Sequence record: PQ741806.1
Strand: one strand, 5' to 3'
DNA: 64,000 nucleotides
Part shown: positions 1-64,000 of the stretch, piece after piece
How positions within the stretch are numbered: position 1 is the stretch's first letter
Layout of the letters: the number at the start of each line of letters is the position of its first letter
Made by a program: the position numbers and the translations under genes
Notes under the pieces: generated by a model
What the model saw: the letters and a program-made list of their open reading frames with translations, nothing else
What the model was told of the DNA's origin: nothing
Databases searched by the model: none

Positions 1-430
1 TATACTTTCCATCAGTATCTGGATCATTGATCTGGAATACAGCATAATCGTGCTCGCTGGTCAGATCAGAGATCTTGAAGCCCGCAGTTTGAATCAGATC
101 ACGAACAAAGACGATGTTGTCATCATGGTCACTCAGTACCCGAATAGGTTTACCGTCAAGTTCACCATTACCACAACGTTCAGCGAAGTCAATCTTGAAA
201 CCGATCAGTTCTTTATGGTTGACAATGTGATCACCAACAACAGAACCCAATAGAGTCAACTCAATGCCGGAACCATCCGGGAAGTAATCAATCAGTCGAA
301 GCTGTTCAAGATCGACGGCGCCAGCTTTAGATGGGATCTCACCTGGTTCACGGAAACCATGACGAACTAGTTGATATAGCGTGTCCAGAGCACCGCCATT
401 TAAATCCCAACCAAGAGTAGACATAGTCAT
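1..430 (-). CDS. Hypothetical protein, partial (runs off left edge)
   Basis: Not in track. ATG at 430 after AAGGA RBS; open frame MTMSTLGWDLNGGALDTLYQLVRHGF... to window edge. Confidence 0.75.
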   Translation of the reverse strand, partial: MTMSTLGWDLNGGALDTLYQLVRHGFREPGEIPSKAGAVDLEQLRLIDYFPDGSGIELTLLGSVVGDHIVNHKELIGFKIDFAERCGNGELDGKPIRVLSDHDDNIVFVRDLIQTAGFKISDLTSEHDYAVFQINDPDTDGKY

Positions 431-441
431 TTCATTTTTCC

Positions 442-783
442 TTATTTAAGTTTTTCTGTTTTACCAGCATCAAGCCACATGAATATCGGTGTCCTGAGAA
501 TATTGTAGACCAACCATCCTTCCGAGATCAGTTCTTCCTCGAATTCAAGAGAAGTAGGCATGTCGTAGATAGCTTTGTATGGGATGACAATAGGCTCTTT
601 CTCGGGCTTATTGAGAATCAATGCATCGTCAGTGTGTTCAAGCAATTGCTTTCGGCTAACAATTCCAAGACTGATACTGAATTCCCTACCTGGATCTTTC
701 CCATTGAAAATACTGCATCGAGTTGCAGTATCAACTCGATCACCAGCGATACCGATTTTAAGTGGAGCAGGGTCTATACCCAT
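442..783 (-). CDS. Hypothetical protein (113 aa)
   Basis: ORF tightly packed in minus-strand operon. Confidence 0.7.
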   Translation of the reverse strand: MGIDPAPLKIGIAGDRVDTATRCSIFNGKDPGREFSISLGIVSRKQLLEHTDDALILNKPEKEPIVIPYKAIYDMPTSLEFEEELISEGWLVYNILRTPIFMWLDAGKTEKLK

Positions 784-859
784 CAGTTCCTCGGCGAGTT
801 AAAGTTGACGTTTAAGTTCGATAATGTTCATAAGAAGTATACCTCCAAAGGAAAATAAA

Positions 860-877
860 GCCTCCCCGAAGGGAGGC
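860..877. terminator. GC-rich hairpin GCCTCCC-CGAA-GGGAGGC
   Basis: Perfect 7-bp stem directly after thyA stop. Confidence 0.8.
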
Positions 878-885
878 GTTTTATG

Positions 886-2352
886 TTAAACAGCAACTTT
901 ACCAGCAATGTGTGGATGATATTCATAGTTCTCGATAACAAAATCATCTACACCAATTTCCCGAATATCTTTACCAATAGCTTCTTCTTTAAAACGGATG
1001 GTAGGTAGAACCTTCGGTTCACGAGTTAATTGAAGATCAGTTTGTTCTTGGTGGTTAGAGTAAATATGTACATCACCACCAGTCCAGATAAACTCTTCAG
1101 CAATCATATTCATTTGGTTAGCTAACATATGGGTCAGCAGACTGTAGAACGTGATATTAAAAGGTTTTCCTAAGAAAGTATCACAAGATCTTTGATAGAG
1201 TTGGCAACTCAATGCACGTTTAGGAACACCATGTTGATCCAGCCATTCTACTACTGCTTCATCTGTAGCCTTTTCATAACCACGACAGACACGCAGAAGT
1301 GCTTTAACCTGCTCAGCACTATCGAATGGAGGTTGACCACGAGTAATCTCACCACTAATCTTATCATGATAAGCATCAGCTTCGAACTGGGTTTGGTCTA
1401 GAGCTTGCACTCGTTCATCTACGGTCAGTTCACGGGTCCAGAACTGAATAAATGCGTGGCAAGGTGGGAGTGCCTGCTCATCAATAAGATGTGGCGCCCA
1501 TGCACAAACAATGATCCGACGAGAATCCGGGTTGGTGCGAAGTTGATCGATGATGTCTTGGATTTGGTCGATACGTCGAGTAACCACGCATCGATCGGTT
1601 TCCATGGTTGTACCTGGGATATCCGCCACGAAGTCAAAACCACGCTTCTCATAATCAAACCACTCATATTTAGGGATTACACGAGTGTCTTCAAGATTAC
1701 GCCATGTCTTACCGTAAACAGCACCTAGATCGCCGCCGACCAGACGCTCTGGTTCTTTATGCATCAAAGCACGATACAGTCGCTTGTTATATTCAGCACG
1801 AATACCTTCAGGATTTTTGGCTTCATCGAACCCTTCAGTAGCGAACCTATTCCACGACGTTACGCTAACTCCAATGATGTATTGGATTTCCTCACGGTTA
1901 ACTGGATATTCATCCCAGAAGGCCTGAATAGTCTCTGGAGTCATACCCGACTCGAATTCCGCTACAGTCTCAATGAATGGAGTAGAGTCATCGTTCATAC
2001 AATGTAAGTACATTACGAATGGGGCACCAATGAGGGCAGTTACTGCTTTAAGAACGGCCTCATCGGTCATCGGCTCATATACTGCGGTTTCAGGTTTAAC
2101 CCACTCGTTCCAGATGCGTACACCATTAGCGATCAGGTAATCCACCTTAGTATCACCTGACAGCATCCAGAACAATTCATGAATTACAGAAGCTAGATGA
2201 ATCTTCTTGGTGGTTACAACTGGTAGCCGATTATTACGCAGACTATAACGTTCTTGTTGACCAAACATGCTCTGAGTACCAGTACCAGTACGGTCACCTT
2301 TATGTACACCGTGTTCTTTAACTAAACGGATTGAATTAAGATATTGTTCCAT
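886..2352 (-). CDS. thyA: Thymidylate synthase with large insertions (488 aa)
   Basis: DRTGTGT, TTKK, IWNEW, ALPPCH catalytic Cys, YQRSCD, PFN, GDVHIYSNH motifs. Confidence 0.97.
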   Translation of the reverse strand: MEQYLNSIRLVKEHGVHKGDRTGTGTQSMFGQQERYSLRNNRLPVVTTKKIHLASVIHELFWMLSGDTKVDYLIANGVRIWNEWVKPETAVYEPMTDEAVLKAVTALIGAPFVMYLHCMNDDSTPFIETVAEFESGMTPETIQAFWDEYPVNREEIQYIIGVSVTSWNRFATEGFDEAKNPEGIRAEYNKRLYRALMHKEPERLVGGDLGAVYGKTWRNLEDTRVIPKYEWFDYEKRGFDFVADIPGTTMETDRCVVTRRIDQIQDIIDQLRTNPDSRRIIVCAWAPHLIDEQALPPCHAFIQFWTRELTVDERVQALDQTQFEADAYHDKISGEITRGQPPFDSAEQVKALLRVCRGYEKATDEAVVEWLDQHGVPKRALSCQLYQRSCDTFLGKPFNITFYSLLTHMLANQMNMIAEEFIWTGGDVHIYSNHQEQTDLQLTREPKVLPTIRFKEEAIGKDIREIGVDDFVIENYEYHPHIAGKVAV

Positions 2353-2552
2353 TACTTGATCCTCGGATTGTCTACTAGTCCACAGTTGAACCAGAGATGT
2401 TTATCATGGCGGCGATCATCACTAATAGATACGATCGTACCCTTACCATCTTTAAAGTTAATAATCAATGCCCGAACTCGGCCATGGGAGAGAGCATTGA
2501 AAATTTTGTACGACTTTACACTGAATGCGATTCTTTCATCAAGACGATCCAT
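2352..2552 (-). CDS. Hypothetical protein (66 aa)
   Basis: Stop overlaps thyA start; GAGG RBS. Confidence 0.65.
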   Translation of the reverse strand: MDRLDERIAFSVKSYKIFNALSHGRVRALIINFKDGKGTIVSISDDRRHDKHLWFNCGLVDNPRIK

Positions 2553-2579
2553 ACTTCATTCCTCTAACCTTACTGGTAA

Positions 2580-2873
2580 TCATAGATCAACCTCTATCCG
2601 TTTGTATTTGATATTAACTGGAATACCTAATTCATTTTTTACAAGATTAAATGAGTTTTTCGATGGAGTGTATGTAGCAACTATAACGGCTTGACTATCA
2701 ACTACAGCTACATCTCGCCATTCCATGTGCATGTTATCGAAATCATCTTTACCCATGATCAAGTAATAAGACGTATCATTATGCGTAATGGTATTTTCAA
2801 ACGGTCTAATTACAAAAGCACTTAAACTAGACGGTATACGGTGTCCTACTTGTTCAAGTGTAACTGTATACAT
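2580..2873 (-). CDS. Hypothetical protein (97 aa)
   Basis: AGGAGG RBS, operon packing. Confidence 0.75.
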   Translation of the reverse strand: MYTVTLEQVGHRIPSSLSAFVIRPFENTITHNDTSYYLIMGKDDFDNMHMEWRDVAVVDSQAVIVATYTPSKNSFNLVKNELGIPVNIKYKRIEVDL

Positions 2874-2894
2874 AAAACCTCCTAGACGATATAC

Positions 2895-2914
2895 GGGAGT
2901 CCCGAAGGACTCCC
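2895..2914. terminator. Hairpin GGGAGTCC-CGAA-GGACTCCC
   Basis: Perfect 8-bp intergenic stem. Confidence 0.75.
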
Positions 2915-2978
2915 TAAGCGCAACTAACCAATCGGCTAGTATCTTACCTATATTATTAGTCTATAAGAAGTATTTTTA

Positions 2979-3686
2979 TTACAGACCAATACGAGTCAAA
3001 ATTTCAGCCCAACCTTTCTCTTTAGCATATCGCAATAGGCTATTTTCAATATGGGTCTCACTATAGACAATAGGCTCATGACCACCTTGCACATGATACA
3101 TTGTTAATGGTTCCACCACATGTTGACTAGACCAAGCATCGTATAAACGATCATTGATTTTAATCACCACATATACCATCAATTTATCGTCGATGTCAAG
3201 ATCAATACCTGCTACAAATGCATTAACATTGGAACGCACTTGGTCAGCAGTTAGTTGCACTTGCAGCCCGCCATGTACTTCAAATTCGATATCACAGATA
3301 TTCTTATTTAACCAAGTATACACTGCCTGATTAGCATATGTCTCAATTGGATCACTACTACGTAAATCTATTAATGGACCATGTGTTTCTAATGATGAGA
3401 CACTGGTATCAACTAAGTCATTCAATGAGTATTCGGTACTAGAACAACTATCTAAAACACAGATAGTGTTATCCTCGATATGGATAGGTAATACCTTGAA
3501 TACCACATTAGCAACATTAGGTAATGAGGTACCTGGTTCAGAACTATTGAATGGAGTATAAAATAATCGATCAGCCACTTCATTATCAATAGTTGATACA
3601 TCCATTGGAACGAATCCATTAAGATCTTGTTTGATTACGTCATTGTGTCCAATTCCAGAAAAAGATAAATACATTTTCTCAGACAT
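2979..3686 (-). CDS. Hypothetical protein (235 aa)
   Basis: Long ORF on operon strand. Confidence 0.8.
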   Translation of the reverse strand: MSEKMYLSFSGIGHNDVIKQDLNGFVPMDVSTIDNEVADRLFYTPFNSSEPGTSLPNVANVVFKVLPIHIEDNTICVLDSCSSTEYSLNDLVDTSVSSLETHGPLIDLRSSDPIETYANQAVYTWLNKNICDIEFEVHGGLQVQLTADQVRSNVNAFVAGIDLDIDDKLMVYVVIKINDRLYDAWSSQHVVEPLTMYHVQGGHEPIVYSETHIENSLLRYAKEKGWAEILTRIGL

Positions 3687-3694
3687 ATCCGTAC

Positions 3695-3952
3695 CTATTT
3701 ATTTACACAGATTAGAGTATGTTCTACTTTACTAGTACTAGAAGAAAAATAACGTAATAGAACACCATCACTGATTTTTACAGTCTCTACATTATTACGA
3801 ATAGCACTTGCTTTAGCTAGTTTTTGAATGCGCTCAATCGCGCTAAAACAAGTAGCCATGTCAGAGAACTCAGCGGTTGACTGCGATGCACCATTGGCTT
3901 GATAACCAGCGATACTGATACTACTAAAAAGAATTGCTAAAGTTGCATTCAT
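3695..3952 (-). CDS. Small exported/membrane hypothetical protein (85 aa)
   Basis: Hydrophobic N-terminus resembling a signal peptide; two Cys. Confidence 0.7.
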   Translation of the reverse strand: MNATLAILFSSISIAGYQANGASQSTAEFSDMATCFSAIERIQKLAKASAIRNNVETVKISDGVLLRYFSSSTSKVEHTLICVNK

Positions 3953-4857
3953 TTCTTACCACCTTTAATAACAGTGAGTTTTGGTGTACCGGTAGGACGA
4001 GAAGGTTTATTAATAATAACCTGCGAATTGGAAGAATTATTGAAATCCTCAACCATCTTATTTACATCATTGTCAAATGAATTAGATGTATTATCACCCG
4101 AGTCCACAGTTGATTCACTAACCACATTTGAAATAGGGTAACTGAGGAGTTCCATCATAAGTACATTGATGTTATCCTGATAGTTTTCATTACGTGTACA
4201 ATTAATAACCCGCTCACACCAATCCATAATTAATTCTGGTGCATTCTGTTTAATTACAGTTACCGCTACTCTAATATGTGCATCTAATTCTGGATTACTA
4301 AATTCAGTTACTCTGTTAATGGCGCTTTCAATCATCTGATCATGCTCATTCTCAGATGTATTCCTTACAACTAACTTACCATTAGTGGTATCGGCTTTAT
4401 TTTTAAAATTAACCTCAGTGACATTACCTACGGTAGTTAATACTGGGTTTTTGTCAACTACATTATTAACAGTTCCTTCTAATGTTGCACGAATAGTATC
4501 TGCATTGAGATATCTATCTACTAGTGGCATTTCAAAGAATGCGTTAGAATTATCATCAATAGGTGTAACTACACCCAATACTGCATAAAGAGGAAGTTTA
4601 ATACTGACCCCAACTCCATTTACTGTTACATTGAAAGAGATATATTCGTCACTGATATAAAAATTCTTTGCACAGCGTGGATGGATATTGAAAGTGATAG
4701 TGTGATCTTCTTTCGCATGCTTTAGAGCTACCTCAGATAAATCAGGTACTAATTGAGTATGTGCTACAATTAGAATATCTCTGAAGTTATTCTCAAGAAA
4801 CCAATCATAGGTAGCTCGAAGAATATGGCCAGTGAGTAATGATTTTACCTTTAGCAT
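3949..4857 (-). CDS. sspB: SspB-like (ClpXP adaptor) protein, 302 aa
   Basis: N-terminus (ILRATYDW...ITFNIHPRCAKNF...ISFN...IKLPLYAVLGV) follows the SspB pattern; C-terminus PKLTVIKGGKK resembles the ClpX-binding tail. Confidence 0.75.
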   Translation of the reverse strand: MLKVKSLLTGHILRATYDWFLENNFRDILIVAHTQLVPDLSEVALKHAKEDHTITFNIHPRCAKNFYISDEYISFNVTVNGVGVSIKLPLYAVLGVVTPIDDNSNAFFEMPLVDRYLNADTIRATLEGTVNNVVDKNPVLTTVGNVTEVNFKNKADTTNGKLVVRNTSENEHDQMIESAINRVTEFSNPELDAHIRVAVTVIKQNAPELIMDWCERVINCTRNENYQDNINVLMMELLSYPISNVVSESTVDSGDNTSNSFDNDVNKMVEDFNNSSNSQVIINKPSRPTGTPKLTVIKGGKK

Positions 4858-4879
4858 ATTTGTATTACCTTTAAATAAA

Positions 4880-5347
4880 TTATAGGAAGATATCTTCTAC
4901 TGAGGGCACTATATTCTTTTCTTTTACAAGTTCAGTAGATTTGGTATAATGTGCATTAAATAGTTTCTTTAAATCTGCTTTTTCATATTTTACAGTATCT
5001 GCTAATTTCCAAATAGTAAGACCTAGATGAATACTAACTGAATTAACATGTTTTACGCATAGATCAATTAATTTGTTAAACTCTTCTAATTCATTTTTAA
5101 TCAACGTTGCATCTAAAGCTTGGTGCAAACGATTAGATAATTTAACTTTATCTTTGTCAATTGTAAAGTTATTTTCAATATCCTTAGCACTCATCGGTGG
5201 TTCAACTTTATACCACACATTGGTTAGTTTACCGTCCACACGCGTCGTGATGGGATGTTTATAATCAGTCCAACTTCTATGTAGATTATGTTTATCATCA
5301 AGAACATCTACAGTAACTTTCTCATTACCTGTAAAGAATGGATACAT
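4880..5347 (-). CDS. Hypothetical protein (155 aa)
   Basis: ORF in operon, start coupled to upstream stop. Confidence 0.8.
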   Translation of the reverse strand: MYPFFTGNEKVTVDVLDDKHNLHRSWTDYKHPITTRVDGKLTNVWYKVEPPMSAKDIENNFTIDKDKVKLSNRLHQALDATLIKNELEEFNKLIDLCVKHVNSVSIHLGLTIWKLADTVKYEKADLKKLFNAHYTKSTELVKEKNIVPSVEDIFL

Positions 5348-5520
5348 TAGGTTGCCTTTATTTTATCAATGAGTAATTTTAATAGTTCATCATTAGTTAA
5401 ATTGTCTTTATTTTTAATAATGTCTTTTAGTTTAAACATATTGAAAGTATACCACAACCACTTATGAATTATATAACAAATCACTATAACTAATAATAGT
5501 AGTGAATGTAATGCTAGCAT
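5347..5520 (-). CDS. Small membrane protein (57 aa), missed by track
   Basis: MLALHSLLLLVIVICYIIHKWLWYTF...KIKAT*; AGGTAG RBS; TAATG stop/start overlap with next gene; first gene after early promoter. Confidence 0.75.
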   Translation of the reverse strand: MLALHSLLLLVIVICYIIHKWLWYTFNMFKLKDIIKNKDNLTNDELLKLLIDKIKAT

Positions 5521-5556
5521 TATAACTACCTATTTTGATATGACTTGACCAAATAT

Positions 5557-5580
5557 GTAATATAGATTTCAAAAAAAATT
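5557..5580 (-). promoter_or_regulatory. phiKZ-type early promoter
   Basis: Minus strand TTTTTTTTGAAATC-TATATTAC (core 5557-5564). Confidence 0.8.
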
Positions 5581-5591
5581 TAATGCAATAA

Positions 5592-5613
5592 AGGAGAGCT
5601 AAATAGCTCTCCT
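5592..5613. terminator. Hairpin AGGAGAGCT-AAAT-AGCTCTCCT
   Basis: 9-bp stem after gene stop, upstream of early promoter. Confidence 0.8.
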
Positions 5614-5621
5614 ATTTATGC

Positions 5622-5912
5622 TTATTTATTTTTCTTTCTTGACTTATCTTTAATAACTAAGTCTAATGCTTCAAACATTTTAACAGCAGTTAAATGGTCG
5701 ATAGAGTATGCCTTTTTACGTAAACGTCCAATAGCTACTGTATACTGGTATTCAGATAAACCATCACTCATATTGTCAATAATTGATAGTGCTTCTTTAT
5801 AAAGCCTGTTACACTTTATCGTGTGTTTGATGGCATAATAACCCCAGTTAATTAAAGCCATCATTATAATCAGAAACAAAATACCTATAATTACTGTCAT
5901 GATATCATTCAT
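5622..5912 (-). CDS. Membrane-anchored hypothetical protein (96 aa)
   Basis: N-terminal hydrophobic helix. Confidence 0.75.
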   Translation of the reverse strand: MNDIMTVIIGILFLIIMMALINWGYYAIKHTIKCNRLYKEALSIIDNMSDGLSEYQYTVAIGRLRKKAYSIDHLTAVKMFEALDLVIKDKSRKKNK

Positions 5913-6222
5913 TTGCTGTTTCCCTATTATTACATTTTAATATAATCAATGAGTTGATATCGTAAATAAAAGATGTAAAAATATGTTGATTTGTTATTTT
6001 AGATGATTCTTTATCTATAATGTCTTGGACAGCATTTTGATAGAAAAAATAACTTATGCCATTGGGCATTTTATCTAATACATATCTAACCTTATAAACA
6101 CCCATCCAGTGAATATAATGATTTTTTATATTAATAATGAAAGTTACACATGTTGATATAGCCGTTAGTGTTATCATTGATATAACAAATACTTTATACA
6201 TTTGCAACCCACAGATTCTCAT
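5905..6222 (-). CDS. Membrane-anchored hypothetical protein (about 100 aa)
   Basis: N-terminal hydrophobic helix; true start may be MYKVF. Confidence 0.7.
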   Translation of the reverse strand: MRICGLQMYKVFVISMITLTAISTCVTFIINIKNHYIHWMGVYKVRYVLDKMPNGISYFFYQNAVQDIIDKESSKITNQHIFTSFIYDINSLIILKCNNRETANE

Positions 6223-6235
6223 CTAGATGAAATAA

Positions 6236-6255
6236 ACCAGCCCCGAAGGGCTGGT
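6236..6255. terminator. Hairpin ACCAGCCC-CGAA-GGGCTGGT
   Basis: 8-bp stem, T-rich tail on minus strand. Confidence 0.8.
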
Positions 6256-6257
6256 AT

Positions 6258-6626
6258 TTATTTTACAACCACAGCTTTACCGTAGTTGTTATCCATACAG
6301 GTTTTAAATGATGTAACGTATGCATCACGTGGGCTTTGTCTACGTGAATACACAACGTGCACCTCTTTAATTGCTGCTGGGAGAACATTGTAAAGAACGT
6401 TATCTTTGTTCTTCACGCCGTACCCTTTTAGGGATCGTAGGTTTTCTTCCCATTGTAAAATGGGTGTTTTACGCTGACGTGCTTCTGCTGTGGCATGTGC
6501 TATAAGTGCAACACCATTACAGTAATTCTCGTCAACTACCAACGATGCAGCTAGTGGGTTTGATACGTATAACAACGTACTTAATACGGCCACTAACTTC
6601 ATTACGTGTGTTAAACATTGCATCAC
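6258..6626 (-). CDS. Exported hypothetical protein (122 aa)
   Basis: Signal-peptide-like N-terminus ending in PLAA; paired Cys. Confidence 0.75.
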   Translation of the reverse strand: MMQCLTHVMKLVAVLSTLLYVSNPLAASLVVDENYCNGVALIAHATAEARQRKTPILQWEENLRSLKGYGVKNKDNVLYNVLPAAIKEVHVVYSRRQSPRDAYVTSFKTCMDNNYGKAVVVK

Positions 6627-6679
6627 GTTGTACCTAGGTTGCTAAGATCAGAATATAAAGCTACTAAAATAGCCTTAAA

Positions 6680-7279
6680 TCATTCTACAACCTTAACGTT
6701 ACCATCTTCAATAACTAGATCTTTACCTACAACATCGGCAAGATCTAACTTATCTTTTACTTCCAGTTTCTTGATACTGTGTACAAAACGGAATACAGAT
6801 AGACGAAGAATTAGTTCTTCTGGTACATCAACAACATCAATAAAGTATTCTGATGGGTTGATATCACAATTGACATATTCCCAACTTTGTCTTAGTTCAG
6901 TTTCATTCTCAGTTACTTGTGCATCAAGAACTTCTTCAAAGTTAATATTGGCAATATTAGTATCATTATCATTCAGATAAGTAAATTGAAGACTAGCATT
7001 ATTAATGAATTCTTCTTCAACTACAGTTAGTGCACGTTGAGCGTGAATGGGTAGATGATATCGAATACACCCATTAATAATAACCTCATTTGCCTTTTCA
7101 ATATAACGTTCTTCTTTGAATTTTACATTAGATACGACGTAATCTAGGATTGCCTTGTAATATTCTTTATGATCTGGGTGGCTCTTTTCAATCCACTGTC
7201 GGCTACTTACGCTAATTTTTTTCTCGGCTAGAAAATCTCGGAATTTAGCACGATCGATATAAGCGGTACGTTTTTTCAT
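6680..7279 (-). CDS. Hypothetical protein (199 aa)
   Basis: AGGA RBS, long ORF. Confidence 0.8.
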   Translation of the reverse strand: MKKRTAYIDRAKFRDFLAEKKISVSSRQWIEKSHPDHKEYYKAILDYVVSNVKFKEERYIEKANEVIINGCIRYHLPIHAQRALTVVEEEFINNASLQFTYLNDNDTNIANINFEEVLDAQVTENETELRQSWEYVNCDINPSEYFIDVVDVPEELILRLSVFRFVHSIKKLEVKDKLDLADVVGKDLVIEDGNVKVVE

Positions 7280-7291
7280 CAGTAGTTCCTA

Positions 7292-7807
7292 TTATTTAAC
7301 ATTTCTAGGTGTTAGTTCGATATGTGAACAGATCACATAAGATGCACATGCCAGTACATCTAAACCATAATACTCATCATAATGGAAATATCCTCTGAGA
7401 TTACCTTGTTTAGTAAAGGTGTATTCATCAGCTAAATCTAACTCGTTACTTGTCTCTAGCACATTGATTAATTTATCATATTCAACTTTTAGTGCTACAT
7501 CAGTACAGATTATTTGCTTGACATATTTGTCAGAGTTAGGATCATTTTTATAATCTAAAGTATCAGTTAATACAGTGGTTAATGCTAGAATAACATAGTC
7601 ATGGTAATTTTCCGGTTGTTTAATCTCACCTTCAGGTATTTCAATCCATTCCCAACCATGCCGTAATATATTTAGCATTACATGCCACTTACTGGTTTCA
7701 TTACTAACCACAGCTATTGGTGAATCATTATAAGGTTTATACAAACCTGTTGTTTTTAAAAGATCTTTTTTAATAGCAGCTATATATAACGGGCGGTTTT
7801 CTGACAT
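7292..7807 (-). CDS. Hypothetical protein (171 aa)
   Basis: ORF in operon; GAGTTATAAAAATG start context. Confidence 0.8.
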   Translation of the reverse strand: MSENRPLYIAAIKKDLLKTTGLYKPYNDSPIAVVSNETSKWHVMLNILRHGWEWIEIPEGEIKQPENYHDYVILALTTVLTDTLDYKNDPNSDKYVKQIICTDVALKVEYDKLINVLETSNELDLADEYTFTKQGNLRGYFHYDEYYGLDVLACASYVICSHIELTPRNVK

Positions 7808-7816
7808 TTTTATAAC

Positions 7817-8146
7817 TCACATATATTTCAAATGTTTGCCAATTGGTCTGTTAGGGTTATACATATAACCACGACCTGCTGCTGCCCTAATTACTAATTT
7901 CTGCATATCTGTTAATTTTCTATAATTATCACCAATTAATTTAAGTATAATACTTTCTATAGAATCATTAGTTAATTCAGAAGGATCTGTTACTTTGAAA
8001 TAATTATATACTAATTCTCTTTTAACTAGAAAATCAACTCTTCGTTTTTCTTTAATTCGTTTATAACGTTGCGATACATGGATAAATGAAAATAAAACAA
8101 CTATCCAGAATAAGGTCAAAAGTAGGTACTCATCAACTACATTCAT
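7817..8146 (-). CDS. Membrane-anchored hypothetical protein (109 aa)
   Basis: N-terminal TM-like segment followed by basic residues. Confidence 0.75.
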   Translation of the reverse strand: MNVVDEYLLLTLFWIVVLFSFIHVSQRYKRIKEKRRVDFLVKRELVYNYFKVTDPSELTNDSIESIILKLIGDNYRKLTDMQKLVIRAAAGRGYMYNPNRPIGKHLKYM

Positions 8147-8471
8147 TTTTAATCCCTATCTTTTTTTTCAAATTATCTTGTAACTCAACTAGTGTTCTGT
8201 TTAATAAACTAATTTGTTTCTGTTGTTCACATACAAGTTCACTTAACGTATTAATCTGTGCCTGTAGTTCTTTAGTATTAGTATCAATAACATCAAGAAT
8301 ATATTCTTTATTTTTCTTAGGCATTCTTTGCTTCCTCAACGTTAATTCACCAAACGGCAGAAAAGATGACTGGGCAGCCAACACTCTTTTAGAATGTCTT
8401 TTGCCCAGTCTTTTAAATGTCTTACGAAGTTTAATTGGTATAAGCATTAAATAATATCTCTTGATGCCCAT
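8133..8471 (-). CDS. Hypothetical coiled-coil protein (112 aa)
   Basis: Heptad-like C-terminal half; overlaps neighbours. Confidence 0.65.
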   Translation of the reverse strand: MGIKRYYLMLIPIKLRKTFKRLGKRHSKRVLAAQSSFLPFGELTLRKQRMPKKNKEYILDVIDTNTKELQAQINTLSELVCEQQKQISLLNRTLVELQDNLKKKIGIKNECS

Positions 8472-8881
8472 GTACCATCTACAGAGTCATTTACAAATGG
8501 TGCACGGTCACCAGGTATTACTTGAGCCCATAAATCCACTTCAAGTAATATCCGACGACATGCATAAAAAGGCTCTACTTCTACCCTGTATGAATTATCT
8601 TTAGGATCAATATACACAGTAGCAACTAGCTTAGGCTGGGCTCTTCGCCATTTATCCCATACTTTAAGAATTACTTCGCCTTCCATTCTGGCTATACGTG
8701 GAGTTATCTTTACCTCACTAATGATTAGCCCATCTGGACCTACCACTCGTTTAGGGGATAGCCATTTATGATAACCAATATCATTAATCCCATTCTTTGA
8801 AAATACCGAGTCTTCAAGATATCCTCTCACACCAGGGTATAACGGAACCATTGTAAGCATATGACACCTATAGTGATCCAT
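8447..8881 (-). CDS. Hypothetical protein (about 137-144 aa)
   Basis: ORF in operon. Confidence 0.75.
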   Translation of the reverse strand: MDHYRCHMLTMVPLYPGVRGYLEDSVFSKNGINDIGYHKWLSPKRVVGPDGLIISEVKITPRIARMEGEVILKVWDKWRRAQPKLVATVYIDPKDNSYRVEVEPFYACRRILLEVDLWAQVIPGDRAPFVNDSVDGTWASRDII

Positions 8882-9266
8882 TGGATGTCCATAAAACTGA
8901 ATAAGGATTTTGAGTTAATTGGAATCTAATTGCAAAGTTTTCGATTTCCCAAAAACGATCAGTCTTATTCCACTCTAATTCCTTTTTCGCCAGATCAACA
9001 TTAATTGTTGATATAATACGATTACGCTCTTCTTCAAATACAGTAAACCTGACGATTGCTGGAAATACGCAATCTCTTTCTTTATAAAAGTTTAGAGTAT
9101 TCTTATCGATATAACCTGGTCCTGGAATAATTTCAAGGATATTAAAATCAGTCCATCCTAAGTCTGGTGTACCTAGATCAGGTAAATGTTTTAAAACCCC
9201 ATTGCGTATAAAGGGTTTTCCATATTCTAGTGTGACTTCATGAAAAGAAGAACCATAGATTTTCAT
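8868..9266 (-). CDS. Hypothetical protein (132 aa)
   Basis: GGTGG RBS, ORF in operon. Confidence 0.75.
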   Translation of the reverse strand: MKIYGSSFHEVTLEYGKPFIRNGVLKHLPDLGTPDLGWTDFNILEIIPGPGYIDKNTLNFYKERDCVFPAIVRFTVFEEERNRIISTINVDLAKKELEWNKTDRFWEIENFAIRFQLTQNPYSVLWTSNGSL

Positions 9267-9426
9267 ACAACCACCATGCGTTTTAATTCATAGGGTTAGT
9301 ATGTTTAGTACCGTTTGAATTTTATTTCATTACAGATGATCGCTTTGTTATATTTGGTGTTTGAATATTTTAGACTAGTTTCAATAAATGCTTTCTTTTT
9401 CATATATACACTTACGCAAAATAAAT

Positions 9427-9449
9427 AGGGACTCTCATTAAGAGTCCCT
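9427..9449. terminator. Hairpin AGGGACTCT-CATTA-AGAGTCCCT
   Basis: 9-bp stem after gene stop. Confidence 0.8.
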
Positions 9450-9454
9450 TAATA

Positions 9455-9787
9455 TTAAACGAATAATAATTCCAGTACTAATACTGGAAATTTATGCCGA
9501 TATTGTGGATGTACATACGTATGAAATTTATGTGTACCTAAATGGAATTCAACGTATAGTACAATAAAATCTTTAGCTGCATTTCGATCATGTACGTAAA
9601 TAGTGAGTATTTCACCATCATCATCTTTCTTACGTCCATAATCAAAATAGTAATTTTTATTATCAGCTATCCCTTCAGCATTTAATTGAATGCCTCTTAC
9701 ATCGACAACATTTAAACTAGAATCTTCATCAAATAAAGATCTAGTGCTGCCATGGTAAACCATTAATGGATCTAATTGAATCTGCAT
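9455..9787 (-). CDS. Hypothetical protein (110 aa)
   Basis: GAGGA RBS. Confidence 0.8.
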   Translation of the reverse strand: MQIQLDPLMVYHGSTRSLFDEDSSLNVVDVRGIQLNAEGIADNKNYYFDYGRKKDDDGEILTIYVHDRNAAKDFIVLYVEFHLGTHKFHTYVHPQYRHKFPVLVLELLFV

Positions 9788-9807
9788 GTGTCAGTCCTCT
9801 ACTATGT

Positions 9808-9827
9808 AGTGAGGCACATGCCTCACT
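9808..9827. terminator. Hairpin AGTGAGGC-ACAT-GCCTCACT
   Basis: 8-bp intergenic stem. Confidence 0.65.
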
Positions 9828-9855
9828 TATATTGTTTTAATTTTCATATTAATGA

Positions 9856-10203
9856 TCAATTAAAGTTAACAGTGCTATAAGCTTTGCCTAAAGCTGTAAA
9901 TAGTTCTTCATTAAGTTCATCAAATTCTAACCAACCATTCATTTCACCTAAGATAGTTTTAACAATCGTAAGATTAACAATCTCAGAGCTAGGAATGATA
10001 TCTCGAATTCGCTCATGGAAATTAACTACTTGTTGAATACTTACTTTAGTATCATTGACTGAGATATCATCATCAGTTAACTTATTAATAGCCATCATTG
10101 CTATACGTGAGAATAGATCAGTATGTTCTTCCTTAACAATTTCCCATGCTGCATTAAAGGAGTCAAGAACATCTAGATCATCAGAATTTAGTTGCTTTTG
10201 CAT
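9856..10203 (-). CDS. Hypothetical helical protein (115 aa)
   Basis: GAGG RBS. Confidence 0.8.
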   Translation of the reverse strand: MQKQLNSDDLDVLDSFNAAWEIVKEEHTDLFSRIAMMAINKLTDDDISVNDTKVSIQQVVNFHERIRDIIPSSEIVNLTIVKTILGEMNGWLEFDELNEELFTALGKAYSTVNFN

Positions 10204-10305
10204 TTTAACCTCTTAAACATTATAACACATATACCCCACAACATAAGTCATGGAGTATATGCCTCGAAAGGTACGTAATAGAAATACTACTACATAGTAT
10301 TGTAT

Positions 10306-10776
10306 TTACTCATTAATAACAGATACTTTGTTATTCTCAGCTTTATTTTTAGCCGATAGGGCTAAATAGAGACAACTATACCAAGTGAAGTAGTCTCTTG
10401 GGAAATAACCCTTTAAAAAAGTAGCCATATTTTTAGCACACGCTTTATTAATATTCTTATTAATGATTTTCCTCTCATTCATTATTTTACAAGCTAACAA
10501 TGAATAATGTAGTTGATTATTAGTACTTAGGTCTTCAAGGAATAGTTCTTTCACTGCTTGTGGCTTAGAACTTAGACACATTATAATTTCTTGAACAATA
10601 TAGTCATTCGTCACTGAATGAATGAGTTCAAGATAGAGTGAAAGATTAATCGAATACAGATCTTGTTTATTATTGAAAATGTATCCATTTCTATCTAATG
10701 TAACTAATTTCTTATATGTGGGAGACATCTTTTCATTAACTATTTTATAAAAAAGACTAATCACTAATTTAATCAT
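10306..10776 (-). CDS. Hypothetical protein (156 aa)
   Basis: ATGA-type coupling to upstream gene. Confidence 0.75.
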   Translation of the reverse strand: MIKLVISLFYKIVNEKMSPTYKKLVTLDRNGYIFNNKQDLYSINLSLYLELIHSVTNDYIVQEIIMCLSSKPQAVKELFLEDLSTNNQLHYSLLACKIMNERKIINKNINKACAKNMATFLKGYFPRDYFTWYSCLYLALSAKNKAENNKVSVINE

Positions 10777-11906
10777 TTTAATAAACTTCCATCTACTCTA
10801 TAAAAACCATGGACATCACGTTTACCATTTAGACTAGGTATCTCATATGGATCAGTTGATGGATTTATCAGTTTGATTTTGCATTTATCTAAACGATCAC
10901 GCAAGCTGATATTACCAGATAATGTTAAACCACGATACTGAATATCGATATTATCTAAATCAACAATGAGCGTACTAAGCTCCCCATTTGTTAAGTATGG
11001 TACCACAACCGAGTCAATTACTTTTGCAATTGTCTTAGCTTCAATATGTATCCAGTTTCCAATATGATTAGCAATCTCTGGAAACTTATCTAGATCTAAT
11101 ATGATACTATAGTCACACCTAATTTTGATAATTCCATTACTTGACCAATAATGCATTGCACTATTTATACCACCTAAATGATTCTCCATAGGTGTGAACT
11201 TTAGCCGTCCATTGAAATCTATAAGCACTTTTGAGTTATTACATGTATCAACTATTCTTGACTGATACATAAACATATTAAGTAGTTTTCTATTGATGGC
11301 CACAGTTGTACCATTAGTTAGTTCAACTACGACGATATCACCATCTGCTTCATAAGACTCTACAATTAGAGTTATTGGGTTACTATCAAATTTGGAATTA
11401 TTAGATAACCCACCCATCACAATCTTGTAATTACTATTAACTGATTTAACTTGATCTATTAAAGATGGATCAATGAAATCCTTAGTGAGTGGTTTTGATG
11501 TGAAAATTACAGCCACATTTAGATCACTATTGATTGGTGTATTTACAGGTATGTATTGTTCATTAGAGAAATAGAATAATTTAAGATCTTCTATATCAGT
11601 TAGATTAATAATATCTAATGAATTATTAGTTACTTTATACATGAATGAATCAAAATTTTGTTCAACAAAATAAATCATCCATGTCTTAGTTTCTTTGGTA
11701 TAATAACCCCATACTAAACTTCGATCATGTAATTTCCCAGATAGCATTCCTGTGAAATAACCTGACAGAATATCAATTTGATCAACATCTACATTTTCTC
11801 TGATGTATTTATCATTTAGATTAGCTATCTTTTGTTCTAATGTATCTACCTTTTTTGGTTTGTTAAAAATATCAATAACATTTTTTAAGTACTTAAACAT
11901 AATCAT
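10773..11906 (-). CDS. Hypothetical protein (377 aa)
   Basis: Long ORF. Confidence 0.85.
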   Translation of the reverse strand: MIMFKYLKNVIDIFNKPKKVDTLEQKIANLNDKYIRENVDVDQIDILSGYFTGMLSGKLHDRSLVWGYYTKETKTWMIYFVEQNFDSFMYKVTNNSLDIINLTDIEDLKLFYFSNEQYIPVNTPINSDLNVAVIFTSKPLTKDFIDPSLIDQVKSVNSNYKIVMGGLSNNSKFDSNPITLIVESYEADGDIVVVELTNGTTVAINRKLLNMFMYQSRIVDTCNNSKVLIDFNGRLKFTPMENHLGGINSAMHYWSSNGIIKIRCDYSIILDLDKFPEIANHIGNWIHIEAKTIAKVIDSVVVPYLTNGELSTLIVDLDNIDIQYRGLTLSGNISLRDRLDKCKIKLINPSTDPYEIPSLNGKRDVHGFYRVDGSLLK

Positions 11907-11955
11907 AAATTACCTTTTGAGTATAAACACGGAATAAAAGCGGTGTACACACCGC

Positions 11956-12255
11956 TTATTGTTCAAATTTGATTTTGATATATCCACCACCAACATTAGG
12001 CTGCTTAGGTCTTAGCCATCCTAGATTAAGATCCATATTCAAAACAAACGTATATGCTGTTACTCCATTTTCATCATCAACACTAATGGAGTGCCATCCA
12101 TCATGATTTTGATCTTTAAGAGAATGGATTTTGGGATATAGTTGATTATGATTCAAATCAAATACTGTAACATCTCCAATTGATCTAATTGGATAACCGC
12201 GAGATCCTAAATGATGGGCTCCTCTGCGGTCCAGTGAAATAATAGCTTCGTTCAC
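11956..12255 (-). CDS. Hypothetical protein (99 aa)
   Basis: GAGG RBS, GTG start, first gene after promoter. Confidence 0.75.
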   Translation of the reverse strand: MNEAIISLDRRGAHHLGSRGYPIRSIGDVTVFDLNHNQLYPKIHSLKDQNHDGWHSISVDDENGVTAYTFVLNMDLNLGWLRPKQPNVGGGYIKIKFEQ

Positions 12256-12299
12256 GATAATTACCTCATGTAGATGTTTCCATTAGTATATGCTAATCT

Positions 12300-12324
12300 A
12301 TAATGTAGATCTCAAATAAAATTT
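12300..12324 (-). promoter_or_regulatory. Early promoter variant
   Basis: Minus strand TTTTATTTGAGATC-TACATTAT; same upstream element as the TATATTAC copies. Confidence 0.6.
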
Positions 12325-12332
12325 AGTGCAAT

Positions 12333-12354
12333 AGCCCTCCCCGAAGGGAGGGCT
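12333..12354. terminator. Hairpin AGCCCTCCC-CGAA-GGGAGGGCT
   Basis: 9-bp stem. Confidence 0.85.
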
Positions 12355-12365
12355 TTATGACAACA

Positions 12366-12596
12366 TTACCGCTTACTCATTATCGCAGCTAGTTCAACTT
12401 TAAATAATGCTTCTTCGACTTTACGAGAAATAGCATTTATTTGAACACGTTTATTATTTTCACGATCTAATGCAATTGTATTTTTTCGTGTACAATAATC
12501 GTGTAAACCCAGTTGTCGCCTAACATAGAAAATAACAATTAATTTCAAAACACGAATATATCTCATAACGCGCTTGAACATTTTATAAATCCTCAA
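12366..12596 (-). CDS. Hypothetical basic protein (76 aa)
   Basis: ORF in operon; start uncertain. Confidence 0.6.
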   Translation of the reverse strand: MRIYKMFKRVMRYIRVLKLIVIFYVRRQLGLHDYCTRKNTIALDRENNKRVQINAISRKVEEALFKVELAAIMSKR

Positions 12597-12600
12597 TAAT

Positions 12601-12792
12601 TTAAGGAATTGCTTTTAAAGCTTCTTCGCGTTCAGCTAAAAGCTTATCATATTGTATTTGTAATCGGTTAATTTCCGCACGAGTTAATTTTGTCTTAGCA
12701 TTAGGTTTCAACTTATGGTTAATATCAACGGTAATACCATGGTACCTAAATAGAGCTTCCATTTTGGCTATTTTCTTTTCAATATCATCCAT
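12601..12792 (-). CDS. Hypothetical protein (63 aa)
   Basis: ORF in operon. Confidence 0.65.
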   Translation of the reverse strand: MDDIEKKIAKMEALFRYHGITVDINHKLKPNAKTKLTRAEINRLQIQYDKLLAEREEALKAIP

Positions 12793-12823
12793 AGCTAAAA
12801 TCCAAAAAAAATAATAATGACTA

Positions 12824-12843
12824 AGGGGACCAGAAGGTCCCCT
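12824..12843. terminator. Hairpin AGGGGACC-AGAA-GGTCCCCT
   Basis: 8-bp stem after stop. Confidence 0.8.
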
Positions 12844-12849
12844 ATATCG

Positions 12850-13326
12850 TTAGGCAGTAATAGCGCGGCGGAAGACTGAATCAAACTCTTCCTGGTATGC
12901 TTTAATCAGCTTTGCAGTTTCTTCACAAATGGTATTATTACCATAAAATGCATCTGCAAAAGATTCTTGCTTACGTACTTCACAACCGAATAGCTCAAGA
13001 CCATTTTTTGCTAGCTCAACTTTGAACTTAGCTAATTCGGTCATACCAATTGGTTTGGCCCGCCCTTCTTCGATACCATTTTCTTTTAGTTTAATATTAT
13101 CACATACACTGCAATGACGAACATCTTTTTGTTTGTTCTTACGGAAGTTAGGACTTGATTTAGTTTGTTTTGCAGCAATGTCCATAAAGGTTTCCCTAGA
13201 ATTTTTACGAACCGCAGCTTCATGATTCTTTTTAGCTCGATTTTTCTGTTTCTTCTGAACCGGCTTCGGCTGTACACCCAGCATTGAACCAAGTTCACTC
13301 CAGGAAGAAATAGTATTGCGTGACAT
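12850..13326 (-). CDS. Basic hypothetical protein with CxxC (158 aa)
   Basis: GGAGA RBS; K/R-rich N-terminal half, HCSVCD. Confidence 0.8.
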   Translation of the reverse strand: MSRNTISSWSELGSMLGVQPKPVQKKQKNRAKKNHEAAVRKNSRETFMDIAAKQTKSSPNFRKNKQKDVRHCSVCDNIKLKENGIEEGRAKPIGMTELAKFKVELAKNGLELFGCEVRKQESFADAFYGNNTICEETAKLIKAYQEEFDSVFRRAITA

Positions 13327-13353
13327 GTATTAGAATCTCCTATATATGTTGAT

Positions 13354-13383
13354 TATATCACATTTGTGATATACTGTTTAAAA
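13354..13383 (-). promoter_or_regulatory. Early promoter variant embedded in a 20-bp palindrome
   Basis: Minus TTTTAAACAG-TATATCAC; palindrome TATATCACA-TT-TGTGATATA 13354-13373. Confidence 0.55.
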
Positions 13384-13416
13384 TGCTTTGAATGTATAAA
13401 CCACTATGTTGGTCAA

Positions 13417-13653
13417 TCATAGATAGAATGGTTCATGAATAACAACCCGATAACGAGTGTTATATTGGTTAATTGGAAACATATGAACAATCTTAAAATG
13501 CAGTTCAGCAACCAAATTAAAGAATTCAGCATGCATGTTATCAGTTGAAATATCAAATGAGATTGTATCATTAACTGCACAAAGTTCTGAATCAGATGCC
13601 TTTGTAATTTCAGTTAGCCGACTGACAAACTTTTCTTGGTTAGGACTAAGCAT
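13417..13653 (-). CDS. Hypothetical protein (78 aa)
   Basis: Coupled to dcd stop. Confidence 0.7.
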   Translation of the reverse strand: MLSPNQEKFVSRLTEITKASDSELCAVNDTISFDISTDNMHAEFFNLVAELHFKIVHMFPINQYNTRYRVVIHEPFYL

Positions 13654-13655
13654 TA

Positions 13656-14225
13656 TTAAAGTCTCGCTGTTGTGATACCAATTTGATTTTGATATTTACC
13701 ATTACGTTTTGCATAACTAACTTCACATGGGGCATCACCTCTAAAGAACATAAACTGAGCAATACCCATATCAGCATAAATTTTTAGAGGTAGTGTAGTG
13801 CAGTTTGCAATCTCAATAACGACTTGTCCTTTGAAACCTGGTTCAATAGGAGTGACATTAACAATTGCACCTAGTCGTGCATAGGTTGATTTACCTGTGC
13901 AAATAGCTAGGACATCATCTGGAATATTAAACGATTCTACAGTATGACCAAGAATATAACTGTTAGGTGGAATAATACAATAATCACCAGTCCAATCTAC
14001 TAAGAATCCATCACTAGGGTCTAATGGGTCAATAACTGCACTTGTTACATTAGAAAAGATCTTAAAATTACGGGCTAGCCTTACATCGTACCCATATGAA
14101 CTAAGCCCATAACTAATAATCTTTTTACCATCTTTTTCACGGACCTGGTGACCAATGAAATCCGTAATCATTGGTTCACGACCTTTAGATAAGTCAGTGA
14201 TTGTTTTATCAGATAGAATAGCCAT
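13656..14225 (-). CDS. dcd: dCTP deaminase
   Basis: ISYGLSSYGYDVRL, GKSTYARLG, TPIEPGFKG, terminal YxxRxGKYQxQ motifs. Confidence 0.95.
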   Translation of the reverse strand: MAILSDKTITDLSKGREPMITDFIGHQVREKDGKKIISYGLSSYGYDVRLARNFKIFSNVTSAVIDPLDPSDGFLVDWTGDYCIIPPNSYILGHTVESFNIPDDVLAICTGKSTYARLGAIVNVTPIEPGFKGQVVIEIANCTTLPLKIYADMGIAQFMFFRGDAPCEVSYAKRNGKYQNQIGITTARL

Positions 14226-14248
14226 TTTTAACTTTTCCTGTTAAGTAA

Positions 14249-14833
14249 TCATCCCCAGAATCGGGCGATGAAGTGAACACACTCCATCTTTTTAGTTTCT
14301 TCCAGGAACTTGAAATAACCATCATCCACACCATTGCTCAAAAATAGTTGGCGATAGGTTTTTTCCGAAATGACTTCACCATTAACATCTTGATCGAACA
14401 TCGTTGGCTTCTGATCATAATCGAAGTTCCAGAGGTCTTCCATATTGAAGATCATTGTAAGTGGGTACCAACCATCTTCACTATAATAGGCGTACGGTGT
14501 TAGATTGTCCTGTTTGGAATTGACAATTTGTGAAAGGCGACCTTCAAAGTTGTTCCATACTGGATGCGAGTCATCACTGACGAGTGTACCAAATCCACAG
14601 CCTTTAAGAGTCGGTCGACAGAATCGGTTGGTATACTCATTATTATCGGTTAACCAATCCCAAAGATAATAGCAACGGCTAAAGTTAAGAGCCTCGCATG
14701 TATGCATGTCAATGAATTTAAGTACACGTGCACCATCTGAAGAACGTGTGGAACGTTTGGTAACTACAGGGAAAACATCAATACCCATTTTAATCATCCA
14801 TTTAACAGAATTTTTCTTGACCAGGGATTTCAC
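14249..14833 (-). CDS. Hypothetical protein (about 180-194 aa)
   Basis: Long ORF, likely start MGIDV. Confidence 0.8.
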   Translation of the reverse strand: MKSLVKKNSVKWMIKMGIDVFPVVTKRSTRSSDGARVLKFIDMHTCEALNFSRCYYLWDWLTDNNEYTNRFCRPTLKGCGFGTLVSDDSHPVWNNFEGRLSQIVNSKQDNLTPYAYYSEDGWYPLTMIFNMEDLWNFDYDQKPTMFDQDVNGEVISEKTYRQLFLSNGVDDGYFKFLEETKKMECVHFIARFWG

Positions 14834-15146
14834 CGTCCATAACCTCTAGTACCCAACGGCCAGTCATCAACTCACGTGCAACATCACATGCCGCCCCGCC
14901 AATCTTCTCAGCTACTTTGTCCAGCAGAATTGGATGATAGTTGTGATCACCCATTACTGCGAACTTGCTTTCCCGTTCTATTTCAGCAAGTAAATCAGTG
15001 TCAACCCATTCAACACGCCCATCTGGATAGACAATATTAAGACCATACCACTTACAATAGTTTTCGATGGTTACAACTGGAATGTCATAAACACCTTTAA
15101 AACACAGCGGTAACTTACGATCTGAGTAATGAATACGTTCAGTCAT
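14802..15146 (-). CDS. Hypothetical protein (114 aa)
   Basis: Coupled start/stop. Confidence 0.8.
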   Translation of the reverse strand: MTERIHYSDRKLPLCFKGVYDIPVVTIENYCKWYGLNIVYPDGRVEWVDTDLLAEIERESKFAVMGDHNYHPILLDKVAEKIGGAACDVARELMTGRWVLEVMDGEIPGQEKFC

Positions 15147-15562
15147 TTGCCATTCACCAATTCAAAATAATTTTTTAGTAGATCTTCAGTTATTGGACGA
15201 GTATGTTCTTTAATCGATAATTCCTTACTGTCCATTTCAATTTCATATTCAGAAATTTGAAATTGCTTATGTGGCACTGAACCATCTAACATAATGATCA
15301 CATCTGCTAAGACTTGATCCACTGCACATTGCAACAAATTATTAACTTGTTGATTATCAGTAAGTGAGTAATCATTGATGGCTTTATTACGAATGTCATA
15401 TAGCCTTTTACTTAAAGGAGTATTACGTTCAATATGTTCTGTTCGCCACTCTTCTAAAATCTGTTCTGTACTTAGTTTGGATAATGACGATCCGCCAAGT
15501 TTCTTCCTAACTTCATTTTCTGAAAATGGTTTATCATGCCAGAATTGATGATCTTGTTTCAT
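15143..15562 (-). CDS. Hypothetical protein (139 aa)
   Basis: AAGGA RBS. Confidence 0.8.
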   Translation of the reverse strand: MKQDHQFWHDKPFSENEVRKKLGGSSLSKLSTEQILEEWRTEHIERNTPLSKRLYDIRNKAINDYSLTDNQQVNNLLQCAVDQVLADVIIMLDGSVPHKQFQISEYEIEMDSKELSIKEHTRPITEDLLKNYFELVNGK

Positions 15563-15574
15563 AGTAAATCCTTT

Positions 15575-15832
15575 TTATAATTTAGAAATAGGTTTTAATA
15601 CCGTATCTTTTTCATTGAATGGATTATAAACTTTATGCGGATTAATCATCTTTAGTTGCTCATTCTTTCTTTCTAAATAAGCATCTGATGGTTTAATTGT
15701 TTTAGTTTTCCAAAAGTCATCGATTGGTTTTAACTTATCCATTTCTGACTGTTCGTTATCAAAAGGAGTTTCCCGATTTCTTAGTCGGGTCGAATTGAAT
15801 AGGAGTCGTAAACTCCCGTCGTAATTCCTCAT
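15575..15832 (-). CDS. Hypothetical protein; 5' end doubtful (may start at MDKLKP or be a frameshift extension of 15759-15923)
   Basis: Overlaps uncalled upstream ORF in another frame. Confidence 0.5.
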   Translation of the reverse strand: MRNYDGSLRLLFNSTRLRNRETPFDNEQSEMDKLKPIDDFWKTKTIKPSDAYLERKNEQLKMINPHKVYNPFNEKDTVLKPISKL

Positions 15833-15923
15833 CTAAATTCTTCTCTTGAATTAATTTAGGAAAATGTTTTCTAACTGTTTTAATTGAAGCTATTAAATTG
15901 GAATAGGCTTTTTCTATGGACAT
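15759..15923 (-). CDS. Small hypothetical protein (54 aa), missed by track
   Basis: MSIEKAYSNLIASIKTVRKHFPKLIQEKNLDEELRREFTTPIQFDPTKKSGNSF*; same GAGTTATAAAAATG start context as gene at 7807. Confidence 0.65.
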   Translation of the reverse strand: MSIEKAYSNLIASIKTVRKHFPKLIQEKNLDEELRREFTTPIQFDPTKKSGNSF

Positions 15924-15949
15924 TTTTATAACTCAAAATACATTATAAA

Positions 15950-15971
15950 GACAGTGGCTAAAACCACTGTC
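15950..15971. terminator. Hairpin GACAGTGG-CTAAAA-CCACTGTC
   Basis: 8-bp stem overlapping stop of 41-aa ORF, followed by TTT on minus strand. Confidence 0.7.
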
Positions 15972-16083
15972 TAATTATTTCCCATAATGATCCACCTATA
16001 ACTGCACTTAGAAAAAGCATCTTGAATATGGGTGGTTCTTCTTGTTCATGTTGTATGTCTGATTTATTATTTTCGCTAGTCAT
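15958..16083 (-). CDS. Small single-pass membrane protein (41 aa), missed by track
   Basis: MTSENNKSDIQHEQEEPPIFKMLFLSAVIGGSLWEIIRQWF*; fills gap between gene and terminator. Confidence 0.65.
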   Translation of the reverse strand: MTSENNKSDIQHEQEEPPIFKMLFLSAVIGGSLWEIIRQWF

Positions 16084-16094
16084 TTTCTTTTACT

Positions 16095-16463
16095 CTAATA
16101 CCCACCATATTCTCTAATTTTCTCACCATCCCAAAACTCATAACCAGTCATATTGTGATTAAATGGCTTTGTTTTAGTAAACCCACTACGATAAATCCAG
16201 AAATGACCAGTGCCTCTTTTTAAGCGGCACTTATACATTTCTTTTTTCTCATATTCCGTGGGAGGGCTAATTTCTAGAACTTCAAGTTCATCACCCCGTA
16301 TACAGAATAGCGCTGGTGGATGCTCACAGGATGCTTTCATACCGAGAACACCTGTTGACCAAACTGTATCACCTGGCTTAATAATAGTGATGTCATTTGA
16401 TACAGGTATTACAGGAATTGCACACATATTAGATGCTCCAGAGTAATTACCTCCAAAGAGCAA
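16095..16463 (-). CDS. Hypothetical protein (about 110-122 aa)
   Basis: ORF in operon, start may be MCAIP. Confidence 0.75.
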   Translation of the reverse strand: MLFGGNYSGASNMCAIPVIPVSNDITIIKPGDTVWSTGVLGMKASCEHPPALFCIRGDELEVLEISPPTEYEKKEMYKCRLKRGTGHFWIYRSGFTKTKPFNHNMTGYEFWDGEKIREYGGY

Positions 16464-16554
16464 ACACTGATATATTCATAGTCTGCTCTTTAGTAATATT
16501 TAAGAAGTTGGAATACTCATACTGGAGATAAACTAATGTCCATTTATACTAATC

Positions 16555-17157
16555 TCATTGTGTATAATAATTCTTTTTGAGATTATCCATATCGTAAGAA
16601 TCATGTTTGAACTCAAACTTCTTAGCTATCTCACTCGAAAAAGCTTGTTTACGTTTTTCTTCTTGTTCACGGATATCGTAAGGACCATTCTCTTTAACAA
16701 GATATTTTTTATACGGCCCAGTTCCTTGGATATATCCATCAGGAATAATGGTTGTGAGATATTTAGCCTCTACCAACCGGATGCACCGTCCATAACCAAC
16801 TTCATTGGCATGACGAACTTGGATTAGTTGTCTATTCTTGGCAATACGTTCAGATATGCATGGGAAGTAAACCGGATCATCTCCTTTTTTACAGTTACCC
16901 ATATCAACCTTTGCGTACAGAATTTTTCTATGATTGGCTTCGAAGAAAGCCCGAGCTTCACGAATACGTTGGGACCGAATAGCTTCCTTAGTTCTGACAT
17001 TCTTTAGATGTGCAGGTTGTAAAAAAGGATTCATCTTTCGCACGTGACGTTGGATAAGTTTTGTCGTGTAATGAGGTGAATCATTAGCCATAGCCAGTAG
17101 GCTATTGTACATCTCAATCGACATGATTACTTGCTGCGGGTCATTATTGCGCTGCAT
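16555..17157 (-). CDS. Hypothetical basic protein (200 aa)
   Basis: GGAG RBS, long ORF. Confidence 0.8.
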   Translation of the reverse strand: MQRNNDPQQVIMSIEMYNSLLAMANDSPHYTTKLIQRHVRKMNPFLQPAHLKNVRTKEAIRSQRIREARAFFEANHRKILYAKVDMGNCKKGDDPVYFPCISERIAKNRQLIQVRHANEVGYGRCIRLVEAKYLTTIIPDGYIQGTGPYKKYLVKENGPYDIREQEEKRKQAFSSEIAKKFEFKHDSYDMDNLKKNYYTQ

Positions 17158-17264
17158 GCTGATCTCCGTATGTGAAATAATGCTTTACTTTAAGGTCATC
17201 AGGATTATAAATAACACGTTGGAATTCATGTTTCTTCGCTAGTTTAAAAGCAGCTTACTTTTCC

Positions 17265-18365
17265 TTAGAAACCTACACGACTTGCTTTGCGTTGGCTACT
17301 GCAAGAACTAGTATTCAATGCTTCAGCTAAAGTAAGATTATTACCGACAAACTCAACTGGATCTAGACCATTAGCTAAACGAGCTGCATTCGCTTGTTCA
17401 GCAGTAAGTGTTTTGAAGGTAAGAATATCGAAAGCACGGCCAGGTCGAACTAAAGCTTCATCAACATCACGAAGAGTCGGAAGATTAGTAGAAATGATAA
17501 TCTTGGTCTTAGTAGATACTAGACCAGCTGTAGCATTTAATAGCCCTGACATATTACTATTACCATCTACACGTTTAGCCACCATTTTATCAGAGTCTTC
17601 TGTAATAATGAGTGAATTATCCTCAACACCACGAATAAAATTAGTCAAACCGGCGTGGCCAAGTACATCATCTTGATCAGCTAGATACACATTACGATCA
17701 TTATAACCACGAGCCCGAATAATCTCATTGATATAATTAGACTTACCAGTACCAGGAGGACCAATCAATAGTAGAACATTAGATTCAGATGCAGCGAATT
17801 CAGTCCAGATTTCAGCTGGAGATCGATCTAGGAATGGATACATTTCCATCATATTTGGATTGTAGTTACGAACAGAAATAACTTCACTAAAGCTATATAG
17901 TTCATTATTTTGATAGTTAACCCGAATTCTTTTAATACTAGGTGGACGAGTCTGATCAAATACTTCTTCAAAACGTAATTTAAATACTTTGATCAGTTCT
18001 TCATTGGAGTATAATCTAAAGTTCTGACTAGTGGTACCTTCCATTCCATTCATTAGGAAACCAATGATTCCTTCATCATCTAGTAATGCAAAACCACCAC
18101 TAATTCTGAATGCTTTCAGATTTAAAGAGCTTATAACTTCATCACATAGTTTGTAAATTTGTTCTTTGATGAATTCTTTTCTATCAACTCCAAAAGGATA
18201 GTGAATACGTAGATCTTCACTATCTGAACTAATTCCCTGTTCATTAAGAGTATAGCGATATGCATTGGAAATTGCACGGCCATTATCAACCTCCATAGCA
18301 ATGGAGATAAAACGATCAATCCACTTCTGCTGGACTAACGTAAGTTTGCTATTACGATAATTCAT
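17265..18365 (-). CDS. AAA+ ATPase (366 aa)
   Basis: Walker A GPPGTGKS, Walker B IITEDSD, STN sensor, ALVRPGR Arg-finger. Confidence 0.92.
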   Translation of the reverse strand: MNYRNSKLTLVQQKWIDRFISIAMEVDNGRAISNAYRYTLNEQGISSDSEDLRIHYPFGVDRKEFIKEQIYKLCDEVISSLNLKAFRISGGFALLDDEGIIGFLMNGMEGTTSQNFRLYSNEELIKVFKLRFEEVFDQTRPPSIKRIRVNYQNNELYSFSEVISVRNYNPNMMEMYPFLDRSPAEIWTEFAASESNVLLLIGPPGTGKSNYINEIIRARGYNDRNVYLADQDDVLGHAGLTNFIRGVEDNSLIITEDSDKMVAKRVDGNSNMSGLLNATAGLVSTKTKIIISTNLPTLRDVDEALVRPGRAFDILTFKTLTAEQANAARLANGLDPVEFVGNNLTLAEALNTSSCSSQRKASRVGF

Positions 18366-18408
18366 TTGATGTTCCTTTTCTAATTGATAATCTAATTTGA
18401 GACGATAT

Positions 18409-18434
18409 AAACCCTCCTACTAAGAGGAGGGTTT
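18409..18434. terminator. Hairpin AAACCCTCCT-ACTAAG-AGGAGGGTTT
   Basis: 10-bp stem. Confidence 0.8.
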
Positions 18435-18468
18435 ATTTTGGCTATTATAACTAATTCATTTGAGAAAA

Positions 18469-19122
18469 TTAATTATTATATTCATCCATCAATTCAGGTA
18501 GACGGCTATCTCTAGGATCTAAGATTTCAGACCAATCAATTGGCATATATGGCTCATCAGATTCATTTTTATTTAACCATTCTTCTAGTCTCTTTACATC
18601 ATCGGACCAGTATAGGTTATACATAGTTGGCACATTTGCATCTAATGCCAACTGCCACGCTGTATTAGTACCACCACTAATTACAGAGGTTGGTGTCTTT
18701 TGTTCACCGTATGCAATAATAGTTGAAACAGGTTCACGTAAAGTATGGCCATGAATTTGAAATACATTACGAGTATGTAGTTCAATACCTGTTCTACCTA
18801 AACCATTGAAACTTCCCCGAGCTGCACAGGCCATTGCCATAGCTGTGGGAATGGTATCAGTATATACGGAGGCATCATGAAACCACGCTAGATTCTCAAT
18901 TCGTCTTCCAAGAAATCCATTTCGAATAATGTAAATACGACTTTCTACTGTATCCCATTTATCAGACTGAATTGCACCATACCAACCAGCTCTATCTGAT
19001 CCATATGCATCGCCTGATGAAATACCTATACCTAGATCAACAAATGTTCTTCCTGCGCGTATCATCAATTCTAGGGCCCATGTAGGGGCATAGCGACTAC
19101 CGACAATAGCTGTCATTGCCAT
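18469..19122 (-). CDS. DprA/Smf-like SLOG-superfamily protein (217 aa)
   Basis: AIVGSR, ISSGDAYGSD, SGGTNTAWQLA motifs match the SLOG Rossmannoid pattern. Confidence 0.75.
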   Translation of the reverse strand: MAMTAIVGSRYAPTWALELMIRAGRTFVDLGIGISSGDAYGSDRAGWYGAIQSDKWDTVESRIYIIRNGFLGRRIENLAWFHDASVYTDTIPTAMAMACAARGSFNGLGRTGIELHTRNVFQIHGHTLREPVSTIIAYGEQKTPTSVISGGTNTAWQLALDANVPTMYNLYWSDDVKRLEEWLNKNESDEPYMPIDWSEILDPRDSRLPELMDEYNN

Positions 19123-19832
19123 TATCTAACCCTCATTAGAAGACGGATATCACCGTACTTAAGAACGGCATTTCGGACTTGATAAATAAAAGGTTTAAAT
19201 TCTTTTCGCTGTTGATCAGCCGTGAGTGTATAAGTTACTTTGATAGGTTCATTAGGAACATTGCAGAAAGATAGATAACGCGATACTCGACGTAGATTAC
19301 GTAGGTGATTCTTACCACATTTAGGCCCGACTCGTTGTAACCGGCCGTCGATAACCTTCCAATCATAATTAGCTTTAAGGTTTAGAGAATAAAAACTTTC
19401 AGTTAAATTCTTATAATACTGTAATTGTTTTTGAGAGATTTTATTAATTTTTGGTTCATCTGTTACAAGACGTGGGCTATACCGTGAATAGCAATCTGGT
19501 TCTGACATACGATCCCAGGACATATAAGTATATAGACTCATATATACTGTTTTAGTAACTGGTTTAAGCTCACTCATACCTTTTAGAATAGCTTCACCAC
19601 TAATCCATGCATCACAGCGTGGATCATCATCATAACTACTCCACCATTCTGGTTTCTTTTTCAGATCATCAGGAACACCATTATGGTAAGCAAATGGTTT
19701 TACATCCCAATAATTGCGAATATCAAGTAGATATGCATAAAGATCATAATTCTGTGTTAGTTCAATATCTTCGATACCAATCCATTCATTATTTACTTTA
19801 GCTTGAGTTTCTAAATATACATAATCACCCAT
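19122..19832 (-). CDS. Hypothetical protein (236 aa)
   Basis: Long ORF, coupled to SLOG gene. Confidence 0.85.
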   Translation of the reverse strand: MGDYVYLETQAKVNNEWIGIEDIELTQNYDLYAYLLDIRNYWDVKPFAYHNGVPDDLKKKPEWWSSYDDDPRCDAWISGEAILKGMSELKPVTKTVYMSLYTYMSWDRMSEPDCYSRYSPRLVTDEPKINKISQKQLQYYKNLTESFYSLNLKANYDWKVIDGRLQRVGPKCGKNHLRNLRRVSRYLSFCNVPNEPIKVTYTLTADQQRKEFKPFIYQVRNAVLKYGDIRLLMRVR

Positions 19833-20036
19833 TTTCTTTATTTCCTGTATTAGATTAATATAAATGTTTTATAACAACTATTTCAATATTGAATAACGTA
19901 TTATTGGTTGTTTTAATTTACTACTCAACCTGATAATGTGTAATACGTCTATCTATATATCTCTTTTCTCTGGTGAAGAGCATTAGCATTATTCCAAGGT
20001 AGAGTCCTTATTCTATTAAACATATAAGTAAATAAT

Positions 20037-20058
20037 CCCTCCCCAATAAAGGGGAGGG
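20037..20058. terminator. Hairpin CCCTCCCC-AATAAA-GGGGAGGG
   Basis: 8-bp stem. Confidence 0.8.
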
Positions 20059-20074
20059 TATATGTTATCTTAAT

Positions 20075-20476
20075 TCATGCTTTTGAAAGATCATATTTAA
20101 TAGCTTCATCTTTCATAGGAGTTAATACAATAGTCACTTTTTCAAAACCATGTATATCCCTACCATTATAAGAAATATCAATACTCTCCCAATCCTGGTT
20201 AACTACTTCAGCATGAAGAATATTTTTAATATTGATAGCATCTGTTTTATCAAACCATTTAAAAACCTTTGGGTTAAATACAAGTTCGAAAGTAGTTTGA
20301 TATGGATAGCTTTTCTGTTTAACAAGCCTACTAGATGCTAGTGATGTATTCTCAATGTTTCGAATAACATCAATCATTGCTTTACGGATAGTAAGTAATT
20401 TACTTTTCAGAACCAAATCAATAAATGCTGGATCAGTTGTCATTACTTCTTTTACAGATGGAAATGTGATTTCCAT
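20075..20476 (-). CDS. Hypothetical protein (133 aa)
   Basis: GAGGA RBS. Confidence 0.8.
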   Translation of the reverse strand: MEITFPSVKEVMTTDPAFIDLVLKSKLLTIRKAMIDVIRNIENTSLASSRLVKQKSYPYQTTFELVFNPKVFKWFDKTDAINIKNILHAEVVNQDWESIDISYNGRDIHGFEKVTIVLTPMKDEAIKYDLSKA

Positions 20477-20492
20477 AGCATCCTCTTATAGG

Positions 20493-20669
20493 TTAATTAT
20501 TAAAAGATAAATCATAATCACTTTGTCTGCGATTCGGATTAACAGGATCAGGATATTTTCCAGTTTTGATAACTTCTTTTATAGCTCTAAAATCACGTTC
20601 TAGAAAATCTAGTTTTTTAACTAACTCTTTTTCTAATTCTTTATTGAGTAGTCTTCTTAATTTGCTCAT
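20493..20669 (-). CDS. Small hypothetical protein (58 aa), missed by track
   Basis: MSKLRRLLNKELEKELVKKLDFLERDFRAIKEVIKTGKYPDPVNPNRRQSDYDLSFNN*; fills gap, start inside upstream gene's 3' end. Confidence 0.7.
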   Translation of the reverse strand: MSKLRRLLNKELEKELVKKLDFLERDFRAIKEVIKTGKYPDPVNPNRRQSDYDLSFNN

Positions 20670-21036
20670 CTACGTATACTCTTACAATGAACCAATTGAT
20701 TAGGCCAAAACCTTTTGGTGTGATGGTAATGTCATCTTTATATCCATTTTTAGTGATTACATTACGTAATACTTTAATTGCTTCAGGTGGAATAAGATTA
20801 GCATTACCGGTAACACTATACTCGAAATAATAACCTACACCTGGTAAATAACCTGATGCAATCTGGTTAGTACCTGTGATATTACTAACGTGTTGGAAGT
20901 CACTAAAAGCATTCTTGTAGAATAACAAAATATTAGGAATTACTTCATCCCTAATAGTAGAACTAGTAATGGCATCCGCCGATGGAAAATAAGGTACTAA
21001 TTCATCTGTTACATTGGTGCTATTAATATCGGACAT
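20641..21036 (-). CDS. Hypothetical protein (131 aa)
   Basis: GAGGA RBS, first gene after early promoter. Confidence 0.8.
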   Translation of the reverse strand: MSDINSTNVTDELVPYFPSADAITSSTIRDEVIPNILLFYKNAFSDFQHVSNITGTNQIASGYLPGVGYYFEYSVTGNANLIPPEAIKVLRNVITKNGYKDDITITPKGFGLINWFIVRVYVDEQIKKTTQ

Positions 21037-21082
21037 AATCTTTTCCTCATTATAAAAGGATAAATATCTTTATGGTAATCCT

Positions 21083-21105
21083 GTAATATAGATTTAAATT
21101 AATTT
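21083..21105 (-). promoter_or_regulatory. phiKZ-type early promoter
   Basis: Minus AATTTAAATC-TATATTAC (core 21083-21090). Confidence 0.8.
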
Positions 21106-21118
21106 ATAATGAATGGCA

Positions 21119-21145
21119 TAAAGGAGCCCCTGGTGGGCTCCTTTA
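21119..21145. terminator. Hairpin TAAAGGAGCCC-CTGGT-GGGCTCCTTTA
   Basis: 11-bp stem; no protein gene ends here. Confidence 0.8.
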
Positions 21146-21310
21146 ATGTAATAGGTCCGACCCCTATCTAGAGGTCGGTGAGTAGCAAGGCACCGTAGTT
21201 GGGGTTCGTGTCGTTCCTGACGATACTTTAGTACCCCGGTTTATTTACGACTGGATCACCCCCTTAAAGTGCAGTGCGTTTTACGCAAACTGCCTTGCTC
21301 TATATCATTG
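21146..21310 (-). ncRNA. Candidate structured ncRNA with 16S rRNA 3'-end-complementary segment
   Basis: ORF-free and GC-rich. 9-bp closing helix 21184-21192/21291-21299 with inner stems; hairpin 21157-21178; 21246-21266 complementary to 16S 3' tail; terminator downstream. Strand and ends inferred. Confidence 0.55.
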
Positions 21311-21386
21311 CACTGTGCGTATTTTTATTCGTTAGCTAATCTTATGACTTAGAGTTATATTTACATACCCCTTAAGGAAAAATGCA

Positions 21387-23498
21387 ATGATAGACTCATT
21401 TAGGAAGCTAATGGGCTCGCTATCAATTACTGAAACTGATCAAGAAATTATCATCAGTGGTTTTGATGGTGCTGCATTCATTAGAGATATTAACAAGTAT
21501 TGGCGAACCACTAAATTAGCTACGCAGTTATTTAACACGGTTAGTCGTCGTAGTATTTCATTTTATAAATTCTTTGCTCCTGAAATATATTACATGCTAG
21601 AAGCAGTAAAGAATTATAGAAGTAGATACATCTCTATTAAAACTGTTAATGCCATCCGTGAAGCAATGCTTCAATATACCTGGTTAAAAAATACTCGTCC
21701 TGTAGATACCAACTCTGTACCAGGTAGACTCAATTTCAAGATGTTAGACAAATTGACATTTACACCAGATGAGTCTCAAAAAGCTTATTTTGAAAATTAT
21801 AATTATCGAATTGACCAGTATGGTTTACGTGGTGATATTGTTGCAGGTAAACCTGGTACTGGTAAGACATTCATGACGATGGCTATTGCTGAAATGGTTG
21901 AGTCGGATATCATTATAGTTGTTTGTGAAAAGAAGTCTATTGATCTAATATGGAAGCCATCTATTATTGAGATGTATAAGGAAAGACAAAAAGTATGGTC
22001 GACCATTGATGATAAAGCCTACAACGGTCAAAGAATACTTATATCCCATTACCAGGCGCAAGATAAAATAATTGATCTATTAAGAAGCGGTATATTCAAA
22101 GGTAAGAACATTACGGTGATTCTGGATGAATCACACAATATGAACGATCCTAATTCTGCACAATCTCTTAAGTTCCAGCAAATATGTTTTATGTCTAACT
22201 CTAATAACAGATTATTAGCGTCAGGTACCCCTGTTAAAGCACTTGGTTCTGAATTAGTAAGTGCATTAAGAGTATTAGACGATCTCTTCACCAATGAGGT
22301 TGAAGAACGTTTTAAGAAAGCATTTGGAAAAGAGACACAGAAAGGATTAGATATTGTCCAACATCGCTTTGGGTTAATTGCGTACGTCATTGAAAAGAAA
22401 GATACTGAGGTTTTACCACCGAGGATAAAAGCGTATCGTATCAAGATACCAAATGGATCACAGTATACTCTTAATGCCATTAAACGTGATTGTGAAGCTT
22501 TTATTAGAGAACGTGTAAAGTTCTATGCTGCGCGCCGACCAGAAGATGAGAAGTATTGGGCTAAACTAATGGCGATACACGAGAACTCTCTTAAGACCCA
22601 GGCGCAGAAAGATGGTTTCGCTCGCTATAAGAATTTGATTAAAATAATTCAGAAGAATCAAGACCCGCGATACATTGGTGAAGAAATTAAAGAATCTAAC
22701 CAATATGAAAAAATGTTTATAGAGCCAACTTTACCTCGTAATGAAATAGCTGCTTTTAGAGATATTAAATCAGTTATAAAATACGTTATGCTAAAGATAC
22801 AAGGTGAATGTTTGGGAAGGGTTTTAGGTGCTAAACGCATTCAGTGCCATGTGGACATGGTACCGTATATTGACTGGGTTGGTATCACTGAATCAACTAT
22901 GAAGAAAACGATTGCATTTACATCGTTTGTTGAGGTTGTTGATACTGTTGATAAGTACACCAATAAATTAGGTATGCATCCGGCGGTGGTGTATGGTAAA
23001 ACCAATGACAATTTACCTCAAATAATCAGTAGATTTGAGAAAGACCCTAAATTAAATCCATTGGTAGCTACATATGCTTCCCTTTCAACAGCGGTCCGTA
23101 TGACGATGGCTGATACTATGGTGACAATTAATTCACCGTTTAGGCATTACATTCTAGAACAAGCTATTGCTCGAATTTACCGTAAAGGTCAGGATTCACA
23201 AACAGTCGTATATCAATGTACTCTCGATACAGAAGATGAACCGAATATCTCAACAAGGTCAGATGACATTCTAAAATGGAGTCAGGCAATGGTTGAAGCT
23301 ATTATGGGTATTAAATCTCCATTTGAGATCACAGAGTCATTAGAAAGTTATGTTGATAAAAATAATAATTTTGATGAAAATAAAATCATTTATCAGATGC
23401 TAAAAGAATCATTTGAGAAGTATGATATCGCAATTGATTTTAATGACTTTGATACACGTATGTATAAACCATATCAGCCCGCATATATGCGGTTTTAA
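21387..23498 (+). CDS. SF2 (SNF2/DEAD-like) helicase, 703 aa; virion-associated in phiKZ-like phages
   Basis: GKPGTGKT, ILDESH, SGTP, QAIARIYRKGQ motifs. Confidence 0.92.
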   Translation: MIDSFRKLMGSLSITETDQEIIISGFDGAAFIRDINKYWRTTKLATQLFNTVSRRSISFYKFFAPEIYYMLEAVKNYRSRYISIKTVNAIREAMLQYTWLKNTRPVDTNSVPGRLNFKMLDKLTFTPDESQKAYFENYNYRIDQYGLRGDIVAGKPGTGKTFMTMAIAEMVESDIIIVVCEKKSIDLIWKPSIIEMYKERQKVWSTIDDKAYNGQRILISHYQAQDKIIDLLRSGIFKGKNITVILDESHNMNDPNSAQSLKFQQICFMSNSNNRLLASGTPVKALGSELVSALRVLDDLFTNEVEERFKKAFGKETQKGLDIVQHRFGLIAYVIEKKDTEVLPPRIKAYRIKIPNGSQYTLNAIKRDCEAFIRERVKFYAARRPEDEKYWAKLMAIHENSLKTQAQKDGFARYKNLIKIIQKNQDPRYIGEEIKESNQYEKMFIEPTLPRNEIAAFRDIKSVIKYVMLKIQGECLGRVLGAKRIQCHVDMVPYIDWVGITESTMKKTIAFTSFVEVVDTVDKYTNKLGMHPAVVYGKTNDNLPQIISRFEKDPKLNPLVATYASLSTAVRMTMADTMVTINSPFRHYILEQAIARIYRKGQDSQTVVYQCTLDTEDEPNISTRSDDILKWSQAMVEAIMGIKSPFEITESLESYVDKNNNFDENKIIYQMLKESFEKYDIAIDFNDFDTRMYKPYQPAYMRF

Positions 23499-23509
23499 AG
23501 GAGACAGAA

Positions 23510-23980
23510 ATGTCTGATCCACATTCATCTAATACTGGTGAAGATCTTATTCTTGGGCCTGAAGCCACCAGTGAAGAAATGTATAATGCGATTTTAAGGT
23601 GGGTTGACAAAGTAACAACCATCCTAGAATCTGGTGGTGGCCCTGGTCCAGGTCCTAGTACTGGTTTAAAACCAATTCTATTTCAAACTGGTACATTAAA
23701 CCCAGGAGATGTAGTTACTTATGATCTTTCCAAAGTTATTACTTCTATGGGTGATTATACTCTGGCTACATCCATCGTTGATCTCAAGATTATCGACCCT
23801 GAAACTACTAGTCCTACTAGTGGTAAGCTTATTAGCGCTTCTGCTAGTATTGGTTGGGATCTCGATTCATCTACAGGGATTTTAAATATCCGTGGGTATA
23901 GCCTGTCTGTACCAATCACTTATTATATTCGAGTTGACTCACCTATTAAGACGGCTGATATTCCCGTGTATACCCCATAA
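23510..23980 (+). CDS. Putative virion structural protein (156 aa)
   Basis: GGAG RBS; beta-rich S/T/G/P composition; co-oriented with helicase. Confidence 0.65.
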   Translation: MSDPHSSNTGEDLILGPEATSEEMYNAILRWVDKVTTILESGGGPGPGPSTGLKPILFQTGTLNPGDVVTYDLSKVITSMGDYTLATSIVDLKIIDPETTSPTSGKLISASASIGWDLDSSTGILNIRGYSLSVPITYYIRVDSPIKTADIPVYTP

Positions 23981-23990
23981 GGAGTGAGAA

Positions 23991-25940
23991 ATGCCTTCTA
24001 TTGTCCCGTCGCAAGTGCCGGGTCCTGTGGCACTAAACTCTAAAGTTAAATTTAACTTTAGTGCAGATATTCAGAAGGTGTATTATACAGTGAGCCCGGA
24101 GTTACCTCCGGTGCTCTCTGAATACATTGCTTATGATGGTGACCCTGCAACAGGTGGTAGTCCATTTATTGCTGTTGTGCAAGATGGCACTGGTAATGTT
24201 CTTTATGATTGTAGTTTTCCAAAATTCTATAATTTAAACTATGATACTTACCAAATTCCGGCTAATACAACAAACCCTCAAGATCTATGGGGATGGGTAA
24301 GATATTTTTATAATGCTATTGGGTTTATTAGGAATGGTAGTAAGTACGAATCAACTGGAAAGAAATTCTTAGTAATCACAGATAGTAATCCTAGTGAACC
24401 TTATTCAGTCCTCAATACGTCAGGTAATGGTTTTAAAAAGATACTAGATACGGCTGCTCGTGTACAAGATTCTACCTATGATGTTTATTACCCAGAAATG
24501 ATGGGTGGCACAGTAGACCTTACTTTAACAGATCTTAATAAGTATTATGCATGTATTCTATTCTCTACTAAAGATCATAATACTGGTGCATTAACTCCTG
24601 AAAGAGTGAGTCAGGCGACTATTGATAATCTAGCTACTTGGCGTAAATCGGGTAATGGTATCTTTGTTATAACTGATTCTGCTTCAAGAGATTACACTAA
24701 TATTGAAGATGCTAAAGAAAATAATGGTAGTTTTGCATTTACCGCTAATAGACTAGCCTTTAATTTTGGTTCTTATTTCTCTGGTGTTGTTGATAGGTCA
24801 GATGTTCAATATACTGTAAATCAGATGCTAAGCTGGTCACCAAAAGCTGCATCATCTGGTTTGTTTACAGGTATGAATAAATCTATTGGTAATGGTCAAG
24901 TAACTGACTTTGTTATCAAAGGTGATTCAAGTGAAAGTGAGATTAAGCTTGTTACTTTCCCAGCGTATAACAAAGAAGATATTCCTGAATTTACCTTCGA
25001 TCATACTGGCGAGTACATTTACAATTTTCTTTGTACGACATCTGAAAATCCTAATAAACCGTATGCTATTTCATTTAGATTCCAAGTTGGTGTAGATGAT
25101 GGTATCTTTGTTGCACGTGATAATGGCCAAGCTATTGATACTACTCAGATACTAACAGCTAAGCGTTATTTTGATCTTAATCTAGGTTACTCAAATGGTA
25201 CTGACCATCAGGATTATCTAGGCGATATTCAAATAAATGGCTATTTAGTTGGATCATTCTTATTTAGTCAGGGCATTACTCAGTGGGATCTGATAACTCA
25301 TGGATCAACTCTTTTAATCCATGATAATGATCAGATACGTATTAACGTACGTGTACCTTATACTTACACAATGCAACATCAAGTGGTACTTAGTTCAAAA
25401 CCAACTTCACTTTATAATGAAGCATCCCTTATAGGTACAATGGCATGGGATGATTATAAAGGAATAAGTAAAGCTAAAATTTATGAATATATTAATCTCA
25501 GCATGACTAAGTATATGTATCGTGTAGAGAATGCATATAAGAATAACATTAATATAAAACCAATAGTATTGACTGCATTACGCCGTACATTCCTTGGTGA
25601 TACATTGAATACAGCTAATGTATATGTTTATGATAATAACTCCACTTGGGGTAAACTAGCACAACGTGTCCAGAACGGACGACATGGTGATATTGTTATC
25701 TTTGCAGATACTTCTAAAGTTGTCCAGTATGATGAACTGGCTTCAACACCTGGCTGGTATGTAATGAAAGATCCAGGATTAGCTGATGTAACAGTAGCTA
25801 AACTAGTTCCATTCTTTGGAAATAACCGAGCTATTAAAAATAGGTTAAAGACTGGTGACATTCTTGATGAGACCACTGGTCAACCAATTTCTTTCCATGC
25901 TAATTGGAAAATAGAAAATGATAAACTTGTAAAAGTTTAA
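23991..25940 (+). CDS. Putative virion structural/tail-associated protein (649 aa)
   Basis: GGAG RBS; long beta-rich ORF; function inferred from context only. Confidence 0.65.
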   Translation: MPSIVPSQVPGPVALNSKVKFNFSADIQKVYYTVSPELPPVLSEYIAYDGDPATGGSPFIAVVQDGTGNVLYDCSFPKFYNLNYDTYQIPANTTNPQDLWGWVRYFYNAIGFIRNGSKYESTGKKFLVITDSNPSEPYSVLNTSGNGFKKILDTAARVQDSTYDVYYPEMMGGTVDLTLTDLNKYYACILFSTKDHNTGALTPERVSQATIDNLATWRKSGNGIFVITDSASRDYTNIEDAKENNGSFAFTANRLAFNFGSYFSGVVDRSDVQYTVNQMLSWSPKAASSGLFTGMNKSIGNGQVTDFVIKGDSSESEIKLVTFPAYNKEDIPEFTFDHTGEYIYNFLCTTSENPNKPYAISFRFQVGVDDGIFVARDNGQAIDTTQILTAKRYFDLNLGYSNGTDHQDYLGDIQINGYLVGSFLFSQGITQWDLITHGSTLLIHDNDQIRINVRVPYTYTMQHQVVLSSKPTSLYNEASLIGTMAWDDYKGISKAKIYEYINLSMTKYMYRVENAYKNNINIKPIVLTALRRTFLGDTLNTANVYVYDNNSTWGKLAQRVQNGRHGDIVIFADTSKVVQYDELASTPGWYVMKDPGLADVTVAKLVPFFGNNRAIKNRLKTGDILDETTGQPISFHANWKIENDKLVKV

Positions 25941-25943
25941 CGG

Positions 25944-25975
25944 CATAAGCCCTCCCACAATGGGAGGGCATTATG
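25944..25975. terminator. Bidirectional hairpin CATAA-GCCCTCCC-ACAAT-GGGAGGGC-A-TTATG
   Basis: Between convergent genes. Confidence 0.85.
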
Positions 25976-25980
25976 TTGTT

Positions 25981-26640
25981 TTAACCACGCGTTATATTAA
26001 ATAACCGTCTTTTCTGATCAAGTAATAAAATAGCGCTTGTGGTAATTTTAATGTTAAACCTACGTTTAGCTAAACTCTGAGCTACTAGTTCAATAGCATC
26101 AACTAGATCGATTGATTCTATATCACCTGTATTTTTAGATTTACTAATTGGTTTACTAAGAATTTTCCATCCCTTAGTAAAATTACTAGCTGACGGCTTT
26201 TGACCTATCTTGCTACGAAAAAATAATCCAACTAATTTACTAGCTAGTTCACGTGGATCATTAAAATCTGTTTCTGGTGAATGTAAGGTAATATTACTGT
26301 TTGCCAGGAATTCATGGTTCTCCGCACGATCCTCGATGGTTTTAGCACGTGGATCAAAATCCCAACAATTAACAGTTATATTTACGTCATTACCATTACG
26401 ACGTAGATCAATACATCTAATGAAATCAGTCATATCAAACTTACGTTCAACATCACGCATGTCATTAGCAATCTTCTCTAATTCATCGTTATCAGTAATA
26501 CCAACTTGCTTAGTAATATCAAAAGTCAAATCGGCTAAAACGGATTGAGGAAAACTGGTTGCGATCAGCAAACGCAGTACGATTTCTGGACGACTTTTTC
26601 TATATTTGTCGCCTGACATCTTCTCAAAGGTGTTAGTCAT
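25981..26640 (-). CDS. Hypothetical protein (219 aa)
   Basis: Long ORF. Confidence 0.8.
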   Translation of the reverse strand: MTNTFEKMSGDKYRKSRPEIVLRLLIATSFPQSVLADLTFDITKQVGITDNDELEKIANDMRDVERKFDMTDFIRCIDLRRNGNDVNITVNCWDFDPRAKTIEDRAENHEFLANSNITLHSPETDFNDPRELASKLVGLFFRSKIGQKPSASNFTKGWKILSKPISKSKNTGDIESIDLVDAIELVAQSLAKRRFNIKITTSAILLLDQKRRLFNITRG

Positions 26641-26659
26641 GATGGCTATCCCAAAAAGG

Positions 26660-27091
26660 TTAGTTCACACCATTTAAACGCTCCCAGTCATCTAGAGTTG
26701 CACGAGCATCAAATAGTGCGTTGTGAATCATTTTAGAACCTTTTCCACTTAGCTCATGATTTAATTCAAATATAGTTGGTAACTCAACAACTTGTTTACC
26801 TTTACCCATATCCATAGCTTTACCAGTGTAAACCATATCGTTAACATGATTAGCTATAAAATGTAATCGAGCAAACTGACCAAGAAACTTGGCTAGTCTA
26901 TCATGGAATTCTTCTAAAGAGATTGGTTCTTTTTGAAGAATAGGAATAACGTTTTCTTTAACCCATTCATCTTCAATATTGTCATATGGTAGAACTTCGT
27001 AGAATTCACAACGTCGATCTTCACTAACAATACCGAGTGAAATAAGAGTACCAGTAGGCGTATCAAATTCTGTATCAACAAAAAGTAACAT
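26660..27091 (-). CDS. DEDDh 3'-5' exonuclease, Rv2179c/RNase AS-like (143 aa)
   Basis: FVDTEF...LISLGIVSED...EFY, D in exoII, HNALFDAR exoIII. Confidence 0.8.
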   Translation of the reverse strand: MLLFVDTEFDTPTGTLISLGIVSEDRRCEFYEVLPYDNIEDEWVKENVIPILQKEPISLEEFHDRLAKFLGQFARLHFIANHVNDMVYTGKAMDMGKGKQVVELPTIFELNHELSGKGSKMIHNALFDARATLDDWERLNGVN

Positions 27092-27147
27092 AGTAGTTTT
27101 CCTTGTACGAAAGTCTTATCATAACAATAATGCACTTACGTCAAAAA

Positions 27148-27170
27148 GAGAGAACCATCATGGTTCTCTC
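27148..27170. terminator. Hairpin GAGAGAACCA-TCA-TGGTTCTCTC
   Basis: 10-bp stem with T-run on minus strand. Confidence 0.8.
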
Positions 27171-27181
27171 CTATAAAAGTA

Positions 27182-27670
27182 TTAGACTTTTAGTCCACGA
27201 ATATTGAAGATTATTTGACAAGCTGCAATTATTCTATTTCTAGAAATCTTTACAGGAATTTTATAGTGATTGAGTACAGCTTTAGGATTCTCAACACTCA
27301 TCAATTCTTTAAGTAATTCGTCGCTAATTTTATTATGTGTTAGGACAAAGGTTGCGACATCGTGGTCCCAGCATCGTTTTATTGCACTACAAGCACGAAT
27401 ATACTTCTCAGCTAATTCGGGGCTAAAATCTAATGCTTCTAGCCATTTCTTACGACCAGCAGTGTAAATCACTCGTGTACGAGTATTCGATGGGACAGCT
27501 ACAATATAACCTGTACCTGGTGTCCTACGCTCTTCAATGGGTCTGATGTTCCAATCACCAATCATCCTAATTAATGTAGATAGATCATCATTAGCACCAT
27601 AGTAACCAATAGGTAAACCTAAACTCACTTGTGTATCTATCTGGTCTACAGTTTGATGTGTAATAACCAT
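27182..27670 (-). CDS. Hypothetical protein (162 aa)
   Basis: ORF with GGGAAG RBS. Confidence 0.8.
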   Translation of the reverse strand: MVITHQTVDQIDTQVSLGLPIGYYGANDDLSTLIRMIGDWNIRPIEERRTPGTGYIVAVPSNTRTRVIYTAGRKKWLEALDFSPELAEKYIRACSAIKRCWDHDVATFVLTHNKISDELLKELMSVENPKAVLNHYKIPVKISRNRIIAACQIIFNIRGLKV

Positions 27671-27742
27671 TGTAGTTCTCTTCCCAATAGGGTTTTATAA
27701 ACTTCCACAAGACTAAACTCCATTATAGCCCTATCAGATTGG

Positions 27743-27765
27743 GTAATAAAACTTAACAAAAAAAA
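27743..27765 (-). promoter_or_regulatory. Possible early promoter variant
   Basis: Minus TTTTTGTTAAGT-TTTATTAC just downstream of a hairpin, same position as other promoters. Confidence 0.4.
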
Positions 27766-27778
27766 TATTAAACATAAA

Positions 27779-27800
27779 ACCCTCTCCCGAAGGAGAGGGT
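27779..27800. terminator. Hairpin ACCCTCTCC-CGAA-GGAGAGGGT
   Basis: 9-bp stem. Confidence 0.8.
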
Positions 27801-27811
27801 AATATATAACT

Positions 27812-28174
27812 TTATCCATACATTACGAAAGGTACTTCGTAAACAATTAGATAAGTATACATCAGTTTAAAACCAATGTGTAACCACTGATCTTGATTAA
27901 ATGTAATTTTATTATCACATTTTAAATAATCAATAATGCAATGAGCAATTGCTTCAATAAGTCCTAAAACTAATGAACCAGTGATGAAATAAACTGCACC
28001 GCCATGCATAAAACTATGCGCGGGTAATACCCATTTCCAATATAGAGAACCTAGTTCAGTGGTATGATCTTTAGCCTTTGCAATAAAATCATTTTGCAAT
28101 GAAAAATCAAAGATGAAGTGTGCTACAATTAAACCAAAGAATAATGCCATTGAGCTGACACTGATTAATTCCAT
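27812..28174 (-). CDS. DUF3307-like membrane protein (120 aa)
   Basis: AHFIFDFSLQ, AHSFMH, HCIIDYLK, DQWLH conserved His/Asp pattern in TM helices. Confidence 0.75.
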   Translation of the reverse strand: MELISVSSMALFFGLIVAHFIFDFSLQNDFIAKAKDHTTELGSLYWKWVLPAHSFMHGGAVYFITGSLVLGLIEAIAHCIIDYLKCDNKITFNQDQWLHIGFKLMYTYLIVYEVPFVMYG

Positions 28175-28185
28175 TTTATTTCCGC

Positions 28186-28548
28186 CTAGAAAGGTATTTC
28201 ATCTTCAACAATGTGTGAATAGTCGATATTATGTTTTTTACATAATTCTTTAAACTTATTTAATTTAGTTTCAGCTTCTAATAGATCAGAATGTAACTTT
28301 GTCTTATAGTTTTTACCGAAGTCAGCTGGGTTGAATACGGAATTGTAATAAGCGTGTATCTCAGAATATTCTTTCTTTATAAAATCAATAAATTTTGGAT
28401 CATTGCCATCACCAAGATAACTAATTAAATGGCCTAGATCATAATTCTGTCGCCTAGCTGCTTTTAATATAAGTTCATTAATCTCAATTAATTCAGACGT
28501 ATTACACCGCCTTCTTTTAAAATATCGGATAACTTTATTAAATAGCAT
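28186..28548 (-). CDS. Hypothetical protein (120 aa)
   Basis: ORF in operon. Confidence 0.75.
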   Translation of the reverse strand: MLFNKVIRYFKRRRCNTSELIEINELILKAARRQNYDLGHLISYLGDGNDPKFIDFIKKEYSEIHAYYNSVFNPADFGKNYKTKLHSDLLEAETKLNKFKELCKKHNIDYSHIVEDEIPF

Positions 28549-28549
28549 A

Positions 28550-28924
28550 TTAAGTAATCCCTAGCCATTGTAAATATCCACTATCACTTAATCCACGATA
28601 ATAATCATCTTTATTTTTACGTAAATAACAATAAACTATTTTACCCATTAATTGATAACTAGTTTCATTATCAAAGGTAAATTCTTTTTCTAATCTATTA
28701 TTACTATCCACTAATGAGATTACTACATTACCGTAACGTACTGTTAATTTCACAGTTCTAGTGGAATCAGCATCATGAAAGATATAAGTCAACCCATAAT
28801 TCAATTCATTATTTAATACTTGAATACTAGTAGACCTATCAGATTTAATCTGAAGTGGATGTTCGACAATCGCCTTGAATGCTTTATTGCATAAGAGAAT
28901 GTTTTGTATTTTTAATGAATCCAT
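28550..28924 (-). CDS. Hypothetical protein (124 aa)
   Basis: ORF in operon. Confidence 0.75.
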   Translation of the reverse strand: MDSLKIQNILLCNKAFKAIVEHPLQIKSDRSTSIQVLNNELNYGLTYIFHDADSTRTVKLTVRYGNVVISLVDSNNRLEKEFTFDNETSYQLMGKIVYCYLRKNKDDYYRGLSDSGYLQWLGIT

Positions 28925-29073
28925 GACATTACCTGATTTAGTATTTATAATTTACCTATATCGAATTAGAATTAGGTAATAGTGGGTTGACTCAGTAGTC
29001 TTCAATCTAATCAGATCAGTGTTTAGACTGAGATTGAGTATTAAGCTGTAGTGACACTTTAATCAATGACGTA

Positions 29074-29430
29074 TTATGGATTCCCGGCAAGCCAGTTTAC
29101 TGCACATGTTGCTGCTTCATCAAATTGATTCAATGAGAATTTGGTTATCCGAACAGCCTGTGCCATATTAAGAACTTTAAATTCACTATCACCAGACTCA
29201 ATATGAGATATCATGGCATGATGATCATTACTAGTATCATAAACTGCAATGCGGATATCCTTGCCCCTTTCAACCACATATGCGATAGATCGTTTTGTTA
29301 CAGGGTTATCGATGACATTAACTGTTTCACGTAATGTAGCGTCAATCTGGGATGCATTAATATGGGTACTAATAGCATTCAGCAAATAATGCTCAATCTG
29401 TCGCCCTGTTTCAAGAGTTAGAGAACCCAT
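29074..29430 (-). CDS. Hypothetical protein (118 aa)
   Basis: AGGAG RBS. Confidence 0.8.
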   Translation of the reverse strand: MGSLTLETGRQIEHYLLNAISTHINASQIDATLRETVNVIDNPVTKRSIAYVVERGKDIRIAVYDTSNDHHAMISHIESGDSEFKVLNMAQAVRITKFSLNQFDEAATCAVNWLAGNP

Positions 29431-29442
29431 TGTAATCTCCTT

Positions 29443-29805
29443 TTAGAATCCAATATAATCTAGGAACCCATGGTAATCGAATGTTCGTGTTGGGATACTT
29501 GTATCCGAAAAGAACGTATTTATTTGTTTAGCTAATTCAGTATGGTGATGTGAATTATCTTTGTTGATCTTAGTAACCACTTTCTCATCAAAGAAATAGG
29601 TTACGCACATATTTAGTGGTTTATCTATATTGATTTCAACAACTACCTTACGAACCGTATCCTCAGACAAGAGTGTACACTTAGCGCCCCACGGTGAAAC
29701 CTCTATTTTAATGTCTACATGAGGCTTGAGGTTATCATGATATTTCGTGAGTTCCTTCAATACATCATCCATCGTTTGGATGAGCTTTATATTGGTAATA
29801 TTCAT
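29443..29805 (-). CDS. Hypothetical protein (120 aa)
   Basis: Coupled start/stop. Confidence 0.8.
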   Translation of the reverse strand: MNITNIKLIQTMDDVLKELTKYHDNLKPHVDIKIEVSPWGAKCTLLSEDTVRKVVVEINIDKPLNMCVTYFFDEKVVTKINKDNSHHHTELAKQINTFFSDTSIPTRTFDYHGFLDYIGF

Positions 29806-30542
29806 TATAACCCCTCGTAAATATCCTTTCGTTTTGGATTTATGCCTGCAACCTTGCCTTTACTGTTATCGATGTAACAAAGGTATTCATCACAAATGGT
29901 AGTCTTTACAAAAGGAATCAATTGGTTTAGTTCCAATAGAGTGTACTCTTTACCCAAATATTTACACATCTGGGTCAATGGACTACACATCACATTATAA
30001 ATTCCCTTAGTATTTTTTAGAGAGAGGTATTCACCATCAATATCTCTATCATTATTTATCATGTAAATATCACGAATAGGATAATTATCTTTTAATGGTC
30101 CGTTACCAAACTTAACACCATGTACACCATTGGGTCCATTTAGTAAATAATAACCAGTTGGCACAGACCAATATGTGGTGCCTTTAAATCCTGAGAGTAA
30201 ACCATACGGCTCATGATAATCAGAAGTAAAGCATTGTTCATCATTACAGATGACTTCTTGATACATCGAATAATTAACAAGAATCTGTTTAGTTGGATCA
30301 CTTGGTTTAACTAATGGAATAACTGAATATTCTGGATAACTAGTCCATCCGCAACTACCAAGTCCAGATTGTTGGTCGAAGTTACATGGAGCAATTCGCG
30401 GAGTATGATTAGAGTAGAATAAGGGTACTCCATAAAAAGCAAGTGGTTCGTAATTAACACTAGCTTTAGTACACATGCCAATACTAATCAGAAATACCGC
30501 ACAAAATACACGCATCGATAATTTAAACATCAGTGCATCCAC
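29805..30542 (-). CDS. Exported Cys-rich hypothetical protein (245 aa)
   Basis: Signal-peptide-like N-terminus; eight Cys after it. Confidence 0.75.
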   Translation of the reverse strand: MDALMFKLSMRVFCAVFLISIGMCTKASVNYEPLAFYGVPLFYSNHTPRIAPCNFDQQSGLGSCGWTSYPEYSVIPLVKPSDPTKQILVNYSMYQEVICNDEQCFTSDYHEPYGLLSGFKGTTYWSVPTGYYLLNGPNGVHGVKFGNGPLKDNYPIRDIYMINNDRDIDGEYLSLKNTKGIYNVMCSPLTQMCKYLGKEYTLLELNQLIPFVKTTICDEYLCYIDNSKGKVAGINPKRKDIYEGL

Positions 30543-31314
30543 CCTCGGTTTCCTTAATTGCTAATTTTACTAATACATTAACCCATGCACCTTCATCGAG
30601 TAGCCAACCGGCCGCGCCTGTACCATGCTCGGCAAATCCAAGACTATCTAGATAATGTAGCATGAATGTAGTCGGACCAAATCCATATTTCTTATCACAT
30701 TCATTACGTTTAGAAGTATTCCAACCTTGGCGATATATATCCAATACGTCATCAATATAACGCAACTCTGCTTCTGGATGACCACAGCCACACAGGTTAA
30801 ATAATTTGCGTGTAATGGTGTTGTATGTATCACTATATTCTTTTTCATTATAATCAATGAAAGAGCCTTCTCGTTTGAATAGTTGCTTATCGGATGCTAA
30901 ATCATTAAAATGACCAGGGTAATCTTGAGATGGAAGTGCACCTAGCGCCATTAGTATAATAACGCGCGGGTCTTTACGTTCAACTGATTCAATGAGTACT
31001 TCAAAGTTAAGTTCTCGTTGCACCACATTGTTATTGCTGTTGATATTATTCAGCAGAATGTCCATAGCTTCTTGACCATGCCAACTACGGATGTTAGGTT
31101 GGTTATTAGTATAACCAGTAATGGTCAATTGGTTAGCTGTATTTGATTCACCAACAGTAACATGTAGGTAATAAGGACATTGTTCTAATTTCTTAGTAAT
31201 ATCAGTTGAAAATTTATTACCCTCAAGTAGTCCAATATCGCCATGACCGATATACAAACAGATACCTTCAGTAGAAGGTTGAGTGGTGTAGTTAAAGTTC
31301 AAGGATTTAAACAT
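30523..31314 (-). CDS. Hypothetical protein (263 aa)
   Basis: GAGGA RBS; C-terminal LCGCGHPE...LDSLGFAEHG motif. Confidence 0.8.
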   Translation of the reverse strand: MFKSLNFNYTTQPSTEGICLYIGHGDIGLLEGNKFSTDITKKLEQCPYYLHVTVGESNTANQLTITGYTNNQPNIRSWHGQEAMDILLNNINSNNNVVQRELNFEVLIESVERKDPRVIILMALGALPSQDYPGHFNDLASDKQLFKREGSFIDYNEKEYSDTYNTITRKLFNLCGCGHPEAELRYIDDVLDIYRQGWNTSKRNECDKKYGFGPTTFMLHYLDSLGFAEHGTGAAGWLLDEGAWVNVLVKLAIKETEGGCTDV

Positions 31315-31341
31315 ACTCTTTCCTCTATTATAAATGATTAG

Positions 31342-31782
31342 CTATTTACCGTTTATATAAAGATTAAATTGACATTGACACATGAATTCCGCATTTAGAA
31401 TACTTTCGATATTGTAACTAATTGATTTATCAGTGATGATGTTGATATCTAAATGCCATGTCTTAGTATTCTGAGTAATTAGTCTGTATTCAATGTCAAT
31501 ACTAAAACCTGGTGCATCGATTGGGTCATTATCTTCATCATTCTGATAAATAAAGTGTGAACATAAAGTATACCTAGCTTTAATATATTCATCTGGTTTT
31601 ATAACTTTTAAAGGGGCATTGATACGTGACATAAAACCATGATAATTAAATTCTTTATCCCTAATGTCGATAATTTTAGGAGTAACCGATACATAGGCTG
31701 GCCATTGTGGTAGATCTAGTTCACCATGTTTAGATTGGTCTTTATCGATAATGTGAAAAGCTCTAACAATTCTATTGAACAC
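31342..31782 (-). CDS. Hypothetical protein (146 aa)
   Basis: GTG start with AAGG RBS. Confidence 0.75.
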   Translation of the reverse strand: MFNRIVRAFHIIDKDQSKHGELDLPQWPAYVSVTPKIIDIRDKEFNYHGFMSRINAPLKVIKPDEYIKARYTLCSHFIYQNDEDNDPIDAPGFSIDIEYRLITQNTKTWHLDINIITDKSISYNIESILNAEFMCQCQFNLYINGK

Positions 31783-31814
31783 TTGATATACCTTTTAACA
31801 AAAAATTATAAAGA

Positions 31815-31837
31815 AGAGTCCCCGTAATGGGGACTCT
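31815..31837. terminator. Hairpin AGAGTCCCC-GTAAT-GGGGACTCT
   Basis: 9-bp stem. Confidence 0.8.
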
Positions 31838-31850
31838 ATTATATCGTATT

Positions 31851-32102
31851 TTATTTTTTATCGCGATTAGATGGTGCTAGTTTATAAAACTTCCGGAATT
31901 TATTAATAGACAATGTAAATGAATCTTCCCTACCATCCGGATAACCAAGATAAACATCTCGGCGAGAGAGTTTAATTAGCTTATGCGCTGTAGACACGCC
32001 ATTTCGTTCGACTAGAAAAGTACGACCAATATAATCTTCTAGGTTATCTAGATTAGTTGCAGGGATGTATTTAGATTCTTTCAGAGTCAGGGTAGTGCTC
32101 AT
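31851..32102 (-). CDS. Hypothetical protein (83 aa)
   Basis: ORF in operon. Confidence 0.7.
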   Translation of the reverse strand: MSTTLTLKESKYIPATNLDNLEDYIGRTFLVERNGVSTAHKLIKLSRRDVYLGYPDGREDSFTLSINKFRKFYKLAPSNRDKK

Positions 32103-32139
32103 TTAATTTCTTCACCAATTACGAAATAATAAATTAATT

Positions 32140-33198
32140 TTATTTCCAGAGTGTTTTACCAATTAGATCATTTTCTGCAATGAATGCATCTAATTGATGT
32201 CCATAGTAAAGTAAACTATGAATTTGTTGATTTAGACGTTCTTTATTTGAACCTAAGAACATCTTGTGCTTTTCACTATCAGGTAGCTGATCGTAAACTC
32301 GTTGGCAGTACTTCTGTGCCACAACCTTACCAGATGCAAGGAAACGATCATCACCTTCGAATAACTGAGGGATAATATTTTCATCAAGATACTTACTGAT
32401 TTCAGCATCTAGATCAAAATTAATAGTGTCATCGGTTGTTGCGACAGTATCTTCTTGCTGTTCATCATTCCATGGTATTTCAGAACTTACACTATCATCA
32501 AACTGATCACTAGTTGTAGTTTTAGCTAGTTGTTCATCAAATGATGATTGTTTATTTTTCTGTTTATCACGCAGGAAAATAATTGATTCAACAATCTCAT
32601 TAACAATGATGTCTAGATCGCGATTGGTATCTACAACAATTGAACTAGGTTGATTAATTAAGCGTCCATAACCTTCATCTACTTTATTAAAGTAACTGGA
32701 ACCCTTAGACTCATAATAGTCAAGACCTCGGTCGCGCATTTCAATTCGTTTTTTACGAACTTCTTCAGGAGCAGTTAAAAAGAAAGTAGCCGGTTCTGGA
32801 ATAGAATGTAGTGTTCCTTGAAGAATATCCATAAATAGTTTTGATAGGTATGGATTAGTTTCTTCAAAAGGTACTACATTAAGAGCATAAGTAGATGCAA
32901 TGAAACGTTCAGTGATAACGATTTTATCATCTTTTAAAGCAGGTCGAATAATGTTTTCTACATTAAGCATCCTACCTGCACTATGCATCAATACATCGAA
33001 TTCTGGCGGACGAACTTCATCTTTAAATTCTGGCCAAATTAACATTTGTCGAATCTTTTCCGATGTAGCTGTACCACCTGGTTCACGCATTGCTACTACA
33101 TCGTAATTGCGCTTACGTAGTTCCTCAACAACCATCTTTGTAACAGTTGTTTTACCAACACCTTCAGTTCCTTCGATACATACAAATAAACCATTCAT
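32140..33198 (-). CDS. tmk: Thymidylate kinase with about 140-aa C-terminal extension
   Basis: IEGTEGVGKTT P-loop, REPGG, ITERF, lid LDYYE motifs. Confidence 0.93.
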   Translation of the reverse strand: MNGLFVCIEGTEGVGKTTVTKMVVEELRKRNYDVVAMREPGGTATSEKIRQMLIWPEFKDEVRPPEFDVLMHSAGRMLNVENIIRPALKDDKIVITERFIASTYALNVVPFEETNPYLSKLFMDILQGTLHSIPEPATFFLTAPEEVRKKRIEMRDRGLDYYESKGSSYFNKVDEGYGRLINQPSSIVVDTNRDLDIIVNEIVESIIFLRDKQKNKQSSFDEQLAKTTTSDQFDDSVSSEIPWNDEQQEDTVATTDDTINFDLDAEISKYLDENIIPQLFEGDDRFLASGKVVAQKYCQRVYDQLPDSEKHKMFLGSNKERLNQQIHSLLYYGHQLDAFIAENDLIGKTLWK

Positions 33199-33200
33199 TA

Positions 33201-33530
33201 CTAATCCCTCATCTTAAGTTTAATTACTGCTTCAACATTATCTTCTAAATCTTGTTGCGATAATTCTAATGAAGCTCTATAACCTAAGCTATATAGAACA
33301 TCAACTAATACATCAATGCTTAAAGCTGGTAAATTAAACATTTTAATATTCTCACTAAGTTCATCAGAGATGCCTAGTTTAGTGAAAACATCATCAATCA
33401 ATACTTTTTGAGAAATGGCTTTTTGACGGGCAGTTTGTACAATTGCAATAACTAGATTATATTTGATATTGTCAGAATGTGATTTTTTATTATCACCATG
33501 AACTTCTTTAAATAAATTCTGATCCGCCAT
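33201..33530 (-). CDS. Putative XRE-family HTH DNA-binding protein (109 aa)
   Basis: SQ..LGIS.....I....LSIDVLVDVLYSLGY pattern resembles XRE/HigA-type HTH. Confidence 0.5.
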   Translation of the reverse strand: MADQNLFKEVHGDNKKSHSDNIKYNLVIAIVQTARQKAISQKVLIDDVFTKLGISDELSENIKMFNLPALSIDVLVDVLYSLGYRASLELSQQDLEDNVEAVIKLKMRD

Positions 33531-33599
33531 AATACTCAGTTCCTTAAATTATTAAAATGTACTATTTAGCCATTAAACTTTTTTAATATAAAAAATGAC

Positions 33600-33620
33600 C
33601 AGTGGGCAATGCACCCACTG
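33600..33620. terminator. Hairpin CAGTGGG-CAATGCA-CCCACTG
   Basis: 7-bp stem, T-run on minus strand. Confidence 0.7.
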
Positions 33621-33650
33621 ATCTTATTATATTGAAATAGCTAGTATATA

Positions 33651-34055
33651 TTAGCTATTGACATCTTCAAAGAAGCTGGCTACACTTTCAACAACGTCAG
33701 TCATAGCGCTACTCTTATATTTGGTATCTACAACTGTTACAAGAGCACCACTGCGATCAATGATACCAGAAACAGTTGCACCGCCTGCATTATAAGAATA
33801 ACCAAGCTCAGCAATGCTTTCATTTTCTTTCATGTACGGTGCGGCTTTTTCAGCAAATACATAACTTACAGCCGCTGCTAGTTGACCTGCACCTTCATGT
33901 ACCTGCGCATACTGCTCGGCAGTAACGCCTGCTGGTTGAAGAACAACTTCTTCAAATAGACCGTCAGGGATCTCAAATACCCCGGCATCAGACATGCTTA
34001 CTTTTTCATTTAGGTTGTGGGTTTCGATAAACTTCTTGGTGGTTTCGATGGACAT
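33651..34055 (-). CDS. Hypothetical acidic protein (134 aa)
   Basis: ORF in early operon. Confidence 0.85.
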   Translation of the reverse strand: MSIETTKKFIETHNLNEKVSMSDAGVFEIPDGLFEEVVLQPAGVTAEQYAQVHEGAGQLAAAVSYVFAEKAAPYMKENESIAELGYSYNAGGATVSGIIDRSGALVTVVDTKYKSSAMTDVVESVASFFEDVNS

Positions 34056-34085
34056 TTTAGTACTCTCTCTATTTACGGTGGTGGT

Positions 34086-34379
34086 TTAATTTACATCTTT
34101 TATCACAAAGCAACTACCATCATTAAAGACAACCTTAATTAGATTATCAGTTAATGGTCGTTTATATACAACACATTTTACATCGGGGAGTTTAACTACT
34201 TCTTTTAAAGCATCTGGCATACCAATTAGATTAATGGTAGTTAATACTTTATTCAGTGGGCCAAGATGTGAAGTCAGTTCTTGCGCTGACTTAATCAAAT
34301 CTACCATTGTTTTGTCTTTATCTACCATGCTAGTTACTCGATTTGATATATGAAGTACATACGTCACCCAGGTCTTCAC
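34086..34379 (-). CDS. Hypothetical protein (97 aa)
   Basis: ORF in operon; overlaps upstream gene, start may be internal. Confidence 0.65.
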   Translation of the reverse strand: MKTWVTYVLHISNRVTSMVDKDKTMVDLIKSAQELTSHLGPLNKVLTTINLIGMPDALKEVVKLPDVKCVVYKRPLTDNLIKVVFNDGSCFVIKDVN

Positions 34380-34884
34380 CAGAGTCGATCATCTCACGAG
34401 CATCACCGATGGGAGTACCAGGGTGCTCACGCTCGGTTGCTTTAGCCACGTGTTCAATTGCAACTGGAGACCATCGAGCGGCGACAGCCTCACATACACC
34501 GATCGAATTCACTCTACGGATCATATGTGCACCAGTATCAATTACACTGAAACTGAGTTCACTAATAATTTCCACTCCTTTTAGTTTATCGATACTATCA
34601 ATAACCTGCGTACTAATTAGATAATTAGCTGTATCGTTATTATACGCAAGCACTAGTTTGAAACTCATTAGGGAGTTATCTTTATCGGTGTCCCCAGCGA
34701 TTAACTCATGATTTGAAGTGAGTGTATAGATACAACTACTCTCCTGAGCAGTAATTGGTGATCCTGGTGAAGAACTATATACACTAGGTGCATTAGCTGT
34801 ATTTAGTGCAAACTTATTTACAGTGGAATTAGCGCCAGGAACTTTATAACCAATAGGTCTGGCAGTGAAAATTACAACGCTCAT
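34330..34884 (-). CDS. Hypothetical protein (184 aa)
   Basis: GAGGA RBS, first gene after early promoter. Confidence 0.85.
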   Translation of the reverse strand: MSVVIFTARPIGYKVPGANSTVNKFALNTANAPSVYSSSPGSPITAQESSCIYTLTSNHELIAGDTDKDNSLMSFKLVLAYNNDTANYLISTQVIDSIDKLKGVEIISELSFSVIDTGAHMIRRVNSIGVCEAVAARWSPVAIEHVAKATEREHPGTPIGDAREMIDSGEDLGDVCTSYIKSSN

Positions 34885-34929
34885 TGTGATTCCTCTTTAC
34901 TAGATAGATGGTTTCCTAATTACACACTA

Positions 34930-34954
34930 GTAATATAAATCTCAAATTTTTTTT
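34930..34954 (-). promoter_or_regulatory. phiKZ-type early promoter
   Basis: Minus AAAATTTGAGATT-TATATTAC (core 34930-34937). Confidence 0.8.
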
Positions 34955-34967
34955 AATACGAAATAAA

Positions 34968-34985
34968 GCCTCCCCGAAGGGAGGC
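34968..34985. terminator. Hairpin GCCTCCC-CGAA-GGGAGGC (identical to 860-877)
   Basis: 7-bp stem after tad1 stop. Confidence 0.85.
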
Positions 34986-34992
34986 ATTTATG

Positions 34993-35685
34993 TCAATTAC
35001 CACTATAGGTACCTTCAGTACCTTGTTCTTTACGTCTTACGAGGCGTTGATGAATTGCACTAAGAGCACGGTCCATTGAATTAATCACTACCTGATTCTC
35101 TTCACATGCAAATGGGCCTGCTTGATAACCTTCAAATAAATCTTTAACGATTTTAAGTAGACAGTCAGCAGTTAGGCCATTTACACCAACTTCTGGAACA
35201 AGTCCATTCTGCATTAGGATAACACATTCAGTCAGATTATCACCAGGCATAGCAGCTGGGTTAGTCTGAGCATTATAACCAGTTACCACATAACGTTTAG
35301 TTGCACCTGATTTCTGATCAATACCACTTGCTTCAATATTTAGACCATTTTCATCAAAATGTTCATGGCCATAAATACCTTGCATAGTTACCCATCCACC
35401 ATCTTCTTGATAAATCCAATCTACCCCATTTACATGATAAGTATCACCTGGTTCAGGGTCAGTTGGAAGATCTTTAGTAGTGGTTAATGCACGGATACGC
35501 GCATATTCTTCAATTGCAATTTGTACATCAGTTGCAGTAATTTTCTTCTCAGGTTCAGTAGCTTCATCTTGTTGAGACTTATCGCTACCTTCCTTTTGAT
35601 CATTATCCATATCGGAAGAATCTACTGTACTTTTAGCTTCTTTACTTTCTAAGGAAGCTAACCACTCAAGATTAGGTTTAGACAT
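34993..35685 (-). CDS. tad1: Tad1-family anti-defence sponge domain with acidic N-terminal extension (230 aa from MSKPN)
   Basis: C-terminal MQNG...NGLT..LL.IV.D....YQAGPFACEEN....AL....QR..RR....EGT follows the Tad1 pattern as I recall it; GAGG RBS before ATG 35685. Confidence 0.8.
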   Translation of the reverse strand: MSKPNLEWLASLESKEAKSTVDSSDMDNDQKEGSDKSQQDEATEPEKKITATDVQIAIEEYARIRALTTTKDLPTDPEPGDTYHVNGVDWIYQEDGGWVTMQGIYGHEHFDENGLNIEASGIDQKSGATKRYVVTGYNAQTNPAAMPGDNLTECVILMQNGLVPEVGVNGLTADCLLKIVKDLFEGYQAGPFACEENQVVINSMDRALSAIHQRLVRRKEQGTEGTYSGN

Positions 35686-35692
35686 ACTTACC

Positions 35693-35998
35693 TCAATAAA
35701 TGAAACCACCAATGTAAAGTGACACTACTACATCGGCAACCCGAGGGTCTTGTGAATATTTAGATTTGACTAGTTTAATAAGTTCGGCTCGATTTTTAAT
35801 GAAGCCTAGTTTCTTATTATCAATTTCTTCAGCTTTAATTAGGAAGTCATCTAACTTCTTCTTACTACCCAGTAAATTAATCACCATTTGATCAATAACT
35901 GCATTAGAATTTGATAGTTTAGTTAATTCTTGTTCAAAAACTTCCTTACGTCCTTCTGATCCAATTAAAGCTAGACCGATCTTTTTAAGTAGAGACAT
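35693..35998 (-). CDS. Hypothetical protein (101 aa)
   Basis: Between tail gene and tad1. Confidence 0.75.
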   Translation of the reverse strand: MSLLKKIGLALIGSEGRKEVFEQELTKLSNSNAVIDQMVINLLGSKKKLDDFLIKAEEIDNKKLGFIKNRAELIKLVKSKYSQDPRVADVVVSLYIGGFIY

Positions 35999-36056
35999 GT
36001 TAATTACCTATTACATTGGTTTAAGAATGGTTACAATAAATAACTATTCCAAGTAT

Positions 36057-44832
<8,776 letters not shown>

Positions 44833-44895
44833 TGACGATTAGTAAAGTATCATATCGTTGTTTAACTTAGTATTACCAAAATAGGAAAATAGAAA

Positions 44896-46548
44896 ATGAA
44901 GAAGGCATTAGTTCCTTTTAATATTTCTTTACTTATTCCTACTAAAGAACAATTAAAGTTCTTAGGTCAAGTAAAGAGTCATGAGATATTTGAAGGTTTA
45001 GGTGGTAACTTTCATGAAGATGGTTTGTTCTCTGTTTCCATTTTTGGAAGAGTTGGATCAACTGATCGTGAGAGTTTATTTGGATATATCCATTTAGGTT
45101 TAGAACTTATCCATCCAGTTGTATATCGAAACTTAATTAAATTAAAAGCTTTCTATGAAGAAATTATTCTTGGTAAGGCATTTGCAGTATTTGATGAATC
45201 TATTAAAGATTTTATCCGCGCTGATGAACTAACTGGTAAAACTGGTTATACATTCTTTTTTGATAACTGGAAACGAATTGACTTTGGGACCACTAAGTCA
45301 GGGGTTCGGCTATCAAGGTTACAATTAATCGAAAAATATAAAGATAACTGTATTTTTAAAGACATGATTGTAACACCTGCTGCTTATCGTGATGCAGAGA
45401 TTGATGAGAATAATCGTGTTGAGATGGATGAGGTCAATGAACATTATAGATATCTATTAAATCAGTCGTTTGGTGTACCTGATAGCTTTGGACCAAATGA
45501 TGACTTGAGTATCTATGATCGCAAACGAGTAGCAATGCAAAACACCGTATTAGCTATTTATGAACATTATGAACGACTGCTATCCGGTAAACGTGGATAC
45601 ATTCAATCTAAATGGGCATCCCGTCGTATTGCCAATGGTACACGTAACGTCATTAGTTCGCTAGATACTAATGCTGCTGATCTTGATTCACCTAATCGAC
45701 CAACATTCAAAGATGCCGTAGTTGGCTTACATCAAGCAGCTCGTTCAGTTGCACCGCGTACAATCTTTGCACTAAGGCAAGGTGTAGTTGGTGAAGTGTT
45801 TGATACAGTTACTAACACTGTACAGCTCATCAATAAGAAAACACTACGTTTAGAATGGGTCGATATCTCTAACGAAGATATGGATTTATGGGGAACTCCT
45901 GAAGGGCAAGAACAAATCATCAATGAGTTAGATGTCATTGAAAAACGTTCACGTGCAATTGAAATTGCTGATCATTATCTAGCCCTTATTTACGTTGATG
46001 ATAAACAGAATTTTAAAATATTCCGCAACATCGATGAGTTACCTACTAATCTAAATAAGAAATTTGTTAGACCTATTACTTATGCCGAATTAGTTTACCT
46101 TAGTGGATTAAGTATGTGGCGAACAAACTCAGCGTTTGTTACACGATATCCTGTAGAAAACTACAATAGCTCTATCCCCTGTAAGATGTATGTTAAAACA
46201 ACCGTAGTGGGTGAATTACGTTATCCGTTAAATGATCAATGGGAACGTGATGATACGTTGGAACCAGCCTTAGAATTCCCTGTGTTTGAATTAAATAAAC
46301 CAGCCCAGTGGCATGACTCAGTATCCATCTCTCCTTCTATTCTCGCGCCATTGGGGGCGGATTTCGACGGGGACACTGTATCATTTAACGCAGTTTATTC
46401 AGAGGAAGCTATCGCTGAAACAGATGCTTTCTTTAAGAAACGTATTGCATATATACATGCCGATGGTCGACTGGCATTTAGTGTTGGTGTCCATACACTC
46501 AATTTAACTCTTCGGTACATGACTGGGGAACCCAAACAAAGGGATTAA
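44896..46548 (+). CDS. rpoC: Virion RNA polymerase beta' subunit, N-terminal part with active site (gp180-like)
   Basis: DGLFSVSIFG, GYIHL, LSGKRG, ADFDGD catalytic motif. Confidence 0.93.
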   Translation: MKKALVPFNISLLIPTKEQLKFLGQVKSHEIFEGLGGNFHEDGLFSVSIFGRVGSTDRESLFGYIHLGLELIHPVVYRNLIKLKAFYEEIILGKAFAVFDESIKDFIRADELTGKTGYTFFFDNWKRIDFGTTKSGVRLSRLQLIEKYKDNCIFKDMIVTPAAYRDAEIDENNRVEMDEVNEHYRYLLNQSFGVPDSFGPNDDLSIYDRKRVAMQNTVLAIYEHYERLLSGKRGYIQSKWASRRIANGTRNVISSLDTNAADLDSPNRPTFKDAVVGLHQAARSVAPRTIFALRQGVVGEVFDTVTNTVQLINKKTLRLEWVDISNEDMDLWGTPEGQEQIINELDVIEKRSRAIEIADHYLALIYVDDKQNFKIFRNIDELPTNLNKKFVRPITYAELVYLSGLSMWRTNSAFVTRYPVENYNSSIPCKMYVKTTVVGELRYPLNDQWERDDTLEPALEFPVFELNKPAQWHDSVSISPSILAPLGADFDGDTVSFNAVYSEEAIAETDAFFKKRIAYIHADGRLAFSVGVHTLNLTLRYMTGEPKQRD

Positions 46549-46550
46549 TC

Positions 46551-49500
46551 ATGCGCTTAAATATTACACAGTTTCTGAAAAATTATAGTGTACGCGAATA
46601 TGCTAAACTTCAGTCACCTAAGTTGCATGCTCTAAATAAACTTGATCTACCTTTCGAATCCATTTATCAGTTCTTCGATGGTAATAATGCAGTAATGGGT
46701 CCTAGTCAAACAGACCCATTATTCTCCAAACATCAAGGTAAAGTATATATTGAGCATGTTACTGATATGCTTACATTTGAAGGTAATCCACGTAGGACTT
46801 CAAATATCCCAGCAACAATGATTCAAGAGTTTCGCCGCCAGAACCGTTTCTTTAAACCTTTACGCAGTGATACCGGTTTTAAATTATCAAACCAGAACAT
46901 TCTGGTAATGAATTATAATTTAATTAACCCTCAATGGAATTATATGGCTTCTTATAAAGCTACATGGTTCCGTTGGTCAAATGACATGCGTACATTCTGG
47001 AGTGGCGTAGCGGCTGCATGTGAACGTTTTCCTGGTTGGAACCAGTTCATTGATGTACACTTACCTGAGTTAGTTCCACCTCCTTCTTCTTTTAATAAAC
47101 TACGAGGGGGTTTAACTCAAGATCTAGCTAATCAATTCAATACACCTGATATTCTAAATATATTTGATTTAGTTCGCTGGGTTTCTGATGATCGTGAAAG
47201 TTCTTTCATGAATGTCATCGATGCTAAGTATTACGGTAACATTAATCTTTTATTCCGTGTACAAAGTTCATTCTTTGTTATTAACTTAGGGATGCTTGAT
47301 CAATGGCGTCGTGATCCAGAAATTAAAGATGATAAAGGTTATGATACCCAGCAAATAGCTAGGCGCCTTATTTCACTAGTATCAGCGATGGTTGAATATA
47401 ACCAAGGTAATACTTCATTAATTAAAGAAGATACGCCTATCTTTAATGAAGATATTATTGTTGATGAAGAAACTCCGGTTAGTTATGAAGAAGGTGAAGC
47501 AGAAGAGGTTGAGGATGTTGAGTCTAATAACGTTGAAGAAGAAGTAACTGAAGTTGATGTTATTGATGATGTTCAATTTGACCCAACCAACTTAACTAAC
47601 TTAATTGATATTGGCGCAATTGAGGTAACATATACCCCACCACCAGAAAGTGATCTTGAGGTAACAAAGCTTATCATTGAAAAAGATCCACTGGAATCTT
47701 CACCTTCTCGCCAAATTAAAGAAGAGAAGGAACTCATTGTAACAGATGTACCAGAAGATGAGTTATTCATCAATACTGAAGTTGATGAAGAAGATAAACT
47801 AATCGATGCCATTAGAGCTAAAGCATACGACATGTATCGCGTGAATATGATTTCTGCGAATACATTCGAGCAAGCTCAAGAAGATTCGATTATGTATCGT
47901 CGTCTACCTGATCCATTTACCGATCCTAATGATGAATCAGTAGAACCTATGACGATCGCTGAGGCGATGGAATATCATCCAGATGATCTTAAGATTCCAG
48001 AAGACACCACTTTTGAAGATAAGCCAACCATTGTTGATAAATCAATGTTGGGTAGTAAGTTAAAAGCCATCCAACGCAAATACAACAAGGTCTTATTAAA
48101 GAAAGATATTTTAAACAGTGTGTTATCTGTTCAGAAACAAGGCGTATCAGTAACTAATTACAAAATTGAAACTGTACGCGATTCTGGTAACCATTACCAA
48201 ATCCACAAAGTTACATTAAAGCCTATTCGTGGTAGAAGTTCACAAGTAATGTTCCGTATCCCTGTCATTGATAATGACGGTAGGTTCATGTCTAATGGGG
48301 TAACATATCGCCAACGTTTACAACGTGCTGATATTCCAATTCGTAAAGTTAATCCACGTAAAGTTGCATTGACCTCTTATTATAATAAGACCTTTGTGAC
48401 CAGATCTGAACGTGCTGAAAACAACTTTGATAATTGGTTAATCAGAGCGATTACCAACCGTGCATTAGATGGAAGTGATATGTCTGTACATTCAGTTACC
48501 TATGCTGAATTAGATCAATCCAACTATGTTCTACCAAGGGTGTACACTACTTTAGGAACAGCTTTTAAAGGCTTCCATAATCACCGTAATGTGTTCTATT
48601 TTAATTTCAAAGATCGTAATGAATTCTTTGCAAAACAAGGATTACATATCGAAGATTATGAAACTGATGATTTGATAATGGTGGGGTTCAATGGCACTGA
48701 TGCTATCTTGTTAGATAAGAATTCCATCTTTTACATGAAAACAGGTAATGAGCTAGAACCTATTGGCACCATTACAGATATACTTGGCTTAGATCTAACC
48801 AAAGCGCCGTTAGAAGCTATTCTAATGTCAATTGGTGGTAAAGAGCTACCATTAGGTTTCATTTTAGCATATCACCATGGCTTAAACAATCTACTTAAGA
48901 AGTTGAATGTTAATTATCAGCGTCATCAGCGTGGTACCAGGATTGTTGTCAATAGTACGGATTATACATTAGCGTTCGCTGATGAGATCCTAGTATTTGA
49001 TCGAGCTGATTATAAAGCAATGCTTGTATTAAGTGGACTCAAACGTTATCATAAATCACTGCGGCGTTATTCTGTTTATGATTTCAATAAACGAGATGTT
49101 TACTTCAGGGTTCTTGAAGAAGCTGGATTAAGTAATAGATTTACACGTGATATTGATACACTCTTCTCAGCATGGGTCGATCCAATCACTGAGGGTCTAC
49201 TCAAGGAGATGGGTGAACCAACTACTTTTGAAGGATTGCTTTATCGGTCTGTCGAGTTATTAACGAACGACTGGAGTCCAGCAGAAGTAGATGGTGCATA
49301 TATGCGCTATCGTGGTTATGAGCGCATGGCAGGGGCTATTTTTAATGAACTCAATAGAGCGGTACGTGTATTTAATATGCGTAATGGTGGGTCAGTGCAA
49401 ACTGTCGAGTTAGATCCACACGTGATCTGGCGCAAGATTGTACAAGATCCGACAGTAGCCACTATTGAAGATTCTAACCCCATTGCAAATATCCGTGAAC

Positions 49501-50906
49501 AAGAAGCGATGACTTATCGTGGAGATGGTGGACGCGGTCCAACTTCAATGGTTGCACGTACACGTATTTACGGTGAAGCGGATGTTGGTGTGGTCAGTGA
49601 ATCAACTGTGGACTCAGGTGACGTTGGTGTTATTGCTTACTTAGTACCTGATGCTAACTTTGTAAACATGCGTGGTGTTACGCGTATGTTTGATCCAAAG
49701 ACAGATGGGCCAGCTAGACTACTCTCAACTAGTGCACTGCTTGGTGTTGCAACCGAACATGATGACCCTAAGCGAATTAACTTTATCTCAATTCAGCAGC
49801 AGCAAGGTATTTATGCTGATGGGTATACAGTTACACCAGTTCGTACAGGCTATGAACAAATCATAGCCCAAAGGACTAGTTCTATCTTTGCTGTAGCAGC
49901 AGAACAAGATGGTGAGGTTGTAGCTATTGATGAATATGGTATCCAAGTTAAATATGCCGATGGTAATGTATTTGGATATCAATTAGGTACAGTTCATGGC
50001 ACAGCAGCTGGTGTTAACTATCCACACATTCTTGTTACCTCATTAAAGAAAGGTGATAAGTTTAAACGTGGAGATACTATCACATATAACAAACGTTATT
50101 TCTCTGAAGATAGGTATACGCCTGGGCAAGTATTATGGAAAGCCGGTTGTATGGCTGTTGTAGCATTTGATGATAACCTTGACACTTTAGAAGACGGTTC
50201 AGTTATTTCTGAAGACCTAGCTAAAAGGTTAAATACTCAAACAACTGCAATCAAGAATATCGATGTTAGGTTTGATCAGACTATTCGAGATATGGTGAAA
50301 GTTGGGGATCACGTCGACTTAAATTCAATTCTATGTATAATTGAAGATCCTGAAACAGCTGCTCACTCACTATATGACGAGGCATCTATTGAGACATTAC
50401 GCAAACTATCAGCATATTCGCCACGTGCTAAGCTCGTAGGTACAGTATCAAAGATTGAATGCTTCTATCATGGTGAAATAGACGATATGACACCAAGTTT
50501 ACAAGCATTAGCTAATACGTCAGATAAACAACGCGCTGAACGAGCTAAATCATTGAAAGAACCTACTTTCACTGGACAAGTAGATGCTAACTATCGAGTG
50601 AAAGGACGAGCCTTAGAATATGACCACATGATTATTCGAGTGTATATCGATCATGATATCCCATGTGGTGTTGGAGATAAAGGCGTAGTAGCTAACCAGA
50701 TGAAAACGGTATTCTCCCGTGTAATGACTGGACGTAATGAAACTGAAGATGGCCGTAATATTGATCTACTATTCGGTAATACATCGGTAGAAGAACGAAT
50801 GGTTCTATCTCCTAAAATCATTGCTACAACAACTGGTATCTTGTGGGCAGCTGGAAAACATCTTGTAGCTGTATATAGAGGAAACACTAATGCAAAAGCT
50901 AAGTAA
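46551..50906 (+). CDS. rpoB: Virion RNA polymerase beta subunit, major part (1451 aa, gp178-like)
   Basis: TYRGDGG, DDPKRIN, QQQQ, EDGSVIS, GDKGV, NQMKTV motifs. Confidence 0.93.
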   Translation: MRLNITQFLKNYSVREYAKLQSPKLHALNKLDLPFESIYQFFDGNNAVMGPSQTDPLFSKHQGKVYIEHVTDMLTFEGNPRRTSNIPATMIQEFRRQNRFFKPLRSDTGFKLSNQNILVMNYNLINPQWNYMASYKATWFRWSNDMRTFWSGVAAACERFPGWNQFIDVHLPELVPPPSSFNKLRGGLTQDLANQFNTPDILNIFDLVRWVSDDRESSFMNVIDAKYYGNINLLFRVQSSFFVINLGMLDQWRRDPEIKDDKGYDTQQIARRLISLVSAMVEYNQGNTSLIKEDTPIFNEDIIVDEETPVSYEEGEAEEVEDVESNNVEEEVTEVDVIDDVQFDPTNLTNLIDIGAIEVTYTPPPESDLEVTKLIIEKDPLESSPSRQIKEEKELIVTDVPEDELFINTEVDEEDKLIDAIRAKAYDMYRVNMISANTFEQAQEDSIMYRRLPDPFTDPNDESVEPMTIAEAMEYHPDDLKIPEDTTFEDKPTIVDKSMLGSKLKAIQRKYNKVLLKKDILNSVLSVQKQGVSVTNYKIETVRDSGNHYQIHKVTLKPIRGRSSQVMFRIPVIDNDGRFMSNGVTYRQRLQRADIPIRKVNPRKVALTSYYNKTFVTRSERAENNFDNWLIRAITNRALDGSDMSVHSVTYAELDQSNYVLPRVYTTLGTAFKGFHNHRNVFYFNFKDRNEFFAKQGLHIEDYETDDLIMVGFNGTDAILLDKNSIFYMKTGNELEPIGTITDILGLDLTKAPLEAILMSIGGKELPLGFILAYHHGLNNLLKKLNVNYQRHQRGTRIVVNSTDYTLAFADEILVFDRADYKAMLVLSGLKRYHKSLRRYSVYDFNKRDVYFRVLEEAGLSNRFTRDIDTLFSAWVDPITEGLLKEMGEPTTFEGLLYRSVELLTNDWSPAEVDGAYMRYRGYERMAGAIFNELNRAVRVFNMRNGGSVQTVELDPHVIWRKIVQDPTVATIEDSNPIANIREQEAMTYRGDGGRGPTSMVARTRIYGEADVGVVSESTVDSGDVGVIAYLVPDANFVNMRGVTRMFDPKTDGPARLLSTSALLGVATEHDDPKRINFISIQQQQGIYADGYTVTPVRTGYEQIIAQRTSSIFAVAAEQDGEVVAIDEYGIQVKYADGNVFGYQLGTVHGTAAGVNYPHILVTSLKKGDKFKRGDTITYNKRYFSEDRYTPGQVLWKAGCMAVVAFDDNLDTLEDGSVISEDLAKRLNTQTTAIKNIDVRFDQTIRDMVKVGDHVDLNSILCIIEDPETAAHSLYDEASIETLRKLSAYSPRAKLVGTVSKIECFYHGEIDDMTPSLQALANTSDKQRAERAKSLKEPTFTGQVDANYRVKGRALEYDHMIIRVYIDHDIPCGVGDKGVVANQMKTVFSRVMTGRNETEDGRNIDLLFGNTSVEERMVLSPKIIATTTGILWAAGKHLVAVYRGNTNAKAK

Positions 50907-51087
50907 TAATGTAGCACATGGTCAGAACATTGCTGTTCTTCATGCTGCTGTTAAACTAGGTACTCAAGCAATTCTACAATCGCTTGGTGGCACCACCAGC
51001 TCCCCATCTCTGAATGGGGAGTTTTTAACTGAGGCTGATATTGCAGCAGCTTTAAACGCTCGCTTAATGAAGAACCTCAATATCTAA
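50890..51087 (+). CDS. Small hypothetical protein (65 aa)
   Basis: GAGGA RBS inside rpoB end; fills gap up to next RBS. Confidence 0.65.
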   Translation: MQKLSNNVAHGQNIAVLHAAVKLGTQAILQSLGGTTSSPSLNGEFLTEADIAAALNARLMKNLNI

Positions 51088-51098
51088 GGAGTGTTAAA

Positions 51099-52658
51099 AT
51101 GTTCTGTAAAGAAACCCAAGCTGCGATTGTTGGCTCAGCACGTAGTCTAACTGAGGATAACCTTGTTCTAGTTATCCCTAATGAAACATATCCCCTTGCG
51201 GTCTTTGCAGATGGTTTCAGTGTAGATGGCAACTCTAATAAAGTTGCCCTCTCTGAAGAGCTGGAAGCATCTGTAGAAGAGTTCTTCGAGGAAGCTAACC
51301 AAGAGCAACCTGTTAGTGTAGAAGAAGAGCAAGAAGCTCTGATTGCACATGTCTGCTCATCATTACAAAAGATCCAATTCAATACGCAGAATGTTATTTG
51401 CCCTGCAATTGAATATATGGTACGTGTTTTTAATGAGCGTCAAAGCATTAGTTGTCAACCAGATGTAAGCGCTACATTCTACCACTATAATGCAGTTCAT
51501 AGTGATCCCCGCTTAACTGCACACGTTAGTACACGATACAATAATTTACAGCCGCTACCTGAGTATCGTACCTTTATTCTAGAATCAATTGATGCTAATG
51601 AAATTATTCGGTTAGTGTCAATGGGTAATCCGCATCTAGATCAAACTGAAGTTGAAGAATGGCTACTATCTATTCCTAATAGTGCCGCTGTTATTGAAGG
51701 TGTGTGGAATTCTATCTTCAATGATGGTCGTCTTCTCATTCCAGGTGAACTTGAATATGTTGTGGGTAGGTCCTTCCCATTCACTGTTGATTCACTAGCT
51801 CTGGCTTACATGATTTGCGGTCACTACATCGATAACCCGGTTGAAGTTATTGGCGAGAGTGATGTTGACCTAGAAACATGGTCACTAACTATTCGTAAAC
51901 TACATGAGATGTTTGGATTCTATCTCAAGCGTGCTTATGAACGTCGTCAAGCTGATCGTGATGCAGGTCTACTCATCCTAGCCTCAGAAGCTAATAATGT
52001 AGTTGCTAATTCTCGTTGCAAAGTAATCATTAATGGTGATGTTGCACCTCAATTTGAATTAGCCGGTGGTGACATCCAAGCTATCCTTGGTGCAGCTGTA
52101 GCAGGTAGTAATAACATTTACCTAGAACAGATTCTTAATAACTCAGAACAGTTTATTCAACGTTGGCTATCAGTATATCCGCTGATTAAACAATCGGCTA
52201 TGGATAAAGGTTTACGTAAACTACGCAATGACATTCATGAATCATTTATGGATGGTGTCATTAATACTGAACTTAAAGATCGCCATGTTAATGAACTCGA
52301 ATATCGTATTAAAGAAGCAATGAGTACGATGACGACTGAAGATCTTAAGAATCCTTATATCACCTTTGGTAAACTTATCTGTAAAACATTCTTTACAGAA
52401 AATGTTTACTGGCAATATCTGCTAGCAGTTGATGAATTTAGTCAAATGTATCCTGAGGCCACTCTACGTGAACTCAATACACAATCACTAATTTCACTAA
52501 TGGCAGCATGGCTGTCTCAACAGATTAAAGTTGAGCGGTTCACTGGTGTTGTTGATCCTTATGCAAAACTACCAGTAAAAGAAGTTATTGAAACTGTAGA
52601 AGATGATAGCACTGAAACTTTAGATGATGTTGAAATCGAAGAAGAAGTTTCTAATTAA
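51099..52658 (+). CDS. Virion head/ejection protein (519 aa, gp177-like)
   Basis: AAGGAG RBS; acidic termini with S/A/G-X-E sites; synteny. Confidence 0.7.
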   Translation: MFCKETQAAIVGSARSLTEDNLVLVIPNETYPLAVFADGFSVDGNSNKVALSEELEASVEEFFEEANQEQPVSVEEEQEALIAHVCSSLQKIQFNTQNVICPAIEYMVRVFNERQSISCQPDVSATFYHYNAVHSDPRLTAHVSTRYNNLQPLPEYRTFILESIDANEIIRLVSMGNPHLDQTEVEEWLLSIPNSAAVIEGVWNSIFNDGRLLIPGELEYVVGRSFPFTVDSLALAYMICGHYIDNPVEVIGESDVDLETWSLTIRKLHEMFGFYLKRAYERRQADRDAGLLILASEANNVVANSRCKVIINGDVAPQFELAGGDIQAILGAAVAGSNNIYLEQILNNSEQFIQRWLSVYPLIKQSAMDKGLRKLRNDIHESFMDGVINTELKDRHVNELEYRIKEAMSTMTTEDLKNPYITFGKLICKTFFTENVYWQYLLAVDEFSQMYPEATLRELNTQSLISLMAAWLSQQIKVERFTGVVDPYAKLPVKEVIETVEDDSTETLDDVEIEEEVSN

Positions 52659-52704
52659 ATTATCTTAATGGTTAATAATCATTAAAACATGCAATCGATG
52701 ATAA

Positions 52705-52732
52705 ACTCCGGTATTTGGAAGGATACCGGAGT
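52705..52732. terminator. Hairpin ACTCCGGTAT-N8-ATACCGGAGT
   Basis: 10-bp stem. Confidence 0.7.
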
Positions 52733-52805
52733 AATACAGCGAATATTTAAAGGTGCATGATTTTGATTAAGTATTTTAATCTTTACATAAATGAACAATT
52801 AGGAC

Positions 52806-53534
52806 ATGATAATGGACGTACGTTCTCTTCGACGGGATCCAGAACGGGTCCACAGTCATCTAACTGATTTAGAAGATAATTCAGTAGTAACTAATGCCCC
52901 ATGTAAAATACAGATTCCAGAAAGATTTACAGGAAGACATCTAGCTGTTATTGGTAGTGAAGTATTCACTATTGGTATATTTCCTATTATTTTTAATGAT
53001 GAATATTACGCAGTAAATAATACCATTGCAATGATGCGGATAAATCCAATCTCTACTGAACGCGTCCACATCAATGGTGAAGTTTATCTAGAATTTCATT
53101 TTGATAAAGGTAGTAAGATTTTCCAGAATACTTACTTAGTTGTTAATGATACATTAACTTACTATGTCTATGATGAGTTAATTAACAAAGGAAACTTCCC
53201 TTGGTATATTAACTATTATGACAAAGCCAAATTATTTGAGACAGCTAATTTACACGCTGGTGTTAACCTTGGTGGATGGCCTACATTACAACTTATTATT
53301 TCAACCACTCAGCGTGCCTCGGATGATATATCACAACTATATCGACATGTGTTAACTAGACACAGTGATATCGTGGATAATCCACCAGTCGACGTACCAT
53401 TCCGTTCAGTTATCTGGAATACTTCAGACACAACATCAAAACTCAATGGGGCTTATTTTGATCAAGGTATCACATCAGCACTTGTTAACCCATCTGAGTC
53501 AGTAGAGCTTATTGAAGAACTCCTCAGGACCTAA
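52806..53534 (+). CDS. Conserved virion protein, gp176-like (proposed additional virion RNAP subunit)
   Basis: Size and position between head protein and protease; function recalled from homologs, not visible as a motif. Confidence 0.55.
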   Translation: MIMDVRSLRRDPERVHSHLTDLEDNSVVTNAPCKIQIPERFTGRHLAVIGSEVFTIGIFPIIFNDEYYAVNNTIAMMRINPISTERVHINGEVYLEFHFDKGSKIFQNTYLVVNDTLTYYVYDELINKGNFPWYINYYDKAKLFETANLHAGVNLGGWPTLQLIISTTQRASDDISQLYRHVLTRHSDIVDNPPVDVPFRSVIWNTSDTTSKLNGAYFDQGITSALVNPSESVELIEELLRT

Positions 53535-53545
53535 GGAGTTGCGTT

Positions 53546-54358
53546 ATGCAACCATATTCTAATTTTTCTGGTTTGCAACAGCGTACTAATAACCAAGTAG
53601 TTATCGGCAGTGATATGTTAGCCGGTACTAATAAAAAAGGTGTATTAGTACCTGATGCGGATGGTTACTATCTAACTCCACTAGGAGCTTATGGTACCCG
53701 AAATTCAGCTGGTATGTTCTATGAAATGGCATCCGGCGTATCTATGTTTAATCCAGACTCACCTTTAATGCGCCGTGTTAAAAAGGGTGTTCTATTCATG
53801 GAATACAAACACCCTGAACCCTATCGTAAAGATGGCACACGGATGAATGAACATGAGTACCTAATGCGAATTCGTCAAATCGATGATGATCGTGTGTGTG
53901 CGCATATTAAGGAACTTATTCTGGTTGATTCTACAGATGAGAAAGGTCTTCCTATTAAACTAGTACTTGGCAAATGCAAACCATACGGTCCTTTTGGTAA
54001 GTACTTCGAAGCATCTATTACCAATCCTTCTCAGAATACTTATTGCTCGGTAAGGTCAATAACTCAAGATGATCCTATGCGCGGTATCAAATATACCCGT
54101 GAGATTTCAACTTGGGATATGGTTGGGGAAGGTGGTATTTACGGTGCTAATAAATGGAATTCCCCTGCATTAGAGAACTATGAAGATCAATTAATGGTTA
54201 TCACGCCTGATACTCTATATCAGGTACAGCGTGAACGTGAACGTCAAATTAACATGGGTTTTGAATGTTCTGATATCACCAATGTGACAGATCTAGCGAA
54301 AAGTCTTGGCTGGGATATTTCACCAGTTAAACATAGGCGCCCTGGCTTCATGCGTTAA
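53546..54358 (+). CDS. Prohead maturation protease (270 aa, gp175-like)
   Basis: EYKHP His and CSVRS Ser motifs; C-terminal ALE/GFE self-cleavage-type sites; synteny. Confidence 0.85.
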   Translation: MQPYSNFSGLQQRTNNQVVIGSDMLAGTNKKGVLVPDADGYYLTPLGAYGTRNSAGMFYEMASGVSMFNPDSPLMRRVKKGVLFMEYKHPEPYRKDGTRMNEHEYLMRIRQIDDDRVCAHIKELILVDSTDEKGLPIKLVLGKCKPYGPFGKYFEASITNPSQNTYCSVRSITQDDPMRGIKYTREISTWDMVGEGGIYGANKWNSPALENYEDQLMVITPDTLYQVQRERERQINMGFECSDITNVTDLAKSLGWDISPVKHRRPGFMR

Positions 54359-54373
54359 AAATAAAAAAAAAGA

Positions 54374-54405
54374 CATAATGCCCTCCCGTAATGGGAGGGC
54401 TTATG
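54374..54405. terminator. Bidirectional hairpin CATAAT-GCCCTCCC-GTAAT-GGGAGGGC-TTATG
   Basis: Between convergent genes. Confidence 0.85.
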
Positions 54406-54408
54406 CTG

Positions 54409-55545
<1,137 letters not shown>

Positions 55546-55555
55546 TTAAAAACTA

Positions 55556-56530
55556 CTATTTTTTATAAGCAATAAATTTTCCAATATGCTTGAATCCCTT
55601 ACAACTAATAGTAACTTTAATCGGATATTTAGCCTTCATTACATAAATTAACCTGGACATATTAAACGGCGCATAAAGTATAAAATCATTATCTACCATT
55701 TCTTTATGGAATGCATTAATCTTATCTTGGACTAGTTTAATATAATCCTCATCATTAATAATACTTTGTTTATCTGAAATAACAATCTTATCTACAGTAT
55801 CGCCTTCAGCACATAGTCTTTCATATACCTCAGTACGGATAAATGTATTAACTGCGATATATGTATTTTCTGTTACTTGTGTAGCTTGTGCACTATAAAT
55901 ATCACTAATACAGTAATTAGGTTTATATGGACCAAATGGATCAATAATATCTTTAATAGATACACTCTTTTTTGGTAGAACATGGGGTGTTTCTAAAAAT
56001 GAAACACTGTCATGTGCATCAATATCTAAATACTTATTGACTAGTGGGGCAACGCGGTTGAATGCCTCTTCATAGATAGCATACATGTAGCCACGGTAAT
56101 CTGGTAAAGACGCATAATAATTACGCTGAACAACAGTCTCGCAACTACTAACATAATTATAAAAAATATCTGCGTGCCTTAAAACATTATTAAATTCATC
56201 TACGCCTAGAATTGAACTAATCCAACTAACATCATTATCGTGGATAAATATAGCTAAACGAAGGTTTTGCCGTTTTGGATTAGTTTCATCTTGGAATGGA
56301 TATGTTGTATATAGCTCAGTGATAGCTTGTTTAACTACATCAGGTGATTCATTGAAAAATTCTTTTGAGAATTGATCAATTGACATATTTTGTCTTTGCT
56401 GATATAGTTCATTAATACGTGCTTCTACTTGCACAAGGAAGTTAATCTTTTTACTGATTTTAAGGCTATGTTCAGTATGCATTAAGTTATCTCTGTTTGA
56501 TTGATTTAATAACATCACAAACAATTTCAA
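55556..56530 (-). CDS. Hypothetical protein (324 aa)
   Basis: Long ORF. Confidence 0.8.
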   Translation of the reverse strand: MKLFVMLLNQSNRDNLMHTEHSLKISKKINFLVQVEARINELYQQRQNMSIDQFSKEFFNESPDVVKQAITELYTTYPFQDETNPKRQNLRLAIFIHDNDVSWISSILGVDEFNNVLRHADIFYNYVSSCETVVQRNYYASLPDYRGYMYAIYEEAFNRVAPLVNKYLDIDAHDSVSFLETPHVLPKKSVSIKDIIDPFGPYKPNYCISDIYSAQATQVTENTYIAVNTFIRTEVYERLCAEGDTVDKIVISDKQSIINDEDYIKLVQDKINAFHKEMVDNDFILYAPFNMSRLIYVMKAKYPIKVTISCKGFKHIGKFIAYKK

Positions 56531-56978
56531 ACCATTCTTTTTCTTGAATGGTTAGGTTTGCTCCTGATAAAACTAATGGACCAAAACTTTTTGCTTTAAA
56601 TAAAACGAATGGTCGACTATTAAGATTTAATAATAGGGTATCACGAAGGATATTGGTAAGTCCATCTACGTATTGATACTTTAAACCATAGTCTAATTTA
56701 TAATGGGAATTAACCTCTGGTTGAAGAAAAGCCTTTTCTTTTTTACCAGTGATGAGATACATCCGAAGACCTTTGAATGAAAAGAAATTCTCATTATCAA
56801 GTGTGGTCTTCTTCTCTTTTCCATTAAACTGAAATAGATCAGGGAGCGGTGTATTACCGCTCTGATCTACAATGATGCTATCTACAGGATAATTATTTTG
56901 TACCCATGGGGTTTCTGGATTATTCATTTGAATTAGGCTCCACCCAATGAGGATCAGGTACAGGAACAATATGCACAC
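56487..56978 (-). CDS. Hypothetical protein (about 146-163 aa)
   Basis: Likely start MNNPE. Confidence 0.7.
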   Translation of the reverse strand: MCILFLYLILIGWSLIQMNNPETPWVQNNYPVDSIIVDQSGNTPLPDLFQFNGKEKKTTLDNENFFSFKGLRMYLITGKKEKAFLQPEVNSHYKLDYGLKYQYVDGLTNILRDTLLLNLNSRPFVLFKAKSFGPLVLSGANLTIQEKEWFEIVCDVIKSIKQR

Positions 56979-57681
56979 TGTCCTCTAGTTTATCTCGAAG
57001 ATTAGGATCATCAGTCCATTGTAGAGAAAGAGTGTATCTCTCCTCTTTAGGCCGTAGTAGTAGGAATCCACGTCTTAATGTATTCCAAGACATATTGGGC
57101 GATAGTAAACCACGCCTTTGTGTATTAGCCAATGAGGTAAGTTTCTTTTTATCCAATCCTACAAGGTTGACTGGATTATTTAAAAACTCTTCCCATAGCT
57201 TATCCCACTTCTCCTGGTTAATTCCTTCTTTCCAGAGAATATGCCTATACAGATGGGCCATTGTAGTTGTAGCTGGTTTTTGATTCTTAAAAATTTCACA
57301 TTCTTCATAGGGGAAATCATTTGCAGAGCAAGTTACCTCATCTTCAGTTGGATCGATATTGATCGTATAAACTGAATCAGGTTTTGATGTACCCCAAATC
57401 AGACGTACCTCTAATGTTGCTTTAACAGGTGATAAGAAATCAATAGCTTTCTTAAAGCCATCCCAACTCATTGTATCAGCTTTAAGTGCTTTATTAAGAT
57501 TACCTTTATCTGGGTTATTCTTGTTATGTGGTTTTTGAAAGTATGCATTCAAACGTTTATCCCAAGCAAACTGTGTCATATTACGCCACAGTAGTACTTC
57601 CCGGAAAACATAACACAAAACCCCTTCTGCCTGCCTTAATCCTTTTTGAGGATCGCTTAATAAGTCTTTTACAGATTCCAT
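56920..57681 (-). CDS. Hypothetical protein with tandem duplicated domain (253 aa)
   Basis: Two about 115-aa repeats sharing WDK...MSW..F/L....LxP...W. Confidence 0.85.
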   Translation of the reverse strand: MESVKDLLSDPQKGLRQAEGVLCYVFREVLLWRNMTQFAWDKRLNAYFQKPHNKNNPDKGNLNKALKADTMSWDGFKKAIDFLSPVKATLEVRLIWGTSKPDSVYTINIDPTEDEVTCSANDFPYEECEIFKNQKPATTTMAHLYRHILWKEGINQEKWDKLWEEFLNNPVNLVGLDKKKLTSLANTQRRGLLSPNMSWNTLRRGFLLLRPKEERYTLSLQWTDDPNLRDKLEDSVHIVPVPDPHWVEPNSNE

Positions 57682-57752
57682 CTTTTTTTACACCTACGGT
57701 GAATTGATAATAAACACACTTTATATTAATTTATACTTGTATAGTCTGCACC

Positions 57753-58277
57753 TCATAGTAACTTAATAATTGCTCTTGATAGTTCAATAATATCATAGTA
57801 CATTCTATCCATCTGGCGCTGATATGCTTGATGGTTAATCTGTTCAAGATATTCAGTTTGTTGCCAAATTAAGTCACGCATAGTTTCAATAGATTTACAT
57901 ACATCAATAAAACTATCATTACTGTTTATAAAATATTCATCAAGGTCAATTGATTTCCTGTCGATAAACTCAGTACGACACATTTCACTAATCTTTAGAT
58001 CATCTTCATTTGCAATATGATCATTTAACCTAGTTAGAGCATCTAATAAATAACCAATACTGTAATGTCTTAGATAGACAGGAACACCTATCATCTTCCT
58101 GATGGTCAGAGTTTTTAATTCATCCAGATTAATTAATTGCCAGAAATTATTAATAGCTTTTAATCGTTCTTCACCTGAAATAATATCTTTATCTATCCGT
58201 TCTAATTCAGTTAGAAGTTGTTCTTTACCAACTTCCTTTTGGAAGCCCCGGAAATATTGAATAAGTTTCTTAAACAT
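57753..58277 (-). CDS. Hypothetical helical protein (174 aa)
   Basis: Long ORF. Confidence 0.8.
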   Translation of the reverse strand: MFKKLIQYFRGFQKEVGKEQLLTELERIDKDIISGEERLKAINNFWQLINLDELKTLTIRKMIGVPVYLRHYSIGYLLDALTRLNDHIANEDDLKISEMCRTEFIDRKSIDLDEYFINSNDSFIDVCKSIETMRDLIWQQTEYLEQINHQAYQRQMDRMYYDIIELSRAIIKLL

Positions 58278-58356
58278 GATATAGGACCTATTTTTCAGAT
58301 ACTTAGCATATGGTAAGTATGTTAGGTATTACTATTACTAATTAGAGGATAATAAA

Positions 58357-58872
58357 ATGTTCCATGGTGCAGATTTATCTGATGAGCCTTTAGAAAAGAA
58401 ATCATCAACTACAGAAGAAAAGGTATATGCTGATCTAGAATATGAGCAGCAGATACGGTATACACAATCAGTTAAAGAGAAAGTACTAAAAGCTGTATTA
58501 GAAAATACAACTGGTAAAGTACCTACTGATAAAGAATCAGTTGATATGATTCTTAAATTAACAGATTCAATGGATAAGACAACAATTGCTAACCGTCGTA
58601 TTCAAGTTGATTCTGAGGGTGCACGCTCTAACCGTGAACTTGCTGAAGGCTTTGCTGAATTCGTTAAGATGCAAATGAACCGTAATCCATTAATACGTGA
58701 TCCGAATGATGTCCCTGCAACACCACGTGAGATTCCAGATATTCCTGATGAGGAATTTGAGAATTACACTATTGAAGAAGGTGAAACTGAAATCGGTATC
58801 ATCATGGAGGAATCCAATGCATTTATGGAGCGGATGGATGCTGCACGAGAAAAAGAATTAGAAAACGATTGA
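58357..58872 (+). CDS. Hypothetical acidic protein (171 aa)
   Basis: GAGGA RBS; divergent from previous gene. Confidence 0.85.
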   Translation: MFHGADLSDEPLEKKSSTTEEKVYADLEYEQQIRYTQSVKEKVLKAVLENTTGKVPTDKESVDMILKLTDSMDKTTIANRRIQVDSEGARSNRELAEGFAEFVKMQMNRNPLIRDPNDVPATPREIPDIPDEEFENYTIEEGETEIGIIMEESNAFMERMDAAREKELEND

Positions 58873-58887
58873 TATTAACGACATATA

Positions 58888-58914
58888 GCCCTCCCGTAAT
58901 GGGAGGGCGTTATG
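58888..58914. terminator. Bidirectional hairpin GCCCTCCC-GTAAT-GGGAGGGC-G-TTATG
   Basis: Between convergent genes. Confidence 0.85.
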
Positions 58915-58917
58915 CAC

Positions 58918-59616
58918 TTAATACAAATCGATATCTAATACATCACCAACTGTATTTACGATTACTTCAACAGGTGGTAGCTCAATATTACCAATTGATT
59001 TCTTAATAACATTCATTTGGTTAATAACTTGATTATGATCAGATGTTACTTTAAGAGCTAATAGTCCAATAGCAGTTAAACTTACGATTGCAGTTGAGTT
59101 ATCTGAAATAGTTTCATATGCAGCTTTACCTACTTTCTTAATAGTTTTAAATAGAGTAGGTTTATTTTGACGAATTAGTTTTCGTTCTTTTGCTTTAGCT
59201 AGCTCATCATCAAATTCTTTATTAAAGCTACGGCGTTTACTCCAATCATAAACACCTGGTGAAACTTCTTCAAAATTGGAAGAGATTGCACCAAAATCAC
59301 TAGCATGGCTAAACATCCATTTAAAGATAAAGCGATTAGAAAGAACCCACGCCTGTAGATTAGTTTCTGCATCGTTGATTAGTTTAATAGCATCGCTTCC
59401 AGTAGCCACTTGGCCATTAGCTTTAACAAATAAAATCAGTCTTACAGTAGTACCATTGATTACTGTGTTATTCACATTTGCAATCCTGGTATAAATTTCT
59501 TTAATAATTCGCTTTTGTTTATCTAAATCAGCACCATTTAAACGAATATTAAATTGACGGTCTAATACGGCCATTGCAGTTTCCTCTAGGGTTATTGTAC
59601 CTAAAGTATACTGCAT
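58918..59616 (-). CDS. Hypothetical protein with C-terminal hydrophobic segment (232 aa)
   Basis: ORF in early operon. Confidence 0.8.
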   Translation of the reverse strand: MQYTLGTITLEETAMAVLDRQFNIRLNGADLDKQKRIIKEIYTRIANVNNTVINGTTVRLILFVKANGQVATGSDAIKLINDAETNLQAWVLSNRFIFKWMFSHASDFGAISSNFEEVSPGVYDWSKRRSFNKEFDDELAKAKERKLIRQNKPTLFKTIKKVGKAAYETISDNSTAIVSLTAIGLLALKVTSDHNQVINQMNVIKKSIGNIELPPVEVIVNTVGDVLDIDLY

Positions 59617-59623
59617 GACCGTA

Positions 59624-60052
59624 TTATTTTAATTTTTTACATGCTTTATAAAACCGTGTACCAACGTACAAAATAAACCCGCCAATAACAGCAACTGATG
59701 TGATTGTTTCCAGCGGCATGCGCTTAGCGGGTTCTTCAATTGGTACTGTAACAGCTGGTAATTCAATTCTTTTCTCAATAACTTTTTTACCAGTTAACTT
59801 ATAATAAACATCTGGTTCTAATGTTATCGATTCAAGAATCTGATTACTACATGGATAGCGTGTGACGCCTCCATGTCCATCTGCAACATAGAAGCTGAAT
59901 GTATCGCCTACACGATGTAAGTCAACCACACTACCCATATATGTCATATGAGCTGGATAGAGTTCTGCCTTGACCTTTCCATCGTTGAATAAGTCAATGA
60001 CGGAACTCTTCTTTAGCTCACCCATTAAGTTTGCTAAAGTGAATGCCGCCAT
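59624..60052 (-). CDS. Hypothetical protein with C-terminal TM segment (142 aa)
   Basis: VAVIGGFILYVG hydrophobic tail. Confidence 0.8.
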   Translation of the reverse strand: MAAFTLANLMGELKKSSVIDLFNDGKVKAELYPAHMTYMGSVVDLHRVGDTFSFYVADGHGGVTRYPCSNQILESITLEPDVYYKLTGKKVIEKRIELPAVTVPIEEPAKRMPLETITSVAVIGGFILYVGTRFYKACKKLK

Positions 60053-60070
60053 TAGCGATAACCCTATTAT

Positions 60071-60277
60071 TTAATCGACTTGTTGAGCACTATCATCAAT
60101 ATCGATTTTATCTAGCTCATCAGTTAGAATATCTACTTCACTGTCTAGTACCGTATCATCATCAGCTACGGTGTCATCAATAACGGTTGATTTAGAAACG
60201 GCCTTATATAGATTAATAGCGGCAACAGCGAGGGCACCAGTTGAGATAATTGCAGCTGCGATCTTTAGTACTTTCAT
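60071..60277 (-). CDS. Small membrane-anchored acidic protein (68 aa)
   Basis: Hydrophobic N-terminus then Asp-rich tail; first gene after promoter. Confidence 0.75.
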   Translation of the reverse strand: MKVLKIAAAIISTGALAVAAINLYKAVSKSTVIDDTVADDDTVLDSEVDILTDELDKIDIDDSAQQVD

Positions 60278-60332
60278 TTTCTATTTTCCTAATCATTAAG
60301 TTTTAATAAGTATCCAATATAGATACATGTCT

Positions 60333-60358
60333 GTAATATAGATCTTAAACTTTTTTTA
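60333..60358 (-). promoter_or_regulatory. phiKZ-type early promoter
   Basis: Minus AAAGTTTAAGATC-TATATTAC (core 60333-60340). Confidence 0.8.
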
Positions 60359-60387
60359 GTGTAATAAAAAAAATTAATGCGATATAA

Positions 60388-60409
60388 ACCCCCTCCCGAA
60401 GGAGAGGGT
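60388..60409. terminator. Hairpin ACCCCCTCC-CGAA-GGAGAGGGT
   Basis: Stem with one mismatch on plus strand that is a G:U pair on minus strand. Confidence 0.75.
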
Positions 60410-60419
60410 AATATGTATA

Positions 60420-60815
60420 TCAGTATTCCATCGAAGTTAATACTCGATAATGATCTAATAGTAAATCAATAACAGAGTAAAAAGAATCACAGTTGAATTG
60501 CGTATCTATATTTGCAGATACTCCAGTAATACGATTGATAATATGGAGACACTTAATATCTCCACCACGTTGTCTGATAAAAACAACTGCCCACACTGGC
60601 CACGTACTATCTGGTGTGGTGTCTTGAATAACTAATCTGTAATACCCATCATTTACTGTTTCAATGGATGCTTGGATTGGATCATCTGTATAAGCCGATT
60701 CTACTTGAACATATTGATCATTATAATAAAACATTTCCTTAATAAGTTTAGCACAGGCATGTAATGTCTCCATTACCTTAGCTGAACTATTTGGATTATA
60801 TTGTTGATTAAACAT
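60420..60815 (-). CDS. Hypothetical protein (131 aa)
   Basis: GAGG RBS; monocistronic between promoter and hairpin. Confidence 0.8.
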   Translation of the reverse strand: MFNQQYNPNSSAKVMETLHACAKLIKEMFYYNDQYVQVESAYTDDPIQASIETVNDGYYRLVIQDTTPDSTWPVWAVVFIRQRGGDIKCLHIINRITGVSANIDTQFNCDSFYSVIDLLLDHYRVLTSMEY

Positions 60816-60849
60816 GTCATTAACCTCTTAAGATATTGTATGCATAGTA

Positions 60850-60874
60850 GTAATATATATCTTAATTATTTTTT
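60850..60874 (-). promoter_or_regulatory. phiKZ-type early promoter
   Basis: Minus AATAATTAAGATA-TATATTAC (core 60850-60857). Confidence 0.75.
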
Positions 60875-60906
60875 AGTATAGTTGTGAAAACTTAGAGGAA
60901 TATACG

Positions 60907-61083
60907 ATGCCTAGTAAAAGTAAAAAACAACATAACTTCATGGCTGCTGTAGCCAATGATAAGAAGTTTGCTAAGAAAGTTGGTGTACCACAATCAGTTG
61001 GTAAAGACTTTGTTGAGGCTGATAAAAATAAAAAGAGTTTTGAAAGTGTTTCACTTAATAGCACTTATAAAGATAGTTACTAA
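60907..61083 (+). CDS. Small basic protein (58 aa), missed by track
   Basis: GAGGA RBS; MPSKSKKQHNFMAAVANDKKFAKKVGVPQSVGKDFVEADKNKKSFESVSLNSTYKDSY*; stop abuts convergent-type hairpin. Confidence 0.85.
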   Translation: MPSKSKKQHNFMAAVANDKKFAKKVGVPQSVGKDFVEADKNKKSFESVSLNSTYKDSY

Positions 61084-61089
61084 TATAAT

Positions 61090-61115
61090 GCCCTCCCATT
61101 GCGGGAGGGCTTATG
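61090..61115. terminator. Bidirectional hairpin GCCCTCCC-ATTGC-GGGAGGGC-TTATG
   Basis: Between 58-aa gene and convergent sbcC. Confidence 0.85.
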
Positions 61116-61125
61116 TTGCTTATAA

Positions 61126-63618
61126 TTATTTTAATACTAGATTTTTATTAAATACTTCTGGAGTACTAATATTAGCTGGATCAAGTACAATAAATTCAGC
61201 TTGGTTAAATGCACCGTGTGTTGATTCAAAGTGGCTGATGAAGAACACTTGATTAACAATGCCATTTTCAATTAACCTGTTAATGAATGGAATAGCATTG
61301 GCTCGATGTTGTTCATCAAAAGTCCTGCTAAATTCATCTAAGAAAAGGGGCATGTCATCTAGATGTAAAAATTTCAAGATAGCCATTCTAAAAGCAAAAT
61401 CAACAATCTCTAATTGTGAGTCAGACCCGTATTCAATGTCCGGTGGCTGAACGTCACCACCTGCAATATGCATTGGGAACTTATAATCCATGCCATCTTT
61501 GTCAACATTAGAAGGTAATACTTCTAACCTATAAGTCCAAATCTCATTGATGTATGCATTTACTAGTTTAACTACTCCTTGTAAGAAACCTAATAAATAG
61601 CGACCAAGAATACCACTTTTTGGTGATAATGCTTTTTCAAGAATAGCTAAATCAGTAGCCATTTGTTGTGCATGGTTAACTTCTGATTCTAAAACTTTAA
61701 TACGTTCTTCATGACGTTCCATTTCACTTAAACGACTATGCACACTAGATAGTTCTAAGTTAACAGCATCAATCTCTGCTTGGTATGCCTTATCTACAAA
61801 GTTATCAGCTGTATCCACTATCTTTTTAATAAACTGCTCCCATCGTTCAATAAAAGAATGATACTTATCTTCCCATTCACGAATAGCATTACCAGCTTTA
61901 TTGAAATGAGATGCTTTTCTTTGTAAGTCAGCTGCTACATGTGTTTTATTATTAATTTCAGTTTCTAGTGCAGTTGTACGTGCCTTAATGAACCCTAATG
62001 CATCTTGATCCATCTCAGCAATAACACGTAGTCGTTGAGCTAATAAAGTAGCTTCCGCATGAGCTTGCTTAGAGACAATGAGTTGCTGCATTGCATCTCG
62101 CCAGTCTAATGCATCATTTATATATTTTGCTGGTGTGCGATACATTACGACATGTTCAGCTACATAGTTCCATAATGTATCAAATTCGTTATACTCTTTC
62201 GTTAATTGAACGTAGCCATGTACATAACTTACATATTCATTGAAGTCAGTCATGTACTGTTCAAGAACCTTGATCTCATTTGAACAGCTATCCATCGCTT
62301 CATCTAACTTAGCTTTGCGCTCTTCTGCTATTGTGATATCTTGTTCACTAACACCAGGTTTAAATGAATGAGTGCATGATGGGCAAGTAATAGATGCGCA
62401 TTCCTTAAATGAATTTAGGCGTTGATTAATTTGTAAATACATGCCTTCCATGGTTGAGTATTTACTTTTTAATTCTTTTAGCCTTTCTGCATTTTTAATA
62501 GCAGTTTCTTTACTTAAGTAACCATTCTCATTATTAGGAAATGTAGTGAGAAGTTTGATCCAACGATCTGAGAGATCAGTAAGTTTACCAGATGGATCAC
62601 CGTTAACAGAAATGTCAACCAAAGGAAATCTACCGGTATACTTCTTATATTTACTAATAGCTTCTTCAGCAATGCGTGTATGATGTTCATGTCTGTCCTT
62701 AAGTTCTTGTATTTCTTCTGGAGACATACGTTCAGCTGTATTCGGATTAGAGCTTTTTAATTCTTCTAATTCTTCAACTAAACGTGCAATAACTGCTTGT
62801 ATAGATTTATATTCTTCAATCTTCTTATTATTTAGTTCTAAGAAAGATTCATACCCATCTACTTTAACTTGAATAGGTAACATTGGAAATGACATTAACA
62901 ATGAACGAGCTTCATCTAAGATAGAATCTAATTCTTTACGTGCAGTGGTTTCATCTCTAAAATGAAGGACACCTTTCTTATCACGTGTTTTATAAAGTAA
63001 ATCAATACGACTAACTAACCGTTGTTTCACTTCTTTCAACTGTGTCATTTCTGAATCATTCAATACCCCATGGTGTTCTGTGACCAATCGCTTATTAATT
63101 GTTTTAACAGTACCTTGCTGGTTAGATAATTCTTTACGTACTTTGTTATAAACATTAAATGCATAATCAAGGTTAACTACAGACATTCTAGTTAACCATG
63201 CTTTACGTTCATTAGGTTTTAACTTTGTAAAACGCATCTTACCTGTCAACATTTCATGCAGTTCTCGGTTTAACCCGAAATGCGCCATTACAAGTTCTTC
63301 TTGTTCTTTAAAGGTATGACCACTATTTAATTCTTCATCATTACATAAAAAGGAATGATGTCCAGTGCCACGGTTATATTTAGAAATTAATTTATAGTCT
63401 TTACCATTTGCATGACAATGGAAATGTTTCTCGCCACCTTGCTTGAAGTTTGAACTGCTAGATACAACAGGTGTCAGTTCACTAATAATAGATGATTTGC
63501 CAGAACCATTACTACCAAGTATAACCATCATCTGTTTGCTTGGAGTCCATTCAAAATAATGTGTATTATTGGCCATCAACCTAGTATAGCCAATTAGCTT
63601 AAGTAGCTTGATCTGCAT
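61126..63618 (-). CDS. sbcC: SbcC/Rad50-like SMC ATPase (830 aa)
   Basis: Walker A GSNGSGKS, coiled coils, CPSC zinc hook, GSDSQ signature, LFLDE Walker B, FISH. Confidence 0.93.
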   Translation of the reverse strand: MQIKLLKLIGYTRLMANNTHYFEWTPSKQMMVILGSNGSGKSSIISELTPVVSSSSNFKQGGEKHFHCHANGKDYKLISKYNRGTGHHSFLCNDEELNSGHTFKEQEELVMAHFGLNRELHEMLTGKMRFTKLKPNERKAWLTRMSVVNLDYAFNVYNKVRKELSNQQGTVKTINKRLVTEHHGVLNDSEMTQLKEVKQRLVSRIDLLYKTRDKKGVLHFRDETTARKELDSILDEARSLLMSFPMLPIQVKVDGYESFLELNNKKIEEYKSIQAVIARLVEELEELKSSNPNTAERMSPEEIQELKDRHEHHTRIAEEAISKYKKYTGRFPLVDISVNGDPSGKLTDLSDRWIKLLTTFPNNENGYLSKETAIKNAERLKELKSKYSTMEGMYLQINQRLNSFKECASITCPSCTHSFKPGVSEQDITIAEERKAKLDEAMDSCSNEIKVLEQYMTDFNEYVSYVHGYVQLTKEYNEFDTLWNYVAEHVVMYRTPAKYINDALDWRDAMQQLIVSKQAHAEATLLAQRLRVIAEMDQDALGFIKARTTALETEINNKTHVAADLQRKASHFNKAGNAIREWEDKYHSFIERWEQFIKKIVDTADNFVDKAYQAEIDAVNLELSSVHSRLSEMERHEERIKVLESEVNHAQQMATDLAILEKALSPKSGILGRYLLGFLQGVVKLVNAYINEIWTYRLEVLPSNVDKDGMDYKFPMHIAGGDVQPPDIEYGSDSQLEIVDFAFRMAILKFLHLDDMPLFLDEFSRTFDEQHRANAIPFINRLIENGIVNQVFFISHFESTHGAFNQAEFIVLDPANISTPEVFNKNLVLK

Positions 63619-63667
63619 GATTAACCCTTAATAATGTCTTACTCTATAGAGTTAATAACCCTAGTAA

Positions 63668-64000
<333 letters not shown>

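What the first reader, a model, noticed from the sequence alone, without database searches (positions are those of the whole stretch)
21246..21266. 21-nt segment antisense to the 3' end of host 16S rRNA inside an ORF-free structured element: candidate ribosome-binding phage ncRNA
Seen: plus 21251-21266 CTGGATCACCCCCTTA differs by one base from the conserved bacterial 16S terminus CTGGATCACCTCCTTA. Read on the minus strand, 5'-UAAGGGGGUGAUCCAGUCGUA-3' can pair without a gap with 5'-UGCGGCUGGAUCACCUCCUUA-3' (Pseudomonas-type 16S end, recalled). All three differences in that span are G:U wobbles on the minus strand only, which points to the minus strand and to selection on RNA:RNA pairing. No start codon follows at normal spacing, so it is not an ordinary Shine-Dalgarno. 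Established: this span covers the whole single-stranded anti-SD tail and reaches into the 3' strand of helix 45. Rough estimate: a 15/16 match to a pre-specified 16-mer is expected about 1e-3 times in both strands of 64 kb under a uniform model, but I noticed it post hoc. Inference: the RNA could sequester or hibernate 30S subunits, block 16S 3' maturation, or bias translation towards phage mRNAs. Alternatively a plus-strand RNA could act as a 16S-tail mimic. I do not know of a description of such a system.
Basis: partly seen in the sequence, partly recalled or inferred. Interest (0 to 1): 0.92.

Follow-up and report, generated by a model that had tools for sequence, protein, structure and literature searches.

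The report
Phage RNA pairing with 16S tail
Phage phiKZ and its Pseudomonas jumbo-phage relatives carry an unannotated gene for a folded RNA of about 150-190 bases whose most conserved stretch is a 14-21-base complement of the free 3' tail of the host's 16S ribosomal RNA, so the phage probably makes an RNA that latches onto ribosomes.

Summary
The window is phiKZ. Plus 21251-21266 differs by one base from the Pseudomonas 16S 3' end. The minus-strand RNA pairs with that end over 21 gapless base pairs, three of them G:U. It is by far the strongest 16S-tail partner in the 64 kb.

The segment lies in a free-standing, ORF-free RNA gene on the minus strand (21301 to 21153 or 21113). The gene has a phiKZ middle-type promoter box and a phiKZ-type terminator. 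Published nanopore data show a 3' end at 21153.

Eighteen homologues in two subfamilies, all in Pseudomonas nucleus-forming jumbo phages, keep the same fold: closing stem, hairpin, junction strand, a domain capped by a GNRA loop, terminator. Twelve of 23 modelled pairs show compensatory changes. All keep AGG(G/A)GGUGAUCCA in the junction strand, giving 14-21 contiguous pairs with the 16S tail.

No start codon or conserved ORF follows. No Rfam family and no paper I could search describes it.

Binding to ribosomes, and any effect of it, is inferred and not shown. Pairing into helix 45 is not conserved. The closest known case is the rreB/rreR class of small mRNAs with 16-17-nt Shine-Dalgarno sequences.

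The parts
21300..21329 (-). Promoter-like box on the minus strand: A-rich stretch, TAC (21321-21319), 14 nt, TATAG (21304-21300). Predicted start at 21301/21300.
   Evidence: TAC-N10-AT-NN-TATAG is invariant in 9 relatives. The layout AAAAATAC-N18/19-start resembles the phiKZ 'middle' promoters P082, P098, P116 and P124 listed in the ONT-cappable-seq supplement. The closing stem P1 begins right after it and covaries. No TSS was called here in that study.
21113..21301 (-). Predicted primary transcript of the non-coding RNA gene (189 nt), from promoter box to terminator.
   Evidence: Homologues measure 155-189 nt between the same landmarks. Covariance model R1 finds exactly one hit in the window.
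21153..21301 (-). Likely mature RNA (149 nt), ending 4 nt after hairpin P4.
   Evidence: ONT-cappable-seq site T095 is an accumulation of 3' ends at phiKZ 213001(+), which is window 21153 on the minus strand (method).
21291..21301 (-). P1, 5' strand (RNA nt 1-11, AGAGCAAGGCA).
   Evidence: Pairs with 21181-21192. Unpaired probability is near 0 in all 12 homologues folded. Compensatory changes occur in inner and outer pairs (L273/L280).
21181..21192 (-). P1, 3' strand (RNA nt 110-121).
   Evidence: As for the P1 5' strand.
21271..21290 (-). P2 hairpin (RNA nt 12-31).
   Evidence: 92.9% of cells are paired. In the main subfamily changes are one-sided (C-G to U:G), and they are two-sided in the Noxifer-like subfamily, where the hairpin sequence is entirely different.
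21246..21266 (-). The finding: junction strand J2/3 complementary to the last 21 nt of 16S rRNA (RNA nt 36-56). The family-invariant core AGG(G/A)GGUGAUCCA is 21252-21264.
   Evidence: The 13-nt core is the only invariant block shared by both subfamilies.
21193..21249 (-). P3 domain: base stem, then P3a (21233-21237 with 21201-21205), then hairpin P3b (21208-21226). P3b is capped by a GNRA tetraloop in most relatives and by CAGGA in phiKZ.
   Evidence: P3a has 3 of 5 pairs with double changes and P3b has 7 of 7. The loops GAGA, GUGA, GGGA and GCGA are read from the alignments.
21157..21178 (-). P4 hairpin (RNA nt 124-145), the 3'-terminal hairpin of the mature form.
   Evidence: Stems differ between relatives but stay paired. 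The 8-bp phiKZ stem has a U:G pair on this strand that would be C:A on the other (sequence). P4 is absent from the Noxifer-like subfamily.
21113..21144 (-). Terminator: hairpin 21120-21144 followed by UUUAUGCCAU.
   Evidence: It fits the phiKZ terminator consensus (stem-loop followed by YTTATKYYGT) of PMC10914365 with one mismatch, and fits exactly in most relatives. The stem covaries. Many relatives have a UUCG or UACG loop on this strand.

Best explanation
Window 21301->21113 on the minus strand is a free-standing gene for a structured non-coding RNA. The phage's own RNA polymerase transcribes it from a phiKZ middle-type promoter. Transcription ends at a phiKZ-type terminator, and the RNA is found with a 3' end at 21153. 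The RNA folds into a closing stem (P1), a hairpin (P2) and a larger domain (P3). The strand joining P2 and P3 carries AGG(G/A)GGUGAUCCA. This strand base-pairs with the single-stranded 3' tail of host 16S rRNA, the anti-Shine-Dalgarno region, far more strongly than any mRNA can. The RNA would therefore dock on the platform of 30S subunits or 70S ribosomes. Docked there, it would occupy the site that mRNAs use for initiation, much as the protein RMF blocks it. It would also leave the 16S 3' end in a duplex, blunt in phiKZ, which could shield it from 3' exonucleases. Shown: the gene, its strand, its fold, its conservation and the complementarity. Inferred: that the RNA binds ribosomes. Speculative: which consequence matters to the phage.
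For: Gene and strand: there is a conserved promoter box and a phiKZ-type terminator on the minus strand. A published 3' end, T095, maps to window 21153 on the minus strand. The helicase TSS P107 maps to 21346(+), downstream of the element, so the element is not the helicase leader. GNRA loops in P3b and UNCG loops in the terminator appear only on this strand. G:U cells outnumber A:C cells 19 to 8. The Noxifer-like subfamily has invariant U:G pairs.

Fold: 93.7% of cells are paired, 12 of 23 pairs have changes on both sides, 0 of 500 shuffles reach this, and slid controls reach at most 43%. The second subfamily has the same architecture with a different P2 sequence.

Independence from neighbours: the flanking genes and their orientations differ between relatives.

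Target: all 18 homologues give 14-21 contiguous pairs with the Pseudomonas 16S tail. The core is invariant except for one G/A position, and both bases pair with the same U. It is the best site in 64 kb by a wide margin. Predicted net binding after opening the RNA is -15 to -22 kcal/mol in all 18, against a median of -5.7 and a best of -11.0 for phage ribosome-binding sites. The invariant block is flush with the 16S 3' end, the part of 16S usually taken to be unpaired (my own knowledge).

Precedent: rreB mRNA, with a 17-nt SD, co-sediments with 30S.
Against: No experiment shows that this RNA binds ribosomes. No TSS was called for it in ONT-cappable-seq or dRNA-seq, and it is absent from the published lists of phiKZ ncRNA candidates. 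It may therefore be rare, or its 5' end may be processed. The Grad-seq screen looked for phage RNAs that do NOT travel with ribosomes, so it would have missed this one by design. In predicted ensembles the motif is only partly open: mean unpaired probability is 0.29-0.57 and the opening cost is 3.6-9.1 kcal/mol. In phiKZ the G-run can pair with the C-run of P3a. phiKZ genes themselves use Shine-Dalgarno sites, so blocking the anti-SD would also cost the phage. All known hosts share one 16S tail, so co-variation between phage and host cannot be tested. P. aeruginosa 16S was not fetched directly.
Confidence: 0.6

Rival explanations
1. The RNA does bind 30S through the motif, but only for its own benefit, as a 'STAB-SD'-like element that protects or localises the RNA. 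Its real function would lie in the P3 and P4 domains, for example binding a phage or host protein.
For: P3b carries a conserved GNRA-capped hairpin and J3/1 holds a conserved UAACUACG stretch. P4 loops share an AUCUA-like motif. Non-translational SD elements that stabilise RNAs are known in Bacillus (my own knowledge).
Against: The 13-nt motif is the only block invariant across both subfamilies, while P3 and P4 vary in sequence and P4 can be absent. A stabiliser would not need 14-21 bp.
Confidence: 0.15
2. The motif binds something other than 16S, such as a protein or a phage or host mRNA carrying an anti-SD-like sequence. On this view the 16S complementarity is a by-product.
For: Purine-rich GGA/GGG stretches are common protein-binding motifs, as for RsmA/CsrA (my own knowledge). 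There is no direct evidence for 16S pairing.
Against: GGA is absent from the motif in 13 of 18 homologues, which have GGGGG. No second copy of the complement exists in the 64-kb window. Conservation runs flush to the 16S 3' end, and the single variable position keeps pairing with it.
Confidence: 0.12
3. It is a very small mRNA of the rreB type, and the long SD drives or throttles translation of a tiny unannotated ORF.
For: rreB/rreR mRNAs have 16-17-nt SDs, are about 165 nt long and bind 30S.
Against: No AUG, GUG or UUG lies 4-12 nt after the SD core in phiKZ. Stops follow at once. The region after the motif differs by indels and shows no shared frame in the alignments of 14 and 4 homologues.
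Confidence: 0.05
4. The plus strand is the functional one: an RNA that mimics the 16S 3' end (tail plus a helix-45-like stem) and acts as a decoy for a factor that binds or cuts that end.
For: The plus strand reads like the 16S tail. In some relatives it also reads like the stretch before helix 45: CAAGGC.CCGTAG against 16S CAAGGTAGCCGTAG. A few helix positions are G:U on the plus strand (8 A:C cells).
Against: No plus-strand TSS lies upstream, and the only plus-strand TSS (21346) lies beyond the element. The promoter box, terminator, GNRA and UNCG loops and most G:U pairs are on the minus strand. The extra 16S-like stretch is not above chance across the family (p 0.004-0.74, mostly >0.1). It is lost by compensatory change in L273 and L280.
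Confidence: 0.04
5. It is a DNA-level or cis-regulatory element of the neighbouring helicase gene, or a chance or relic fragment of host rDNA.
For: It sits next to the SNF2/DarB-like helicase gene in most relatives.
Against: Its side and orientation relative to the helicase vary. RNA-type compensatory changes are frequent. A relic would not stay invariant across genera.
Confidence: 0.03

Closest known systems
rreB / rreR small mRNAs of alpha-proteobacteria with extended Shine-Dalgarno sequences (Hahn et al., RNA Biol 2017, PMC5711450)
   Same: A short RNA of about 165 nt with 16-17 nt of complementarity to the 16S 3' end. The long SD makes the RNA co-sediment with 30S and suppresses translation instead of promoting it.
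   Different: rreB and rreR encode a 14-18-aa peptide that starts just after the SD, and they are bacterial. The phage RNA has no start codon or conserved frame, has a conserved multi-helix fold, and is viral. I did not look for sequence relatedness.
STAB-SD-type stabilisers (SD-like sequences in 5' leaders that bind 30S without starting translation; Bacillus cryIIIA; my own knowledge)
   Same: An SD-like sequence used for ribosome binding and not for initiation.
   Different: Those are short elements in mRNA leaders that act in cis. Here the element is the conserved core of a free-standing RNA and is 14-21 nt long.
Ribosome-associated non-coding RNAs, e.g. the archaeal Val-tRNA fragment that binds 30S and blocks initiation (PMC8938821, PMC11009984; seen)
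   Same: A small non-coding RNA proposed to act by binding the small subunit directly.
   Different: Those bind at or near the decoding site and are processed from cellular RNAs. This one is a dedicated phage gene aimed at the anti-SD tail by Watson-Crick pairing.
RMF and related hibernation factors; phage-encoded ribosomal protein bS21 (my own knowledge)
   Same: They act at the platform and anti-SD region of 30S and so control access of mRNA SD sequences.
   Different: They are proteins. The likeness is in the proposed mode of action only.
Published phiKZ-group ncRNA candidates: 5'UTR_p40, 3'UTR_PHIKZ298 and the gp182-upstream sRNA (201phi2-1 sRNA005)
   Same: Small RNAs of nucleus-forming Pseudomonas jumbo phages. 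The gp182 sRNA is also conserved across genera.
   Different: They lie at different loci, derive from UTRs, and have no reported rRNA complementarity. This locus appears in those data only as the orphan 3' end T095.

Membership tests
Ordinary Shine-Dalgarno site of a protein-coding gene | A start codon (AUG/GUG/UUG) about 4-12 nt downstream of the SD core | tested here: not met
   The sequence after GGGGG is UGAUCCAGUCGUAAAUAAACC, with no start codon at that spacing and stops close by.
Ordinary Shine-Dalgarno site of a protein-coding gene | A downstream ORF conserved among relatives | tested here: not met
   There is no ORF of >=30 aa in 21037-21386. The region after the motif differs by indels and shares no frame in the alignments.
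rreB/rreR-type small mRNA with extended SD | At least 16 nt of complementarity to the 16S 3' end | tested here: met
   phiKZ has 21 contiguous pairs, and the family ranges from 14 to 21.
rreB/rreR-type small mRNA with extended SD | A small ORF (14-18 aa) starting just after the SD | tested here: not met
rreB/rreR-type small mRNA with extended SD | Co-sedimentation with 30S subunits | not testable with these tools
   This needs gradient data. The Grad-seq supplements held here have no entry for this locus.
Any described RNA family (Rfam 15), tRNA or tmRNA | A match to a covariance model, or an ARAGORN call | tested here: not met
   There is no Rfam match in the element even at E<=10, none at gathering score in the whole window, and no tRNA or tmRNA.
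Structured non-coding RNA gene | A conserved secondary structure supported by compensatory changes | tested here: met
   12 of 23 pairs have changes on both sides, 93.7% of cells are paired, and 0 of 500 shuffles reach this. In the second subfamily 13 of 47 pairs have compensatory changes.
phiKZ-type transcription unit | The phiKZ intrinsic-terminator motif (GC hairpin followed by YTTATKYYGT) | tested here: met
   The minus strand has the hairpin 21120-21144 followed by TTTATGCCAT. This is one mismatch from the consensus, and most relatives match exactly.
phiKZ-type transcription unit | A phage promoter with a mapped TSS | tested here: inconclusive
   The box resembles the listed middle promoters and is conserved, but no TSS is listed at phiKZ ~212853(+).
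phiKZ-type transcription unit | An observed transcript end on the stated strand | tested here: met
   T095 at phiKZ 213001(+) is window 21153 on the minus strand, from the published supplement.
16S rRNA fragment or plus-strand 16S mimic | Collinear similarity to 16S beyond the tail, conserved in the family | tested here: not met
   Duplex with the 39 nt upstream of the tail gives p from 0.004 to 0.74 and is not significant in most relatives. The CAAGGC block changes by compensatory mutation in L273 and L280.
Hfq-type trans-acting sRNA | A Rho-independent terminator with a U-tail | tested here: not met
   The scan found no U-tract terminator. The tail is UUUAUGCC.
Ribosome-associated ncRNA | Physical association with ribosomes | not testable with these tools
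   There is only a prediction: a net -15 to -22 kcal/mol against the 14-nt tail.

The most novel reading that the evidence does not exclude
Nucleus-forming Pseudomonas jumbo phages encode a dedicated RNA that base-pairs with the 3' tail of host 16S rRNA over 14-21 bp. By this pairing they would take direct hold of the ribosome's mRNA-docking site, to reprogramme initiation, park 30S subunits, or shield the 16S 3' end from nucleases during infection. This would be the first phage regulatory RNA whose target is ribosomal RNA itself. In some relatives a second contact is possible, between the P4 loop and the 16S loop at 780-788 on the same face of the subunit.
Probability: 0.45. Interest if true: 0.9.

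Novelty: new variant of a known kind. Interest (0 to 1): 0.78.

Why it matters
phiKZ is the model nucleus-forming jumbo phage. How it takes over translation is an open question, and so far only proteins such as gp014 are known to touch the ribosome. A conserved, unannotated RNA gene aimed at the anti-Shine-Dalgarno tail would add an RNA-based route of ribosome capture. It can be checked at once in existing RNA-seq, nanopore and gradient datasets. It would also explain an orphan 3' end in the published transcript map, and it gives a new RNA family for phage genome annotation. The case further shows that screens for phage ncRNAs based on 'not sedimenting with ribosomes' would miss this class by design.

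Tried and rejected
- Rfam at E<=10 over the locus and at gathering score over the window gave nothing in the element. ARAGORN found nothing.
- The sigma-70 promoter and U-tract terminator scan gave only chance-level hits. phiKZ does not use host polymerase, so this is expected.
- Plus-strand reading as a 16S mimic: rejected on promoter, terminator, loop types, G:U counts and the mapped TSS.
- Extended antisense pairing to the 16S stretch before helix 45: strong in PS119XW (p 0.004) and marginal in phiKZ (p 0.07), but not above chance in most relatives. I dropped it as a family feature.
- A second contact between the P4 loop and 16S 780-788: a perfect 9-10 nt complement in Phabio, L273 and L280 and partial in PS119XW and Viktualia, but absent in phiKZ, PhiPA3 and L011. 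The unbiased scan was not significant. I kept it only as a note.
- Small-ORF reading: no start codon and no shared frame.
- RsmA/CsrA-sponge idea: GGA is not conserved in the motif or the loops.
- Looser DNA patterns in IMG/VR gave mostly noise, and a fixed-spacing pattern was too strict. Of 20 metagenome pattern hits, 17 were GC-rich chance matches.
- Covariance model R1 did not reach the Noxifer-like subfamily. Those four were found by their linkage to the helicase gene plus the motif.
- Supplements of the 201phi2-1 study, the journal version of the phiKZ nanopore study and the dRNA-seq study are not held. I therefore could not check whether one of the three intergenic sRNAs of 201phi2-1 is this RNA.
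- P. aeruginosa 16S could not be fetched from the plasmid collection.

Full report
Where this is. The window is Pseudomonas phage phiKZ read as the reverse complement of NC_004629, so window x equals phiKZ 234154 - x. It is 100% identical over 1.4 kb to phiKZ and to about 45 near-identical isolates. The finding lies in the 350-nt gap 21037-21386. On one side is PHIKZ204 (window minus strand, 20641-21036) and on the other the SNF2-type helicase PHIKZ203 (plus strand, 21387-23498). Nothing is annotated in the gap in any record. The gap has no ORF of >=30 aa and contains a GC island of 47-51% against about 30% around it.

The observation. Plus 21251-21266 is CTGGATCACCCCCTTA. I took the 16S end from tools: E. 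coli rrsH and 13 Pseudomonas-group genomes. All 13 end ...AACAAGGTAGCCGTAGGGGAACCTGCGGCTGGATCACCTCCTTA, and Rfam's SSU model ends at that same base. The match is 15/16 and unique in the window, and 0 of 100 shuffles give one. The minus-strand RNA 5'-UAAGGGGGUGAUCCAGUCGUA-3' pairs without a gap with the last 21 nt of 16S, with three G:U pairs. It is the best partner of the tail in the whole window on either strand, at -21.1 against -16.4 kcal/mol for 13 nt and -38.0 against -23.9 for 21 nt. That is about twice the strongest real ribosome-binding site, which scores -11.0 against a median of -5.7 over 56 ORFs.

Relatives.
- blastn shows that the stretch around the finding is the best-conserved part of the gap. 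It recurs in intergenic gaps of Pawinskivirus (PS119XW, PA1C), Miltoncavirus (PhiPA3), Phabiovirus, Serwervirus (201phi2-1) and Viktualia.
- Pattern scans added metagenomic copies: L011 and L013 and L134, L138 and L139.
- Loci fetched through the helicase protein added L273 and L280, and a more distant Noxifer-like group, L274-L277.
- This gives 18 sequences in two subfamilies, all from Pseudomonas nucleus-forming jumbo phages or their metagenomic kin.
- The flanking genes and their orientation differ between relatives, although the helicase is usually nearby. The element is therefore a module of its own.

Strand and transcription unit. Several independent lines point to the window minus strand.
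- (i) Each copy ends with a GC hairpin followed by (T)TTATGCC(A/G)T. This is the signature of phiKZ intrinsic terminators reported from nanopore data.
- (ii) Each copy of the main subfamily is preceded by an A-rich stretch, TAC, 14 nt and TATAG. This resembles the phiKZ 'middle' promoters listed in that study's table, which have AAA(A/T)TAC about 18-21 nt before the start. The Noxifer-like copies have a TATG-type box instead.
- (iii) That study lists T095, an accumulation of 3' ends at phiKZ 213001(+). This is window 21153 on the minus strand, 4 nt after hairpin P4. T095 is not assigned to any transcription unit (method).
- (iv) The helicase's late promoter TSS (P107) maps to window 21346(+), beyond the element. 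The element is therefore not the helicase leader, and no plus-strand start lies upstream of it.
- (v) Hairpin P3b is capped by GNRA tetraloops (GAGA, GUGA, GGGA, GCGA) in most homologues, and many terminator loops are UUCG or UACG. Both hold only on this strand.
- (vi) In the model-based alignment G:U cells outnumber A:C cells 19 to 8, and the Noxifer-like group has invariant U:G pairs.

No TSS was called for the RNA, so the start at 21301/21300 is a prediction. It is supported by stem P1 beginning exactly there in every homologue.

Fold.
- From the predicted start, P1 (21291-21301 with 21181-21192) closes a junction.
- P2 (21271-21290) follows directly.
- Then comes the junction strand that carries the finding (21246-21266).
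- Next is the P3 domain (21193-21249), with stem P3a and hairpin P3b.
- After P1 closes come hairpin P4 (21157-21178) and the terminator (21113-21144).
- On 14 sequences aligned to model R1, 93.7% of cells pair and 12 of 23 pairs have changes on both sides. None of 500 shuffles reaches this, and slid controls pair at 25-43%.
- L273 and L280 change the inner P1 pairs in a compensatory way.
- The four Noxifer-like RNAs (155-166 nt) have the same order of elements, with an unrelated P2 sequence and no P4.
- Model R1 gives a single hit in the window.

The motif.
- Across all 18 RNAs the only invariant block is AGG(G/A)GGUGAUCCA. The variable base is G in 13 and A in 5, and both pair with the same 16S U.
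- Contiguous pairing with the 16S tail is 14-21 bp, runs from the last, second-last or third-last base of 16S, and always covers the block from the third-last to the fifteenth-last base. That is the part of 16S usually taken to be single-stranded (my own knowledge).
- Pairing further into the 3' strand of helix 45 occurs in phiKZ but is not conserved.
- Predicted cost of opening the motif is 3.6-9.1 kcal/mol and the net gain is -15 to -22 kcal/mol in every homologue. In predicted ensembles the motif is about 30-57% unpaired.

What it is not.
- It matches no Rfam family, and it is not a tRNA or tmRNA.
- It is not an ordinary ribosome-binding site or an rreB-like small mRNA. No start codon follows, and the alignments share no frame after the motif.
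- It is not a 16S fragment. Similarity to the stretch before helix 45 is strong in PS119XW but at chance level in most relatives, and it is lost through compensatory change in L273 and L280.
- A possible second contact between the P4 loop and 16S 780-788 is a perfect 9-10 nt match in Phabio, L273 and L280. It is missing in phiKZ and not significant in an unbiased scan.

Mechanism. The best reading is a phage RNA that docks on 30S or 70S by forming an unusually long SD:anti-SD-type helix.
- Occupying the tail would compete with all mRNAs that use SD sites, phage mRNAs included. Dose and timing would therefore matter, and a middle-type promoter would fit action after early genes are expressed.
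- In phiKZ the duplex reaches the last base of 16S. That could also shield the 3' end from 3'-to-5' exonucleases. This is inference.
- Rivals are listed separately with their weights: ribosome binding only to stabilise or place the RNA, another binding partner, a hidden tiny ORF, a plus-strand mimic, or a DNA-level element.
- None of the rivals accounts as well for a 13-nt block that is invariant, flush with the 16S 3' end, and presented in a junction strand of a covarying fold.

Literature. Searches of the held library found no description of this RNA or of any phage RNA aimed at 16S.
- The phiKZ dRNA-seq study predicted one 75-nt sRNA that could not be confirmed.
- Grad-seq reported two candidates at other loci. 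It searched specifically for RNAs that do not migrate with ribosomes.
- The nanopore study lists 17 UTR-derived candidates, none of them here.
- The 201phi2-1 study reports three intergenic sRNAs whose coordinates I could not read.
- The closest known case is rreB/rreR.

Limits and a slip. All functional statements are inference from sequence. P. aeruginosa 16S itself was not retrieved. E-values from model R1 are rough, and its alignment leans towards the given structure. Twice in my reasoning I wrote short pieces of 16S rRNA from memory, the 3' tail and a stretch near position 790, before fetching them. I stopped each time. Every sequence used in an analysis or quoted here comes from tool output.

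Noticed in passing
L005:1369-1549 (Phabio), L273:9305-9493, L280:8470-8655, L006:1367-1550; 16S = L204:1408-2944: The loop of hairpin P4 reads UAUCUAAUC(U) in Phabio, L273 and L280, and UCUAAUCU in PS119XW. It is a perfect 8-10 nt complement of Pseudomonas 16S nt 780-788 (GAUUAGAUA). phiKZ, PhiPA3, L011 and the 201phi2-1 clade do not keep it, and the unbiased scan was not significant.
   Followed up: partly
window 21083-21098, minus strand: A TCTATATTAC box with an A/T-rich upstream stretch lies between the RNA's terminator and PHIKZ204. It looks like the listed phiKZ early promoters. Phabio and L134 have the same box at the same place. No TSS is listed there in the nanopore table.
   Followed up: partly
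window 20031-20063: A bidirectional terminator lies between PHIKZ205 and PHIKZ206 (T096/T097 at phiKZ 214091(-)/214123(+)). The same CCCTCCCC...GGGGAGGG hairpin produced the weak 'PyrG leader' Rfam hit, which is a false lead.
   Followed up: yes
window 21346 (+): The late promoter P107 TSS for PHIKZ203-202 lies only 41 nt before the helicase start codon. Its 50-nt upstream region overlaps the promoter box of the minus-strand RNA gene, so the two divergent promoters are back to back.
   Followed up: partly
L003, L004, L005, L006, L007, L272-L282: The RNA gene stays within about 1.5 kb of the SNF2/DarB-like helicase gene in every relative where the helicase could be placed. It can be upstream and co-oriented (PhiPA3), divergent (phiKZ, PS119XW, Noxifer-like) or separated by small ORFs (Phabio, Viktualia, 201phi2-1). 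The reason for the linkage is unknown.
   Followed up: no
window 16872-16887 (+): CCGGATCATCTCCTTT, with three mismatches to the 16S end, is the only other site within three mismatches of the 16S end. I did not check its coding context, and it is at chance level.
   Followed up: yes
window 21153-21157 and 21145-21156, minus strand: The published 3' end (21153) falls in an A/U-rich linker before the canonical terminator hairpin. This suggests processing of a 189-nt primary transcript to a 149-nt form, or termination at P4. Which of the two applies is not resolved.
   Followed up: no
L274-L277 (about 9685-9852, minus strand of each locus): The Noxifer-like subfamily of the RNA is 155-166 nt long, has a TATG-type promoter box, a canonical GGAGG, a P2 with a GACA loop, and no P4. 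Model R1 does not detect it.
   Followed up: partly

What the first reader, a model, noticed from the sequence alone, without database searches (positions are those of the whole stretch)
21146..21370. Multi-stem structured RNA with its own terminator between divergent operons
Seen: a GC-rich non-coding stretch in an AT-rich genome. It has closing helix AGCAAGGCA (21184-21192)/TGCCTTGCT (21291-21299), arm GGGGT (21201-05)/ACCCC (21233-37) enclosing GTGTCGT/ACGATAC, hairpin TGCGT-TTT-ACGCA (21275-87) and hairpin CCGACC..GGTCGG (21157-78). The 16S-matching segment lies in the unpaired part of the multiloop. GCAG (21271-74)/CTGC (21290-93) competes with the closing helix, hinting at two conformers. 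At 5592, 12333, 34968 and 60388 the hairpin just upstream of an early promoter ends a minus-strand gene. Here (21119-21145) no protein gene precedes it, implying an unannotated minus-strand transcript. TATG late-promoter-like motifs sit at 21367-21364 (minus) and 21343-21346 (plus). Wobble evidence for strand is mixed among the stems.
Basis: partly seen in the sequence, partly recalled or inferred. Interest (0 to 1): 0.7.

Follow-up and report, generated by a model that had tools for sequence, protein, structure and literature searches.

The report
Phage RNA complementary to 16S end
Between two phiKZ operons lies an unannotated, conserved small structured RNA gene whose only invariant stretch is complementary to the last 14-21 bases of the host's 16S ribosomal RNA, which suggests that the phage makes an RNA that docks on the ribosome's mRNA-recruiting tail.

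Summary
The window is Pseudomonas phage phiKZ (reverse orientation). The feature is a real, separate non-coding RNA gene on the window minus strand, about 148 nt (predicted start 21300, mapped 3' end 21153), followed by a strong back-up terminator hairpin (21144-21120).

Supporting evidence:
- A published ONT-cappable-seq 3' end (T095) falls exactly at 21153.
- A phiKZ middle-class promoter motif sits at fixed spacing in all 22 homologues.
- GNGA and UUCG loops occur only on this strand.
- The fold has a z-score of -3.3.
- Covariation is strong: 20 of 27 pairs carry compensatory changes, and no shuffle out of 500 matched this.

Homologues lie next to the SNF2 helicase gene in at least seven genera of Pseudomonas phiKZ-like jumbo phages. 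There is no Rfam match, and I found no description in the literature.

The only invariant segment, AGG(A/G)GGUGAUCCA, pairs contiguously (14-21 bp) with the 3' terminus of Pseudomonas 16S rRNA. Its single variable base changes A-U to G·U. My best explanation is an RNA that targets the anti-Shine-Dalgarno tail and binds 30S subunits. This function is inferred, not shown.

The parts
21319..21329 (-). Upstream promoter element AATAAAAATAC (A-tract plus TAC), phiKZ middle-class type
   Evidence: Read from the sequence. It matches the AAA(W)(W)TAC element found 18-21 nt (mode 19) upstream of mapped middle-promoter start sites in the supplement to Putzeys et al.. An A-rich element ending in TAC (GAC in one) sits 19 or 21 nt before the G of TATAG in all 20 class-I homologues.
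21300..21304 (-). TATAG initiator; predicted transcription start is the G at 21300
   Evidence: TATAG is present in all 22 homologues, 1-2 nt before helix P1. The spacing to TAC equals that of mapped middle promoters. The start site is predicted, not mapped.
21153..21300 (-). The RNA itself, about 148 nt (phiKZ NC_004629 plus strand 212854-213001)
   Evidence: The 3' end is ONT-cappable-seq terminator T095 at phiKZ 213001(+), which is window 21153. MFE is -52.1 kcal/mol, z = -3.28, 0 of 200 shuffles. Covariance model R1 scores it at 92.5 bits.
21291..21299 (-). P1 5' strand AGCAAGGCA
   Evidence: Pairs with 21184-21192. Six of the nine P1 pairs show compensatory changes, and 94% of cells are paired.
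21184..21192 (-). P1 3' strand UGCCUUGCU
   Evidence: As above. Together with the junction J3/1 it resembles the antisense of 16S ACAAGGUAGCCGUAG. This resemblance is significant only in some lineages.
21271..21290 (-). P2 hairpin (core UGCGU-AAA-ACGCA, 21275-21287; the outer GCAG/CUGC pairs compete with inner P1)
   Evidence: Three of six pairs are compensatory and 93% of cells are paired. The alternative register appears in the predicted complex with 16S.
21246..21266 (-). Segment complementary to 16S: UAAGGGGGUGAUCCAGUCGUA. The invariant block AGGGGGUGAUCCA is 21252-21264.
   Evidence: The block is invariant in 20 of 20 homologues apart from one A/G position. It forms 21 contiguous Watson-Crick or G·U pairs with the 3' terminus of Pseudomonas 16S; the range across the family is 14-21 bp. 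The 16S sequence was verified. The block occurs once in the window.
21201..21237 (-). P3 arm: P3a GGGGU/ACCCC (21233-37 / 21201-05), an asymmetric internal loop, P3b (21220-26 / 21208-14), and loop CAGGA (21215-19)
   Evidence: All five P3a pairs and six of seven P3b pairs show compensatory changes. The P3b loop is a GNGA tetraloop in 17 of 20 homologues.
21193..21200 (-). Junction J3/1, AACUACGG, conserved and single-stranded
   Evidence: Nearly invariant in alignments A3 and A5.
21157..21178 (-). P4 hairpin CCGACCUCU-AGAU-AGGGGUCGG; the mapped 3' end lies 4 nt after it
   Evidence: It forms 9 bp with a U·G pair on the minus strand, which would be a C·A mismatch on the plus strand.
21115..21145 (-). 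Strong intrinsic terminator hairpin followed by UUUAUG (back-up or primary terminator)
   Evidence: It matches the published phiKZ terminator motif of a stem followed by TTAT. The stem covaries, and the cUUCGg loops and the U-run are on this strand in every homologue.
21075..21098 (-). Neighbouring feature: early promoter TTTAAATCTATATTAC of the PHIKZ204-207 operon, directly after the terminator
   Evidence: It matches the mapped early promoters, for example P091 and P017. The same terminator-then-early-promoter order is seen in Phabio, Psa21, D6 and others.
21343..21346 (+). Neighbouring feature: late promoter P107 (TATG, start at 21346) of PHIKZ203/202
   Evidence: Putzeys et al. supplement: P107 start site at 212808(-), validated by Ceyssens 2014. 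It lies outside the RNA and on the other strand.

Best explanation
The region is a separate gene for a structured non-coding RNA of about 150 nt, on the window minus strand (the phiKZ Watson strand). The phage's own non-virion RNA polymerase transcribes it from a middle-class promoter. It ends at tandem hairpins.

The RNA folds into a three-way junction: closing helix P1, hairpin P2, and a long arm P3 capped by a GNGA loop. A 3' hairpin, P4, follows. The joining strand between P2 and P3 carries the one sequence that never changes in the family. That sequence is the Watson-Crick/wobble complement of the last 14-21 nucleotides of host 16S rRNA, which include the anti-Shine-Dalgarno tail.

Inferred mechanism: after export from the phage nucleus, the RNA uses this strand as an oversized Shine-Dalgarno mimic. 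It base-pairs with the free 3' tail of 16S rRNA in 30S subunits. This would occupy the site that recruits mRNAs, and so change which messages the ribosome initiates on. The structured body would give stability and possibly further contacts.

Shown: the gene, its strand, its 3' end, its structure, its conservation and the complementarity. Inferred: the 5' end, 30S binding, and any effect on translation.
For: Identity and strand:
- The window is phiKZ; the region is the PHIKZ203/204 intergenic space.
- The published 3' end T095 lies on this strand at 21153, and no transcription unit is assigned to it.
- The A-tract/TAC-N19-TATAG motif matches 20 mapped middle promoters and keeps its spacing in all homologues.
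- The terminator motif and its U-run, the cUUCGg loops and the GNGA loops occur only on this strand.
- G·U cells outnumber A·C cells 43 to 21.

Structure:
- z = -3.28.
- 84% of cells are paired against 71% in shuffles; 20 of 27 pairs are compensatory; 0 of 500 shuffles match this; controls with the pairing partners slid along the alignment give 28-44% paired.

Family:
- There are 20 class-I and 2 class-II homologues in Phikzvirus, Pawinskivirus, Miltoncavirus, Phabiovirus, Tepukevirus, Serwervirus and uncultivated jumbo-phage contigs. All are syntenic with the SNF2 helicase gene.

16S pairing:
- The Pseudomonas 16S 3' end was verified.
- Contiguous complementarity is 14-21 bp, starting at or 1 nt from the terminal base, in all 20 homologues.
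- The only variable base of the block faces U of CCUCC, giving A-U or G·U. The flanking U/C position faces G.
- The duplex with the 13-nt free tail is -21 kcal/mol, against -7 to -13 for ordinary Shine-Dalgarno sequences.
- No start codon or ORF follows the block.
Against: - No 5' end or transcription unit was reported for this RNA by ONT-cappable-seq, and it is not among that study's 17 phiKZ ncRNA candidates. Its abundance is therefore unknown, and a decoy would need to be abundant.
- The predicted unpaired probability of the block is only 0.3-0.6. In the phiKZ MFE fold its G-run pairs with the CCCC of P3a.
- Pairing beyond about 13 nt requires opening 16S helix 45, which is unlikely in mature 30S subunits.
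- The two phiKZ genes flanking the region have Shine-Dalgarno-like sequences themselves (read), so a general decoy would also hit phage mRNAs.
- No binding data exist.
- No homologue was found near the helicase gene of Xanthomonas, Ralstonia, Erwinia or E. coli relatives.
Confidence: 0.55

Rival explanations
1. Stabiliser model. The block is an untranslated Shine-Dalgarno-like 'ribosome landing pad', like STAB-SD of cryIIIA or the polypurine 5' stabiliser of Bacillus phage SP82. Its job would be only to protect this RNA from nucleases. The RNA's real function would then lie in its structured body, for example in binding a phage or host protein.
For: Such elements are known and also act by pairing with the 16S 3' end (reference list of PMC3997798). 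The block lies only about 35 nt from the predicted 5' end. The covarying P3 arm, with its GNGA loop and conserved internal loop, suggests a second interaction surface. A comparable untranslated 16-nt complement sits in the leader of tRNA clusters in Pakpunavirus and Nankokuvirus phages.
Against: Known stabilisers are 6-9 nt purine tracts. Here the invariance extends through UGAUCCA and the complementarity reaches 14-21 bp, far more than protection needs. The documented mechanism depends on 5'-exonuclease RNase J in Gram-positive bacteria. The RNA's 5' end is already buried in helix P1.
Confidence: 0.2
2. Antisense-to-rRNA model. The RNA is an antisense copy of the whole 3'-terminal ~45 nt of 16S, with the helix 45 loop replaced by P3. 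It would hybridise with both strands of helix 45 in precursor or unfolded 16S. That would block 30S maturation or mark the 3' end for cleavage by a double-strand-specific RNase.
For: A second, collinear segment, CUACGG(U)(G/A)CCUUG(U), matches antisense 16S ACAAGGUAGCCGUAG. Shuffle tests give 9/2000 for phiKZ, 3/2000 for U33 and 46/2000 for D6. Cofolding with the last 57 nt of 16S predicts both duplexes, opening of P1 and extension of P2 through GCAG/CUGC, with ddG -20.7 kcal/mol.
Against: The second match is not significant in 13 of 20 lineages. It coincides with the P1 3' strand, whose sequence is already constrained by P1. Helix 45 is stable and protein-bound in ribosomes. The whole model rests on thermodynamic prediction.
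Confidence: 0.12
3. Cis-regulatory leader model. The element is the 5' leader of the downstream operon (PHIKZ204-207), and the small RNA is a by-product of premature termination. This is the class Putzeys et al.'UTR-derived ncRNA candidates.
For: Two tandem terminators separate it from downstream genes on the same strand. That study reports many such short products in phiKZ.
Against: A separate early promoter lies between the terminator and gp204, and the same holds in Phabio, Psa21, D6 and others. The downstream gene differs between genomes: it is the helicase itself in PhiPA3 and unrelated small ORFs elsewhere. In these phages transcription takes place inside a ribosome-free phage nucleus (general knowledge, PMC13282480), so a ribosome-sensing attenuator is implausible. 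No alternative terminator/antiterminator pairing is conserved.
Confidence: 0.08
4. Plus-strand model. The functional strand is the window plus strand, which would give a mimic of the 16S 3' end (a helix-45-like stem plus an anti-Shine-Dalgarno tail) that soaks up Shine-Dalgarno sequences or rRNA-binding proteins.
For: The plus strand reads CAAGGCACCGUAG...CUGGAUCACCCCCUUA, which resembles 16S. One P3b position is G·U on the plus strand and A·C on the minus strand in phiKZ.
Against: No plus-strand start site lies upstream of the element; P107 starts downstream of it. The mapped 3' end, the promoter motif, the terminator U-runs and the GNGA and UUCG loops are all on the minus strand. The P3b position in question is a non-canonical pair in other lineages as well (A·G, A·A). 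The U/C variation in CCUCC would create an A·C mismatch with GGAGG, whereas on the minus strand it is neutral with respect to wobble pairing.
Confidence: 0.03

Closest known systems
Shine-Dalgarno / anti-Shine-Dalgarno pairing and untranslated SD-like stabilisers (STAB-SD of cryIIIA; polypurine 5' stabiliser of phage SP82)
   Same: A purine-rich stretch in an RNA that is not followed by a start codon and is complementary to the 16S 3' tail. One known example also comes from a phage (PMC3997798, refs 106 and 179).
   Different: Those elements are 6-9 nt cis-acting parts of mRNA leaders in Gram-positive bacteria. This one is an invariant 13-mer (14-21 bp in all) reaching the very last base of 16S. 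It is embedded in a separate, covarying three-way-junction RNA that has its own promoter and terminators.
phiKZ and 201phi2-1 small RNA candidates from ONT-cappable-seq and Grad-seq (e.g. the RNA upstream of gp182/gp277, 5'UTR_p40, 3'UTR_PHIKZ298)
   Same: Short, structured, terminator-delimited transcripts of the same phages. One of them is also conserved across jumbo-phage genera.
   Different: They lie at different loci. This RNA is not in the phiKZ lists; only its terminator, T095, is. None of the others is reported to be complementary to rRNA. I could not check whether one of the three intergenic sRNAs of 201phi2-1 is this RNA, because the supplement is not held.
Sponge or decoy RNAs (RsmY/RsmZ, CrcZ, 6S RNA)
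   Same: A structured non-coding RNA that would act by occupying the binding site of a central part of the gene-expression machinery.
   Different: Those RNAs mimic the ligands of proteins. The GGA motifs needed for RsmA binding are not conserved here: the block reads GGGGG in half of the family, and the P3b loop is GAGA, GUGA or GCGA in many members. The presumed target here is an RNA, the 16S tail.
rRNA-directed guide RNAs (snoRNAs of archaea and eukaryotes)
   Same: A small RNA with an invariant antisense element of 10-21 nt directed against rRNA.
   Different: There are no C/D or H/ACA boxes, no Rfam match, and no known partner enzyme. The host is bacterial.

Membership tests
Any Rfam 15 family | Score at or above the family's gathering threshold | tested here: not met
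   The whole window gave 0 matches at gathering thresholds. A permissive scan of 20950-21500 gave only chance-level hits (E 1.2-6.7, none on the RNA core).
Bacterial SSU rRNA fragment (captured 16S piece) | Recognisable by the SSU model, or collinear identity with 16S | tested here: inconclusive
   There is no SSU hit. Two collinear antisense matches exist: 19-21 nt at the tail, and 13-15 nt at 1497-1511 in some lineages. An origin from 16S is possible but unproven.
phiKZ middle-class transcription unit | AAA(W)(W)TAC element 18-21 nt upstream of the start site | tested here: met
   AATAAAAATAC plus 19 nt leads to the G of TATAG, compared with 20 mapped middle promoters. The spacing is conserved in homologues.
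phiKZ middle-class transcription unit | Experimentally mapped 5' triphosphate end | not testable with these tools
   No start site is listed on this strand between 207035 and 217730. The raw reads are not available.
phiKZ intrinsic terminator | GC-rich stem-loop followed by TTAT (published motif), with a mapped 3' end | tested here: met
   The hairpin at 21144-21120 is followed by UUUAUG, matching the motif. The mapped 3' end T095, however, lies after the upstream hairpin P4, at 21153.
Structured non-coding RNA (general) | Covariation that supports a common fold | tested here: met
   20 of 27 pairs are compensatory; the score is 0.411 against 0.19 in shuffles and 0.06-0.12 in slid-partner controls. 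Caveat: the alignment was fitted to the model.
STAB-SD / 5' stabiliser | SD-like sequence not used for initiation | tested here: met
   There is no start codon at a usable distance and no minus-strand ORF of 20 aa or more.
STAB-SD / 5' stabiliser | The element lengthens the half-life of the RNA that carries it | not testable with these tools
   This requires decay measurements.
RsmA/CsrA-sponge RNA | Several conserved GGA motifs in loops or single strands | tested here: not met
   GGA is absent from the block in the phiKZ, PA1C, PhiPA3 and 201phi2-1 groups (GGGGG) and from GAGA, GUGA and GCGA loops.
Riboswitch / attenuator leader | Conserved mutually exclusive terminator and antiterminator, and a fixed downstream gene | tested here: not met
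   The downstream genes differ between genomes, and a separate early promoter intervenes.
30S-binding RNA (proposed function) | Physical association with 30S through the 16S tail | not testable with these tools
   Only complementarity and predicted energies are available.

The most novel reading that the evidence does not exclude
Nucleus-forming Pseudomonas jumbo phages encode a dedicated small RNA that base-pairs with the 3' end of host 16S rRNA. This would be the first natural trans-acting RNA, from a virus or a cell, aimed at the anti-Shine-Dalgarno tail. It would blunt Shine-Dalgarno-dependent initiation. That would favour the phage's AU-rich, weakly structured mRNAs over GC-rich host mRNAs. 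Alternatively, the RNA could disable or mark ribosomes. The untranslated 16-nt complement in the tRNA-operon leaders of unrelated Pseudomonas phages (PAK_P3 and PAK_P2 types) hints that targeting this tail may be a wider phage strategy.
Probability: 0.4. Interest if true: 0.9.

Novelty: categorically new. Interest (0 to 1): 0.82.

Why it matters
How jumbo phages take over translation is an open question; so far only proteins such as phiKZ gp014 have been implicated. A conserved phage RNA whose only immutable part is an antisense of the anti-Shine-Dalgarno tail would add an RNA-based route. It would give a simple handle, in the form of block mutants and antisense oligomers, for testing how much Shine-Dalgarno pairing matters for the competition between host and phage mRNAs.

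It would also define a new RNA family with a three-way junction and a conserved GNGA-capped arm, suitable for structural study. Practically, it fills a gap in the annotation of the model phage phiKZ and of at least seven related genera used in phage-therapy research.

Tried and rejected
- **Rfam.** Gathering-threshold and permissive scans found nothing. The tRNA/tmRNA scan found none.
- **Generic promoter and terminator scan.** The sigma-70/terminator scan was uninformative, because phiKZ uses its own polymerases and its terminators have short U-runs.
- **RNAalifold on a plain MAFFT alignment.** It recovered only fragments of the fold. The structure had to be set by hand and refined with a covariance model. 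The structure-aware mode of MAFFT was not installed.
- **Homologue searches that added little.** The gp203 protein query against viral contigs found only phiKZ itself. A strict three-anchor DNA pattern found only three loci.
- **Search for enteric-type complements.** A scan for CCAACC-type blocks in jumbo phages found none. The model also found nothing within 4 kb of the helicase gene in four non-Pseudomonas relatives.
- **Supplements.** Those of Wicke 2021, the 201phi2-1 paper and the journal version of Putzeys 2024 are not held. Ceyssens 2014 is not held.
- **Readings rejected.**
  - A small ORF behind the block: there is no start codon.
  - An RsmA sponge: GGA is not conserved.
  - The minus-strand TATG at 21367-64 as the promoter: it is not conserved in relatives.
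  - A conserved intramolecular partner for the block: none was found.

Full report
**Where we are.** The window is Pseudomonas phage phiKZ in reverse orientation: it is 100% identical to NC_004629, and window position x corresponds to phiKZ position 234154 - x. The finding lies in the 350-bp space between PHIKZ204 (minus strand, start at 21036) and the SNF2/DEAD helicase PHIKZ203 (plus strand, start at 21387). No record annotates anything in that space.

**Observation.**
- The interval as given folds only slightly better than shuffles: z = -1.97 on the plus strand and -2.50 on the minus strand.
- There is no tRNA, no Rfam family at curated or permissive thresholds, and no minus-strand ORF of 20 aa or more.

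**Strand and ends.**
- The supplement of Putzeys et al. (bioRxiv 10.1101/2023.10.13.562163) lists an ONT-cappable-seq 3' end, T095, at phiKZ 213001(+). The printed 100-nt context is this very sequence and places the end at window 21153 on the minus strand. That is 4 nt after the CCGACC...GGUCGG hairpin and 8 nt before the strong hairpin at 21144-21120.
- T095 belongs to no transcription unit. No start site is listed on that strand between 207035 and 217730.
- The plus-strand TATG at 21343-46 is the published late promoter P107 of gp203. It starts downstream of the element, so the element is not part of the helicase mRNA.
- On the minus strand the sequence AATAAAAATAC-N19-(TATA)G matches the twenty mapped middle promoters in that supplement, which have AAA(W)(W)TAC 18-21 nt (most often 19) before the start. 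This predicts a start at the G of TATAG, window 21300, one base before helix P1.
- From 21300 to 21153 the RNA is 148 nt. Its MFE is -52.1 kcal/mol, z = -3.28, and none of 200 shuffles folds as well.
- Directly after the terminator comes a textbook phiKZ early promoter (TTTAAATCTATATTAC) for gp204. The RNA is therefore its own unit and not the leader of that operon.

**Relatives.** blastn, a DNA pattern scan and a covariance model recovered the same module in the following:
- SL2
- PA1C, PS119XW and HPP-Temi
- PhiPA3
- Phabio
- Psa21, D6 and RVTF4
- 201phi2-1 and Viktualia
- nine uncultivated jumbo-phage contigs of about 300 kb

Two further contigs carry a variant with a larger inner domain (class II). 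One of them sits 800 nt upstream of a helicase that is 44% identical to gp203. In every genome the gene lies beside or within 1.5 kb of the SNF2 helicase gene, although its orientation relative to that gene differs. All copies keep three features in the same order: the A-tract/TAC-N19(21)-TATAG promoter motif, the fold, and a terminator whose U-run (UUUAUG) is on the same strand as the RNA.

The hairpin loops also settle the strand, because they are special only on this one:
- cUUCGg caps the terminator in nine lineages.
- GNGA caps arm P3b in 17 of 20; phiKZ and SL2 have CAGGA and Phabio has GGGAA.

**Structure.** The common fold has these parts:
- P1, which joins the 5' end to a 3' segment.
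- P2, a hairpin stacked on P1.
- A long single strand.
- P3, made of a 5-7 bp helix P3a, an asymmetric purine-rich internal loop, and hairpin P3b.
- The conserved junction AACUACGG.
- Outside P1, hairpin P4 and the terminator.

I built covariance model R1 from 20 sequences, with a structure set by hand, and used it to re-align them. On that alignment:
- 84% of cells form standard pairs, against 71% in shuffles.
- 20 of 27 pairs show changes on both sides.
- No shuffle out of 500 reaches the observed values.
- Sliding the pairing partners by 1-3 columns drops pairing to 28-44% and the covariation score from 0.41 to 0.06-0.12.

For example, P3a reads GGGGU/ACCCC, GAUAC/GUAUC, GGUAC/GUACC, AUGAGC/GCUCAU or GUACUC/GAGUAC in different lineages. 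G·U cells outnumber A·C cells 43 to 21. The alignment was fitted to the model, which inflates pairing somewhat; the slid-partner controls share that bias.

**The invariant strand.** Against this background of covarying helices, one segment does not change in any of the 20 sequences: AGG(A/G)GGUGAUCCA. It occurs once in the window, at 21264-21252 on the minus strand.

I confirmed the 3' end of Pseudomonas 16S rRNA from genomes and with the Rfam SSU model...ACAAGGUAGCCGUAGGGGAACCUGCGGCUGGAUCACCUCCUUA-3'. The findings are as follows:
- The RNA pairs with this terminus without interruption for 14-21 bp, beginning at the last or second-to-last base of 16S, in every homologue. phiKZ pairs over 21 bp: UAAGGGGGUGAUCCAGUCGUA.
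- The one variable base of the block faces the U of CCUCC, so it alternates between A-U and G·U.
- The next variable base (U/C in CCAG(U/C)CG) faces a G.
- Both changes are neutral for this pairing. On the opposite strand, acting as a mimic, they would create A·C mismatches.
- The duplex with the 13-nt free tail alone is predicted at -21 kcal/mol, against -7 to -13 for ordinary Shine-Dalgarno sequences.
- No start codon follows at a usable distance, so the block is not a ribosome-binding site for a peptide.

**A second, weaker resemblance.** The junction plus the P1 3' strand, CUACGG(U)(G/A)CCUUG(U), is collinear with the antisense of 16S ACAAGGUAGCCGUAG. The RNA therefore looks like an antisense copy of the last ~45 nt of 16S in which the helix 45 loop is replaced by P3.
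- Shuffle tests support this in some lineages (phiKZ 9/2000, U33 3/2000, D6 46/2000) but not in most.
- The segment is in any case constrained by P1.
- Cofolding with a 57-nt 16S fragment predicts both duplexes.

I treat this resemblance as suggestive only.

**Interpretation.**
- Well supported (about 0.9): this is a conserved, unannotated non-coding RNA gene of phiKZ-like Pseudomonas phages, on the window minus strand, made from a middle-class promoter.
- Most likely function (about 0.55, inferred): it pairs with the anti-Shine-Dalgarno tail of 16S rRNA in 30S subunits. I can find no other cellular or phage partner, and no conserved intramolecular partner, for a 13-nt invariant stretch with exactly this sequence and exactly these wobble-neutral substitutions.
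- Open question: what the pairing achieves. It could be competition with host mRNAs, whose GC-rich leaders may depend more on Shine-Dalgarno pairing than the phage's AU-rich ones. It could be self-protection of the STAB-SD type. Or it could interfere with the 16S 3' end.

**Caveats.**
- No 5' end or abundance data exist.
- The RNA is not among the published phiKZ ncRNA candidates.
- The block is only partly accessible in silico.
- The two genes flanking the region carry Shine-Dalgarno-like sequences themselves.

**Distribution and literature.**
- Model R1 finds nothing within 4 kb of the helicase gene in Xanthomonas RTH11, Ralstonia RP12, an Erwinia phage or E. coli Goslar.
- No jumbo-phage contig carries the enteric-type complement.
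- Full-text searches found no description of this RNA, nor of any phage RNA aimed at the 16S tail.
- The closest known things are untranslated Shine-Dalgarno-like stabilisers and the other phiKZ and 201phi2-1 sRNA candidates.

Noticed in passing
L180 1172-1182 (PAK_P3 NC_022970 85971-85981); L014 2619-2631 (Pakpunavirus-like UViG; also PAK_P2, phiMK and others): Unrelated ~90-kb Pseudomonas phages carry GAGGAGGUGAUCCAGC, a 16-nt complement of the 16S 3' tail. It lies about 50 nt downstream of an annotated promoter, in the untranslated leader of their tRNA cluster. It is followed by AUCUCC, which can fold back on it, and by a GC hairpin. It is not one of the annotated PAK_P3 sRNAs. It may be an independent case of the same trick.
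   Followed up: partly
L025:2763-2936 (+) and L044:1772-1948 (+): These are class-II versions of the RNA. They have the same TATAG start, the same block, a P1 helix and a cUUCGg terminator, but a much larger inner domain with extra helices (CCGUAG/CUACGG, GAGGAUA/UAUCCUC, CACC-GAGA-GGUG). In L025 the promoter-like motif TTAAGTATTTGTTTGTGTA recurs just after the terminator.
   Followed up: partly
window 21153 versus 21144-21120: The published 3' end T095 falls after the weaker hairpin P4, 8 nt before the strong canonical terminator hairpin. This means either termination at P4 or cleavage in the AU-rich spacer AUUACAUUAAA followed by trimming. It was not resolved.
   Followed up: no
L002 1700-2743 and 2683 onward (PA1C); L012 1525-4434 (SL2); L003 (PhiPA3 gp233, 1056 aa): The neighbouring SNF2 helicase gene is split into two overlapping ORFs in PA1C. 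In SL2 and PhiPA3 it is about 270-350 codons longer than in phiKZ, and tblastn aligns it in two pieces. This suggests an insertion (an intein, an intron or an extra domain) in some lineages.
   Followed up: no
PA1C, HPP-Temi and PhiPA3 RNAs (L002 ~1548-1570, L003 ~1480-1500, minus strand): In this group only, the strand after the block (CUUUAAC) can pair with the P3 internal loop (GUUAAAG). The resulting 6-7 bp hairpin competes with P3a. It could be a lineage-specific alternative conformer.
   Followed up: no
window 21075-21098 (minus strand): A perfect early-promoter motif for PHIKZ204 is present, but the ONT-cappable-seq promoter table lists no start site there. That table has none on this strand between 207035 and 217730.
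   Followed up: no

What the first reader, a model, noticed from the sequence alone, without database searches (positions are those of the whole stretch)
34993..35685. Tad1 anti-Thoeris/CBASS sponge fused to a virion-propeptide-like N-terminus, in the tail operon
Seen: the C-terminal about 115 aa follow the Tad1 pattern. The N-terminal about 115 aa are acidic and low-complexity, contain S/A-X-E sites (ASLE, ATE, AIE) and a short LPTDPEPGDTYHVNGVDWIY..GGW module. The gene ends the minus-strand run from the tape-measure gene, before a hairpin. Established: Tad1 proteins (about 125 aa) sequester gcADPR and cyclic oligonucleotides, and phiKZ-type prohead proteases cut head proteins after S/A/G-X-E. 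I recall a Tad1 homolog being noted in phiKZ, so the domain itself is probably not new. Inference: this sponge may be packaged, processed and injected with the genome. Several typical Tad1 positions look changed (HEY to KRY, DRL to DLF, W to I), so ligand specificity may differ.
Basis: partly seen in the sequence, partly recalled or inferred. Interest (0 to 1): 0.72.

Follow-up and report, generated by a model that had tools for sequence, protein, structure and literature searches.

The report
phiKZ gp184: packaged, injected Tad1 sponge

Summary
The ORF at 34993-35685 (minus strand, 230 aa) is real. It is 100% identical to PDB 8Y6V chain I, "gp184" of phage phiKZ. Residues 109-230 form a Tad1 domain. 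A family profile matches solved Tad1 chains at E 4e-12. An AlphaFold model (pLDDT 94) has only Tad1 structures among its top 20 PDB matches (TM 0.68-0.75). The four residues that bind gcADPR and cyclic dinucleotides are kept.

Residues 1-59 are acidic and predicted disordered. Residues about 60-108 are a small beta module, the only part seen in the capsid cryo-EM map. That module ends in a G-x-E protease motif.

Published work already shows that gp184 is a head protein cut by protease gp175. It sits in the inner vertex complex, is injected and non-essential, and is named Tad1.

Corrections: the neighbours are baseplate and tail genes, but gp184 is a head protein. Same-strand genes continue after the terminator.

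Possibly new details:
- The two residues that bind cyclic trinucleotides in CbTad1 are replaced (E195, N202).
- The docking module also occurs in another phiPA3 virion protein.
- Some uncultured jumbo phages fuse Tad1 to a capsid-protein-like domain.

The parts
34993..35685 (-). gp184 (tad1) coding sequence, 230 aa plus stop codon
   Evidence: ORF and sequence. 100% identical to PDB 8y6v_I 'gp184'. Annotated PHIKZ184 'structural protein' in AF399011.
35509..35685 (-). Residues 1-59: acidic, predicted-disordered leader carrying S/A-x-E tripeptides (SLE 11-13, SKE 14-16, ATE 42-44, AIE 57-59). Likely the capsid-targeting and propeptide part.
   Evidence: Composition. pLDDT below 50 over residues 1-69. 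An S/G-[L/I]-E tripeptide at residues 10-14 is kept in 17 of 20 relatives. The boundary at residue 59 is my inference.
35362..35508 (-). Residues 60-108: beta-rich capsid-docking module ending in G106-H107-E108, a candidate gp175 cleavage site that would release the sponge.
   Evidence: Predicted strands at 82-85, 88-92 and 98-100. The 34 modelled residues of 8y6v_I match the full-length model (TM 0.82, 100% identity) but do not appear when only residues 109-230 are searched, so they lie upstream of residue 109. The capsid paper describes a beta-strand fragment wedged between gp86 and the major capsid protein. Residues 56-111 are 54% identical to phiPA3 gp096 residues 181-235, including the G-x-E ending.
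34996..35361 (-). Residues 109-230: Tad1 sponge domain (beta-sheet plus two long helices). Pocket residues are Y187, N197, R214 and R218.
   Evidence: Solved Tad1 chains match at E 2e-6 and 4e-12. AF2 model has pLDDT 94.2. Foldseek's top 20 hits are all Tad1, TM 0.68-0.75.
34958..34985 (-). Intrinsic-terminator-like hairpin (7-bp GC-rich stem, UUCG loop) plus T-run, 8 nt after the stop codon.
   Evidence: RNA fold -19.6 kcal/mol, z = -4.64.
35690..35694 (-). Shine-Dalgarno-like GAGGT, ending 4 nt before the ATG. Its first two bases are the last two of the gp183 stop codon, so the two genes are tightly coupled.
   Evidence: Read directly from the sequence.
35693..35998 (-). gp183, 101 aa, function unknown, immediately upstream on the same transcript.
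   Evidence: Matches phrog_27341, function unknown.
36057..38051 (-). gp182, 664 aa, baseplate spacer ring protein (context gene).
   Evidence: The structural atlas paper assigns gp182 as the spacer ring.
38107..44832 (-). gp181, about 2240 aa, tail-associated peptidoglycan hydrolase.
   Evidence: annotations.
38072..38099 (-). Terminator-like hairpin (12 pairs) between gp181 and gp182.

Best explanation
The gene encodes phiKZ gp184, also called Tad1. It is a three-part precursor that delivers a ready-made immune-signal sponge into the next host cell.

The three parts:
1. An acidic, disordered leader (about residues 1-59).
2. A beta module of about 50 residues. It docks on the inner face of each capsid vertex, between gp86 and a major-capsid-protein subunit of the hexamer next to the penton.
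3. A 122-residue Tad1 domain (109-230).

Proposed course of events:
- The precursor is built into the prohead.
- The head protease gp175 cuts it at S/A/G-x-E sites. Cleavage is published. The exact site that frees the sponge is my inference: after G106-H107-E108.
- The docking peptide stays on the shell, and the Tad1 domain leaves with the DNA at infection. Injection of the C-terminally tagged protein is published.
- In the cell the domain sequesters Thoeris gcADPR and CBASS cyclic dinucleotides in a conserved pocket (Y187, N197, R214, R218) before any phage gene is expressed.

Two further inferences:
- The canonical cyclic-trinucleotide site of CbTad1 and CmTad1 is probably absent, because E195 and N202 replace the Arg and Thr.
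- With five vertex complexes per vertex, the packaged dose is at most about 55-60 copies per virion.
For: My tests:
- Identity with 8y6v_I gp184 and with PHIKZ184.
- Tad1 homology and fold.
- Pocket residues kept, and invariant in 20/20 and 64/64 relatives.
- The 34 residues seen in the capsid lie upstream of residue 109.
- The module ends in G-x-E. The same module, with the same ending, occurs in phiPA3 virion protein gp096.
- A G-x-E motif ends 3-8 residues before the Tad1 domain in 16 of 20 relatives.
- Cutting at E108 would leave 122 aa, the size of stand-alone Tad1 proteins (123-138 aa chains).

Published evidence:
- Inner vertex-binding complex, five per vertex, and gp175 cleavage.
- Injected, using a C-terminal 3xFLAG tag.
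- Non-essential. The authors state that the N-terminus is wedged in the capsid and that the C-terminus is liberated by the protease and injected.
- Counters Thoeris and CBASS by sequestration, per citations of Li et al. 2024.
- AntiDefenseFinder calls Tad1 in phiKZ.
- The homolog 201phi2-1 gp280 is noted as identified by mass spectrometry.

On the cyclic-trinucleotide point:
- The phiKZ clade has E at the CbTad1 R90 position in 12/13 rows.
- In a tad1-intact phiKZ, cAAA-dependent CBASS/NucC is still triggered and is neutralised by adding Acb2.
Against: - I could not read Thomas 2012 or the final Li 2024 paper. The exact cleavage sites and the measured ligand spectrum of phiKZ Tad1 are therefore unknown to me. 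The E108 site and the loss of trinucleotide binding are inferences.
- The number of S/A/G-x-E motifs is not above chance.
- Relatives are not independent, so positional conservation counts are inflated.
- About 60 copies per virion is a very small buffering capacity. Newly made protein may matter more than the injected dose.
- The full-length AF2 model is poor (pLDDT 55.8).
- The NucC observation could equally reflect too little Tad1 rather than a missing site.
Confidence: 0.9

Rival explanations
1. gp184 is a full two-site sponge like CbTad1. It would be a hexamer binding cyclic trinucleotides at the trimer-of-dimers interface as well as gcADPR and cyclic dinucleotides.
For: The review summarises phiKZ Tad1 as countering both CBASS and Thoeris. 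CbTad1 and CmTad1 are hexamers with two trinucleotide sites. Another basic residue nearby (R206 in phiKZ, R at position 205 in 13 of 20 relatives) could in principle substitute.
Against: - Both phosphate-binding residues are replaced: R90 to E195 and T97 to N202.
- The hydrophobic hexamer contact (CmTad1 M102/W103/K106) aligns with S209/A210/Q213.
- Only 6 of 51 wider relatives keep the Arg.
- cAAA-NucC CBASS is still activated by tad1-intact phiKZ.
Confidence: 0.3
2. The injected dose is incidental. The sponge works mainly as protein newly made during infection, and the capsid-bound part is the selected function of packaging (vertex stabilisation).
For: At most about 55-60 copies fit per capsid (five per vertex). 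The paper proposes the vertex complex as stabilising. The gene lies among late structural genes.
Against: - The gene is non-essential, with near-neutral competitive index.
- Goslar has the vertex complex without a gp184 homolog, so the docking peptide is dispensable for structure.
- The C-terminal part is demonstrably injected.
- Relatives without the beta module keep the N-terminal leader and the motif before the domain, and 201phi2-1 gp280 was found by mass spectrometry.
Confidence: 0.15
3. The Tad1-like domain is a degenerate structural remnant with no ligand binding, and gp184 is only a minor capsid cement protein.
For: Only the N-terminal module is visible in the capsid map. Pfam, NCBIfam and PADLOC give no hit for the protein.
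Against: Pocket residues N197, R214 and R218 are invariant in all 64 aligned relatives, and position 187 is aromatic in 61 of 64. The fold is predicted with high confidence. The literature treats it as an active anti-defence protein.
Confidence: 0.03

Closest known systems
phiKZ gp184 / Tad1 (PDB 8Y6V chain I; PHIKZ184, AAL83085)
   Same: Identical protein, 230 of 230 residues, at the same locus.
   Different: Nothing in the protein. The window comes from a phiKZ-type phage that lacks the gp179 insertion elsewhere in the genome.
Stand-alone Tad1 sponges: CbTad1 (7UAV, 7UAW, 8SMD, 8KBE-H), CmTad1 (8KBB-D), SBSphiJ7 Tad1
   Same: Same fold (TM 0.68-0.75). Same gcADPR/cyclic-dinucleotide pocket residues. 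tblastn reaches the founding SBSphiJ7 gene, annotated Tad1 (H72).
   Different: - 20-28% identity.
- A 108-residue N-terminal extension for packaging.
- The Arg and Thr of the trinucleotide site and the Met/Trp/Lys hexamer contact are not kept.
- Encoded in a virulent jumbo phage among structural genes rather than as a small early or prophage gene.
phiKZ gp93 and gp162 (inner-body / minor capsid proteins)
   Same: Same logic: an N-terminal piece bound to the inner capsid surface, gp175 cleavage, and a C-terminal domain released and injected.
   Different: Their cargo is a helix-rich inner-body domain of unknown activity, not a known anti-defence sponge. No sequence similarity to gp184 was seen.
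phiPA3 gp096 (virion structural protein) and its relatives in phiPA3-like phages
   Same: Shares the docking module: 54% identity over 56 residues, ending in the same G-x-E.
   Different: The module sits at residues 181-235 of a 321-aa protein in the inner-body gene cluster. There is no Tad1 domain. phiPA3's own Tad1 homolog gp217 lacks the module.
Phage T4 internal protein IPI* (from my own knowledge, not tested here)
   Same: A pre-made anti-defence protein. It is targeted to the prohead by a short N-terminal sequence, trimmed by the prohead protease after a glutamate, and injected with the DNA to block a host defence.
   Different: It is unrelated in sequence and fold. It inhibits a restriction enzyme by binding the protein rather than sequestering a small-molecule signal.

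Membership tests
Tad1 (Thoeris anti-defence 1) sponge family | Significant sequence similarity to experimentally characterised Tad1 proteins | tested here: met
   phmmer against PDB gives E 2e-6 to 4e-6 over residues 117-226. The family profile gives 4e-12 to 7e-11. tblastn hits SBSphiJ7 'Tad1'. PF24729 Acb2_Tad1_hairpin is precomputed on close homologs, but the local hmmscan of gp184 itself finds nothing.
Tad1 (Thoeris anti-defence 1) sponge family | Fold: N-terminal antiparallel beta-sheet followed by two long C-terminal helices | tested here: met
   AF2 model of residues 109-230 has pLDDT 94.2 and pTM 0.83. Foldseek's top 20 PDB hits are all Tad1, with probability 1.00 and TM 0.68-0.75. The next hit has E 0.15.
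Tad1 (Thoeris anti-defence 1) sponge family | gcADPR / cyclic-dinucleotide pocket residues shown by mutagenesis in CbTad1 (F82, N92, R109, R113) | tested here: met
   They align with Y187, N197, R214 and R218 (using residue names). N, R and R are invariant in the alignments.
Tad1 (Thoeris anti-defence 1) sponge family | Cyclic-trinucleotide site (CbTad1 R90 and T97; CmTad1 R88 and T95). This is a feature of the characterised members, not of the whole family. | tested here: not met
   They align with E195 and N202. E occupies this position in 12 of 13 phiKZ-clade rows, and only 6 of 51 wider relatives have R.
Tad1 (Thoeris anti-defence 1) sponge family | Homo-hexamer (trimer of dimers) | tested here: inconclusive
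   The interface residues named for CmTad1 are mostly replaced in gp184. No multimer prediction or measurement was available.
Tad1 (Thoeris anti-defence 1) sponge family | Binds and sequesters gcADPR, and inhibits Thoeris | not testable with these tools
   Reported for phiKZ Tad1 only through citations of Li et al. 2024. The paper itself was not readable.
phiKZ head proteins processed by prohead protease gp175 | Present in the purified capsid | tested here: met
   The sequence is identical to a chain of the capsid cryo-EM entry 8Y6V. The paper text agrees.
phiKZ head proteins processed by prohead protease gp175 | Cleavage after S/A/G-x-E | tested here: inconclusive
   Seven such motifs are present, five of them in residues 1-108, with positions conserved among relatives. 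The count is not above chance.
Injected (ejection) proteins of Chimalliviridae | Detected in the recipient cell without new protein synthesis | not testable with these tools
   Published western blot with gp184-3xFLAG in gentamicin-treated cells.

The most novel reading that the evidence does not exclude
Three details that I did not find stated in the papers I could read.
1. phiKZ-clade Tad1 has lost, or never had, the cyclic-trinucleotide site and perhaps the hexamer. It would then be a sponge for gcADPR and cyclic dinucleotides only. That would explain why cAAA-NucC CBASS still fires on phiKZ.
2. The beta module of about 50 residues, together with its G-x-E ending, is a portable 'dock-and-release' cassette. 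It carries Tad1 in phiKZ-like phages and a different virion protein in phiPA3-like phages.
3. Attaching Tad1 to capsid-related N-terminal parts recurs in uncultured jumbo phages, including fusions to a domain resembling the insertion domain of the phiKZ-type major capsid protein.
Probability: 0.4. Interest if true: 0.4.

Novelty: already known. Interest (0 to 1): 0.15.

Why it matters
Delivering a ready-made signal sponge with the genome lets a phage blunt Thoeris and CBASS before it expresses any gene. This is a neat solution for a phage whose DNA is otherwise shielded but whose infection can still be sensed. It has been worked out and published for phiKZ gp184, so the value here is confirmation. 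The blind reading of raw sequence recovered the domain identity, the processing and the injection correctly. The residual points could refine what is known, but they are incremental. They are the absent trinucleotide-site residues, the modular docking cassette and the other capsid-linked Tad1 fusions.

Tried and rejected
- Pfam, NCBIfam and PADLOC scans of gp184 gave no meaningful hit. PF24729 appears only as a precomputed tag on homologs.
- The full-length AF2 model was poor (pLDDT 55.8) and superposed badly on Tad1 (TM about 0.42). The domain-only model with a deeper alignment solved this.
- Counting S/A/G-x-E motifs as evidence of processing was rejected, because 7 observed is within chance (4.6 +/- 1.8).
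- Thomas et al. 2012 (cleavage sites) and the final Li et al. 2024 Nature paper were not available by PMC id, DOI or PubMed id. The 2023 preprint of Li et al. does not mention phiKZ. The supplements of Fossati 2023 held no gp184 cleavage coordinates.
- The search for related loci in viral contigs found no relative of the capsid-domain-Tad1 fusion P0103.
- I considered that the docking module alone decides packaging. I rejected this because 201phi2-1 gp280, which lacks the module, is noted as identified by mass spectrometry.
- I considered a true 'tail operon' reading. It holds only loosely, because a terminator-like hairpin follows gp181 and gp184 is a head protein.

Full report
**1. What is there**

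On the minus strand, an ATG at 35685 opens a 230-codon frame that ends at 34993. It is preceded by GAGG, which overlaps the stop codon of the upstream gene. The longer TTG-started frame from 35712 listed by the ORF tool has no such support.

The 1.3-kb region is 99.9-100% identical to about 47 phiKZ-type Pseudomonas phages. In phiKZ the same frame is annotated PHIKZ184, 'structural protein'.

The protein is identical over all 230 residues to chain I, 'gp184', of PDB entry 8Y6V, the phiKZ capsid. The window is the reverse complement of the phiKZ map. Elsewhere in the window the best match is phage Pa_AttikonH10, not phiKZ itself.

**2. Anatomy**

*(i) Residues 1-59.* This stretch is acidic and serine/threonine-rich, and AlphaFold gives pLDDT below 50.

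*(ii) Residues about 60-108.* These form three short beta-strands. The deposited capsid model of gp184 has only 34 residues. They match my full-length model at 100% identity and TM 0.82. They are absent from the hit list when only residues 109-230 are searched. The capsid-bound piece therefore lies upstream of residue 109. This agrees with the paper, which describes a beta-strand fragment filling the gap between gp86 and one major-capsid subunit in each of the five vertex-binding complexes per vertex.

*(iii) Residues 109-230.* This is a Tad1 domain.
- Single-sequence E-values against solved Tad1 chains are 2e-6 to 4e-6.
- A profile of 20 relatives reaches 4e-12.
- A model built with 64 relatives has pLDDT 94.2.
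- Its 20 best PDB matches are all CbTad1 or CmTad1, with TM 0.68-0.75. The next hit has E 0.15.
- tblastn also reaches the founding Bacillus phage SBSphiJ7 gene, annotated Tad1.

**3. Ligand sites**

I used the residue names given in the Li et al. preprint and the alignment printed by HMMER. The numbering offset was fixed by requiring all eight named CbTad1 residues that fall inside the alignment to match.

- *gcADPR / cyclic-dinucleotide pocket.* F82, N92, R109 and R113 correspond to Y187, N197, R214 and R218. The last three are invariant in 20 close and 64 wider relatives, and position 187 is aromatic in 61 of 64.
- *Cyclic-trinucleotide site.* The two residues that hold the phosphates (R90 and T97) correspond to E195 and N202. 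The phiKZ clade has glutamate at the first position in 12 of 13 rows, and only 6 of 51 wider relatives have arginine.
- *Hexamer contact.* The Met/Trp/Lys contact of CmTad1 aligns with S209, A210 and Q213.

I infer that the Thoeris and dinucleotide pocket is intact. The canonical trinucleotide site, and perhaps the hexamer, is not. A published observation fits this: tad1-intact phiKZ still triggers the cAAA-NucC CBASS, and adding the sponge Acb2 relieves it. Too little Tad1 would explain that observation as well.

The third is off by one residue.

**4. Processing**

S/A/G-x-E tripeptides occur at residues 11, 14, 42, 57 and 106 in the N-terminal half. Their number is not above chance, but their positions are conserved:
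- 17 of 20 relatives have S/G-[L/I]-E at residues 10-14;
- 16 of 20 have a G-x-E (S-G-E in two of them) ending 3-8 residues before the Tad1 domain.

The docking module is 54% identical to residues 181-235 of phiPA3 gp096, a virion structural protein in the inner-body gene cluster. Both copies end in G-x-E.

Cutting after E108 would leave a 122-residue protein, the size of stand-alone Tad1. The capsid paper says gp184 has verified gp175 cleavage sites and that an end of the resolved piece lies near one. I could not obtain the coordinates.

**5. Surroundings**

- *Upstream on the same strand.* gp181 is a tail-associated peptidoglycan hydrolase of about 2240 aa. A terminator-like hairpin follows it. 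Then come gp182, the baseplate spacer ring, and the small unknown gp183.
- *Downstream.* A strong terminator hairpin follows gp184. Genes on the same strand then continue, from gp185 to gp200.
- *Synteny.* The order gp181-gp182-...-Tad1 homolog is kept in phiPA3 (gp213, 214, 217) and in 201phi2-1 (gp276, 277, 280).

The phiPA3 and 201phi2-1 homologs (189 and 199 aa) lack the beta module but keep an acidic leader. Packaging is therefore probably general in the clade and does not depend on the module alone.

**6. What is already published**

- gp184 is one of seven proteins of the inner vertex-binding complex and is cleaved by gp175.
- It interacts with inner-body proteins and is injected. This was shown with a C-terminal FLAG tag in translation-blocked cells.
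- AntiDefenseFinder finds Tad1 as the only known anti-defence gene of phiKZ.
- A transposon study names orf184 tad1 and finds it non-essential. It states that its N-terminus is wedged into the capsid while the C-terminus is liberated by the head protease and injected.
- A 2026 review says phiKZ injects Tad1, which blocks CBASS and Thoeris by sequestration, citing Li et al. 2024.

**7. Mechanism and uncertainties**

The shown steps are identity, fold, pocket conservation and capsid location. Cleavage, injection and anti-defence role are shown by others. The inferred steps are the releasing site at E108, a targeting role for the leader, loss of the trinucleotide site, and a dose of at most about 55-60 copies per virion (five per vertex). 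That small dose leaves open how much the injected protein contributes compared with newly made protein.

**8. Wider family**

An exhaustive search with residues 109-230 found 2133 cluster representatives at E 1e-3 or better. Of the 166 proteins in hand, 60 carry 60 or more extra N-terminal residues.

Three of them (346-484 aa) start with a region matching the phiKZ-type major capsid protein family. The matched profile positions correspond to the insertion-domain region given in the capsid paper. One of these genes lies on a 252-kb metagenomic contig among small unknown genes. This is a side observation and was only partly followed.

**9. Verdict**

The interest score is low. The only possibly new points are incremental.

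Noticed in passing
window 44896-46548 (+): A single 550-aa ORF for the virion RNA-polymerase beta-like protein. phiKZ itself has gp180 (490 aa), gp179 and spacer here. The window lacks about 1.45 kb present in phiKZ, PhiPizzaParty, U1B and phi9_PA9, and is 100% identical here to phage Pa_AttikonH10. The window is therefore a phiKZ-type phage without the gp179 insertion.
   Followed up: partly
L004:10001-11455 (JGI contig Ga0597978_000002, 252 kb); also proteins P0072 and P0103: Tad1 domains at the C-terminus of 346-484-aa proteins. Their N-terminal 90-230 residues match the phiKZ-type major capsid protein family (PF25620, phrog_3231), in the region of the capsid insertion domain. This may be another way of linking the sponge to capsids. 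A 206-aa neighbouring gene has a faint hit to the same family.
   Followed up: partly
L002:3001-3165 (phiPA3 gp096, residues 181-235): The capsid-docking module of gp184, including its terminal G-x-E, occurs inside a different virion structural protein of phiPA3-like phages. Their own Tad1 homolog (gp217) lacks it. This points to module shuffling between packaged proteins.
   Followed up: partly
L007:3764-4363 (201phi2-1 gp280): This Tad1 homolog lacks the beta module but carries the GenBank note 'identified using mass spectrometry'. That suggests the acidic leader alone may suffice for packaging.
   Followed up: no
window 38072-38099 (-): A 12-pair terminator-like hairpin lies in the 55-nt gap between gp181 and gp182. 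The tail hydrolase gene and the gp182-gp184 group may therefore be separate transcripts.
   Followed up: no
proteins P0020-P0166: Among the closest 166 Tad1-domain proteins, 60 have N-terminal extensions of 60 or more residues and 20 have C-terminal extensions of 40 or more. Most extensions have no Pfam match, and one carries Phage_gp49_66. Multi-domain Tad1 proteins seem common and largely undescribed.
   Followed up: partly
window 34996-35685 (-): The database's precomputed Pfam tag PF24729 (Acb2_Tad1_hairpin) is attached to close homologs of gp184. The local hmmscan of gp184 and of those homologs returns no hit even at E 10, which is a sensitivity or threshold discrepancy between the two resources.
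   Followed up: no
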